The notes under the pieces: generated by a model | The model's input: the letters and a program-made list of their open reading frames with translations, nothing else | Databases searched by the model: none | Told to the model about the DNA's origin: nothing | Shown: one piece after another, positions 1-64,000 of the stretch | How the letters are laid out: each line of letters opens with the position of its first letter | Position numbering within the stretch: the stretch's first letter is position 1 | Made by a program: the position numbers and the translations under genes | From: Bugula neritina | Lineage: Eukaryota; Animalia; Bryozoa | DNA length: 64,000 nucleotides | Direction: 5' to 3' | NCBI GenBank assembly: GCA_964035545.1 | Contig: OZ037772.1 | Span: 4,902,233-4,966,232, forward strand

Positions 1-135
1 GAGTTGAGAATCATGTCTATGGATCAAATGGAGAGTTGGTGAAACTGACAGACCTTTATGACTTGCTATCCGTGCCTCAGAATCCAGTGGTTGCTGATAA
101 ACCTAAACTGGTTGTCATCCAAGCTTGCAACACGG
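1..135 (+). CDS. Caspase-family (peptidase C14A) gene, internal exon with the catalytic-Cys motif (5' part lies outside the window)
   Basis: The frame from nt 3 reads VENHVYGSNGELVKLTDLYDLLSVPQNPVVADKPKLVVIQACNT. This matches the caspase p20 consensus (HG..xVYGxDG...KPKLFFIQACxG). GTGAG donor at 136. Confidence 0.85.
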
Positions 136-231
136 GTGAGTTTTTTTCTAAATCGCATCTTACTGTAAGCCCAGGTAGTTCAGCATCAACAAAATTTTTT
201 CCTAATCAAATGCAATGTATGAATAATTTAG

Positions 232-372
232 ATCTACCTAAATCTGAGAAAGCAGAGCACACTTATGCTGAGACTGCTACACGTTCAGTTTCTGCTGCTA
301 GTACCAGAGACAGAAGTCTGCTAGAGAGACGCCATGGTGAAAATTTGTATGTTATGAAAGCTAGCTTTCTGT
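232..372 (+). CDS. Caspase exon: intersubunit linker and start of the small subunit
   Basis: AG acceptor at 230-231 and GTGAGT donor at 373. Reads (D)LPKSEKAEHTYAETATRSVSAASTRDRSLLERRHGENLYVMKASFL. ENLYVMKASFL aligns with the p10 DFLxAYST strand, and the phase fits the neighbouring exons. Confidence 0.7.
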
Positions 373-590
373 GTGAGTAAAAAAATCTCATTTTTGGTAT
401 ACTATGCTCTCTGTATATTATATGTATGCTTTACAACTAAACATAAAGCTGTTCCGTCTGTGCTAACTTTTCCACAAATAACCAAAATATTGTGTTCCAG
501 TTTATGTCAGTTTGTAGAGTAATATTCACATTATTGACTATATATAGCTATTCAAGTACTAAAAGTTCAGCTTTGTTGCATGTTATGTAG

Positions 591-700
591 CTTATAGTGC
601 CTGGAGATTTTCTGACTGTGGATCTCTTTTCATCAGATGCTTCGTCAGAACCATGTACCGACATGCCTGTCACAGAGACATGCATGAGATCTACAAAATT
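591..700 (+). CDS. Caspase exon: small-subunit SxR/GSxFI motif
   Basis: TAG acceptor at 588-590 and GTGAGT donor at 701. Reads (S)YSAWRFSDCGSLFIRCFVRTMYRHACHRDMHEIYKI, matching GYxSWR....GSWFIQ. Confidence 0.85.
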
Positions 701-958
701 GTGAGTGTGCTACTTTTCATCTGATATAATATAATAACATATAGCTTCTTTCAAAACTTGTTAATGTATTCTGTGTCTCATCTCTTTTGTTTTCATAACG
801 TGAAAGACCATAGTAATTAAGTGAAAATAACTCAGAAAGGAATAGAAACACTGATTATGTTGACTTCCTCATGCTGAATTTATTTCTAAATTATGTTTCA
901 ACTTACATTTAAGTCTAAGTAATTTTTTTGGGGTGACATGTTGCATTATTTTATGTAG

Positions 959-1312
959 GTACAAAATTGGGTTAGAAAATTTTGTACAGAGAAAAGACTT
1001 CCTCTTGGACAACTACCAGTTGCTATAGACACTCTGACACACCATAGAAAACTCTACCTGTTTCCAGGATATGATGGAAGTTCTGGTCGAGAGAAGGAGC
1101 TGAGTTTACTTCAACTCAGAAAGATATGTCAACATCCTTCATCCAAGCCGCTTCTGTCCCGTCTAGCTGCACAGTCCACACTGTCAGAGTCAGCTAGCAC
1201 TTCACAGCAGGCAGAGAGTGGGCAAGGCAGCAAATCAAATATCCAGAAGAGAAAATTGGACTTCAGCAAGGATAGCATCCAAATTATAAAACACAAAAAA
1301 TTGAGTGAATAA
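959..1312 (+). CDS. Caspase last coding exon with a C-terminal extension
   Basis: TAG acceptor at 956-958. Reads VQNWVRKFCTEKRLPLGQLPVAIDTLTHHRKLYLFPG (caspase C-terminal QxP...TLxKxLYLFP), then about 80 further residues to TAA at 1310-1312. Confidence 0.85.
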   Translation, partial: VQNWVRKFCTEKRLPLGQLPVAIDTLTHHRKLYLFPGYDGSSGREKELSLLQLRKICQHPSSKPLLSRLAAQSTLSESASTSQQAESGQGSKSNIQKRKLDFSKDSIQIIKHKKLSE

Positions 1313-3556
1313 ATTTGGATGCAGGCTTTATAAAAATATTTGAGTATCTATATTGGCATGTCTTGGGTTTTTGTACAGCTCAAAACAAACACTAGATGTT
1401 GCTAAAACCATTGAGCATGGCTGACAAAAAGTGCTTGGAAAAAGTATTCAATATGATTCACACACATCACTATGTTTGCTAATATTTGTGTGAATTCACT
1501 GCAATTATAAGTAATGCCAGCAAGTTTCTTTTTTAAACTATATTATATTATTAACCAGTTTCATATTCTACTAACTTAAATAATTATATAGTGTCAGCTT
1601 TTAAAAAGGACTATCAGCTTAGTTAATGTTCCAAATTCATGAGATAATTTACCTTCCAAATATGTTATAAGGCTGCATATTCAGGACCAATATTTTTTTG
1701 TCTATATAATCTGTTAGAGTCATATTAAACTTTTTACCACTATGATAAGATGTTACGTGTTATTATTATCATTAGCTCCTAGCATACAATTGTTCTACTT
1801 GCTGTTATTTTGTATCCCTACCCTTTTACTTGATGTATGTTACTATTTGGACTCTATTATTAATTCTGTCTGTTTGAACTCTGATACTATTGTTTAGTGT
1901 GCTTTGCTATATAATTAAAAAATTCAAATTTTTTTTAAAACTTATATGCCTATTTCTTGTGAACAAAATATAATATTATGTGAAAAGTCACAGTTCAAGA
2001 AGTTTCTAGTTCTTCACAGTTGACTTTTTATAAAGTTGAAACAGCAATTTGAATGACTATCAATTTGAAATCTAACACTTTACTAAAATGGCAACAATTA
2101 TGACAACATATTATGACTGTATATAACATAGTAGTTCCTATATCCCTGGATTTTTAGTAGACCATTGGAATCTTAGGAAAGTTTTCTGTATGCATGGAGT
2201 TGTTTGTTATTACTGCATGAATCAGACGATGATTGACAACGGTATAATGTCATGTTCTGTATACATATACATATAAGATATGGATATTTACAAATAGAGA
2301 GACAGTTTTAGCCCTCTTAACCAAATCTAGTTTCTCCAGCATAAAGATAATAGCTGCTGCAACTAACACAAAATAAAAACCTTCCTAATGTCTCTACCAA
2401 TGATGATGTCCTGAGCTGAACTTGTCCACCTTAAAGAATACTCAGGAAATTGCAGATTCTGAGCTAAGGTAGAGATATTCACCAATGAGGTCAAAGGTTG
2501 TAAAACTAAAGTTCTGTTTATTTAGATAAAATATGGTTCTGGTGTACCATGTTACTCAAATTCTGACAGTTACGGCTGCAGTGTTATATAATACCTTGCT
2601 ACTTTAATTCCGATATAGAGCATTTGGCAGCTATACTCCTACATTGCTATATAATTAGGCTGCAATGCTTTTCAGTAAAATTATTGTTATATCTATTGAA
2701 TAGGTAGCTACTGCATCACTGGACACAGTTCATTGTGTCTTCCTGTATAACATAAGCTGCGGCATGTCTGATCATTACTTCTAAGACAATGGTTACTGTA
2801 GTCTTTCATGATTATTATCAACTGGGTGTATAATAATTCCAGTAATATGTGCTAACTTTATACATCCACATTTTTTTTGATTTACTTTTAATGAGGGTGT
2901 AAAATCTGACTAAATATTTTATTGATTCGTAGTTGACTAGACTTTGAATAAGATGTTTTTGAGTGTAGAAACATTGTGATGGGCAGGTTTATTATGATTG
3001 ATAAAGTCAGATGCATACTTTCTCATTATATAATCAAAGTTTGAAATGAAACAGAAAACTATAATCTATAAGTCATATAAAATCAATATATATGATAGCT
3101 AACTCTTGTGTAACACAGTGTAAACATACGCGGTAGATAACTCCTATGTAAAAGAGAGTGAGTATACATGATGAATAAATCATGTGTAATACAGAGTAAA
3201 TACACTATTGTAATATATAGTCATTATGTATTCACATATAGATAACTATATACTAACTAATACTATAACTATATACTAATTTGTAACATATGGTAGATGA
3301 TACATGTATATAAATGTGCATTATACTATAATATTATTACTAACATGACATGCAAATCGTGCTGGCACAGACTCAAATATTTTGTACTGATGAATCATGT
3401 TGATAGAGTTTCCTTGTAAGCTGAAGGTCAGTGTATCACACTATGTATGTATTCTGTAGCCGACACTATGAGCAGTGTATATAGCTATGAATAATTTCTA
3501 ATATATAAGAATATTAGTAATTATGTATATTTATTATAAATATATTTTAGTTTATA

Positions 3557-3752
3557 GTCATCATCCCTGTGAGAAGCCTTTGATGAAAAGGTTTTTTTTC
3601 ATTAAAGCGAACTAAAGACTTATTCAAATGAGGCACAAGAGCAATTATGATTGGATGCTCTTTCTAACATCACCAATGGTCTTTGTCGACGCTTGAACCC
3701 ATGACCTCTTGTTTATTAAATAAACGATCTAACCCTTAGACCATTCCTGCTC
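3557..3752 (-). mobile_element. tRNA-derived SINE, MetaSINE-like
   Basis: Minus strand has an A-box-like TGGTCTAAGGG and a B-box GGTTCAAGC. These are followed by GTTAGAAAGAGCATCCAATCATAA, which resembles the Meta-domain core AGGAAGGGCATCCGGCCGTAA. The 3' half recurs at 28599-28704. Confidence 0.55.
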
Positions 3753-5842
3753 TCTATAGTAATAAGACATAGATTTCACAAAAATTTAAAAAGAGAGAAA
3801 AAAACGTTTTTGCACCAATTTGTGTTACTTGCTTCTTGACTTTGTGAAAAAAATTTATTATCAAATCGAAGTTTTAGCAGTCAAATGGGTAAAAACAATA
3901 AAATTCACCCACATACTTCATTGATAAATCTTACTTAGATATGATTAGTAAAAAACAATATTGATCTAACATCAGTTACCCAAAGACTGTTGCAGAAGTA
4001 TTTGATAAATCAAACCCTTGTATTTGTATAAAATATTCCAAAGTTTATAAATGTTGGCAAATTTTCCAAATAGAAATACCAATTAAAGCAATATGTGTTT
4101 TTATATTGTGCACAGATTTCCAATAACTCATTAAAGTTCTTTTAAATCAAGTAAGTTTATATTATTCAATCAACTTGCATGGATGTCAATTTAATTTTCC
4201 TACCTACTCTGAGTTGCCGTTCATATGTTACTTCGATACAAATACATAAGCACTGACATAAGTATGTATAAAAGCATGTTCACAAGCACAAAAAGGCACG
4301 CACCTAGATACACTTGTAAACAAAGACACATGCACACTCACACACACACACATACACACACAAACGCACACACCTATACCATTAATTTCACACCCAAATC
4401 AGACTTAATCAAGACTCAATTCGCACTCACTTTGCACCTGGCACCCAGTATATGCACAGCTACATAAAAATGTATAGTAGTGTACAGAAATTGTGTAAAG
4501 AATGTCATGATCAGAGCAAAGTCATGTTTAAAACTCTAAGTCTAAAATGTAATCTCTTCATGATTGTCATTCATTTAGAGATGGGTGTTTGTGGCATTCC
4601 CTCATAGTTCTAAGCTGCATGAAAGATTTCTTTGGCAGTTATACAGAGGGGCCATATTGAATATGGCCAACACTCTTGTCAAGGTGTGATAAGTTTTATT
4701 GATCGCCTCTCCCAAAATAAAACAATATATTATATTAAATGACTCATGCTTTTCTAACCTAACTACTTGTTCTTACACTTTAATTCACTACACTGTTCTT
4801 CTCACACTATATACCTATGAAGCTTAGCTTCTATCATAATGAAGTTTCTGATTGCAACTCCTGCTTTTGATATTATACTCTTTTCACTAGACTATGCTGA
4901 TTTTATCACGTTCAATATTCTTCAGCTCATTCGATAGCGCATTGAATTTTCTGCAACATTAATTAAGTTGACCGAAGTAAGTATTCCCTTTATATGTAAA
5001 TTTATACATTTAATTTGCAATATAAAAACCTGAAAAGCAATTAATATCTCGCTTTAAAACAGATTTTTACTTATTCATCACAAACTAAGATTTTTTAATC
5101 TACATCAGCTACAAATAGTCACAAAGGGTATGACTTTACTGCATTTTGATTTTGTCAAACAGGTTCATGCTAATATCTCGTTTATCTGAATACCACTTCA
5201 GAAATCAAAATTTAGATTGCAAACTATCGGTAAACTCCTTCAAGAGTCCAAAGAAGTCAAACCTTCAACTTGGCACAGGTTATTGACATAACGAGTGATG
5301 TTCAAGTATGCACTGTTTTATTAGTTTGTATATTGCATGATGATTGCATACAAATGAAATTAATTTCATTCACTAAACTAACTCTCTAGTTAGAGTTATG
5401 AGAGTTTATTGATTTTGAACTCTATTTCTTATCCACTTGTTAATTGGCATTTAATCCTAACAATATATTTCTACTAGCAAGTTATCTATACACAAGTTAA
5501 CATGAGTGAATTATCTGCAGTGCAAGATGCTCTGTAACAACATTTAGGTCTTCTTTGTTCAATTATTACGAATTTTTTGCAATAATTTATAAAAATATAT
5601 TTTACAAGTTTTCAGATTTATTATCATATCAAAATTTACATAGTGAAACTAAAATTTAAACTTTTGATAAAACAGTATATCTGAGGTTCTTTAGTTGCTA
5701 ATTTTTTATTTTCTCAGCTGATTTTTATTACTGACTGCTTATATTTTGGAGACAGTTGGCTATAAAATATAACAATTGGAAAAACACTGCTATTTGAAAA
5801 CACAGGCAATTCACCAATAGACAACTGGAAAATAGACATTTG

Positions 5843-6056
5843 GGAAATGAAGAATGTTCAACATAGACTATACTCAAAAAAAGGCGTTCAAGATAGCTTT
5901 TAACAAGAAAATATAGAGTCAGAATCTGTTATAAGCCTATGATGGAAGAATAATTAGTTACCAAATACTTTCAATTTTAAATTGCACTATTTTGAAACCG
6001 ACCAGACTCTGAATGTTTTTTATTGCCAAGTCTATGTTTAACATTCTTCATTTTCT
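5843..6056. repeat. Short inverted repeat, possible MITE remnant
   Basis: gaaatgaagaatgttcaacatagact near 5843 is mirrored by agtctatgtttaacattcttcattttc near 6030-6056. Confidence 0.4.
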
Positions 6057-6691
6057 AAATAAGTGTCTTTTAATTTTTATTATCTTCCCAATAGTCATGG
6101 ATTCTTGAAGAAAACTCATTCTATAAGTTTGAGAGAGCTATCGTTACTGCCTCCCACTATTCTGCTTGTTTGTGATTTATGAGATTATAATATAAATACA
6201 TTGTATGTATGATGTTGAGATCTTCACCATCTTCAAAAAATGTGCATTTTTACAAGCACTACATAACCTAAAATTGTTAATAGCTAAAATATTGTGAATT
6301 TGTCATAGTAATTTGATTTGGAACAGTATACATCTGAACCGTTAAGATGTTAACAGCTGAAATATTATAGGCTGAAGATATATAATAACTTGACTTGGTA
6401 GTTAAGATATAAACACATATAAACAGCTATCTGATTTTTCAACAAATGATGAATGCAAGGCTAAAATACTTAAGTATCTATAATATTATGCTTAGAGATT
6501 GATGAGTGTCCATTATTTTTACTCTTTTTACTTTTTAGTCAACATTTATAGCTGAAAATATAAAAGCAACTTTTCAGTGCACCGGAATTGTCGATTCCAT
6601 CAAAATTATAACAGCTGGAATCATTTTTGTAGCAAGATTATTTACTTGTACTTTTTTTCTTATAATATTATACAGTATGAGAAGCATAAAA

Positions 6692-6694
<3 letters not shown>

Positions 6695-6786
<92 letters not shown>
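6695..6786. repeat. (TA)n microsatellite
   Basis: Pure TA run; it produces the spurious YIYI ORFs. Confidence 0.95.
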
Positions 6787-6789
<3 letters not shown>

Positions 6790-6793
6790 TGAG

Positions 6794-7469
6794 AAGCATA
6801 ACACTATATATCATAGTATGAGGTTAAAATTGTCGAGCAGTGGTAATCTTGAAAAAGCCTCCTTGAGTTTGAATATTCAATCAATTCAAGAAATTTTGTG
6901 TAATTTTATGTTCTTGAAACTAATAGATTTTCTTCAATGTTATATACACTGTTTCATAAATTTAGTGTTTTGCAACTTTTTTAAACAGACCCTTAAGCAC
7001 ATGTCAAACTTGTCTGAAAACACTTTCAGTTATAGAATTGCAGATTGCAATTTATTGAATGACTTCTTCAACTTTCATTTGACAGCCATAAAAAGTATAA
7101 CATTTAAATTGGCACTGAAATTATTGACATAATAAGTCATTTACTAAAATGGGCTGCTTTAATAATATATAATATATATCTAATAGAAACGCAATGTTGC
7201 TTGCATACAAGTAAAACTTATTTTATGCATACAACCAACCCTTTAATTAGCAGATTTGTATAATTTTGTATTTTGAGTGTAATTTCTCTTCAAAACCTTT
7301 GCATTTAATCAAAGCAATTCTTTTCCACCTACAGTCAATCAGCTATAGATTACCTAATTTTACACCAATGACTCATCCACAGTTCCAGATGCTCTAAAAG
7401 AACATTTGGGTCTCAGCTGGTTAAGAATTATGCATCACTCTGTAATTTATAAACTAAAACTTTATACTT
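6794..7469 (+). repeat. Direct duplication, copy 1 (~680 bp; copy 2 at 11642-12333)
   Basis: agcataacactatatatcatagtatgag ... actttatactt is near-identical to 11642-12333. ORFs 6818..7132 and 11760..11996 give the same peptide. Confidence 0.9.
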
Positions 7470-7470
7470 T

Positions 7471-7540
<70 letters not shown>

Positions 7541-7546
<6 letters not shown>

Positions 7547-7930
7547 GTATACGAGAAACATTGTTATTTATTACTTTATTAGGTAAAGTAATTACACTGA
7601 TATTTCGGGTACCACTGTACCCATCTTCAGAGTAGCAATGAATGAAATTCAAAAATTATTATGTTACGTTAGACGTTATGCATGACACAAAGAATAGAGA
7701 GTGGCAGTTATTGTAAATTATTGAAACTTAGGGAGATAATCTTATTTTATATATTACGCAGGTCAAAAATTATACTGATTTTTTTGTATAAAAAATAAAT
7801 TAGAGTTGACAAAAAAAAAATATCAAAATATAAAAACAGCAAGAATTAATGAAACTATGTGACAGTTGAGTAGTGTGGAGCTATTGATATAGTTTTAGTG
7901 GTATGGAGTAATTTTGTTTATTGAGTTGCG

Positions 7931-7935
<5 letters not shown>
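7541..7935 (-). mobile_element. Penelope-like family B, 3' end/pLTR, inverted
   Basis: Reverse complement of about 9505-9903, flanked by TA runs. Contains an HHR at 7595-7634. Confidence 0.85.
7595..7634 (-). ncRNA. Minimal type I hammerhead ribozyme, family B
   Basis: Minus strand reads UACU-CUGAAGA-U-GGGUAC(AGUG)GUACCC-GAAA-UA-UC^-AGUG. Confidence 0.7.
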
Positions 7936-7967
<32 letters not shown>

Positions 7968-7970
<3 letters not shown>

Positions 7971-8166
7971 GTAGTGTGTTCAGATTGTTAATGATACATA
8001 CAGTAAACTGCACTCGTCAGGTGTTAGACTAAAAATAAATAAAATCTATGAAGCGTACCGATTATTCAAATTTTTACATAAAATAAATTATCATGCTAAA
8101 CACAACGTAAAACGAAATGCAAACATAGTAGTGGATTTGGTGTTATCTATTAATTAATAAAATTGC
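7968..8166 (-). mobile_element. Penelope-like family A pLTR, inverted copy fused to the 5'-truncated element; HHR partly deleted
   Basis: Reverse complement of about 8907-9152 with an internal deletion that removes GAAA and stem III (gatacata|cagtaaactgcactcgtcagg). Confidence 0.85.
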
Positions 8167-8167
8167 A

Positions 8168-8812
8168 TGGTATGACCCCCCATTCTCCAAAAGTGTAACA
8201 AGCAACCTGGGAAAACAATTTTTTTAAATCCTGGAGGAAGAAATACCCAAAGATCACAAAGTCTACAAAATTTTCAACAAAAACAACATAAAACTCAGTT
8301 ACAGCTGCTGCAGAAATTTAAACAACATAATCAACAGCCACAATAAAAGATTACTCAACCCAGCAAACCAACTTTCTCGAGAATGTAACTGCAGAAACAG
8401 CACAGTGTGCCCACTAGATGGAAAATGCCTCACAAAGTGCATCATATACCAAACTACAGTTACAACCAAAAATGGCAGCCAACCCCAGACTTACGTGGGA
8501 ACATCAGAAACAGAATTCAAAACCAGATTGTATAACCACAAATCAACTTTTAACAACAAAACAAAAAAGAACCATACTGAATTGAGCAAATATATCTGGA
8601 AACTAAAAGACAAGAACACCCATTTTGACATAACATGGAAAATTATGAAAAAGACCAACTCATACAACAAAGTCACTAAAAGGTGCAACCTCTGCCTATG
8701 GGAAAAATATTTCATAATATACCAGCCCAGCAAATCTTCCCTTAATAACAGAAATGAGATTCTATCCACATGCAGACATGCCCGTAAGCACTACCTGGGC
8801 AACATCACATAA
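8168..8812 (+). pseudogene. PLE ORF C-terminus (GIY-YIG endonuclease) with an in-frame TAA at 8225
   Basis: CIIY...YVG dyad, catalytic R (TRLYNH), E (LWEK), LN motif and a CxCx5C linker knuckle. Confidence 0.85.
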
Positions 8813-9048
8813 CAATACTAACAATTCTCAACCATAGTACTACCTATTATAAATTACCCTTTCCATCAAACATCTAGCTTTTATAGTCTAATCCTTTAGA
8901 AAAAGAGCAATTTTATTAATTAATAGATAACACCAAATCCACTACTATGTTTGCATTTCGTTTTACGTTGTGTTTAGCATGATAATTTTCTTTATGTAAA
9001 AATTTGAATAATCGGTATGCTTCATAGATTTTATTTATTTTTAGTCCA

Positions 9049-9093
9049 ACACCTGACGAGTGCAGTTTACTGTACGAAACTATATAGTCGTGT
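9049..9093 (+). ncRNA. Minimal type I hammerhead ribozyme, family A
   Basis: ACAC-CUGACGA-GUGCAG(UUUA)CUGUAC-GAAA-CUAUAUAG-UC^-GUGU. The core is intact and stem III is palindromic. Confidence 0.85.
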
Positions 9094-9224
9094 GAGATTT
9101 TTTAAATAAAAAAATATATATGTATCATTAACAATCTGAACACACTACATTATATTAGCTCTGTCCCCGTGATATCGAGCACTTTACTTTGCTGGAACTC
9201 CAACTAGATTGACAATCAGCATAC

Positions 9225-9289
<65 letters not shown>

Positions 9290-9294
<5 letters not shown>

Positions 9295-9925
9295 ATAGGC
9301 ATACGAGAAACATTGTTGATTAATTACTTTATTAATCACACAGGATACATGAACACTGCCATGACATCAATTCTAAAATTTATCAACACATCTCCACCAC
9401 TAATCATGGAAACATATCAATAGACAATGTAACAGTTTTAAATCATTCATTTAAAGGAATCCACCATCGAAAAGTAACCGAAGCACTCTACATTAAACAA
9501 ATAAAACCGCAACTCAATAAACAAAATTACTCCATACCACTAAAACTATATCAATAGCTCCACACTACTCAACTCTCACATAGTTTCACTAATTCTTGCT
9601 GTTTTTATATTTGGATATCTATTTTTTTTGTCAACTCTAATTTATTTTTTATGCAAAAAAATCAGTATAATTTTTGACCAGCGTAATATATAAAATAAGA
9701 TTATCTCCCTAAGTTTCAATAATTTACAATAACTGCCACTCTCTATTCTTTGTGTCATGCATAACGTCTAACGTAACATAATAATTTTTGAATTTCATTC
9801 ATTGCTACTCTGAAGATGGGTACAGTGGTACCCGAAATATCAGTATAATTACTTTACCTAATAAAGTAGTTAATCAACAATGTTTCTCGTATACCTATTT
9901 ATAATCAAATTGCTAGCTCGTAAAG
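9290..9925 (+). mobile_element. 5'-truncated Penelope-like element, family B (Penelope/Poseidon-like GIY-YIG C-terminus plus pLTR), preceded by a short inverted terminus (9290-9333)
   Basis: About 9339-9557 reads HRIHEHCHDINSKIYQHISTTNHGNISIDNVTVLNHSFKGIHHRKVTEALYIKQIKPQLNKQNYSIPLKLYQ* (RIxEH, EALxI, PxLN). HHR at 9806-9845. Flanked by TA runs. Confidence 0.85.
9806..9845 (+). ncRNA. Minimal type I hammerhead ribozyme, family B
   Basis: UACU-CUGAAGA-U-GGGUAC(AGUG)GUACCC-GAAA-UA-UC^-AGUA. Confidence 0.75.
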
Positions 9926-9965
9926 ATATATTTAAATATATAGATATATAGATATATAGATATAT

Positions 9966-10030
<65 letters not shown>

Positions 10031-10035
10031 TATAT

Positions 10036-10094
<59 letters not shown>

Positions 10095-10226
10095 GTATGC
10101 TGATTGTCAATCTAGTTGGAGTTCCAGCGAAGTAAAGTGCTCGATATCACGGGTGACAGAGCTAATATAATGTAGTGTGTTCAGATTGTTAATGATACAT
10201 ATATATTTTTTTATTTAAAAAATCTC

Positions 10227-10271
10227 ACACGACTATATAGTTTCGTACAGTAAACTGCACTCGTCAGGTGT
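10227..10271 (-). ncRNA. Hammerhead ribozyme, family A, minus-strand copy
   Basis: acacgactatatagtttcgtacagtaaactgcactcgtcaggtgt is the exact reverse complement of 9049-9093. Confidence 0.85.
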
Positions 10272-10727
10272 TAGACTAAAAATAAATAAAATCTATGAAG
10301 CATACCGATTATTCAAATTTTTACATAAAGAAAACTATCATGCTAAACACAACGTAAAACGAAATGCAAACATAGTAGTGGATTTGGTGTTATCTATTAA
10401 TTAATTAAATTGCTCTTTTTCTAAAGGATTAGACTATAAATGCTAGATGTTTGATGGAAAGGGTAATTTATAATAGGTAGTACTATGGTTGAGAATTGTT
10501 AGTATTGTTACCATAGTACTACCTATTATAAATTACCCTTTCCATCAAACATCTAGCTTTTATAGTCTAATCCTTTAGAAAAAGAGCAATTTAATTAATT
10601 AATAGATAACACCAAATCCACTACTATGTTTGCATTTCGTTTTATGTTGTGTTTAGCATGATAGTTTTCTTTATGTAAAAATTTGAATAATCGGTATGCT
10701 TCATAGATTTTATTTATTTTTAGTCTA

Positions 10728-10772
10728 ACACCTGACGAGTGCAGTTTACTGTACGAAACTATATAGTCGTGT
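10728..10772 (+). ncRNA. Hammerhead ribozyme, family A, plus-strand copy
   Basis: Identical to the 9049-9093 core. Confidence 0.85.
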
Positions 10773-10827
10773 GAGATTTTTTAAATAAAAAAATATATAT
10801 GTATCATTAACAATCTGAACACACTAC

Positions 10828-10905
<78 letters not shown>

Positions 10906-10911
10906 TATATC

Positions 10912-10968
10912 TGAATCTGTGGACAGCAGCTGTTTCGGGATTTGTCCCCTCATCAGCAAAGAACAGAG
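10912..10968 (-). ncRNA. Retrozyme HHR copy 1 (stem I mismatch)
   Basis: UCUUUG-CUGAUGA-GGGG(ACAAA)UCCC-GAAA-CAG(CUG)CUG-UC^-CACAGA. Confidence 0.75.
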
Positions 10969-11161
10969 TACCATGGCCCACACCTTCGCAATAGTAAAAC
11001 TTATAGTTTTACTAAAGCATATTTAAAAAGTGTGTAAACTTAAGCCAGAGTCACCTAGGAGTCACGAGCATTGCAAAATGCTAGCAGCTTGAGTTTGTGA
11101 CCATGGTGAGAGTGCTCAATCATTTAATGTCATTGCTGAGCATTAAATGAGAGCGTAATAT

Positions 11162-11219
11162 CTCAATCTGTGGACAGCAGCTGTTTCGGGATTTGTTCCC
11201 TCATCAGCACAGAACAGAG
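11162..11219 (-). ncRNA. Retrozyme HHR copy 2
   Basis: UCUGUG-CUGAUGA-GGGA(ACAAA)UCCC-GAAA-CAG(CUG)CUG-UC^-CACAGA. All three stems pair. Confidence 0.9.
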
Positions 11220-11432
11220 TACCATGGCCCACACCTTCGCAATAGTAAAACTTATAGTTTTACTAAAGCATATTTAAAAGGTGTGTAAACTCAAGCCAGA
11301 GTGCTCAAGTAACTCTAGGAGTCACCTAGGAGTCACGAGCATTGCAAAATGCTAGCAGGTTGAGTTTGTGACCATGGTGAGAGTGCTTAATCATTTAATG
11401 TCATTGCTGAGCATTAAATGAGAGCCTAATAT

Positions 11433-11490
11433 CTCAATCTGTGGACAGCAGCTGTTTCGGGATTTGTCCCCTCATCAGCACAGAACAGAG
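11433..11490 (-). ncRNA. Retrozyme HHR copy 3
   Basis: UCUGUG-CUGAUGA-GGGG(ACAAA)UCCC-GAAA-CAG(CUG)CUG-UC^-CACAGA. Confidence 0.9.
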
Positions 11491-11510
11491 TATATATATA
11501 TCTAAATATA

Positions 11511-12333
<823 letters not shown>

Positions 12334-12553
12334 TATGCCAGTTTTACCAACACTCTGTAGGACTTGAATAGTAAAACTTTGAATCTGTAACAGATCTGCA
12401 ATCAAACAGTCTGGATACAGATTGTTGGAATTTGAACAAAAGATGATAATGATATAATCTAAACTATTGACTGTATCAAGCAAGCCGATAACATTGTTTA
12501 TCCTGTTTTGGGTTTTTTGAACTTATGATAAAACAGCGTTCTACTGTCATTGC

Positions 12554-14632
12554 TGTCTTGTCTTGTCTTGTCTTGTCTTGATTTAGTTCCAAGACCCCAG
12601 ATAGGGGAAAGGTGGAACTATCGGATGTTCAGGTCTTTTTTTATTAGTCTGCTAGTGTTTCTCCCGTGCGTAGTTCACGGGCTGTTCTAATGAGGAAGCT
12701 ATGCAGGAACTTATTAGTATTACAGGATATTGAATTAAAAAAGTTACTGTCCCCAATATTGGTATTACGGAGAGATTTCATGGAGTTAAGAGTGTTAATT
12801 AGGTTAGGGAAGAAGGCTTCATGCTGCAACACTTTGAAGAATAGCGTGAATCTGTGTTCTTGTCTGGATTTATTTAAAGCCTTTAAGTTTAACTCTGCCT
12901 TGGATTCGGTCACTGAGACATCCCAGCCTTTTAAGTTTTTTACAAAATGTACTGCCTTGTTTTGAACTTTCTCTAGATTGTTGCTTAGCATGAGATGTGC
13001 AGGATCCCAAATTTGCAGGCCTACTCTAGAAGCGGTCTACACAGGGTAGTGTATGCTATGAGCTTAACTTTAACTGGAGCATCATAGAGTACATTTTTGA
13101 TTAATCCTAAAATACGCATTGCTTTATTGACTACTGAGTTTATGTGATAATCCCACTTTAGATCAGGTACCAAATAGATTCCTAGGTATTTTACACAGCT
13201 ACTTTGTACTAATTGTTCGTTGCTCAAATAATAAGTGTGCGTCATAGGTTTAGGGCTTTTATCAAACACAATAATGTTGCCTTTTGTTGCATTTAATTTC
13301 ATGGAATTTTTAATACTCCAGTTGTGTAGAGCGTTAAGGTCATTTTGCAAATTTTCCTTGTCTTCGTCTTTAGATATATGCGTATATGGTATAGTGTCAT
13401 TCGCGAAGAGCCTTACAGCGCAGTATTTTACACATTTAGCGATGTCATTAATGAAAAGTGTGAAAAGTGCAGGCCCTAAAACGCAACCTTGAAGGACACC
13501 TGAAGTAACAGCTACAGCATCAGATTTGTGGCCTTTAATCACCACTCTCTGAAAACGACTGGTTAGAAACGAGGATATCCATTTTACTAAAAGAGGATTT
13601 ACTTTGTACTCAATAAGTTTCTGAATCAACAGATGATTGGGAACTAAATCAAAGGCCTTAGAGAAATCTAGCACTGCCGCATGTGTAGCCATTCCATTGT
13701 CCATATTACTCAATATGTCATGTGTTAGGCAGGCCAATTGAGTTGTGCAAGACAGGCGACTTCTAAAACCATGCTGGTTTATGGACAGGATCTCATTCAA
13801 TTTGTTTTGCATAAGGTGAAGTATAATGTGCTCCATCATTTTACAGACTATTGATGTTAAGGATATTGGTCTATAGTTAGAGGGTAACTCACGATTTCCT
13901 TGTTTGAATATTGGTGTGACATGAGCCAGCTTCCACTCTGATGGAAGTGTACTTGTTGTTAATGTATAGTTGTAGATGGAAGCTAATAGGGAAGAAATAA
14001 TTTCAGGGGAGAGCAGTAGCTTTTGTTTGCTAATAGAGTCTGGCCCTGGAGCTTTACCATTTTTGAGAGACTTAATCAATTTTAACACACCTTCAGAAGT
14101 TACTAATATGTTATCTGCATCAGTTGGAGCCGGAGCTTCTGGGAGCACACATGCTGGTGTAAAAACACTGTGAAAATACAACTTCAAAGTATTAGCAATG
14201 TCACATAAATCATTAGAGCTGGTCTTTTCACTAATTTGAATGCTTGAAATACTGTTATTGTTGCCTTTAATTTCTTTAACATATCTGTAAAAAGGTTTCG
14301 AGTCTCCATTTGCCAATGGGTAGTATAACTTTTCACACATGAAGTCTTTTTTGAGTATTTTAAATAGTTTTTTGTTTTCACGCCTTAGTTTTTTGTATTT
14401 GTCAAATAAAACAGAATCACCTGTGAGCTTGTATCGTGAGTAAAGTTTTCTTTGCTTGTTGCAAGCTCTTTGAGCATCTTTATTAAACCAAACAGGTTGA
14501 AAATGTTTTCTAGGTTTAAATTGCTTTTTAGGTACATGGTTAGTTATTGCCGAATGTAATCCATTTCTAAATGTAGACCAAACAGTATCAATGGGCTGTA
14601 CATCGTTCATTAGAGAGTTCACTTCTGAGAGC
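12554..14632 (-). mobile_element. 5'-truncated non-LTR retrotransposon (CR1/L2-group LINE) with a 3' stem-loop and (CAAGA)5 tail
   Basis: RT motifs [45 protein letters not shown] and KYLG are present. The C-terminus continues in ORF 12644..12991 after a stop and frameshift. (TCTTG)5 at 12556-12580; hairpin at 12584-12620. Confidence 0.92.
12644..14632 (-). pseudogene. LINE ORF2 reverse transcriptase (disrupted)
   Basis: The catalytic YxDD reads FAND, there is a premature TAG at 13021-13023 followed by a frameshift, and no endonuclease domain is present (truncated at the TA run). Confidence 0.88.
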
Positions 14633-14818
<186 letters not shown>

Positions 14819-15163
14819 GAAAATTTTGAGTATTATAGAAATAATAATATCACTTGAATATTTATATAGTCATGTTGTATAATATATATTATACTATTAT
14901 ATATATAGTCATGTTGGATAGTATATTACAGTATTAAATTATAGTCATATTGTATATATTATATACTCTATTTAGTATAGTATATAACAGTACTATATAG
15001 TTAATGTAAGTGAATCATGCAAGTGTATAATATATTATATGGCATTGTTATATATATAGTCATGCTAGTATATCATGCAAGTGTATTTAAGGTTGGAGTT
15101 TGAACTGTACTCAGCTATAATAAACCACCTGTTATCAGCTAATGTAAACATTACTTAGAATAT

Positions 15164-15623
15164 GAAGACCTCAAAGGAAAAATGGCATATGTCCAATTTT
15201 GCGAATTTTCACAAATTGAAAATTAAAGTTTGGAAATTTGCAACTGCTATCGATATGAATCAATTCTAACCAAATTTGATATTATGGTTTTTGAACATGT
15301 TTCAAACAACTAGACAAAAAAAAATTTGACCAAGTTTACATAAAATACACAATTTGCTAGTCTAAAAATATTTCACATGCGCACCGTCATTGGTCAATTG
15401 TTATCACATGACTGGACATAAGTTATTTTTCTTTTGTGATGACTGGACATAGGTCTTTGTTGCTTTGGGGTGGGTTTCAAATCCAGCCTTGAAACCATGG
15501 ACAAAATTTGTTTTTCTCTTTGATAATTTTATGACTAAAACTTTAATACTTGAGCTATCCAAGGGAAGAAAAATCTCATTTTTTTTGAAAATGGACAAAT
15601 GTCGTTTTTCTTTTGAGGTCTTC
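15164..15623. mobile_element. Non-autonomous DNA transposon (MITE) with ~37 bp imperfect TIRs and an ATAT (or TA) TSD
   Basis: GAAGACCTCAAAGGAAAAATGGCATATGTCCA ... TGGACAAATGTCGTTTTTCTTTTGAGGTCTTC, with ATAT on both sides. A near-identical copy lies at 47355-47813. Confidence 0.88.
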
Positions 15624-16007
15624 ATATACTTTGATAAGATGACCTTTACTATACTCTGTTACTGTGTAGTTACAGTATACACAGTGACACACACAGGCAC
15701 ACTGCAGTAGCAGGTAGGTGGGGCTATGGTTGAATTCCTAAACATTATATTATATAATAGTATATATTATATCATGTTATATGTTATATATAGCATTTAG
15801 AATTGTTGTATTTCTAAGTTGTTATAATATGAAGAAGACTGATTAAAATATGTACAAAACAGTTTTCTAAACATTGAATGGTATAGTATTAAGAAAATCA
15901 CTATATACACATGTATATGTTTTGTGAATTCACCAGAATATTTAAAATAATGACATGAATGGGTTTACATCACCATTAACTCTTATATACCAGCTTATAA
16001 CCAAGTC

Positions 16008-16143
16008 TATAGACACACAGACAAACTATTTACTGTAGGCACACAGACAGACTATTTACTGTATAGACACACAGACAGACTATTTACTGTAGACACACAG
16101 ACAGACAGCTTACTGTAGACACACAGACAGACTACTTACTGTA
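16008..16143. repeat. Minisatellite, ~24-26 bp unit, about 5 copies
   Basis: tagacacacagacagactatttactg repeated. Confidence 0.85.
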
Positions 16144-18550
16144 TCATTGATACCTGAAATATTTCATTTACCTTCTCTAATTGTAGATCATCTAATAATG
16201 GAAACACAAAAATAGAACATCTTCAACTGCTACAGATAAAAGTCAACATTAAAAGAAATGGGAAAAAACTAGAAATGAGTCAAGACTCATCTACAGGTAT
16301 TCCACCATGATTATAGGTTTCTCTTTCCTTTATATATATTGCGGTGTTCACTGAACATGTAAAAAACAGTATATCTATTATCCTATACCACTATAAAAGT
16401 CGTAGAGAACTTCGGGTCAATCAGTGGTAATGGGATTTGTATTACATTATATAGATTTCGTCAACGATCCTAGCCTAATGAGGCGCAATTGAAATAAGTA
16501 ATTGATTGGCTGGAGGTACAACCAGTTCAACTTCATTGGTTAGGCAACGATCGTAGCAACTAAAACAAGTGGTGGATACAGTTAGGGTTGACATTAAAAC
16601 ACGGCAATTTCTAGCAGTAATTTGCATTCTAAATCAATTTTTTCATGCAAAAGGTTTTAGAAGCTAGGAGTTATGAGAAAGAATAATATAATGTAATAAT
16701 TTTGATTGAAAAGTTTTAACAAATGCAGGTCTGAATTTTTATTTAAATCCGCTCCTTTTAGACTTTGTTCTGAACAAAGGATATTAAATACTGTAGCTAT
16801 TAGATAAGAATTTAGTCTTGTAAGTATTTTGAAAGCATAATTGTCTTCTCACTCAATTTCAGCTCATATTATAAATTTATCAATCTTCATTATAAAGACA
16901 TAATTGTCTTCTCATTAAATAATAGTCTATTACAACTTTATTGCTACCATAATATAATATCATTTTGTAAAATGTTTTTATTTTCATAGCATTTTTTGCT
17001 TAGTATTATAAAATTTTATGCTGCATTGTATATAGCCTACATATGCATATAATGAGCTGCATGTAGTAGACGAAAAGAAATATCGCAATTATATAAAAGA
17101 TGTAGAAATTATTTGTAGAATATAAACAAATGCAAAATAATTTAACAAACATATAACTTTACGAACCTCAGCATTTAAATTTAGTTTGCGGCAAGAATAA
17201 TTTTTTGCTTGTAAAAAATTAAGTAAAAGATACCAACAATTTTGTTTCTTGTTTTTAATGTTATATTTGTTAACATTGTAGATGTGCCTGTATTACACTA
17301 TATTGAGTTCTGATTATTTTGGTTTAACATTGTAAATAACATATTGTGCAGTATATACAAAATGAGCACATATATAAAACATATACTCATAGTGAAAGTA
17401 TAAGTTCTAATTTTTTTTGCAAATTCATGCATATACTATTTGAAATATATGCATACAACTTGGTGTTTCTGATTTGTACATGAACAATTTTATTGCTAAA
17501 TGCTAAGTAATTATTTAAATTTTTCTACAACAAATTCGTCGACATGTTTTATATACCATCTTTTAGCAAACACTTGCAACACTCCTATGCAATTACATAT
17601 AACTGTAGCTATAGTAAGCTGTTCATAAAATAGCAACTATTATGAGTGCTGCATTTTTACACACACACTCACACACGCACACACACATGAAGAAAAGCAA
17701 GCATATAGTTTACTGTCATGAGTTACTTGCAAAAATAAGTTGAAATATATGTTGAAGACTTCATACATTAATACAAATGGTATACTCTCAGACAGAGGAG
17801 CGATTTAGTGCACATGCTCTTAGGAGTTGCATTATCACCTTCTTTCTTGGTGTCATCAAAAATATGGCATTGAAAGAAGACAATCACTGCTTTGTGGTTT
17901 ACATATTTGTATTCCTTTTAAAACGTAGTTGAAAAATATATATACATATTTTCTAACTTGAAAAAATGCTCTATGTAGCTGCTTATATTTTAAAAGAAAT
18001 TTTAGGTAGCAAAAGTAAGGAATTTTTGACATATTTACTGCAGGGGTGTGATAAACAAATGGACATAACATGCTTGTTTTAAAGCTAAAATATGATGTAA
18101 CAGAATTAAAATATATATATATATGCCTATATACATAATGAATGTCATTTCACTATATAACAAGAAGAAATAGGCTGCTATTTTTACACTTCTGTGCAGT
18201 AATTTAAAAGTTTTGATAGCTTAACCTTCTTCATCTGGATAACAAATTTTAGCGTGGGGTGCGGTTAATAAAAATGTAATCACAAGAACATGTACATAAC
18301 TTAATTTCTCCATTATTGCACCAACTATCAATATTTACTTAATAACTAAACCCTATATTTAGCCCAGTGTTCAGTATCTAACTAATATGTATGTACTATA
18401 TACACTGTCCACCTGTTGAGTGTTATTTAAAAAGTGAAAGAAATTCTACAACTATAGTCATATTTGACCCATCACTATTATTACACATATCAATGTGTAA
18501 AATTAGTAAAAATAATTTAGTGGAAGTATTTGACAAGAATGCAAGATTGC

Positions 18551-18635
18551 AAAAAATTTAGCTGACTGCGAGGATTGAACCCATACCCAACGAGTGCAAA
18601 GGAAACGCGGTTTACCACGAAGCCAATGCATCATC
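18551..18635 (-). other. tRNA-like head (SINE or tRNA pseudogene)
   Basis: Minus strand has A-box TGGCTTCGTGG and B-box GGTTCAATCC followed by T6. The acceptor stem does not pair. Confidence 0.45.
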
Positions 18636-20631
18636 TTAGGAAGAATGCCAATACATAAGGGATTATACTATAATGATATAAACAACAGCTAGAAAAATGA
18701 GTGGGTTATATTCCATCAGGGTGTTTACTAGCAGTGGATTGCCATCTTGTTTTAAAATTGGCCTATGACTCTGTTGCTACTTGCAAAGGTATCTTGATTA
18801 AATAAACCAACGGTTAAAAATAAACTGTAGTTTGTATATTATTACTAAGGCACAGCCAGCGGTCAGAGCTATGGTATATAAATATACACTGATGTACTAG
18901 GACCTAGGTAATAGATTGACAAGTCAAATTATCTTTTATAGGTAAACACACTTTGGTTTGAGAAAACATGCATGCAGCCTTAATTTTAGGTTTACGTCCG
19001 CAAATCATGAAAAGATCTAAACTAATATTAGAGGTAAATTTTAAAAATTAAATTAGTTTTACTTATTTTTACAATAACAAATTTTTTGGAGAAAATAAGT
19101 TGCTTCCTTTTTGTTGCAATGATATTCAACTTGCTTGAGCTATGGCCATCAGTGATGAAATTTGAAACCCTGATTGTTTTGAGATAACTTTGTGACTTGT
19201 TATACATTTTTGCATATCTTTACCAACATATTACTTGATTCATGATAGTTTTCACATTGCAATTTATGGCATCAGTTGAGACTTGCACTCTGACAAAATA
19301 TTACCAAAGCCAAACATATGGCCACACTACAGTGAAAGCTGGTTGGTTATATTAATTGTGGCTGCACTAGTCATGGTCCTAGCAGTTGGCCTACCATGGT
19401 ATTGCCAGGTGCGAGCAAGCTTACAAGCATTTATATAGCTATAGCTAAACTGATAAGCTTACAAAACATGTTGGCTAACATTATGCAGTTCACAATAGGC
19501 ATATGGAAAACAAAGATGGTCAAAGGGTAATGATATTGTGGTTGACATAATATGTTAACTATAAATAGTTCACGAATGCAGTTCCATTAGGCCTACTGGA
19601 TTACCACTTATTTGCACTAACAGAATGTGTTACAAACGGGCCAGCAGGCAACTAAACCGTGTAATGCACAACTATTGACGTTATGCTATGTCATTATGCT
19701 CTGAAGTACGTTCTGTCATGGCTGAAAGTCACACTACTCTACACTTGCAGTAGCAATTCGTTTACTACTTCCATCACCAACACTTGCATTTTTATAGGGG
19801 CCAAATTCCTGTACCAAATGGTGTGCTATTCTTTCAAAACAGAGTACTATAAATATTATTTTGCTCATAGATTTTAGCAGACAAAGAATTTATACTAAAG
19901 ACTACCCTATAGAAATTCTATTTAAGAAAAAACTTCAATCCTAAAATACTACCTATTGACTTATACAGCTGAACAGAAAAAGAAGTAACCGCAGTTCGAG
20001 TATTTAGCATATCTGAGCCACAATTCAAAAATAAATAGAAGCATAGCACATGTGCATAGTTAATATCATATTATAATAGTTCATATAGTTTGTTTGCCTT
20101 TGACAGCATATTGAATATAATTTCTCTACTTGGCTGTAGGTAAGCCCTGCAGTTTTTGTTTTTATCTTAATTTACAATGAAAGAATAACTTGAAAAATGC
20201 AACCAAAAACTTATTATTGAAAAAAGGCTTTTAACTACTCTGCTAACTATGGCTTTTAATTGTCAATAAATGACCCTTTTAATCTAACTATTGCATGGTG
20301 CTGAGACGACTGATAATTATGTGTAAAAATGTGTGCAGGTGGGATTAATTAGCTGAGAAACTTTATTAACCTAAGCTCTTAAACTACAAGAGCGTTGATT
20401 AGGGGTGCATGGTAAAACGAAAGTTATTTCACTGCTTTTCCTCTATAAAACTGAAGCCTTTCCAAATATATTTTTATTGCACCAGCTGGTACAATCTAAA
20501 AATAAAATCAAGCTGAACAATCAAATTAAAAGAATAGGCGTTTTATATCTTAACTTGTTGAAATGGTGCAGTAAAATTTGTTTGTTGCCTTTTAGGTAAA
20601 TATTCACCAGGGCTGACATTGACTTCTTTAT

Positions 20632-20792
20632 CACTGCGTTTCCATGACTTCGCATAATGCGAATGAATTCTGTACGGATTATTTGCGGTTTGTGGTTTGC
20701 ATTAACTTATAGTTGCGTTTCATCGGATGTAACTGTTCCCATTAGCCGAATGAAAAAATCCATTCGCATAATGCGATAATGGAAACGCAGTG
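20632..20792. mobile_element. Small MITE with 14 bp perfect TIRs
   Basis: CACTGCGTTTCCAT ... ATGGAAACGCAGTG, with subterminal tcgcataatgcga palindromes at both ends. Confidence 0.75.
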
Positions 20793-21402
20793 TACTTCGC
20801 TTCTATGACTGAGCATTTTGTGAATTTGTAGTTGCAGTAACTCATCAGTTGTGGTTTCCTTCGTTATGTAATTAGTTCCATGAGGTGATGAGAAATCCAT
20901 TTCGGAATGAGAATGATGAATTGCAGTGCATGTAGGCTGCAGCTTCCAATTTTCTTAAATCAACCATTAGGCTATGTGTACAAAAAAAGGCAAAATACTT
21001 TGCTGTGGCCAACAGTCTGAAAAATACCAGCTAGCACTGAATAAAGCACAATAAGTATAGCTTATTTGCAATGCAATGTTGAGTTTTAGAAAGGTCTCAA
21101 GTTAGTGTTATTTTCTCACCACTCATGTGGAAAATTTACCAATACTCCCTATTGCTAAGACTTTGTGCTATGCATCTAATTACTAAGGTGTGAGTTTTTA
21201 GAACCAATACTAGAATGTAACTCCTTGCGATTATGTGGGAGAGAGATGACATATTTGTTGTCAGTCAATATATATTGTAGGCTTGCCTATTACAGAGCTC
21301 AAGCCTAGCTCTTTACAATAAAAAGTACAAAGGTATGAAAGAACAATAGTATGACAACAGAACCATGCGGTATCGTAACAATCAGGATGCAAATCATCTT
21401 GA

Positions 21403-24400
21403 TTATATAGCTAGATGCTTTTCTTCTCTAACGTAGATGTTCTTGTCAATAGTGAAGCTGCACTTAAACTCAAATGGCCACTTTCTTTTAGACCTGTAAA
21501 AGCAAAATATATTTCAACAGTCAAACTAAATAAGTTGAGGCGATGGTTTCATTGAAGTGACACATAGCAACAGAGTATGCAAAACAGGGGTAGAAAAAGA
21601 AATAGGGTAAGGCTCCATCAAGAAGACGCCAACAAAATTGAAAATGCTGATATAAAATGTGCATTTGACTGACAATGTCTTTTGGCAATAAATTATGACT
21701 GCAGACAGCCCCTAGTTCTTAGTACCTAGAGGATCAATTAGGTTTCATGGAGATGAGTTGTGCTACATAAGCAATGAGGGTAACTAGTCAATATTCTGAA
21801 TGCCCACTGCTCCGAAGGTCCATTAGTCCGAAAATTAGTACACACAGGCATCCTCAATGAGAATATCATTAATTTCACTCACAATTCAGTTTAAGTTCTA
21901 GCTATGTTATTGCTCTGTGGGTGGCATGTGTGTTGCCTACTTGCTACATCATCTATCAACATGATTATGCGTACGGTACATTATTAATTACAGGCTTGCG
22001 AGGTGACAGGCTAATGAATAGCTTGGTGTGTACTTTGTTTATGGAGCAGCCATAATGGAATGTTGATAAACGATACAGCCCTTATTGATCATAGTGTAAT
22101 CTCAGGCTAAACAATCACAAATAGGCAACACGCATGCCACCCACAGATCAATAATATAGCAAGAACTTAAACTGAATTGTGAGTGATATTAATGATATTC
22201 TCAGTGAGGATGCCTGTGTGTACTAATTTTCGGACTAATGGACCTTCGGAGCAATGGGCCTTCGGAATATTGCTTCGTTCCCAGAAATGAAGGGATCTGA
22301 GACAGGGCGGCAGTAAATGCAGTAACTATATTTGTGGGAAAGAGAAGGCTGGAATAATATGGGCACCTATGCAGCAGAGAACAATAAAACAAGAAGGGAA
22401 TCAGCTACATCAGTGTGAAACTCCAGAAAAAGGGAGCAAGACCAAAACATTTAAACATGGGGGTTAAAAATCAAAAGAGATCATAGATTAGTGCAGAACA
22501 CTGCGACCTAAAAGAATACAGTGAAGAATAGGAGGATGGCAAAATTAAGTAAAACAATGAGTATGAGAGTGACACCACTTGTGAAGCCGAAGTTCTATTT
22601 CTTTTAATTAATTGGTGAAAAAATATAATAGCAACTTTTATGACAGTCTTGTAGATTGGCTGTGTGATGAGGTGACTTGAATACAGCAGCCATGAGTAAA
22701 ACCTGGCTGCAAATTAAAGCAGAAGGTGAACATTTTATGTATAATATAAGAGATATATTCAAAAATTGAAATTACCATAAAAACTGTAGTCCTTGTCTGA
22801 TAGTCAAAATAAATTGGCTGCCATCCATAATTTCATCATTCATAATTTCATCTTGATTACACTGCAAAACAAAATGAAGTATTTTGTTGATCACATGTAT
22901 GAGTTTGAAATGAACTATGGTAACAAATATTAACATAATATTTCCTTGCATTTAGTGCATTTTTTAGTTAAGTAACTAGTCTGAATACTTCACATTGCAG
23001 TTTAATTTTCTAAACCAAACATACATTGATGAGCCTGAACTGAACAAGTGTTAGGTCAGCTTGACTAAAATATAACCATAAATACCATCAATATAAATTA
23101 GGGGTTTGTTGATTAAAATATAGTAAAGTAACAGAGTAAAATTAAAACAACCCTGAACAATAGCGTAGTAAAAGTGTACATTCAGGACTCCACACTTGAG
23201 GAGTATAGGAGAATGACAAAAATCAAGTTCAACCATATGAAAAACTAGGAAACATACTGACATCATGTCCAAATATTCTTCCAACTGTCAAACATTTTAA
23301 ACACTTAAGAAGAAAAATACCTCAAAATTGTGTGCATTATTTTTAGGTCTTCAAAGTTAATGCTTGTTCATGAAGATAAAGAAAAAAACTGAGAAACTGA
23401 TTATTCATGTAAAAGTAAATGTAATAATTTGACTATGTTCTGTAGTAAAAAAATTATGATGACTTCTTTTTCTAATATGTGTAAAGAGATAATATACTAG
23501 GTAAGCAATGCAGGGCTTTTTAATCATTTAAATTTGTGCTCAAAGTATATTATATTACCACTAAGCCTTAAGATATGCAATTTATTTTTAGATCATCTGT
23601 TATCATAATAGACTTTTAATTTTGTACAAATGATTTACCTGGACAAGCAAAACAAAGTCTTTCCATTACATCTTCTATGTCAGCATTTTTCAGCTTCACC
23701 ACAACAGCCATCGAGTAGTTCATTTTAAACTAAAAAGAAATAATTAATTTAGGAAATACAATGATTGCCTATGTAAAAAGTGACAATGTATGCACGTATG
23801 GCATCTGAAGCCACATTTAACTAACTATTCAACTTGCTAATATCATTTTTAAATACGTTTTTGAAAATGGAATTAAGACAGTTATGAAAAAAAATTGATA
23901 ACAATAAGAATATATGTTGAATTAGGTAATCATAGGTAGCAACTATAATAATCATAGTGAAAGAAATAATTTCGAAGGGTGATGAAGTAATTCAACAGAA
24001 TAAAAACTATGATGCGACTTTTAATTGTCACAATAAGAACTTTGGACAAAAAAAAACTTTCAGGCTTTGAGTTATATATAAATAAAACCCTTTGGAATTT
24101 TTTGAAAAATAGTCTTACGAGACATAATAATACATAGTTAAGTTTTAGATTTTTACAACACACTATGACTCATAATTAGTTAATAAAATATTCTTTTGTA
24201 ACTGCATAGTGCATATAACATCTATTTGAATCAATTTGATGGAGTTTGTGAAATTTCTTGTTTGAAAATTACAAAAACTGGCGGCATGTTCGAGTTGTTG
24301 AAAATAGCAAAAAACAAGTAGTAAACAAAGTTAAATAACATTTGCAAAACCTTATACAATGTGCTGTTAAATGCTTGGACAGATACTATCTTGAATAAGA

Positions 24401-25317
24401 TTAATGCAAGCTTAAAAAAACTTTAAAGTTGAAAGGCATATATTTTGTTACCATCATAATTCATATGCTGTGTAATCAAGCCACATCTTGAGATATAAAT
24501 ATTTTTCTGCTCCGTGGTCTCTTCAGTACTTAGACCTATGCCTTGCCACACTCTACCACTGCACTTAGCCTTCAATCATAAATCACGATGACATGCAGTG
24601 TAAATGTTGCAGCTGTGGCCTGGTGAATAAGGATATTTTCCAACCACAATTTTTAACAAAACAAAACAAGTTCTCACCTAAAAAACTAGAAATCAAATAT
24701 AAAGAAAAATAATTGATTTTTAGTTTGATTATATGGTTTAAACCTGCATTTGCATAGGGGTAGTTGAAGTCTAAACATTCACCAGATTCGCATACATTAT
24801 TTTCAATATTTCATGTTACCTAAAACTAAAATATATCTAATACTAAAACATCTATTAAAGTGTAGTAACTGACATGTTCAAATGTGTGCCTTAGCGAACA
24901 TCACACTCAAAAAGTAATCGTGAGAGGAAACAAGCTTTGCTTGCATTTTAGAAGTCAAGAGAAGTACCGTCACCTTACATTGGTAGCAACAGATTGTGTA
25001 CCAAGAAATTGTTTCTAAAACTCCAAAAAAATATAATTAAAACGTTGAAGATTCTACAGGCAAAAAGTTCTGAATAGATTTTTATAAGCAGAGGACAAAT
25101 TAAATTTTGCAAATAATTTCAAGCACAAATAGTCACTAAACAAACTTTATATGCATATAAATAAAAGCCAGCAATACATTAATTAACTTACTTGCATTAT
25201 ATAAGGATAAGCACAGATCTCCCTCTCTCCATATCCAATGCCTTACATATAAGTGCCTGAAACCGTCTTTGCAGCTTTCCATTCAATTCCTCCACAGTGG
25301 TCACCAACTGAAATATT
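21403..25317 (-). other. Candidate exons of an unidentified minus-strand gene or pseudogene
   Basis: Open segments bounded by AG/GT: 25247-25317 (NISVGDHCGGIEWKAAKTVSGTY), 24979-25014, 23639-23729 (FKMNYSMAVVVKLKNADIEDVMERLCFACP), and a terminal candidate at 21403-21493 (SKRKWPFEFKCSFTIDKNIYVREEKHLAI*). No family recognised. Confidence 0.3.
21789..22272. mobile_element. Foldback MITE with ~150 bp inverted arms
   Basis: caatattctgaatgcccactgctccgaaggtccattagtccgaaaattagtacacacaggcatcctc...gttgccta is mirrored at about 22122-22272. Confidence 0.85.
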
Positions 25318-26649
25318 CTGAAAAATTAAATAATAATTTAACGTACCCATACAATTCTTATTTGTTTGCTCATATTGAAAACAAAAAAGATGAAAAAATA
25401 AAACAAGACATGTGACCATCGAACAATAGTTGGTAAATAGTATTGTATTGTAAATCATACGCAATCATTATCAAGAGTCTATAAAAATCATTCCAAACAG
25501 ATAACTTTTAAGTTGTAGTCAGCAGCTCATATGAACAGAGTTGTCATTGTGAACATTTCAATAATGAAAAGGATATTTATATTCCCATTGAACTTAAATA
25601 CCCATATTATAAGTACATCTAATAACGCAGCAAACTCCCTTTTAAAATCACATTAATATAGCATCAGCAAAAGAACACTAAATGGCAAAAGCAGTTTGAA
25701 AACCAATTTCAGATTGAAAATTTAATTGATCAAATATTGCTTTTTTATTTAGATTAAGACTCATTGCGGTAAACAAGCAAGAAAACTTTGTGATATGGAT
25801 AAGAAAGGTTTTAAAACAAAAGCCATGATTTTCAAAAAGTCTGCACCACACTTAATATCAACACCATCCTAGATGCTACACCAGAGCAACGAATAATTAA
25901 AACAGTATACCTTGGAGAGTTAATAACTGATATTGCATGGTTAAAATGAACAAGAAATAAAGAGAAGAAATGAACTGGCAAAAAATGCTTTCCAGGATAT
26001 TTCTTAAGTATATTGACATTAGAAAAATCAAAATACAAACACGAGAAAAATTACTATGCAAAAAATTCTTCCCCATATAACAAGCAGATATTATTAGTTA
26101 TTTATCAGTAATGCATCTACTAGGCATAGACTCACAAGGTTTCATAGTTGATTGTAAGAACAAGGTCGGCAAAGGTTTTTGGATGTTGCAATAAAGATAA
26201 AACTCAAACCTTAGTGTGTTAGGATAAATGAGCAAAGACTCTACCTATGCTACCAGAAGCAGCAACTGGTCCCAAAAAGTGGAGTAAAACTTTACACTTT
26301 TAATGATGATGTTTTATGATCATTATTATTAAAAAAATGTATATCATACTGATAAAACTATAGCGGTAAATGTGAAACATATAATTCATATCAATATTCA
26401 CACCGTATAAGAGTATTTACTTAAAATGGCTTATTCATTTGGAATTGTAACAATACTGACAAGTAACAGAACACGTACCAATAAAATAACAATCACTGTA
26501 AAAAATGAGTATTTAACACCATAAAAACCTAAAGCATTGATACTTGTGGTACATCTAGTACTAAAGCACTTACAGACTTACAGTGGTAGTCTGTTATCAC
26601 TAAATCTAATGATTTTCACAGTTCTCAATCAAGGTATTAGACACCATAA

Positions 26650-26740
26650 CTACTAGTGGGCCTACTAGTACTACTACTACTAGTACTAGTAACTAGAGTA
26701 CTACTACTACTAGTACTACTACTGTACTAGTAGTAATAAT
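26650..26740. repeat. (TAC/TAG)n low-complexity tract
   Basis: tactagtactactactac repeats. Confidence 0.8.
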
Positions 26741-28598
26741 AATTTATATCAAAAATGAGCACATTGTGATTGTTTTACTAATAATATTCTCAACCTAATA
26801 GCAATAGTACCAACCTGATCCGTAATGGGTTTTCCTGAAGAATGGAACTAGATTGTAATTACCGACATGTGTATACATACTAAATTAGTCTCTAATAATA
26901 TATTATTATGAAATTTATGATTATCGCCCCATTTGCGGAGTAGTCAGGCCGAGTTTATTATGAACACAAGAGTCGAGTAAATTTGCGCAGATAAATTACT
27001 GGCCACCATGATAGACCAGACCTGTTTTGACCGAATATCGGTTCTACTTGAACACTAGAATCGCCCCCAAGGTCCAATGCCTAATTGAGTCCGCGGCTCC
27101 TTTGGTCAAATGACCCAAAGATTCAATTTCAATTTTGAATACCATAGGCGTGCTCAAACTTATAGTTATAGGCTAGGGCATATGCATGGTTATTATTGGA
27201 AAATAGATTAATAATTAGTAATACTAATACTAATAGTAATACGAATGCACTAATGGTAATAGTTATAATGTCACGATTAGACTTTACATTTGCTCTTACT
27301 CTTAGTCTTAGTTATAATCATATTTATAAACATGAATATCGCTCTCACTCTGACTCACACTCTAAGTCTAAGTCTATCAGCATCACTATCAGTATCACTA
27401 CCAATATGAATATAGCTATAACTATAAGTATTACTCAATCAGTTTCACTATGACTATGATAAAATCATAAAATGATAAATAATCCACTAATACTTAGTGA
27501 TAACAGTTACTGATTAGAGTGATCTTAAATTAGTAATCAGTATAGCTGTGAGTATAACTCACTGTAGTACTCTTAATCATAATCATAATGGTAGTGGTAT
27601 GAGTATCACTATCAGTATGGGATCAACTAATACTAATAGTAATACTGTAAAGTGTAATACTAATACTAATACAGTATTACTAATAGTAATAGTAATAGTA
27701 TCAAATCGAAATTAATCAATAGTAAATATAGTTATACTTAAACTTAAAGACTTATACTTATAGTAGTAATAGTTATACTTATAGTATTAGAACCTTATAC
27801 TATGTCTATAGTCTATGACGGCATGACATACCCATAAATGGTGATGTCTAAGTCCTACTTCAAAGTAGCAGTTAAACTTAAAGTTTGATATTCTACTCTG
27901 TATAACCGAGACTGACTATCATACACCTTACATGTCATGCTGAGTATCATTATGATTATCACTTGAGGTTTATGAGTATCACTTTCAGTAAGATAATCAT
28001 ACTATGACTATGAGTTATACTTATAGTCACACCCCGATACCCATACTTCTACTTCTAGTGATCTACTCTTACTCCTAGTTCTACGGGCAAGGCTACTCAC
28101 TCATACTCATAGTCATAGTAACTGATAGTGGTGTAACCTAAACTAATACTATAACCAATGCCAAAAGACAAGGTAAAGCTAAAATTAAAAATAGAAACCA
28201 AAGGGTCATAAATCATATATGTAATGGTGTTTTAGTTTATGATTGTTTATGTTCATTTTATGTTTATTCTACCAAGTACCAACTCATCAGTCACTTAGTT
28301 TTATAGTGATAATTATACTTACACTTATAGCCTACACCCTATAGCTTATTTAATTTTGACTTTACCTTGCCCTTTGGCAGTGATTTAGTTTTAATTAAAT
28401 TGTTATATTTAATGTTTTTCATGAACTTTATGAAATTTTATTGATAAGATATCATATAGTAATAGTGATAATTGTATCATAATGATGATATTGATATATA
28501 AAACATTATGACCATCAATGTATCACTGTGAATGTAATAATTTTTATATAAGTAAATTAATTTACTATTAAATAAAACTTGTGCAAGTTTATAGTTGG

Positions 28599-28704
28599 CA
28601 TCCCTGTGAGAAACCCCTGATGGGAAAGGTTTTTTGTTAAATGGGGCTAAGCAATTATTTGGTTGGAGCATAGGAGTAATTATGACTGGATGCTTTTCCT
28701 AACA
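28599..28704 (-). mobile_element. SINE 3' fragment related to 3557-3752
   Basis: catccctgtgagaa...gatg.aaaggttttt...gag.aattatga.tggatgct.tt.ctaaca is shared with the 3.6 kb copy. Confidence 0.55.
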
Positions 28705-29749
28705 AATGACAGTAATGAAAAATTGAATATGATTGTTATCTAATCATTATGTAAGGTTAACCTTTATGTTAGGAATCTCAATAGCACGAGCATACAATTC
28801 AATCATCGCCATGTTGGCTGTGATTTCCTTAATCATACTTATTAAGCTTGCAGTTTTTGATATTTGATAGATATAGTATTCATAATAATAGTCACTTAAA
28901 TTTGATGGTAATATTGATCAATAAATTTTAAGTACACTGACTAAATCTAATGATTAGTGGTAATGAAACTAACGACACTCAAACTGATTTGCCTCAAGAC
29001 TGAACTATGTTTTCTAAGTGATGACAGACTAAGATTAAGTTTAATAATAGGGCAGTAGTACATGTAACTAAAAGTATAAGCTAAAGTATACAACCATAAG
29101 TGAGTAACCATGATGTTATCTCGACCAACGCAATCTCAATACCAATACCTGATTTATTGAAAATGTTACTATATATTTGAGTATGAGTATGTAACTGTAT
29201 TAATATGATAAAACTTATACAGTTATGCACATAGTGCTAGTGAAAGTATCTCAAACCGTTGCAAAATCCAACTTTATTCAAAACTTTGCTACAAATACTT
29301 GAGTTTTTATTTTAAGGTTGATCATAAAAAGTTAAAATTATTGTGAATAAATTAATTTTAACTGTTCATTTTACTTCAACATTATCTTTTAATTTAATAA
29401 AGTTTTAATGAATATTAATTTATTTATTTTTCAACAAGTCACTGTTTTAATTAATATAGGTATAAGTTTAGGTATCTAATAACTTTAACCATCATTATAT
29501 TCATCATTTTTAATTTGTATGCCAATTGCTAAATTATAATACCTATACTGATATCACCACTGTTGAATTATTTTTCTTATTCACCTATGTTTGTAATACG
29601 GTTATTGCTTGTTAGTTAGTAGCATATATAACAACTATAGTAATAGCTATAACTACAAGCATATTTAATATGCTAAGGTATATTGAGAGATTGTCATAAA
29701 TATCTCAGTGATCATATACATGACACCCTTAGCATTCATGTCTTGAACA

Positions 29750-30280
29750 TCTAGCCATAGCTCCCTTTATATTGTTTCCAGTGTTGAATGCCCATCCTGC
29801 AAGAATGCTTTGCCTCCATTTGAGAGGTGGTAAATTGATTGGATTTTATGTAAAATTCCTTAAGCTCTTGTTTCAGGACATCCTCAAACCTTAGATATAA
29901 GTTCTTCTAGCTGGATGAGTTCCTTTTGATATTAATGCATGCAATCGAGTGCGGCGGATGAGATACTTTGGCATGTTGACCAGCCCAGTGAAGACAGAAG
30001 AAATTCAGTTTTGAAGAAAGAGAATCCGGGTCTGTGATTTCAAATACATCTTCATTTATCATTTTATCTTCCCAGATTTTACTCAACATGCATCTTAAAC
30101 TCCAGGTATGAAAAGTGCTGAGCTTTGATTCTTGCAGTCCACATGTTGCCCATGTTTTTGATTCACAAGGAAGAATGCTGAGAACACCAACTGCGTAGAC
30201 TTTTCTTTTGGCGTGAATATTAGGGTGTTTGTTTGTCCATATTTGCTAGTTCACAAAGCCGAATTATTTTGGTATTTGTC
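29750..30280 (-). mobile_element. RTE-clade LINE ORF2 C-terminal fragment (degenerate)
   Basis: Minus-strand translation IWTNKHPNIHAKRKVYAVGVLSILPCESKTWAT..QESKLSTFHTWSLRCMLSKIWEDKMINEDVF..LHWAG..LRFEDVLKQELK matches the RTE pattern TKxxVY..LLYGxETW..FHxRCLRxIL..WxDKxxN..LRWxGH..RFKDxLK. Confidence 0.8.
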
Positions 30281-32084
30281 ATATCCTGCAGAGCCCATTT
30301 AAATGTTTGAGCAGAAAAAGTAAAAATAAATATTTTGCAGTGTGCTTACTGTTTTGATGATGGTTTTAGGAAAACATCTAAATTTACCATTCATGTACTT
30401 GTGACAGGCCTGTGTTTCAGCGATTATAGGAGAGTATAATTTTTCTTTAATAGAAATTGAGTCATGCAAGGGAAGCTGGTTTCCTTACTTTATTAAGCAA
30501 AATTTGCTATCACAACAACAGAAGTGTTGCTAGCCTTGATTTGGAAACATTTTATATTTATAACTCTGAAGCCTATTTTGAGACATTTGGCTGCATGTTG
30601 GATAGATTGCATAGCATCTTTACTTGCGCTAATACTTAGAAGCATTTACTTGGTTTTCCTATAGTTTTATTTTGAATGTTTTTATGATATATTGCAGAAC
30701 TGTGGGTTCATTCTACTTGTAAGTATATTCCATAGGTCTAACTCAAACCCTGTGAATTTTCAAGTTAATATGGCAAGCTATGATGAAAGAAATGCTAAAC
30801 TAGACAGGTAATAGAAAAGAAAGTCCGATAATTTTTTTAATTGTAATTTAAATTACTTAGCTTGCATTACTCAACAGTATGGTAGCAGTGGTAGAACCAG
30901 CAGCAGCAGCAGCAGGAGTAGATTATAGTATAGTAGTATTGATAAAATGATTGATAGATTAGAACTGTAATTTTGAATATTAAAAATATGACAATGCCAC
31001 TGTGCGCCATAAATTTCTTGTTGGCCATTAAAATCAGCCATTAAATCAGTTTTCTTTTGGCTAGAACAAGCACTGCTGCCTGGACATAGTAATATATTAT
31101 ATGTATGGACTGTATGTTAATTATATGTAGAGGAATTATTTTTGCTAGCTTTAATAAAAAACCCTGCTCGTTTCTCATATTATTGTATTGTCAGTTTCAG
31201 CAATTTCAGGCCAGATAAATTTAAATTATACCTTGCAAATTTTAGGCCTGTTCCAGTCTACCTGTCAACACATTTGTTTGATCTAATCTAATTATGATGG
31301 CCTTCCAAGCAATGTAGTTAGCAAAAGTGAGAGAACTAATATTGCTTTTTCAGCCTATATTATGTTTGAAACCAGTAAAATAATAGAAATCATGAAACTA
31401 GTAATAGGCAATCCTATAATGCTGTTTAATAAACTTATTTGCGCTGTTACTTTAGTGATTTCGACGCTGTTCTATAAATTATTAGCAATCTTTTAAAAAT
31501 GAATAAATATACATTTTCTTTTAGTATGTCACCAATTGGAATATTTTGACCTGTATACCTATCTAGTGGAGGTGTTAATTTGTAAACATATTGGTTTTAC
31601 CAAGATCAGTGATTAAAGCAGTTGCTGAAAGCCAAAATAAAATGCTAACTAAAGTTCATATCTAGTGGGCTACAATTTGCCAACTTCTATAAAGCATATA
31701 ATAGCTAGTAATTGTTTCTATGCTGTACCACTTGACGGTCTGTTCTCTTTTACCTTACTCTATATTATGCTGTATAAATTCTAGCACACCTATCTGGTTT
31801 TTAATCATTTCTTGCACCATATGCCAATAATTTTTACGTAGATGCATACAATCGGACAGCTGGATAGCCTGGCTATTGTGGAGAAGCATCATAACCACCT
31901 GCTTGGTGTTAGAGCTGAGTGCATATCAAGGTGGGTAGCACAACTTCTTAGTTCATAAGTAGCAGCGTAGCTTTTTAAAAGGTTTGACTATATTAAAATA
32001 TAAACATTTTGTTATTGCACTAATACAATGATAAAAATATGAGCAAACAGTTTCCAATATAACTTGCTGCTGGTAAGATTTACA

Positions 32085-32320
32085 GTATTTGTAGTAGAAA
32101 CAATATTAGTAGTGGTAAAAGTAGTAGTAGCAGTAGTAGTAGTAGCAGTAGTAGTAGTAGCAGCAGTAGTAGCAGTAGTAGAAGTAGTAGCAGCAGCAGC
32201 AGTAGTAGAAGTAGTAGTAGCAGTAGCAGTAGCACTAGTAGTAGTAGTAGTAGCAGTAGCAGTAGTATAGTAGTAGAAGTAATAATAATAAAATAATAGA
32301 ATTATTAGTAGTAGTGGTGA
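32085..32320. repeat. (AGT/AGC)n trinucleotide tract
   Basis: gtagtagcagtagta...; explains the poly-T, poly-V and poly-Y ORFs. Confidence 0.9.
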
Positions 32321-33878
32321 AGTTGTTTTTGGTTCTGACGTTAGTACTGTTAGCGGTAGAGATGGTGTTGGTAGAAATAGGATTAGTGGTTGTGCACTCA
32401 TAGTTGAAGGCATAAAGCATAAACCAGAATTGAATACATATATAACATAGATATGATATGACTTCTTATTTATATTGATTTACTATCTTGCATGAACATG
32501 GCATTTTCGCTATCAACATTAGTGTTTGTATTATACACTTTCACTAAACAAGCTTGTTAAATTTATAAAAAATTATGTAGGTGATGACTGTTGCATATCT
32601 GTGTTTAATTTTGAAAATATCATGTTGCATAATTATTTTTTAGGTGTCTGGTGAGCGGACGACTTCATTTTCGGCTGCTTCATGGCACCTTTATTTTCGG
32701 AAAAGATGTAACCACTTGTAAAATCAGTTTTTTTATGGTGAACTTAACAATATAATGTTTAACAAAATTCTTTCTTGGTTAAAAATAAAGGTATACCGTC
32801 TTTGGCTTTCTGTTATTTCTATATTGTGTTCTTCTGTTGCTATGTGTAATTGATGAGATGACTCCAAACTCTTGCACATCCGCCACAATAAAGTATATAA
32901 TTTTGCTATGGGCATCAAGATTTTGTTATAAGTAGATATAGTTTTGCAATGATAGTGTTGATGCTGCAGCAGGTAACATTCTAGTAGGATAAACCAAACA
33001 GAATTTAAGCTAAAACATTCTAAAAAAATACAGCATCGCTTGAGCCACCTTGCCTTCTCTCTTTTCTAGGCAAAAGTTGTTAGCTAAATAAGGAAAAGAC
33101 AAATTAATGATTTCTGTGAGAGTTGTCTACTACAAAAATTACGTAGCAGATCATCATTAGTAACCATAACAACACGTACATGTTTACAGCACTCATGTGC
33201 TCTCTTTGTTCTGATTCGTCAACAGTAGCGCCCTAGACAGTCGATGTTATCGCACGAAAATATATTGTTTATTGCGGCTAATATCGCGAAATGGCAAAAT
33301 GAGGATCGACCCTGACAGTCGTAAAAGCCGTGTGATGCACTGTTAAAAATATTAAAAAGACAGCACATATAAGAACATAATCTTAAAAATAGGCATATGT
33401 GACACCTATATTTTGATTAACAAAGAAATCTTCTTCACTTTATTAATCTAGCTCATATAATGGTATTCTGTCTTAGTATGTTCTTTTAATACTTGAAATC
33501 TAATCAGCTACAGAAAAGTACTTCAATTCAAAGGCCTTCATAATTATTCTTTAGTTTGCTATTTAAATAGACAGTAAGGTTGATGAATAAAATAAAAGTT
33601 AGTAAAGTAAAAACTAAATAAATTGAGAATAATATCTCCACTCTAAGGTTATAATCCTTATAAATTAACATTTTAATACTCCTGTTATCCTTAGGTATAG
33701 TTGTTAGCAATTTAACTATGAGCTCGAAGCCAAATGTCAGTATCAGCATCCCATTACATTGACTAAGACTGACTTTATAACCCTCAAGCTGTGGCACTCA
33801 ATTTCTATAAGTAGTAACTAATAACAAATATAAAATTATTTTTTTGCTACTGATAGTGATAATAATAATAATAATAAT

Positions 33879-36795
33879 TAAAATTAATAATATGATCCAT
33901 TAAAATAGAACTAATAAAGCCAACGACGTTAATGGTATGTCTAACTAAACATGGCATGTCTCGTCTGGCAGTGGGTATGTGGAGGACCAGGCAACCTACG
34001 GCCGTCAACCCGTTACTGGCACAACTAGAAGAAGATACTCAAGAGAAGACAACAAAGTTGTCATGGAATGCTACTTCAAAAGTACACCCAAATTGAGAGG
34101 TTATAGAAAAACAATGTATGAGCTCTGTAGACCGGGATCAAAGAATTATTTAAAAAGAATGTGCAAACGCTGGAAAAAAGAGGAGAGTTTAACATCAGCG
34201 AATAGAGACTAGCGGATTAAGCAAGAACTATGAAGAAACACAAGCATTTTATGGAAGAAGAACTCCATAAGATTGAAGAAGGAACCTTGCAAGAACTAGG
34301 CACATCAATTGGTGAAGAAGATAATGAAGAGCTAAATTTGCAAATAGAGGATGTTATAGTACAACATGAGATAGCATATAAATCAGCCATGAGAACTTTA
34401 AGAGTACCTAGTTCAGAGTAACAAACTATCTAATGATCGACCAACACTAAGAGCCCTTAGGCACATTGAGAGGGTCAAATTACTACAGGCAGTAAAACAG
34501 ATTATTGATGTGCTAAACTGTGTTGAGATTATTAATACCATTGAGCTTAATAACACCACTATGGCTTGTGCGAAAAATAGTAACAGAACAAGTGTGTAAC
34601 AAAAAGGAAAAAAAACCTGACAATGTACAAGTATGGAAAATACGACTGCAGAAGAAATAAAAAGAAATTAGATCAGACTTAAGTAAAATAGCAGAGTGAA
34701 AAAGTAGAACTTACAATGATTCATTGAGAAGAATGGTTGAAGAAAAATATAGGATAAAGAACAAAGAGTGTGGTGTAGTGATTGAAAAACTGAAGCAAAA
34801 CCTGAGAGCTGTAAGCCAGAAGATAAACAGATATACAGAATGAGTTGATCAATATAATCAGAACACAATGTTTACAATGATAAGCGCTTTTATCAAGAAT
34901 TACGAGGAAATGAATGTACATCTAAAGAGGCACCTGACAAGGAAATCAAAAGCATTCTGATAAAATATATGAGGTCATCCAACTAAAAATAATACCAATG
35001 CAGAATGACTAAATAAAGTTAGCAACAAATTGGAGCATATGTAAAGACAAGGAAATTAGATCTTGGAAACGATGCAAACAACTGGAATAGCAATTAATGT
35101 CATAAGGTTGATAAGAAAAAGCATGAAACCTGGAAAACACAACTGAAATACCTGGAAGAAAAGATAGGAGAAATAAAGATCAAACTAAGAATTTTCCAAG
35201 GAGACTCTTTATCTCTATCCCTTTTCTCCAACTACCGATTCGCATGACAGAAGCGGCTCCATGATGCAAATTTCGACGAGACAGAAAACAAACCATCTCC
35301 TATATGTGGATGACCTGAAGGTAAATAGGAAATCAAAGTCAGAACTGGAAGCTTTGGTAAACACTGCCGGGATCTTCACAAGGAATATAGAAATGAAATT
35401 TGGATTAAAAAATGTGCCACACTGGTTATGAAAAAGGGAAAGAAAATCAAGGACACAGGAATCAGTTTGCCTGATGAACAGGTAATCAAAGATCTGGGTG
35501 AGAAGCCGTATAAATATCTAGGAGTTCTTGAGATTGATAGAATACAAATATATGAAATGAAAAATAAGATCAAGGAGTACTACAAACAAATAAGAAAAGT
35601 TCTGGATTCAAAACTGAATGGTGAGAACACAATCAAAGCAATAAACACATGGGCAGTAACAGCAGTGCATTACACAGCTAGTATACTTGACTGAACTGTT
35701 TCATGAGCTAAAAAATATGAACTGAAAGACAAGGAAGCTAATGACAACAAACCGTGCACCCTATCCGAGAGCAGATGTAGGCAGGCTGTATTTTAGCAGA
35801 AGGGAAGGCGGTAGAAGAATGTTGTCAACTGAAAAATGCATAAAGATTGAAAACTGCAGCATGTCAGACTACATAAATAAAACATAGACTGATAGAAACA
35901 CCACACTGAATACCTTCCTAAAAAACAAAACGGCGGTAGAACTAAATAATGATAAAGTGATAGAAAGAACTGATGAGTGTTAAGAAAAGCTTCACGTGGT
36001 CAATACATCAAAATGGTGGAAGACATGAAAGCATTTTCCTGGAACTGGTTGAAGTATGGTTGGCTGAAAAAGGAAACAGAAGGACTGCTGACAGCTGCGC
36101 AAGATCAACTATTCACTACTAGAAATTATAAAGTGGCTATGAGAGAACAGGGTAGCAAGAAGTGTGGAATGTGTAACGCAAGAGACAAAACTTCGATGCA
36201 CGTATTGAGTGAGTTTGAGAAGGTAGCAGAAGGAGAATATAAGAAAAAACACAATCTTTTGGCATTGATAATTTCAATAGTAGTTGTGTGAACTTCGTGG
36301 GTTTCAGAAAAGTAAGAATTAGTACGGCCATCAAGCAGAATCAGTACTGAAAAATGATAATGTAAAAACCTTGTAAGATTTTAACATACACACTGACGTA
36401 GTCATCAAAGTTAGGAGACCCGATATATTAGTAGTTGACAAGCATAATGCTGAAACAACGATAATTGATATCACAGTCCCTGTTAACTACAGAGTAAAAA
36501 AAAAAAATTCGAAAAGTTAGGAAAATATCAGAATTTAGCACTAGAATAAACCCGCCTTTGGAAAACATAAAAAAAGTCATCCCGTTGTAACTGGAGCCTT
36601 TGGAGCTTTATACAAGATTGTAGACTGGCTGACACTACTTGGAGTAGCTGAAAACAAATGCTCATTAATTCAGCAGACACCCTTACTAGGATCAGGATAA
36701 GCTCACATCCTGAGGAAAGTTCTATCCATTTCAACCTAGTATAACTAGGCCAATGGTAAAAATTTACACCAGCTAAAAAACTACGGTCAATCAAC
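33879..36795 (+). mobile_element. Degenerate R4/Dong-clade non-LTR retrotransposon (RT plus restriction-like endonuclease) inserted in (TAA)n
   Basis: N-terminal EDNKVVMECYF..P..RGYRK; RT IFQGDSLS (35191), HLLYVDDLK (35294) and YKYLG; LKKETEGLLTAAQDQ..TRNY..KCGMC; RLE RRPDILVVD (36413), IIDITVP and KYQNL. (AAT)6 at 33861-33878 and (AAT)4 at 36796-36807. Many stops and frameshifts; the N-terminal half of the RT is deleted. Confidence 0.88.
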
Positions 36796-37864
36796 AATAA
36801 TAATAATATACAACTATATTAGTGCAGTTGGTTCTATTATTAGATTAGCATATCGATTATGACTTTTCAATTGCCACCCTGATACTATGAGTAAAATGTA
36901 CAAGCATACGTGAAAGTATAGATATGATCATAAGTATAAAAATAGGTATAAGTATAAATATAAATATAGGTACAAGTATAAAACGAATGATTATATTATT
37001 AATAATATTAGTCAGTGATACCTATAACCGTAATGGTTTTTAGACTTACAGTTATCATTAACATTAGCTGAGTAATATGATTAGTTAAAATAATGGTATT
37101 CATTATTATATCATAGTTATAAGTTATAACTCTAGTCTCTAAAGCGCAACAGCAAGTGTAATTGGGATATTCATATTAAATTTCATATTCACATAGTGCG
37201 ATGTTTATGTTATGAACTAATTTATTCCTTCAACATTTAACTATAAATATGATTAACACTAACTTTGACCAGCAGTATTACTAAAAGAAGCGTATTACAC
37301 ATATAAGATAATAAAATTCTAGTAGTAGGACTAATAGTATTACTAGGTCCAGTATTATTCTTGTTATCTTATTCATCATTCATGAGTTATCAAATTTAAA
37401 ATTACTACTTATTAGCATCAGCATATAAAAAGTAAGATCATTAGGAATAATTATCATGAGGTATGATCTATGATTTGCATTATCCATATATAGTTTAATA
37501 CCAATATGATATATTATTATTGCTGATAGTCTATGTTATAGTAAAATTTATACTTATCTTTACAGTTACCTATAGTAGCACTTATTAGTTATTTGTGGTA
37601 GCCAAACTAATGTTTAATGTTAATAAATTAAACTGAGTATCATAAAAGTGTTACTAAGAATTTTAATTATAATCGTAATGGTGATCATATTACTTTATTA
37701 TAATTATTATATTTTATCATTAATGCTAAACTGAGTTAATGTATATACTTTGAGTTTTACTATTACTCATTATATTTACACTTATAGTAAAACTAAATAT
37801 GTAAAAGTTATACTTATACTATTATTATTCGTATTTCATTAGACTTACATCTAAGATCGCAGTC

Positions 37865-38020
37865 CTATTACTACTACCACTGATACTAGTACTACAACTA
37901 GTACTAGTACTGCTACTAGTACTAGTACTACTACTACTACTACTACTACTAATAGTACTGTTACTACTACTACTACTAGTACTACTACTAGGTCTACTAC
38001 TGTACTAGTACAACTACAAA
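37865..38020. repeat. (TAC/TAG)n low-complexity tract
   Basis: actagtactactactac repeats. Confidence 0.85.
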
Positions 38021-41000
38021 CTTTGAAAATAACTGCAAGAAAGGTATGACTTACTATTTTTCTTACTCTTACTGTGACTCTCAGTCGTAATGTAAAATAA
38101 AATTGTGAACTGTAAAGTTAAACCCAAGGCTGAAATTTATTTAATTAAATTTAGACAATCTGAATCATTGGCTCAATCCTTGAGTTTGACTATTACTATT
38201 ATTATTAGTGTTACGATTGTGATTATCATTGGCATTATGCCATTATCATTATGATTGTAATTGTGGTAATTCTAACATTAATTATAATCATAAATTAAAA
38301 GGTAATGATTAATGATAATTATTTTCATTTTGTAATCATAATGATAATCATAATGATGTAAATTTTGATGTAAATTTTGATGTAAAACCAAAATACTAAA
38401 ACTAAAAGTAATAGTTGTAAAATTAAATGATAAAATATTATAATGATTATGATAATTAATAAAATTATTATATTTATTATATTATTATTGAATATATTAT
38501 TTCATTAGAAAATAGGTTGCAGCTTAGCATGATTAAAATTCAGTAAAAATTAGTTTACTAACAGCAAACATGCATGCGTCTTGTCAACATTCAATTCGTA
38601 GTGCCATAGCGAAGCCAGATTACTGGTAGTACGACTACTAGAACTACTACTACTAGTGATGGATTACAGATCCTTGGCGATTTTAGCTGTGAGTGACCTT
38701 CACCTCACATTCTCGTCATGCGCGCGGCATTAGACTATGTAGAGGGTATAAAGCACTGAGCTGGAAAAGAAATAATATATTTTAATTATAGGTAATACTA
38801 ATAGTAATAGTAATATAATTTATGGTAATATATAGGTAATATTATTGAGTTCATTGGTATGGAGTATAGACCTATCACTGATGGTATCAGTATCAACTAC
38901 TACTTACGTACTACTTCAACTTATAACTTACCTTCAACTCAAACTGCTTGGAATCATTTGTCTTTGATCATATTGATATTGGCATTGTCATTGTGATTGT
39001 AATAACTATTAATATTTTTAGTTCAACATCAATGCCGAACATATTGTAATAACTAATAAGATAACCATAAGGTTGATATATTTTGCTAATACTAATACTA
39101 ATAGTAATAGTTATAGTAATAGTAATTCAGTGTCACTCTCACTCTGGTGGAGTGAGACTCAGACTTAGAGTTAGAGACAGAGTGAGTCCGAGTAAGTCTG
39201 AGTGTTGGTAATAGTAATAGTCATATGAATTTAAATTATATTTACCTATTTCTAGCAATCACAATGGCAATAGTTATAGTAACTTTCACTTACTCTTAAA
39301 TCATTGAACCTGAACTAAAAGTAAAATTAAGCATTATGATTATCATTATCATTATGATTATACCTATGGTTTTATTATGTTTAAATTAAAAACCAATATC
39401 ATGATAATATCATAGTGATAGACATATTATTGATAAATGATAATATAAAAGTAATTTGATAAATTATACATTGATTTTGAATTAAGGTGATACTGATACT
39501 AGACCGGTACTGAAAGTGATAGTAGGCTAATACTAATAGTAATAGTAATAGTCATATAAATTTAAGTTATATTTACTCATTACCGGCAATCACAATGGCA
39601 ATAGTAACTTAAACTGTAAAAGTAATGGTATGGGTATGTTTGAAATTGTCACTATCAATATTGCTATGAATCAAAATATAATGCTATCATACCAATAATT
39701 TAAAATAGTATTACAAAGCTTCAGTAGCAACTTTTACTTGTACCAGTTTGGAATTTTGAATTATACATATTCTTAGTTAAAGTCTTCAAGTTTATTGTCA
39801 AAATGAACTTGAAATTAAAGACTTAGTAGTAAAAATTAAACTAAGACTGACTGTAAGTGACTAAGATTAAAAATAAGTAATTTTAAATATCGATTTAGTA
39901 TTTTTCTTACTCTTTGTCTTGAAATTGACTTTTATTTTGCACCTAATCCTGGTCAATGATTCTTTTTTCTATTTATATTACTATTGCTATTAGTATAATT
40001 GACTTAAATTTAATAATAGATATGATTATATCTTTATAAATGTGATATTTGATTTTATGAATAGTAATTCGAAAACTCTTTGGTATTATTTATTTTTGAT
40101 CATTGTAGTTATTATCATTATATTTGTATAATAATTATGATTATCAAATTCAATATCGATATTTGTATTATGGTATGGATATCTGCCTCCACACCGTGTT
40201 CTGTTTTGCAGTGCCTTTTTACATTTACGTCTAGGTTCACATTGCGATGGTCATACTGATAGCACTTGGGGACAGTGATGAGCATAATGATTATCACTAA
40301 TATTAAGATTATCGTTATTAGGATTTAGAATAATTTAATAAACAAGCAACTTAAAACAAATGTTTTTACTAATATACATATTAATTACTAATATAAATAT
40401 ACTACTATGAATATTATAATTATTATACTTTACAATTCAAAGTAAGATAATCATAATACGAACTGGTAAAACTAAATATAAAGTAAATGTAATAATACTA
40501 ATAGTAGTTATCCATTCCCCTTTGGTTTCACATACTAATAATTGGAAACCTCTGTCCTAATATTATTTCTATTAATATTGCTCAAAGTTTGATCCCTATT
40601 TAATTTTATAGTTCACTCACCAGCTACATAATTTTATTAAAATACATGTGGTATTGGTTATAGTACTAGTGAAACTTGAAGTTGAATAGCATGCTTATTA
40701 CTCACTGCTCTTTGCTTACATTATTAGGGTTACTCTTTAGTCTTAGAGATACCCTAACATAAACTTGAAAGCTGGAGGTAGTACTAGTCTAGTGCTGTGT
40801 TAATCCTACACTGTTGACTTATCAACACCGTGACTATAATTATGACTCCTAAGTCAAAGTCATTTTCATATAGTAGTAATCACTATGACAGACTGAAAGT
40901 CAGGAAGACTAAATATAATGGTAAAGTGTGTAAGAATAAATCATACTTAATCAATTACTTTTAGTTTTGTTACCAGTGTTGGGTCAACTTTCAGAATAAA

Positions 41001-42589
41001 GAATAAATATAATTATAAAGATAAATGGATAAAAATTCCAATCATGGTTTAATGTGCCTATTTTAAGCTGTTAATTTAATTACTATAATATAAGTGCTCA
41101 AAATACAACTTTTGATTTTCATAATTATGTTTTAATTTAATACAGATACCATAGTATCATATACAGTAGAATCAGTTGTATCTTATTTAATAATAAAGTA
41201 ACTTTTTGCAGCTTTCACAGTTATTAATTATTCACTTGTTAGTCTTTGAACTAGGACAATGTTAGAAACTTGAAACTTGTAGAATGAAGTTTGATTTCAG
41301 TTACCGCAATGGTATCTGCAGTCACAATAGGGATATGCATATAACTATGTTTATATTTGTGAAAAATATATAGTCAAAACTAGATAGGGTAATAGTAATT
41401 ATAGTTAGTTTCACTTTTACTATATTCCTATAAACTGGAAAATAGACAGAAGCATTTAATCATGAAAGTAAACCTAATGGAAGTAAATCAATTCACTAAG
41501 TATAGTAAAATATTTACTATTCAGTGAGTTTATTTACTTTAGTTAATTGTACTTGATTATTTCTGTTGGTTGGTTTTTCAGTTGGTTTTTCTGCCTTTTG
41601 CTATAGCATATCAAACTACCACAAAGTCATTCTTCAATATTACAATGTTAATCATAGTGTTACTCTGTAATGTTATCGTAATGTGATAGTAATATTTGGA
41701 TCATTGTAAGTGTTTCTGTTGTTGTACTGATTGATAAATATTTTTTAGCTTGCATGGATATTTAATACCATCAAGGTGTCATTTGAACCGGGACTGGAAT
41801 AAAGATGGCAAATCGAGAAGCTAGCTACAATTCTTCTGCAGAAAGAAACTTGGTAAGCAAAAATAAGCTGCAGCATAAAGCAGTAAGCGAAATGGCGATG
41901 AATTTTGCTTGATTTTGATTGACCTTAAAATGTCTGGTCACCTTTTACCGCCGTGGTCCTGCGCGGTTGGCGGGTGGCCTTAAAATGTCCAATGCACGTA
42001 AAATAAATTTTGTGACAGTCAAAAGTATGCTGATCTTTTTTGTATTTCAATGCATCGGTGTCTTAGCTTAAGAGCTGAACCCAACAATTTTGATCTAAAG
42101 CTGTTTTTTACGAGAAAGTGATTTTACTGTCTTTCTGATTATTCTTGGTTTTTCAGCTTGATGAATTGAATAAATGGAATTGATTTTGGATATTTTGTAA
42201 TGGATGAAAGAATTTTTTCTTAAATTTGTACTAAGCAATTTTTGCTATGGCTATGATGTTAAGTGATAAAATTGCACCCTTAATAACCCTGAAAACTTTC
42301 ATTACTAGCATTTGTTTATGTTCATTTTTAGGAAATAAAAACGAAGACACAACTCACCGATGCCATCTCACTGTGCCTGCATGCAGCTTATCTAAAAAGG
42401 TACTACTATTAGCTGGCTCTTGCCCAATACCTGGTTGTCTCTGTAACTATTTTTTGCTCGCAGATGAGTTTTTTGAACTTGACATTTTATTGATTTTGAA
42501 AGTTATAGTGAGCTTTGAACTTGCTAGCATCGTTTTTAAAGACTTGCTGCAGTTTTTATCAACATTTTTTAAGTCAATGGTGTTAGTTT

Positions 42590-42855
42590 GGAAGCTCTCT
42601 CACTCCTCTCTCTGTCTCTTTCTCCCACACCTTCCACTCAACCTCTCTCTCTTTCTCTCCCTCTCTCCCACCCTCCCTCTCTCCCACCCTCTGTCTCTCC
42701 CACCTTCTCCCTCTCTCTCCCACTCTCTGTCTTTCCCACCTTCTCTCTCTCCTAACCTTACTCTCCTCCCTTTTCCACTATCTCTCTGACTCTCTCCCTT
42801 TCTCTCTTCTACCCCATCTCTCTTCCATCATCTCTCCTAACCTTTCTCTCTCTAG
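42590..42855. repeat. CT-rich (polypyrimidine) low-complexity tract
   Basis: ctctctccca/ctctctctt repeats. Confidence 0.85.
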
Positions 42856-43869
42856 TTTGCATGGCTTTACCCAATTTTGGTTTATTTTTTTATTTTGTTT
42901 CAGAGTATCCAAAAGGAAAGCTAAAATTTATTTAATATATATTATACTAACTTGAGCTTTACATATAATATCAAATAAATGCTGTGTTTTGTTAAAACAA
43001 TGTTTGCAACTTTGTAGTATATTCAAATTCATAATTTATTTGTAGAGTCACACAACAAGACACTACTCTGACACACTCACAAGTTGCCACTGATCCAGCA
43101 GTATAGATGATTGTTTTCTCCACTGGCTATGCTGTCACGCTTTACTGATGTGGTGTTTGAAACAATCCAATTGTTTGCCTACGCAGACTAGGGCGAGAAA
43201 AAAAGTGAGAAATGAAAGCTGTTTTTAACACCAACTACACTTAGTTTTTATTGAATGAAAAACAAAGTGAAATCATTAGTTATCAGTTAAATGACTAAAT
43301 CACTGTTTATAAAGATGAAACACAAATAATCTTATAATATGCTAATGAAATTTGGCTTTCAAATAGCTTTTTTCTGTATATTTGTTGAGGAAGTTTATCT
43401 TCAACAAAACTTCGTAGCTGTTGAGTATGTGGAGAGTATTTTATGTTGCATAAATTTATAGAGTAAAAGGTTCTTATCAAACTTTTACAACTTAACTCAT
43501 CTACGGTTTAAAAGTGTGAGTCACCCTTCACACTAGAGTTTTATAAAGTTTTAATGAATGTGCAGTATTTCATAAAATATTGTGTGTCTCGTAAATTTAG
43601 CTATTTATACCTTTTCAGTGAGATTGGAGTAAACACACCTCAAAATTAACATCTGGTATCACATTGATCTATCGCAAGTCAAAGTACACCTACTAACTCT
43701 TCCTTCCTTAATACCTGCTTGCTTTTGCACTTCTACTCATTTCATATACGTAACATTTCTCTTGCAGATGAATTACATCTTTTAAGTTGTAAAAGCCTTA
43801 AATAGCATGAAATTAATGAGGTTTAAACCGTGGCCACACTAACTATTGATGCGTTTATTGATGGGCTAA

Positions 43870-44900
43870 ATTACACGAAAATATTGTCTCTTTCTTTTTA
43901 GTTTCACCTGAAGTATTACATACTATTGATGGAGGCTTTGCTGAAGTTTTTGGGTGATGATTTGTCAATACTTTTCCAGAGAAGATGATGCCACGGTGGC
44001 TGGCGTCATTATGCAGTTTCCAAATTTCTTTCGGCTTTGCTCTAGTGAAAATGTTGGAAAACAATCAACAAAAAGGTTTGTACCATAAACGAAGTTATTG
44101 TGTGCATGTTGCCAAAGCATAAAGTGTGCCGGACATTTTTAAGTTTCTGTTGAGTTGCGTTGATGCTTTTCCTGCATGAAAAAAGTTCCAGTTTCAGTTA
44201 ATATCACTTGCCGAGTACCCACCTATGTTTTAAATCATATTGATACATACGTTCTTTTTGTAATATTAAAAGTATAACTTGCTAAATTGCTATTCAATGC
44301 CCATTGAAGTTTCCAACTGTAATTAAGTAGTTGATTTGGCAGCATAGTATCGATGATTGATGAAGGCAGTCGATATAATTATAAGCATAAATATCTATAT
44401 CTACATGAAGATGTCATTCCCAATGATTGTTATTCTGAAGTCAGCTGATTAAGTTATCACAAACTAAACATTTTGACCAGCTTTTACAATGCAACTCGGT
44501 GAAATTTTAGACCTAGATAAATTGAATTTCTTACTGAAAATCGTGAAGGTATTAAAGTTTGAAGTGAAAGTTTAAAGGGTCATCTCTCTGCGAATTCTAA
44601 TAGCATGGTGCCAATTAGACTTGAAAAAATTTCAAGGCACTATAAAGCACTAAGCCCATTCTTACAAGTAGTTTCAAAGTGCACTGGAATTTCAGTTTAC
44701 TTGTCATTGTATAGAATCCTGATCTACACTATATAGCATTCACTATTGCCTGCTTCTTCTAAGCATCTATAATGTTTGCTTTGAGAAGTGAATTTCTACT
44801 TGGTATTTTTTCCTTATCGTTCTGTTTGCCAGTAGTCTTAATTTAATGGATTTTCCCTTTTCAAAAGTGGTTGTGACAATCAAAACACATCATGCAGCCT
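43870..44900 (-). mobile_element. Possible heavily degraded hAT-type transposase remnant
   Basis: Minus-strand fragments occur in an order reminiscent of hAT motifs (NFxxL, YDxAxxMxG-like, CP..LY..CxxH, SxKR). Many stops; judged by eye only. Confidence 0.3.
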
Positions 44901-46202
44901 GCAACGACACAATCAGTCAGTAATTTCTTCCATTAAAGTAGCTCTTCTGGTTACTCTTACTCACCTAAAAGCCTGAGCCTCATTCAAATTGCAAGTTTTT
45001 AGAGTTGTTAATTTTTCATGCAGTCTTTCATTTTCTTTTGTTAGGCACAAAATTAGTATTCACTAGACCTAATCTTTCATCTGCATGTATGCCTATTGTT
45101 TGTTCATTAAAGAAAAATCTCTGCTGAATATTGAACTAATAATGAAAACGAATTCCCTAAACTAAAAGTAGCAGTGTGATTTTGGTATTACAATCAGTTG
45201 TTAGCATAGAGTCAAGTTATTGACAGGAATTTTCAAATTGAAATGAATGAATTTCATTGTAAGTCAGCAAGATTTAGTCTAAGTAAACATAGCATTACAT
45301 CATGTTCTTATTTAACATTGGTAGAAGGCAACATTTATTTTAAGGACTGTTGTAAACTTAAATGTAATTTTAGGTACTTTCCATGTTTGTTATTGTAGAT
45401 GGTCTTGTTCTTTGGAATGGATGTGACAACTCCTTGTGTCAAACTTAACTGATTGACTACTGAATCCCAATCATGTTTTGCCAAAAAATGTGAAAATGGA
45501 GTGCATGTCTACTTTATTTGAGAAAATATTAAAAATACTTTTGAAACTTCATCTAGCCAAACAATACAACAGTTTCATTTTATTAAAAAACGTCATTTGC
45601 CCAAAATGTATTATGTAATCGAACAATTTCTAGAAAAAACAGTGCTTTCCTCCAGTTTTGCTAATGAATTACATATTTAATTACATGCTTGTCTTTATAA
45701 TTTTATTAATTGTTTTTTCTGGTGAGTCAATTCAACCTCGAAAAGTCTGAATTTCAGACTTAATTTCAAGCTAGAATATTCACATTTTTAGGTCTGCGTT
45801 TGCAAACATTGTTGTGTTACTTTACTTTTTATATTTTTTGAAATAGATATTTTTTTAGCTTGTGCCTATTCATGATTAGAAGAGTATAATAATATTTAAT
45901 TTTTCTTCAATTTTAATAGATGAAAATGTTGATCAGTTGGAGTATTCAGTTTAGCTGAATTTTACTTGCTTCTGCGAAAACAATCTTTTGGAGTTGTCTG
46001 CCCTCTCTTTAGGTAATTTTTTGACCTATGGTCAATGCAATAATTATAACTTTTTAAAGATGCTTGTGAACCTAACAATATAGCACAACTATCAAACCAC
46101 ATTATTTATTCAATATCTGCATAAAATTTAGCCAATAATCTGCCACCCAATGAGCTTGAAAAGATATTAGAATTCTAGCTCAGTGCTGCCATCAATGTAG
46201 AT

Positions 46203-46264
46203 ATTTATAATGATATAAAGCCAAAACTCATTATTTATAATGATATAAAGCCAAAACTCATTAT
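46203..46264. repeat. Perfect ~30 bp tandem duplication
   Basis: atttataatgatataaagccaaaactcatt occurs twice. Confidence 0.9.
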
Positions 46265-47289
46265 TGCATGAAATTATCTAACCATTCCTGACGAAGAATC
46301 GAGATAATAACTCCAAAGTTGGTCAGTTGAAACCACAGCAATAATACTTTAATCCTTATAATTGTCAGGTTTAATTTTATACCAAGCCCCAATAAGTACA
46401 TATCACTATGACAACACAGCCTAAGCACCTCCAATGCAAGAAATTTAGTATTGTGGTGCTACAAATCCTCCAGTTGCAAATGAGTAGAGCTTTCATGATT
46501 ATTGGTCTACCATAATGTTTATTTAGTTTTAAGGACTAGCATAAATGCTATTATATGTGGAAGGTATTTGAAAAGCTTCCAACTCCATCTTCAACTACGG
46601 GCTATTATAATTATGCCGATAAACGAGATACTACACTCAGACTGCCCTGTTATAGTACTATGATTGGCTACTGCAAAATTTTTGCCGATAGACAACATTT
46701 ATTTATGATGTAATGTATCTCGTATTGGTACATAAGTGTTATGTCTGAGGACGAGATACTGTGAAATTATGCCCTGTCAAATTTATATAATAATACGGCT
46801 TGTTTGAAATTATTGTGAAATTTGCCTTCAACTTTTGGTATTAGGTTTTATTTAATTACTAATAAGTGACAAGATTTTTTGTCTTAACTTAACTAGTCAA
46901 TAGCATTTTAAGTGCATTTTCTATTCTAAAAAGCTGTTCAAAGTGATAGGAGACCAAAATTCTCAATATATAGAATCAATCATTTCAATTAGCGACCTCA
47001 AAGCGACTGCCTGCGAACTGAAAAAACCAAAACAATAACAAAATTCGATAAAACCAAGCATAACATTGCAATTTGAACATTTTTGTTTATTGTATATTTT
47101 ATAAAAAATGCCTAAATAAAATCAGCTGGGTGGGCATAATTTAATAACAGTTTGTTGCATTGAAAACTTGCTAGTCATTTATTCAGACTTGATGTTTATA
47201 ATCATTTGTAGACTACTAAGCTAAGTTATTAACATCACTTACAAAAAAATTTGGAGCAACTTTACCACGAACGTGTTTCTAATGTTGCG

Positions 47290-47345
47290 TTTTGTTCTGA
47301 TGAGAGGACAAATCCCAAAACAGCTGCTGTCCATAGATTGAGATA
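47290..47345 (+). ncRNA. Degenerate solo copy of the retrozyme HHR
   Basis: ctgatgagaggacaaatcccAaaacagctgctgtccatagattgaga matches the 11433-11490 HHR, with GAAA changed to AAAA. Confidence 0.8.
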
Positions 47346-47354
47346 TATATATAT

Positions 47355-48027
<673 letters not shown>

Positions 48028-48108
48028 CTTTACGAGCTAGCAATTTAATTATAAATAGGTATACGAGAAACATTGTTGATTTATTACTTTATTATAGGTA
48101 AAATAATT

Positions 48109-48150
48109 CTACTAATATTTCGGGTACCACTGTACCCATCTTCAGAGTAG
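48109..48150 (-). ncRNA. Family B HHR variant (AUU cleavage triplet)
   Basis: CUACU-CUGAAGA-U-GGGUAC(AGUG)GUACCC-GAAA-UA-UU^-AGUAG. Confidence 0.7.
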
Positions 48151-48328
48151 CAATGAATGAAATTCAAAAATTATTATGTTACGTTAGACGTTATGCATGA
48201 CACAAAGAATAGAGAGTGGCAGTTATTGTAAATTATTGAAACTTAGGGAGATAATCTTATTTTATATATTACGCAGGTCAAAAATTAATTATACTGATTG
48301 TTTTGCATGAAAAATAAATTAGAGTTGA

Positions 48329-48368
<40 letters not shown>

Positions 48369-48730
48369 GATATCCAAGTATAAATAGCAAGAATTAGTGA
48401 AACTATGCGAGAGTTGAGTAGTGTGGAGCTATTGATATAGTTTTAGTGGTATGGAGTAATTTTGTTTATTAAGTTGCGGTTTTATTTGTTTATTTATTTA
48501 TTTCACTAATTCTTGCTATTTATACTTGGATATCTATATTTTTTTTTTTTTGTCAACTCTAATTTATTTTTTATGCAAAACAATCAGTATAATTAATTTT
48601 TGACCTGCGTAATATATAAAATAAGATTATCTCCCTAAGTTTCAATAATTTACAATAACTGCCACTCTCTATTCTTTGTGTCATGCATAACGTCTAACGT
48701 AACATAATAATTTTTGAATTTCATTCATTG

Positions 48731-48772
48731 CTACTCTGAAGATGGGTACAGTGGTACCCGAAATATTAGTAG
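48731..48772 (+). ncRNA. Family B HHR variant (AUU cleavage triplet)
   Basis: ctactctgaagatgggtacagtggtacccgaaatattagtag; 5 bp stem I. Confidence 0.7.
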
Positions 48773-48822
48773 AATTATTTTACCTATAATAAAGTAATAA
48801 ATCAACAATGTTTCTCGTATAC

Positions 48823-48872
<50 letters not shown>

Positions 48873-49583
48873 GTAAATTTAAAAGATGCAGTTTTAGCAC
48901 AATATTTATCTATATCTATGCAGGGACAGGGAAACTTTGCAACTCAATTGCAGATATTTCTAAAGTTAGTAAAATTTAAAGTACTTGATGTTGCAAAAAC
49001 ATTTAGTATATTTGGTTCTCATCATAATGTTTGAAAGTTTATTTTCATTACTGTCTGAAATCTATCTAATCAAATAACATTAAGTATTATAACAATTAAT
49101 AGCATAGTATAGTAGTCATTTATAGTTTTTATCAAGATACAAGACTTTCAACTTATTGATTATATTTTAAAGCAGATGTGAAGAGGTTTATCAATAGAAT
49201 ACAATTTCTATTTTAATTCAAATTGATTTATATATCAGCCTATATGTATATACATTGGTGTTGCCACTCTTTTGGAGTTATACTATATATACGTGAATAT
49301 TGTAAAGAGTTGTGCTCCTGTGTATATTGAAAGGACAACTCCTCGGCTTTTATTCTGTTCTCCTAATGCGTAGCATCTCTAGTACACTCAGCCTAACAAT
49401 GTCTACATTACTACACTACCGACGTACGCTCTGAACAAAGGGAGGATCAACTAAATAGAATGGAACTAACAATGACACTGACATGGGCTAGTCAGTAGTG
49501 CACTTGAATAAGCGCAGTTGACCGGTGGCATTGATTTAGATAGGTTGCGTTATGCTGTTATATATATATATATAGCGGCAAAC

Positions 49584-49632
49584 TTATCTGACGAGTGCAC
49601 ATCGTTTTTGTGTACAAAACTACTAGTAATAA
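49584..49632 (+). ncRNA. Degenerate HHR of a further (fourth) family, probably a PLE pLTR remnant
   Basis: UUAU-CUGACGA-GUGCACA(UCGUUUU)UGUGUAC-AAAA-CUACUAG-UA^-AUAA, with the G of GAAA mutated. It lies between TA runs. Confidence 0.6.
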
Positions 49633-49671
49633 ATGCCATTATATTAATAAAATATCATTTTATTTCTTCTA

Positions 49672-49868
<197 letters not shown>

Positions 49869-50861
49869 GTTATAAAAGCAGGTAGTTCTGCTAAACAACA
49901 TTGAGTAGAATAATAGGTAAATAACATGATTGTTTACACTCCATTTTATTTTTATAGCGTGCAATATAAAAATTTTTATCTAGCAATATAAAACATTGCT
50001 TAGAGCAAGTTATAAAAGCAGCTAGTTCTGCCAATCAATATTGAATAGAATAATAAGTTGCTAACCAGAGTTGTCATCTCTCTATATCAAAGTTCATTTT
50101 AATACAATATGCTGATGCACCAGTCCTCTGAACTTTATTTTCTTATCAATAATTTCATTATACTATATAAAATAGAGGTTATGAATTATGAATTTGTACA
50201 GAAGCTTTTTTACTTTTTGCAAGCAAATTGCCTGAAAAAGTTTTGCTAGTAGGCATATGCAGCACTCAATAAGGTATATGAACTTGCTCTAGGTTATTTC
50301 ATTCTCATGATATTATTCAAGTAGTTCTTTTAGCATCTAAAAATAAGCTGCATTGTTTACAGATAATCTCTGTGTCTCTATATGTCTCTGGTTATTTTAT
50401 ATACAGTTTAACAATTTATGCCTTTTTAAATATTTCCATGTTAGATAGACATTGAGGATTGGTTTGCATTTTCTTAAACTGATTCGAAATGTGTTGTTGA
50501 CAAATGTTGCATACTGCTCACCAACACCAAGCACTCTGTATGCAAACTTGCTAGACTCCTGTATGAATGTACCAAGTAGATAATTACATACACTGACAGC
50601 TTACTGATCTGATGACATGATAAGAATATTTAATATGAATACTTACCAACTGAGTTTGGTCACTAAAAAGTGATAGTGAGGAATCAACAAAATTTTCGAA
50701 AGAACAAGTTCAAGGTTATGTGGAATAAAAGTGAAGGAAATAAAATCAGCATCTTATCTGCCAATGAGATGCTTGGAGCAGGCAAGAAGTTGTTGTTGTT
50801 TTTTTGCAACGAAACAAGTATTATAGCTGAGATCCAGGGACATTATTTATAGATACTAAAA

Positions 50862-51290
50862 AGCAGTGTTTGAAAAACTGGTGAACCTATCCTCTGCTAA
50901 TATTAAAAGGTCAACAGCAATGTAGTTTCTGTATAAATACAAGTGTGACCTATTTTAATGTCAGAGTGCATTGTAATATAATCACGTTACATAATACAAA
51001 GGCTATAAAATGATTGGGAGGATGAAATGAAACTTCATTCTGTTTACTGCTCTACTTGCTACTCTGCTAGTATAACTACATCTTAACTACAGCAGCACAT
51101 GACTACTTCCCATAACTCTAGTATTGTAATGGGTATGGGACATGTATGCCCCGTTTTTCTATAATGGCATATAAACACTTACATGTGAAGCGTAACTGTA
51201 TTATATTTACAAATGTATTATAACATTCCCTTTTCAACGCTCAGGGTAACACTGTGAAATACCACACTCTCTGCAGTACTGGTGCAGGGT
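50862..51290 (+). repeat. Local duplication copy 1 (flank plus first ~165 bp of the LTR); copy 2 at about 59121-59550
   Basis: agcagtgtttgaa...aggtcaacag...ctctagtattgtaatgggtatgg...ctctctgcagta.tgg.gcagggt is shared. Confidence 0.85.
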
Positions 51291-51613
51291 ACCACAAGAG
51301 CCGCCAGGGTCCCCACTGCCAGAACATATTGGCCAACCAGAGTACAGCCTCCCCACATAAGGAGGGCCTCTCGGGCGCCCAGACTTATCCGACGCTTCGA
51401 TTTGTTACAAAGCTCACTGCTGTATTAAATCTTTGTCTTTTATACTTTTTTACATTGATGTAATATTTTATAATTAGTGTTTCAAATATATCTATTTGTT
51501 CAACTGTAACAACTACTTCGTTCTCTCCAACAAACCTCTTATGAAGGTTATGCTCTAATAGTGCAAACACACAATATTATCCAAACTGGTAGTAGTCAGC
51601 AAAACCCTATTAT

Positions 51614-51631
51614 TGGTGGCATCGGTGAGAT
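51614..51631 (+). promoter_or_regulatory. Primer-binding site complementary to the tRNA-Leu 3' end
   Basis: TGGTGGCATCGGTGAGAT versus TGGTGGCAGCGGTGGGAT, the reverse complement of the animal tRNA-Leu(AAG) 3' end plus CCA as recalled; 16/18 match. It lies immediately after the LTR. Confidence 0.75.
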
Positions 51632-51749
51632 AATTGTGTGCAGATGCAACTGCTACTCTTCGGAAAGAGGATTATAGATGGCCAAAGCTGGAAGAGAAAA
51701 GTGCTGGAAGAAAAGCTGTCAGTGGAGACAACGAACCATCGTCAGAGCC

Positions 51750-52412
51750 TATATGTCCCTGAAAGCGACACTATCCACAGATCAATGGATCATATATGGT
51801 CTTTTGCGTATATAAACAATAGCGCTTACTTTAAACTTCCAGTTTTCAACCGGACAGCCTAAATGTTTTTGAAATTAATGTTGATGGTGCAGCTTAGTAA
51901 TCATGGGATACTTATAGCCATTAAATTTGATTAAATTAATAGCTACCAAGCCAGCTATTTGATTTTCAATGTAATTCCTAAATTTCAAAATTATCGCTAA
52001 ATTTTTATGCTACTTCTAAATGCAACAAACTGCTGTTAAAACATACATAGCCAATTTTTTATTCAGTTGCTATTCAGAAAACATCCAAATAGACAGAAAT
52101 GTTAAAGTCACAGAATTTTTAAGTTGCTTTAACAATTTGTTTTATCATTTTGAATTTTCAATGGCGGTTTTGAGAGGTCAAATTAAAATGACTGATTTTA
52201 GCTAGAATTTCGTTCTCCTGTCACTTTAAACAAGCTTTTTATAATAGAAAATATTCGTAAAATTATAATACCCAAGTTATTTGAGGCCAAAATCCAGTAT
52301 AACCTTTTATTAATGAAATTGAAACTTATGCAAAATGTGTTAGCAAATTTCGCGATAAACTCAAGCGAGACATAAAATTACGTAACTTCAAAGTTGATCG
52401 CAAAAGGGTTAA
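51750..52412. mobile_element. AT-rich insertion in the Gypsy 5' region, ending in a piggyBac-like terminus (AAAGGG-TTAA)
   Basis: Composition shifts here and the right end reads caaaagggTTAA. No matching left terminus was found. Confidence 0.4.
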
Positions 52413-54566
52413 AGGTGAGGCCAAAACTCTTGAGACTCAAAATAATCCGATACATGGAAGAGGAGGCAGGCAGCAAAATATCTAGTGACAGAGATTGTAT
52501 GAAAGCCCACATTCCTAATGTTAGTGAAGATGTAGAGCAATTTATTCAAGAGTTAAGAAACGTAGTGACTATCTCTAAGTGGGCACCTAAGGTTGCACTC
52601 CTACAACAGCGGTTAAGAACTAATGTCCGCAGCATTTTTGCTGCAAACGAGCCCGATTTGGCATATCAGCTATTGATGCCAGGGGTTTGCTTCCAAGGGT
52701 TTAGCGCAAACCATGCACACCCTTGCAAGAGCACGCCACCAAACAGTTGGCACAAATCGCGCATGGCAAATTGTCACCGGCAAACTGAGAGCGTTACACC
52801 TACAGTGCCATTGTGCAATCATTGGGTGACCTAGAACTTCACCACCAATTCCTGCAAAATGGAGTCAAAACAAGGTGAGAAAAGGAGAGGCTCAATTGCA
52901 GGCTAAACAGTTGCACAGGAGCTGTGTGAGCTCTCATCAGGTTGAGACAGAGCTGTTGGACACTACACCCGAGTCTGAACTGACAGCTCACGTAGCCATC
53001 ACCGCAAGCCCTTTTTCAGCCACTGGATTTGCCCACATTACAGAGGTAGTGGAAAAATTAGTGGCAGCACCGGCGCAGTCCCAGATGGTTGGCCTGCTCA
53101 CAGACTCAAAATGTCGAGGCAGACCTTGCCACCGTATGGGCTACCGCATGTTGGGAATGTGGTAGTTGCAGACATCTTTGCAGGGAATGTCTGCAACTCA
53201 TGCGACAGGAGTTAAGCCAGCTTGGCCTATTGCCTTATTTACCAGTCGCAGGTCGGAGGTTACTCACCGGTTGTGAGAGTTGCTTAAAATCTGCAAAGAT
53301 GTCAAGAGTGCCTCCAACCAAATAGCAGGTGCCAAGGAGGACTGGCAAGCTGTACGACAGACGTATTGCTCCTACCTGGTCACTTCAGAACTTTTTTAAT
53401 AGCCTGCAAAAAAGTGGTCTGTTCAAGAAGTAAAACAGCCTCCCGAGTCCAAAGATGTGACTCTGCAACCTCTGAGACAACTTCGTAGCCGTCAGACGCA
53501 TGCCTTGCCCAAACTCAAAACTTCAAAAGCGTTACATGCGGAGGCCGAGAGCGCTAAGAGAATTAAAGTACAACCCTATGGCAGCAGCCAATTTTTGCCA
53601 CTCAAAATACTAGGAAAAACTGCTACCATCCTGCTGAATTTGGGATTTACTAGGAACCTTTTGAGACGTTGACTCTTCAACACACTCAGCATGAAAGACC
53701 AGACTGCACCAAGAGGTATATGACATGTTGGCAGACGAGGCATGCATTCTCGTTTAAGGCATCATTGAGCTTGGTAGTGGAGTCTGAAATCAGGCAAATA
53801 GTGACACCCTTATTGTTAGCCAGCTCGAGAAAGACGCCATCCTTTGGATGTCATTCTTGATGCAACATGAGTGCTATATAGACTTTAGCAAGTCGGCAGT
53901 AGTTATGACTGGATGAAAGCTCACTAGGGAGAGGGTGTTGAGGTAGTGCAAAGCTGCATGATGTATAGACACTCCCGGGCCACGATTCTAGGTTAATTAT
54001 AAGCAGATCTCTCAGCTTGGAGTGGTGGAGGAGGCTCACAAAAGGATCCAACTCGCAAATAGCCTAGACCGGGTAAACCATAGGGGAGATCCTGGTGCAG
54101 TGCGTAGACCCCTTCGCGGAGCCGGTAGAATGAATGGCTGGTGCCATGGGGGGGGCAAGATTTACACTGTGCAGAAAGAAGATGTGGAGCTGTCATTGGG
54201 TGCAATAACATAGGGCTCCAGTAGACCCACCATGGGCAGTAGCGGACCGATCCTAGACCACGGCGCAGACGTTTAAAGACGTGCCTGTGCTGATTGCAGG
54301 AGTAACAGGGAACGCTTGATAATGGTGCAGTTGCTTAGTGAGGACAATGACATGTTTAGTAGTGAGCACCATGACGTGAGCTTAACCAAGGCTGTCTGTC
54401 ATGAAATTTCTCTGGCTGCAAAAATGGTCCCAATCCGGAAGCCTACAAGCAGGTTGGGCCCTGAAAAGAAGTGGTAGGTGAGCCAGCAAGTACACAACCT
54501 TCTGGACCGTGACCTGATAGAGCCAGTACACGGAAGACGGATGGGAGCTGGCAGTTTTGTGTGGAT

Positions 54567-54971
54567 TAGCGCAAGTTAAACAGCGTGACAATACACGACG
54601 CATTCAAAATTATTTAAATATTAAAATTTATTAGTTAATGATGCTAGCATTAACTTTTACTGCTTGCCTACAGACGTTTGTTTTCAAAACTACATCATCG
54701 GCAAAATGACATATATTATAAAAGCAGAAATGCAAACTACATGAAACTGTTTTAATTTAATTTGCTAAAAGCTAAGACGTGAATTAAAATAAAGAAAGTG
54801 TGCTCTCTAAATGATAATAAGCCAAATAGATCAAACACGCACAAGCTTGCTGCACTTCTCACTCACAAGGTTAGACGCATAAACATCCTGCACATGATGT
54901 CTCATTTTTGGGCTAAATTGGTTTTCTTGCACGTCACATGCCTGCAAAACGCGTCAAGTGGCCCTACGCTA
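54567..54971. mobile_element. Small DNA-transposon-like insertion at the deleted Gypsy RT core
   Basis: Ends TAGCGCAAG ... CCTACGCTA (imperfect 9 bp inverted repeat). The Gypsy reading stops at WQFCVD and resumes at NWLTEISVHWQW. Confidence 0.55.
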
Positions 54972-56900
54972 AATTGGCTAACCGAAATAAGCGTCCACTG
55001 GCAGTGGACCCATGAAGAACAGCAAGCGCTCAATGGCCTCAAGTGTAATTGCCTGGTAAAAGCACCTATCTTGGCATAACCCGATCCTGCTAAGGAATAC
55101 ATTCTGGACACTGATGCCAGCAATTACAATGTCGGTGCAGTAATTTTACAGATTCAGGATGGCCGAGATGTGGTCATTTCTTATTACAACAAGGCTCTCT
55201 CTACCGGTAAAAGGAATTACTGCACCGCCAGGAAAAAGCTCCTGGCAATAACTGACGCAGTCAAGCCTTTCCAACCTCACCTAAATGGGAGGATGTTACT
55301 GCTGCAGACGGATCATGCCTTGTTGATATGGCTGTGCAAGAGAGCTTAACCCTCCAGTCAGATTGCATGATGGCTCAAAATCCTGGCCGAGTTTTCCTAC
55401 CAGATCAAATATCGACCAAGATAAAACACGGCAATGCAGACGGGTTGAGCCGGCATCCTGAAAGAGGGTGCAAACACGGACCGCAGTACGCCTCATACGA
55501 GCACATCTGAGACTGTCAACTTCTTGGTGTTAAATCGAGAGATTCGTATCTCAACTACCGGAACTACCATGTTCCAGATTCCCAAAGCTCTGTAGATGTG
55601 TACGTGGAAGAACTAGTAGAGAGAATGAGAGCTGAGCATGAAGTGTTTTGTGAAAGGCACATAAACACTTACATGCAAAGCGTAACTGCATTATAGTCAT
55701 AAAACTATGATAACATTCCCTTCGTCACGCTCCGGCTAACATTTTATTAATCATATAATAATTGTATTAATTGTTTGTGTGTCCCATCACCATGCACTCT
55801 CTCAACATAAAAACTCAATTTCAATTATACTGGGAATTATGTCAGCGTTTCTAAAGTACCTATGACGTATAACTCATCTTAATGTCAATGAAATACGTTT
55901 ATTCATTAACATATTATTTGAAGTTATTCAATGAAATTTGTTAAAAGTCCTATATGTAATTAAGGTTTTTCTAAATAGATAATTGTTTCGTCAGTTTTTT
56001 GATTGCTGCTGATTATGCACTAGTCTTTATGAACGACTAGATTATTGCCTAATTGACCTCCAGGTTATAACTTGTACATTTAACTCATATGTAGCTAATT
56101 ATTTAGGAATAATTTTAATGAAATTAGTTCAATTAACAAAGAAAAGATTTATACTCACATTTATATTATACAGATTTTACATATTGCACACTCCATTCAA
56201 AACAAAAAGAACTGTCGCAATGAAGCTTTGGTCTGCTTGAGCAGCGTTGTTAGGAAGATTATTAAATTAAATAATACAAGCAGTATATAACTTTAATGAT
56301 ATGAATTACACCAATATAATGACTCTAAAGGTTATTTTTTAACAAATGACAACGGTACAGTAACAAGAAAAAATACAGCTGCACAAATAAAATATTAGTC
56401 TAAAAATAATTACAGTGTTTAAAACCAAATCCTCACTCTTCTTTGTAAAGTAATATATAATAATCTTACTGGAATGTCAGAAATAGTAATTAAATTATTA
56501 GGTTCAACTAAGATTGATTTTTAAAAATATTTTGGACAAACAAGTTCAACAGTATATAATTTAAACTCTAAAAATATTTTAATTACTCAGGGCTGATCTA
56601 CACAATTAGTTTATTGGGCCCGTGATAGAACCCTCCCTGTGCCATGAAACTCTCTGAGTTTTAAAAAGTCATTCAATGTTAGCTTGGCTAGGGCAGTATT
56701 GAGCCACTGCAGTTATTTTGACACGGAAATAGAATTACTCTCATGTAAACAGCATTACATTTAGTGAAGCTTGCAATTAATCTTTTTTTATAAATAAGCC
56801 TTTGAAAATAAGATTATTTTTGGCTCTTCGAAAAGGCTGGTGAATTTATTATATGTATCCTAATATTTGATTGGTCAACAGCACTTATTGTCAATCACAG

Positions 56901-57220
56901 ATTGATGGCGGTTTTGGCATGCTGGCAACTATATAATCTAGAGAGCAATTCCTGTGATACTGCACCTAAAACCAACATCGTAAATTACTGGCTGGCTTAA
57001 GCTATAACACAATATTTTTACTTTCTATAATATTAAAAGAAACAATTAATGACTAATGTGAGATATGCAGTTGGTAAAACTGACACTAACTTTGATGATC
57101 CACTAGAAGATGAGATCTGGGACTACCTTCCTGGACAACAACAGCCTGCAGATATATTTCTGGTTACATGTCATACTAGAATGTATGGTAGATATGTGAG
57201 AGTAACAGCTGTTGAAGTAA
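56901..57220 (+). pseudogene. F-type lectin / F5-8C (galactose-binding-like) domain remnant
   Basis: NVRYAVG...LPGQ....FLVTCHTRMYGRYVRVT resembles the fucolectin C-terminal C...MxGRYV motif. Upstream broken frames give IDG and NSCDT..NYW. Confidence 0.5.
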
Positions 57221-57240
57221 ATCACATGCTCCAAACTTTT

Positions 57241-58850
57241 ATAAGCTATAAAACTTTGCAAATATTGCTGGCTTCAAATACCCTTAAAACACATGTAACT
57301 TTATGTTTAATATTATTGATATTACTATAAAGTGTTCAATTGAGATATAAAACTATGTATTGATAAATTATTACATACACATCAATGCAAATGCAAAGTT
57401 ATATAGGCAACTGCAGCTGCATGTACACTGTAACTGCAATGTGCTCTACCCATGCATCATGTTATAAAAGGCATATGTGTATTCAATGGTTATGCTCATA
57501 GTAATAATCTTTACATTGGAGATGCTCATAATGTCATTTTATGCATAATCTCCTTAGATCCATATTTAGCCTAAGGAATTCTCACATATTATTTTGTTAA
57601 CAAAGTTAATGTTGTAGTGCATTATATATATATACCTAATGATGATAGGAGCAAAGGCTATAAAGCTGATAAAATGAAACTGCCTGTTACTTCCCCTGCC
57701 CTTTGCTCACCTAACTACTTACTGCTCTAGCATACCCACCTGCTAATTACTGCCTCTCTACACTACTTAATACTTCAGTACATTTACAATATCAATAGTT
57801 TACTCTGTAGTCTACTGTATGTTTGAGATATTATTTATTTATTTTGTAATTAAAATGGATTTTGTAATAATGAGGTTATAATTCCTTTAATAAATCCAAT
57901 GTTTATATATGGTAGAAGTAAATGCAATATATACATTTTTGATTTAACAGTAACTGAAAATATTTCACTAGCAATAACAAATGGTGTCTAGCACACAATT
58001 AACTGATGATGTTTAAAGACAAATACTATAATTTATGTAGTAAAAATGATAAGTTCTTCAACAAAGTCTAAAGGTGTATCTAGTTATATCTGGGTACAGT
58101 CTAAGTACTATTTGCTGGTGTTTCACTCTGCTGCTTGTATTTTTATCAGCTGAATTTTAGTAGAAATTGGAAGTTGGTTCCAATAAAACAATAATTTACA
58201 TAATATCTGAATAGGCCATAAAACCTTGCTAACTTTGCTGGCTTCCATTGTCATTACAACATATTATGTAACTTTATGTTTAATATTAAAATTACTAAAC
58301 TTTTCATTGAAATATAAAAATATACATTGGTAAATTGTTACATACACATCAATGCAAATGCAAAACTATATAGGCATCTAGGGCTGTGAACACTGTAACT
58401 GCAACGTGTTCTACCCATGCATCATGTTGATAGGAGGCATGTGTGTATTTGATGGTTATATGCTCATAGTAATAATATTTATATTGGAGACGCTGATAAT
58501 GTTATTTTATGCATACTCAACCTATATGCATATCTATAGCCTAAGGAATTTCTTCATTCTGTTTTTTGTGATCAAAGTTGATGTTGTAGTGCACTATATT
58601 TACACAGTGATAATAAGAGCAAAGGCTATAAAACTGGTTAGAAATGAAACTGCCTGTTACTTCCCCTGCCCTTTGCTCACTTATAAACTACTTGCTGCTC
58701 TAGCATACTGACCTACTAACTACTGCCTCCCTACACTACTTATTGCTGCTTCAGTACAACCACCTACCATAGCTACTACATCCATGCCTACAAAGGTGAG
58801 TAGAAACCATATTTTATTTACAGTGTCAACAGCTTACTCTGTAGTCTATA
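57241..58850 (+). repeat. Diverged direct duplication (about 57241-57815 vs 58211-58850)
   Basis: Shared blocks include catacacatcaatgcaaatgcaaa and aaatgaaactgcctgttacttcccctgccctttgctcac. Confidence 0.9.
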
Positions 58851-59120
58851 TGAAGTTGCAAAATAGTCACTGTGTGTCTGCCTCCGCTAGCATGTAAACA
58901 TGTGGCTACTGTCTCTCCCTCTCTCTCTCCCTCTTTTACGCTCCCTCTCTTTCTCCCCTCTCCCTCTTTCTCCCTTTCTCCCTCTTTCTCATACCATATT
59001 CTGCAGCTTACACTCAAAGAGATTTAAATGTATTGATAACCAGTTAATATGTTAGAGTTTGTTTTTTTTAACAAAAACAAGTTTAGTTAGGAATTGAAAA
59101 ATTCTTTATAGATAATAAAG

Positions 59121-59550
59121 AGCAGTGTTTGAACAAATGTGACCTTAACCGCTGCCAATATTGTAAGGTCAACAGTAATGTAGTTTCTGTATATGTAAAT
59201 ACAAATGTGACCTATTTTAATGTCAGAGTGCATTGTAATATAATCACGATACATAATACAAAGGCCATAAAATGATTGGAACGATGAAATGAAACTTCAT
59301 TCTGTTTACTGCTCTACATGCTACTCTGCTAGTATAACTACATCCTAACTACAGTATCACATGACTACTTACTATAACTCTAGTATTGTAATGGGTATGG
59401 AACATGTATGCCCATTCATTCACCAGGCACATAAACACTTAAATGCAAAGCTTAAGTGTATTATAGTCATATAGGTATTATAACATTCCCTTCGTAACGC
59501 TCGCACTAACATTGTAAAATACCGCACTCTCTGCAGTAGTGGCGCAGGGT
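59121..59550 (+). repeat. Local duplication copy 2 of 50862-51290, including a truncated LTR start (59386-59550)
   Basis: See copy 1. Confidence 0.85.
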
Positions 59551-59785
59551 TCCCTCTCTTTCTCATACCATATCCTGCAGCTTACACTCAGAGAGATTTA
59601 GATATATTGTTAAATAGTTAATAATATGCTGATGTACCAGTCTTCTATAAACTGTTTTTTTCATATTCTGAGGTATTGTTTCCCTCCATGTTCTGTAGCA
59701 GGACAATTAATACTTGTGTAAACTGACAAAATGATAGGTATACAAATTAACTATAATGTATGTAATTAATATACAACAATGCAAA

Positions 59786-60541
59786 CACAGGATAGTTAAG
59801 GGCATCCTCAGCAAGAATATCATAAATTTCTCTCAAAATGTAGTTCAGGTTCTTGAATAATATTGCTCTGCGGGTGGCATGCGTGTTGCCTACTTGCAAT
59901 TGTTTAGCCTAAGATTAAACTACAACCAATAAGCAGCAACCTTCATTAGGGCTGCGTCATCTATCAACATTCCATTATGGGTGCTACATAAACAAAGCAC
60001 CAAGCAAGCTATTCATTATAGCCTGCCAGCTAGCAAGCCTGTAATTATTATGTACGCGCCAATATCTTCTCATCCCTACGTGCTCATTGAAGCGTGAAGC
60101 ACTGCGCGCTGCTAGTTTCTTATGAAAAAATATGACATTTTCAGTGTATAAATCACCAATTTATGAGCAATCTAGCAGAGTTATTGGAAAAAGAAAAAAA
60201 GTTGCACTGGAGAAATATATCAGGATTCCAGCAGTGCAATTTTTATTTAGATATCATGTTTTGCTGCTGAGATATTTTACTGGTACTGAAAAGTCAGCTT
60301 TTCTGGCGAAATTGGCCAAAATTGGGCAGTTTTTTGTCTATAACTTTGCAAAAAAAATGAAAATTGAAATTTCCAAAAAAGTTACACTGGGGAAAAAGAA
60401 GATCTACAACATAGTTTTTGAATTTTGACTCTAGCATAATTAGGCGAGATTTTATTTTACTGGTACTGAATTCTTATATGATTACAATGCAAACCTCAGC
60501 AAGGCAGTTGGAGCTAAAAGGTTGCCCTTAACTATCCTGTG
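59786..60541. mobile_element. Non-autonomous DNA transposon with 19 bp perfect TIRs starting CAC (EnSpm/CACTA-like) and an AA TSD
   Basis: aa-CACAGGATAGTTAAGGGCA ... TGCCCTTAACTATCCTGTG-aa. Confidence 0.82.
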
Positions 60542-62127
60542 AACAGAAACAAAACATACTTTTGTCTTCTATATTGACACAGTTGGTTTAAGGTCATACT
60601 TTTCATTTTCTGGCTCTTTGCCAGGTGCTTTATGTTCTATATGAACAATGTTCCACTGATAGCTCGAACAGGTTGAATGTCACAGGAACAAAAAAAATAT
60701 GAAAAGATAAAGAAACTTATGTTCTCCAATATACTTTTTTATTTTTTTCAAAAACCAATTCATGTTTAAGTTATAGCTTGTTGAAAAACATAGTCCCCCT
60801 TCCACATTCTTTTCAATTTATACGCTCCTGACTTGTTATTGTGTCTCAATATGCCTTGTATTTGAGTGCTTGTTAGTCTCGCTTCACTAACTTTGCCTAT
60901 ACTTCACAAGTGCCAGTGCTGCTGGCTCAAAAGCTAAATGTTATAAACTGTCAGCTAAAACCCAATCTTGTATTCCTAGGTTGGTTGGCCTAAATAAAAC
61001 AATAGTCAAATCATGATTTCATGTTTTAAAAATTTACTCTATTCTAACCTGCTGCCTAGCTAGTTCTATTTTTGATGTATAATTACAAAATTTGTGATAA
61101 ATTTTTTTGGCAACCATGTGATTTATAAAATGCAGTAATGGTACTTATAATATTATATTATTGTCATTATAATATATTATATAGTATTATGTGTGTTTTT
61201 ATTATACTGCATAATATCTATTTTATTATTGTTGTTGCGCAAACAAGTGCAATTAACCTAGTTTTCAAAATGTACCTCTAAATTATCAGAATATCAGTTT
61301 AGATATTTTCATGCTTTGTTAGGTAAACCTAAAAAAAGAGGCTGTATTCCTAAAGTAAAGGGTGTTGAACTATGAACTATATTAGATTAGCCACTCTGCT
61401 ACCAAGTGCATCAGTATAATATTATATGAATAGCTCTGATGCTTTGTCTCCGGTGGCTGGCTGCGATATGATAACTTGGCCAACTTCCAAGAGTTTAAAA
61501 TTGGCGCAATTATTCAAGAGGTTACATACTGCACAAAGCTAGCAGTGATAGTAACCTTGCTATTGGCAGTATTTATTACAGCTGCCAGCATATAAGCTGC
61601 ATTGTAGTATGTGTTTGGGTAGGCTACAAAAACCAAATTTTGCTCCATAATATATAATAAACACAGTGCAGCAACATAATTTTTAGTTTCAAACTACATT
61701 GCCACCCTTACATGAGCTGTGGGCTTCATAAAGATTCATATGATTAGAGATTTATGCTATAGGCTAGCTATGATGAAAATAACACACCATTGTCAAAGTT
61801 AACTTCAAGTATGTTGTTTTCCAGAAACTCAGTAATGTCCATTTATCTCTCGAATACAAATACTTATGTAATAGCATACAGTTTAAGTTTTATTTTAGAG
61901 CACATCTGCAAACTCTACAATAAGAGCTTGCTTTACCAGTCTGTTTCAGACCTGTTTTTGTAGCTAGTAATACGCAAGCTACTTATTTTTAAACTTTTGG
62001 GTTATTTGTTCAAAACCATTTGCTTTGACTGCTATCAACATGAATTGACAGCCTAATAATTATAACCCATTTGCGCGCGAAATATTTATGTAATGATAAT
62101 CACTCAAATAGTGCGCGTCTTTGAAAG

Positions 62128-62210
62128 ATGAATGCGTGGTCCAGAGGTTAGAGGCGTCAGCGATAAGTTGGTTGGTCATGGTTCAACCCTGTTTTGTTGC
62201 AATTTTTTTT
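62128..62210 (+). other. tRNA-like head (SINE-like)
   Basis: A-box-like TGGTCCAGAGG and B-box-like GGTTCAACCC, then T8. No full cloverleaf. Confidence 0.35.
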
Positions 62211-63389
62211 GTCAACTTATGCAAATCCTACCCATGTATAATAAATATGGCTATAATTGTAAAGTTTTTTTTTTAACTTTTGTTCAACAGTAAGACAACA
62301 TACATGCATAATAATTAGATACTGAACACTAGACTAAACCTTAAATTGATCTTATAGAATACAATGTACTTAAAATAATCATATGTGAATTAGAGAAACT
62401 GAAAGTATACACCTGCTGCGCTATAGACAGACCTTTACTGACAAGACTGCAAAGTGAAGTGATTTAGCTGAAATTAACTCTGCCAAACAAACAAAGAATT
62501 ATGTTGTGCTGAGGCATTTTCAATATATTATTGTAACATAGTGAGATGATTCAGCTAAGTGCTAATGTAAAACAGGGAACATTATATTGGCAGAAATCCA
62601 ATAGATTGCCAATTTGTGAGAGAGGGTACTATATGTTATTGTGATAGCGCAGAGCGGCAAACGTACTAGGAATGTTATAATTAGTCACAGGAGCGTAGCT
62701 AGAACCACCATATGAAGAATTTAGAAAATTGCAGTGAAACTTGCAAAATGGTGTATGTTTTTACCAAATTGTGAAGAGCATAAACAGAATTTCAAAAAAC
62801 AAAGAAAGTATATTAGAGAAAACATATCAAGGAATGTCAAGTTTAACTTTTAGACTTTATAAAATGAATCCCCTGTGCTACAGCAGTGGAACATGGAGGG
62901 TGTAAAATTTTACTTATTATGCAACAACTTTCTCAGAAAATTTTTTATTGAAAAATTAAAAAAGTATATGAAAGAGGAATGCAAGAGCTATCTTTTCATG
63001 TAAAATTTGTTAACGTGAGACAAAAACTGTTCGAGCTATCCCCTGGAAACCGTTTATATATAACATAAAGCAGTGCTTGAATCTGGAAACTAATGACCTT
63101 AAACTAACTGTGGAATATAACATGTGTAACTTAAAGGCAATCCAAACACACAAAAAACTTACCTTTGTTTCTTTGTGATTGAATGAAGTTAGTCAGCCAA
63201 CAGACTAAAACAGCTAAGCTCAATCAATGCTTGATCTGTTTTCGTTTCTTGAATATTCTAACGTTTTCTTTCTGTTTCCTGCCGCTGATGATGTAATGAT
63301 GTACTGCAGCCTACCTCTTACTTAGTGCACTAACTCTAGGGAGCAAGTAGCAATTCTCAGCCAGCATCACCAGATTCAAACCTCTTCAC

Positions 63390-63525
63390 TCAACGTCATT
63401 GATTGGCTCTATCCCAGAACTAACTCATTCTGATTGCATAGAGATTTTCTTAAAAACTTCTTCACATAGTAAAAGGTTCATGATTGGTCTACACCAACAT
63501 TGGCTCAATGTGATTGGTTGGAATT
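63390..63525 (-). promoter_or_regulatory. Putative promoter: cluster of CCAAT boxes
   Basis: Four ATTGG motifs (near 63402, 63483, 63499 and 63513) in about 120 bp, upstream of a minus-strand GTAAG donor at about 63162. Confidence 0.3.
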
Positions 63526-64000
63526 TATCTTGAGGCATGCTACATCAGTTATATACATATACTGAAGCATTTTCTTAATGCTATGCAGCTATTTCAACAC
63601 ATAGAAAAGCTTAGACTATCATGATATTAGACTACACAATTTTATGCTATAGATGTTGCATGACCTTATCAAAGAGAGATAATAAACAGTCTACAACTTT
63701 ATTAATAGCTATAAGCTCTGGGAAACTGAATGACTAAGTGTTAATTTATTGCTGGAAAATTTTAAATTTTGAAGGAATACAAAATGCTAACTTTATCGGC
63801 ATTGGCAGGGGTGTTTTTTAAACACGAAAACTAATCTACTTCATTATAGCAGCACAATGAATAATGACACTGAGAACTGCATATAGTATATATAAAAGAA
63901 TGCTTATATATAAAAAACTAATAATAACTTATTAAAGTTTGAAAAACAGTGATATCCTAGATCAGTAACACATGGCTCTATATATAGATTATTTTTGTCA

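Follow-up and report, generated by a model that had tools for sequence, protein, structure and literature searches.

A dispersed family of 271-nt hammerhead units in the bryozoan Bugula neritina: probable non-LTR retrozymes with a fixed 3′ junction in (TA)n tracts

Introduction

Metazoan non-LTR retrozymes, a class described in 2020 with examples from the coral Acropora millepora (225 and 245 nt), the mussel and the axolotl, are dispersed, multi-copy and non-coding elements that lack LTRs, have a GC content below 50%, and consist of tandem units of a few hundred nucleotides, each with a canonical type I hammerhead (PMC7229834). The locus described here lies in a 64,000-nt window of the Bugula neritina genome that was analyzed as a whole, and an initial annotation made from the letters of that window had called it a non-LTR retrozyme array. 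At the level of sequence this call holds, as every sequence-level feature of the class recurs in B. neritina. The coral retrozyme also has two size variants that differ by a 20-nt indel, whereas in B. neritina the 20-nt indel is a deletion at a single locus; further, metazoan retrozymes are known as circular RNAs (PMC7229834), and the B. neritina retrozyme is known here from DNA copies and contigs. The B. neritina insertions lie in (TA)n and share a single invariant 3′ end, features that are not described in PMC7229834, a paper in which the word "microsatellite" never appears. Like the metazoan elements, the B. neritina monomer also pairs strongly with itself without preventing the ribozyme from folding.

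Several other hammerhead systems are comparable in part. Plant LTR retrozymes are recognized by LTRs with type III hammerheads, a PBS, a PPT and a 4-bp TSD; the B. neritina array differs in its type I topology, and is flanked by (TA)n and not by LTRs. Newt satellite 2 and the Schistosoma Sm-alpha repeats, which represent hammerhead satellites and SINE-like elements, are short, dispersed or tandem repeats that are transcribed into self-cleaving type I hammerhead RNAs. Stem III of their ribozymes is very short, and these ribozymes often function as dimers. To our knowledge, (TA)n targeting has not been reported for either of them. Viroid-like and HDV-like replicating circular RNAs carry ribozymes in both polarities and have no genomic DNA copies, whereas the B. 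neritina hammerheads occupy one strand only and exist in hundreds of DNA copies. What plant retrozymes and viroid-like circular RNAs do have in common with the B. neritina unit is a hammerhead-processed RNA of a few hundred nucleotides that is proposed to circularize and to fold compactly.

Hydra-clade Penelope-like elements (PLEs) also carry a type I hammerhead near the 3′ end, are subject to 5′ truncation, form tandem or inverted partial copies, and "almost all" insert into (TA)n (PMC8557442). The retrozyme differs from them in having no ORF, no similarity to the PLE 3′ regions that were read, and a precise 271-nt head-to-tail repeat. That PLEs mobilize retrozymes has been proposed before (PMC7229834, discussion; bioRxiv 10.64898/2026.07.22.740005). 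In the latter work, Li, Clavereau and Pollet likewise found retrozymes and PLEs in one genome and proposed the use of PLE machinery on the basis of vertebrate phylogenetic distribution and pLTR similarity, whereas the connection drawn here relies on the (TA)n target and the layout of the terminus, which retrozymes and Hydra-clade PLEs have in common in this invertebrate genome, with no sequence similarity seen.

Anatomy of the Array

The retrozyme array occupies positions 10907–11492 of the window on the minus strand, and runs from a 5′-truncated unit through monomers of 271 and 251 nt to a 15-nt stub. Both unit lengths fall within the range of roughly 150–450 bp, arranged head-to-tail, that is used as a retrozyme criterion. 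The coordinates and lengths first given for the two monomers, and the 20-nt indel between them, are correct. The truncated first unit (11444–11492) corresponds to monomer positions ~223–271, contains hammerhead 1 up to its GUC, and is 98% identical by BLAST; its first TA could equally be part of the flanking (TA)n. The array starts at about monomer position 223, which falls in the 5′ strand of a hammerhead's stem I. It ends 15 nt beyond the third cleavage site, in agreement with the original observation that it begins and ends in hammerhead sequence. (TA)n abuts both ends, in tracts at 11491–11642 on the 5′ side and at 10830–10910 on the 3′ side, the latter being either the target microsatellite or a tail.

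Monomer A (11173–11443) has the full family length and six private substitutions relative to the family consensus, and is flanked by hammerheads 1 and 2, both with intact core and stems. Monomer B (10922–11172) carries a private 20-nt deletion and three private substitutions, with hammerhead 3 at its 3′ end. The terminal stub (10907–10921; monomer positions 1–15), which reads CACAGATTcAGATAT with private changes in lower case, closes with an ATAT box that is continuous with (TA)n. The box is the invariant 3′ end of the family, and may mark the site at which cDNA synthesis is primed. By column, monomers A and B are 95% identical and differ by the one 20-nt indel and seven substitutions. At all seven sites one unit has the consensus base, and the change in the other unit occurs in at most one of 37 other monomers.

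The 20-nt deletion in monomer B (junction at 11042–11061, minus strand) lies between short ACTC direct repeats. Its junction occurs once in 216 Mb and in none of the 37 other monomers, and it is absent from the contigs of four public runs. Because the junction is unique in the genome, a 251-nt circle could be at most the product of a single locus, and the 251-nt circular RNA that had been predicted alongside the 271-nt one is unlikely to be a biological species. Decay in place would have removed the 20 nt from monomer B and would also have weakened the third ribozyme. Private substitutions, one deletion and an apparently impaired third ribozyme mark the array, to judge by comparison with its relatives, as an older, decaying copy of a young family.

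A second, decayed solo 3′ fragment of the retrozyme family is found at 47289–47345 on the plus strand, and comprises monomer positions ~229–271, the 15-nt stub and a short (TA)5. Its core GAAA is changed to AAAA. Separately, a local duplication is present near the array, in which 6695–7469 matches 11543–12334.

Hammerhead Motifs and Monomer Folding

The descriptor CTGATGAG-N9-14-CGAAAC-N6-12-GTC has exactly three matches, against 0.00 expected from 100 shuffles, and these coincide with the three minus-strand type I hammerheads that had been proposed. Hammerhead 1 (11429–11490) has its GUC at 11446–11444 and a predicted cleavage site after C at 11444, hammerhead 2 (11158–11220) has GUC at 11175–11173 with cleavage predicted after C at 11173, and hammerhead 3 (10907–10969) has GUC at 10924–10922 with cleavage predicted after C at 10922. 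Reading by hand, the conserved core is complete in all three motifs: CUGAUGA and GAAA are present, as are C17 and the pair between A15.1 and U16.1. In stem I an internal loop separates 6 bp from a further 3 bp, stem II has 4 bp closed by an ACAAA loop, and stem III has 4 bp with a CUG loop; the topology is type I, with an open stem I.

Differences among the three motifs are private to single copies. In hammerhead 2 the closing pair of stem II is A-U where the family has G-U, the result of a single private G-to-A transition at a position that is G in 37 of 37 other copies. Since the change is private to one copy, it does not represent structure-preserving covariation, as had been suggested. Hammerhead 3 retains an intact core, and a private G-to-U change produces a C·U mismatch in the third pair of its stem I. 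The distal helix also has a G-to-C change, and in the best fold stem I is not properly formed. As modeled, hammerhead 3 is probably impaired.

The self-complementarity first noted for the monomer was borne out by folding, in which the listed pairs correspond to real helices of the minimum free energy (MFE) structure. The MFE of the 271-nt monomer is −98.1 kcal/mol (z = −7.75), and none of 200 shuffles folds equally well. Folded in circular mode, as the initial annotation had recommended, the family consensus reaches −99.6 kcal/mol with 72% of its bases paired, and ribozyme stems I and II still form.

The proposed check against Rfam hammerhead models turned out negative. A search with 801 nt, at gathering thresholds and at E ≤ 10, returned only (TA)n artefacts (mir-297 and a pestivirus UTR among them), and no Rfam hammerhead model attains its gathering score on the array sequence. 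For the 76-nt ribozyme stretch, the two best matches were both to hammerhead models, though weak: RAGATH-1-hammerhead scored 19.2 bits against a gathering threshold of 56.3, and Hammerhead_3 scored 13.2 bits against 48.5. Across the whole genome, Rfam Hammerhead_1 gave one sub-threshold match of 25.4 bits, which is a PLE hammerhead. Because this model also stays below threshold genome-wide, the Rfam shortfall is read as insensitivity of the models and not as absence of the motif.

The Genomic Family

A search of the 216-Mb assembly, as called for initially, returned 694 first-look candidates. The scored copies are 96–98% identical to the window monomer and are spread over all large contigs (C1–C9), and family copies are about 99% identical to the consensus. 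By these measures the retrozyme family is evidently young and dispersed. The consensus drawn from 39 monomers is 271 nt long with 43% GC, and its longest stop-free run is 45 aa, which points to a non-coding unit. Sister arrays carry one to four head-to-tail units. Mutation density is 0.30 per site in the ribozyme and 0.34 in the rest (p = 0.56), and the equal densities indicate that genomic copies decay neutrally and show no constraint.

Two candidates from the genome search were set aside. A "208-nt" hammerhead unit on C8 was considered as a second retrozyme family, and is a chimera of a retrozyme 3′ module and part of an unrelated repeat, of the sort that template switching would produce. 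Two hammerhead matches 8.7 kb apart on C6 were considered as a PLE, and are a decayed segmental duplication.

With regard to novelty, the literature search found the ribozyme sequence in no paper. The class to which the family belongs was already known, and its tie to PLEs was put forward in 2026 (bioRxiv 10.64898/2026.07.22.740005). Only the species-specific family appears to be uncatalogued, and high novelty is not supported. The literature search likewise found no paper that links retrozymes with microsatellite targeting or with a fixed 3′ junction.

Integration Junctions

In all 23 distinct arrays that were fetched, the 3′ end falls at monomer position 15 and is followed by (AT)n, such that ...GAGATAT runs directly into (AT)n. 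Over the whole genome, the exact 3′ terminus occurs at least 207 times and the exact internal unit-to-unit junction 49 times, with no control matches. From the ratio of these two counts it follows that most insertions comprise about one unit or less.

The 5′ ends are variable, and most of them abut (TA)n. Ten of 23 fall in positions 257–271 or 1–16, against 2.6 expected (p = 1e-4), in a range of positions that was set post hoc and in a sample of 23–25 blocks selected for full-length units. Array lengths cluster near whole units in 11 of 25 blocks of that sample, at 1.01–1.08, 1.98–2.01, 3.04–3.07 and 4.02 units. The clustered 5′ ends lie at positions 12, 12, 12, 6, 6, 4, 3, 267, 265, 263 and 259, and are one-sided, being located at the priming site or slightly past it in the direction in which the reverse transcriptase (RT) travels. 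Monomers are 100% identical inside three arrays (L003, L009 and L018) and between the first and second monomers of a fourth (L024 m1/m2), whereas the mean identity between arrays is 98.3%.

This junction anatomy is consistent with a circular RNA that was copied in rolling-circle fashion from a primer at the target. Since synthesis would cross the ribozyme cut and ligation site, the template is expected to be a circle or an uncleaved multimer. The suggestion that the array was integrated as a rolling-circle cDNA multimer thus gains support at the level of the family, from the fixed 3′ ends, the whole-lap lengths and the identical monomers within arrays.

Neighboring Penelope-Like Elements

With a loosened hammerhead pattern, the 64-kb window contains 12 hammerhead-like motifs against 0.76 expected, and two further hammerhead families, with CUGACGA and CUGAAGA cores, are present in the (TA)n tracts beside the array (7470–10830). 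Genome-wide, the strict pattern CTGATGAGH...CGAAAC has eight matches against four in the control. The conclusion from this pattern that the genome holds no other hammerhead family is wrong, as PLE hammerheads have CUGACGA, CUGAAGA or CUGAGGA cores, or (in L030 and L043) CUGAUGA followed by U, and fall outside it. A similar error arises with Pfam GIY-YIG, which has one match over the genome, at a locus with only two ORFs of less than 90 aa; the absence of PLEs concluded from it is wrong, as PLE ORF copies are abundant.

One such ORF (135 aa; 8405–8812, plus strand) encodes the GIY-YIG endonuclease (EN) from the C-terminal end of a 5′-truncated Hydra-clade PLE and represents the candidate mobilizer type. 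It is located ~240 nt upstream of the hammerhead of its own element (9053–9089), and the (TA)n junction of that element is at 9227. The ORF has no Pfam match. Its first-look copies in the genome number 679; their open frames reach up to 715 aa, those of 700–715 aa ending in EN, and public data contain 13,677 representative relatives. Six full-length public homologues (690–720 aa) contain RW(R/K), DKT, FD..DFYPSI, YRDD, CxCx5C and CxxC..E..N..CxH, have no cysteines between GIY and YIG, and give no match to Pfam RVT_1. In the neighboring element, the C-terminal GIY-YIG is also without CCHH cysteines, the linker is CxCX5C, and CxxC and CxH surround the conserved E and N. The motifs of the homologues match the published description, by which the neighboring elements are assigned to the Hydra-clade PLEs.

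All four readable PLE subfamilies terminate in ...TATAT(AT)n with a hammerhead upstream, family 2 copies also have alternative AT-rich 3′ ends, and remnants of PLEs are found no more than 100 nt from the array. In primary sequence, the 271-nt monomer shows no similarity to the 3′ regions of these four subfamilies, which cover part of the PLE diversity of the genome. The core sequence of the retrozyme ribozyme differs from that of every PLE hammerhead seen, and its stem III has 4 bp compared to 1 bp in the PLE family 3 hammerhead. Based only on the shared target, terminus layout and tracts, the Hydra-clade PLEs of this genome are likely, on circumstantial grounds, to be the mobilizers of the retrozyme.

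Four abundant LINE families were also considered as partners and rejected, as none terminates in (TA)n. The tails of three are (CAAA)n-like, poly(A) or a GAAGTATC-repeat, and the fourth has no evident repeat tail. The RT ORF at 13021–14652 belongs to such a LINE, is unrelated, and was rejected as well.

RNA Contigs

An oligo-dT metatranscriptome (X20) contains contigs over the whole monomer, one of which (220 nt) spans the 271-to-1 junction, and a run labeled metagenomic RNA-Seq contains 206 contigs on the retrozyme unit, all of these being assembled contigs in which ends, strand, circularity and level are unreadable and DNA carry-over is possible. They hint that arrays of the family are transcribed. 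At the three private sites 11311, 11320 and 11388 of monomer A every contig has the consensus base, and for this reason the contigs do not show expression of the locus itself. Public sequencing runs with retrozyme sequence derive from a marine organism and from metagenomes of marine biofilm, seawater and symbionts.

Proposed Life Cycle and Alternative Explanations

Taken together, the locus is probably an aged insertion of a young, dispersed and non-coding 271-nt family of non-LTR retrozymes, for which the following life cycle is proposed. Arrays may be transcribed, as the contigs hint, and the hammerheads, given their intact textbook motif, would cut after GUC and release 271-nt monomers. By analogy with the literature on such families, a host ligase would then circularize the monomers into highly paired circles. 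The anatomy of the junctions suggests that an RT, together with an endonuclease that nicks TA microsatellites, would use the nicked (TA)n 3′ end as a primer, and that this primer would pair with the AUAU box at monomer positions 12–15, just 3′ of the ligation site. Copying of the RNA would continue past the junction made by ligation, over one lap or more, with a frequent stop soon after the enzyme meets its own start. The outcome would be 5′-truncated or whole-lap tandem arrays inside (TA)n. The most likely source of the enzyme, on circumstantial evidence, would be the abundant Hydra-clade PLEs, which have hammerheads of their own and occupy the same (TA)n tracts. It is possible, though we put this forward with some doubt, that the junctions constitute the first nucleotide-resolution record of animal retrozyme integration, by PLE-type TA nicking, AUAU priming on the circle, copying in whole laps and a stall at the enzyme's own primer.

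The fixed 3′ end combined with 5′ truncation is also the classic signature of a linear TPRT template, and the same insertions could in principle have arisen in a SINE-like manner with no circle. In that case, an existing copy would have given rise to a linear read-through transcript that stayed uncleaved and ended in genomic (UA)n, which gives the same 3′ end. The enzyme of a PLE or a LINE would have primed on that tail where (TA)n was nicked; the hammerhead would be a passenger, and tandem units would have been inherited from a parent array or produced by template slippage. The preponderance of insertions of no more than one unit (207 termini versus 49 internal junctions) agrees with this, as do several 5′ ends at positions 3–6, near the 5′ end expected from ribozyme cleavage, and the alternative AT-rich 3′ ends of family 2 PLEs indicate that priming by TA pairing needs no circle. 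However, the template would have to retain an uncleaved, competent-looking hammerhead 15 nt from its 3′ end, and four of the 11 5′ ends in the cluster map upstream of the cleavage site (259–267), a position that a cleaved 5′ end cannot yield. The multi-unit arrays of identical monomers would still need an origin, and published retrozymes accumulate mainly as circles (PMC7229834). We consider this linear route unlikely.

Two further explanations do without an independent retrozyme. PLEs make tandem and inverted partial copies, have hammerheads near their 3′ ends and left remnants within 100 nt of the array, and retrozymes are derived from PLE pLTRs in the account of Li, Clavereau and Pollet (bioRxiv 10.64898/2026.07.22.740005), all of which would suit an array formed by the end of an autonomous, now degraded PLE, repeated as a pseudo-LTR. 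This is very improbable, however, as no ORF or RT/EN remnant continues the unit at any of 23 arrays, the units are joined precisely head-to-tail at 271 nt, the monomer is without similarity to the four available PLE 3′ regions, and the ribozyme core differs from every PLE hammerhead seen. The tandem organization and the local duplication close by (6695–7469 and 11543–12334) would also be expected of ordinary satellite DNA spread at the DNA level by unequal crossing-over or segmental duplication, with inconsequential hammerhead-like motifs. Set against this, the family occupies at least 207 loci scattered over all large contigs, where the 3′ end is the same to the nucleotide, 5′ truncation varies and the flanks are unrelated; in addition, most loci have about one unit, and one chimeric copy is joined to another transcript. 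An origin as ordinary satellite DNA is hardly credible on this evidence.

Significance

By itself, the locus is ordinary: the type of mobile element is known, and this copy of it is decaying. It is the family that provides a good system for the integration step. The published retrozyme model leaves open both the copying enzyme and the priming of cDNA, and the at least 207 shared 3′ junctions in B. neritina, combined with array lengths near whole laps and TA-targeting Hydra-clade PLEs in the same tracts, give falsifiable predictions for them. The family also exposes a blind spot in annotation, as the Rfam hammerhead models and the Pfam RVT_1 and GIY-YIG models miss both the retrozyme and its likely PLE partner. 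If integration into (TA)n is indeed primed at the AUAU box, the hypothesized step of a "properly primed circRNA" would become directly testable. If the connection to the Hydra-clade PLEs is likewise true, retrozymes would be tied to a specific PLE clade by their choice of target and not by sequence descent.

The (TA)n hub beside the retrozyme array

Window positions 7470-10830, next to the retrozyme array, form a (TA)n "hub" that is dense with copies of two further hammerhead-bearing element families, here called families 2 and 3. The hub copies are 5'-truncated and occur both in tandem and inverted, and (TA)n is joined to every terminus of the copies of either family. Family 2 hammerheads, with the core CUGACGAG, lie at 9053 (+), 10231 (-), and 10732 (+), and the inverted arms of this family measure 325-359 nt. 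In family 3 hammerheads the core reads CUGAAGA and stem III is 1 bp long; they are found in the hub at 7593 (-) and 9810 (+), and at a second site in the window at 48110 (-) and 48736 (+).

The entire hub, including the retrozyme array, is enclosed between two copies of a 794-nt direct duplication (6695-7469 and 11543-12334; 93.8% identical), which consists of (TA)n and approximately 690 nt of unique-looking sequence. Three origins are possible: TA tracts may have undergone unequal exchange, a very long stretch of target may have been duplicated, or another TA-targeting element may be responsible. Further along, a 5'-truncated LINE (12554-14652, -) carries a 543-aa RT ORF (RVT_1, 109 bits) and an (ACAAG)n-type tail. 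It shares 41-44% identity with two abundant LINE families of the Bugula neritina genome, and is unrelated to the retrozyme.

Termini and proposed priming at TA targets

Copies of family 2, a single Penelope-like element (PLE) family, end at two distinct internal AT-rich sites (10829 versus 9227 and 10100). At one site CTACATT is joined to ATAT, while at the other, approximately 85 nt beyond, GCATACATT is joined to ATAT. This pattern suggests that priming takes place at any point where pairing between the RNA and the TA target is possible.

Elsewhere in the assembly, retrozyme 3' termini occur as close convergent or divergent pairs inside single TA tracts (G000:C2:33418492, +, and 33418575, -; G000:C4:17446226, +, and 17446495, -; G000:C3:3688123, -, and 3688746, +), as expected if the palindromic (TA)n can be nicked on one strand or the other, with the nicked strand serving as primer. 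At one further locus (L055 ~700-1260; G000:C8:1883199-1883760), the retrozyme 3' module, namely the hammerhead, the 15-nt stub, and (TA)n, is joined to a piece of a dispersed, unrelated repeat. Two copies of this fusion, whose 5' truncations differ, lie 208 nt apart; the structure resembles the result of an RT template switch followed by duplication.

Retrozyme sequence in public sequencing runs

Among the public runs X1-X20, near-identical retrozyme sequence is present in some labelled as two different organisms, A and B, and, in data from 10 studies, in metagenomes of marine biofilm, seawater, and symbionts.

Annotation of Hydra-clade PLE proteins

Hydra-clade PLE proteins, of the type proposed to mobilize retrozymes, go unrecognized by Pfam: the GIY-YIG model gave no match to the endonuclease ORF (window 8405-8812, +), and RVT_1 gave none to the RT of six full-length homologues. 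Despite these absent matches, the fold and motifs of the proteins are clear (alignments A2 and A3). At least 679 copies in the Bugula neritina genome would escape standard annotation.
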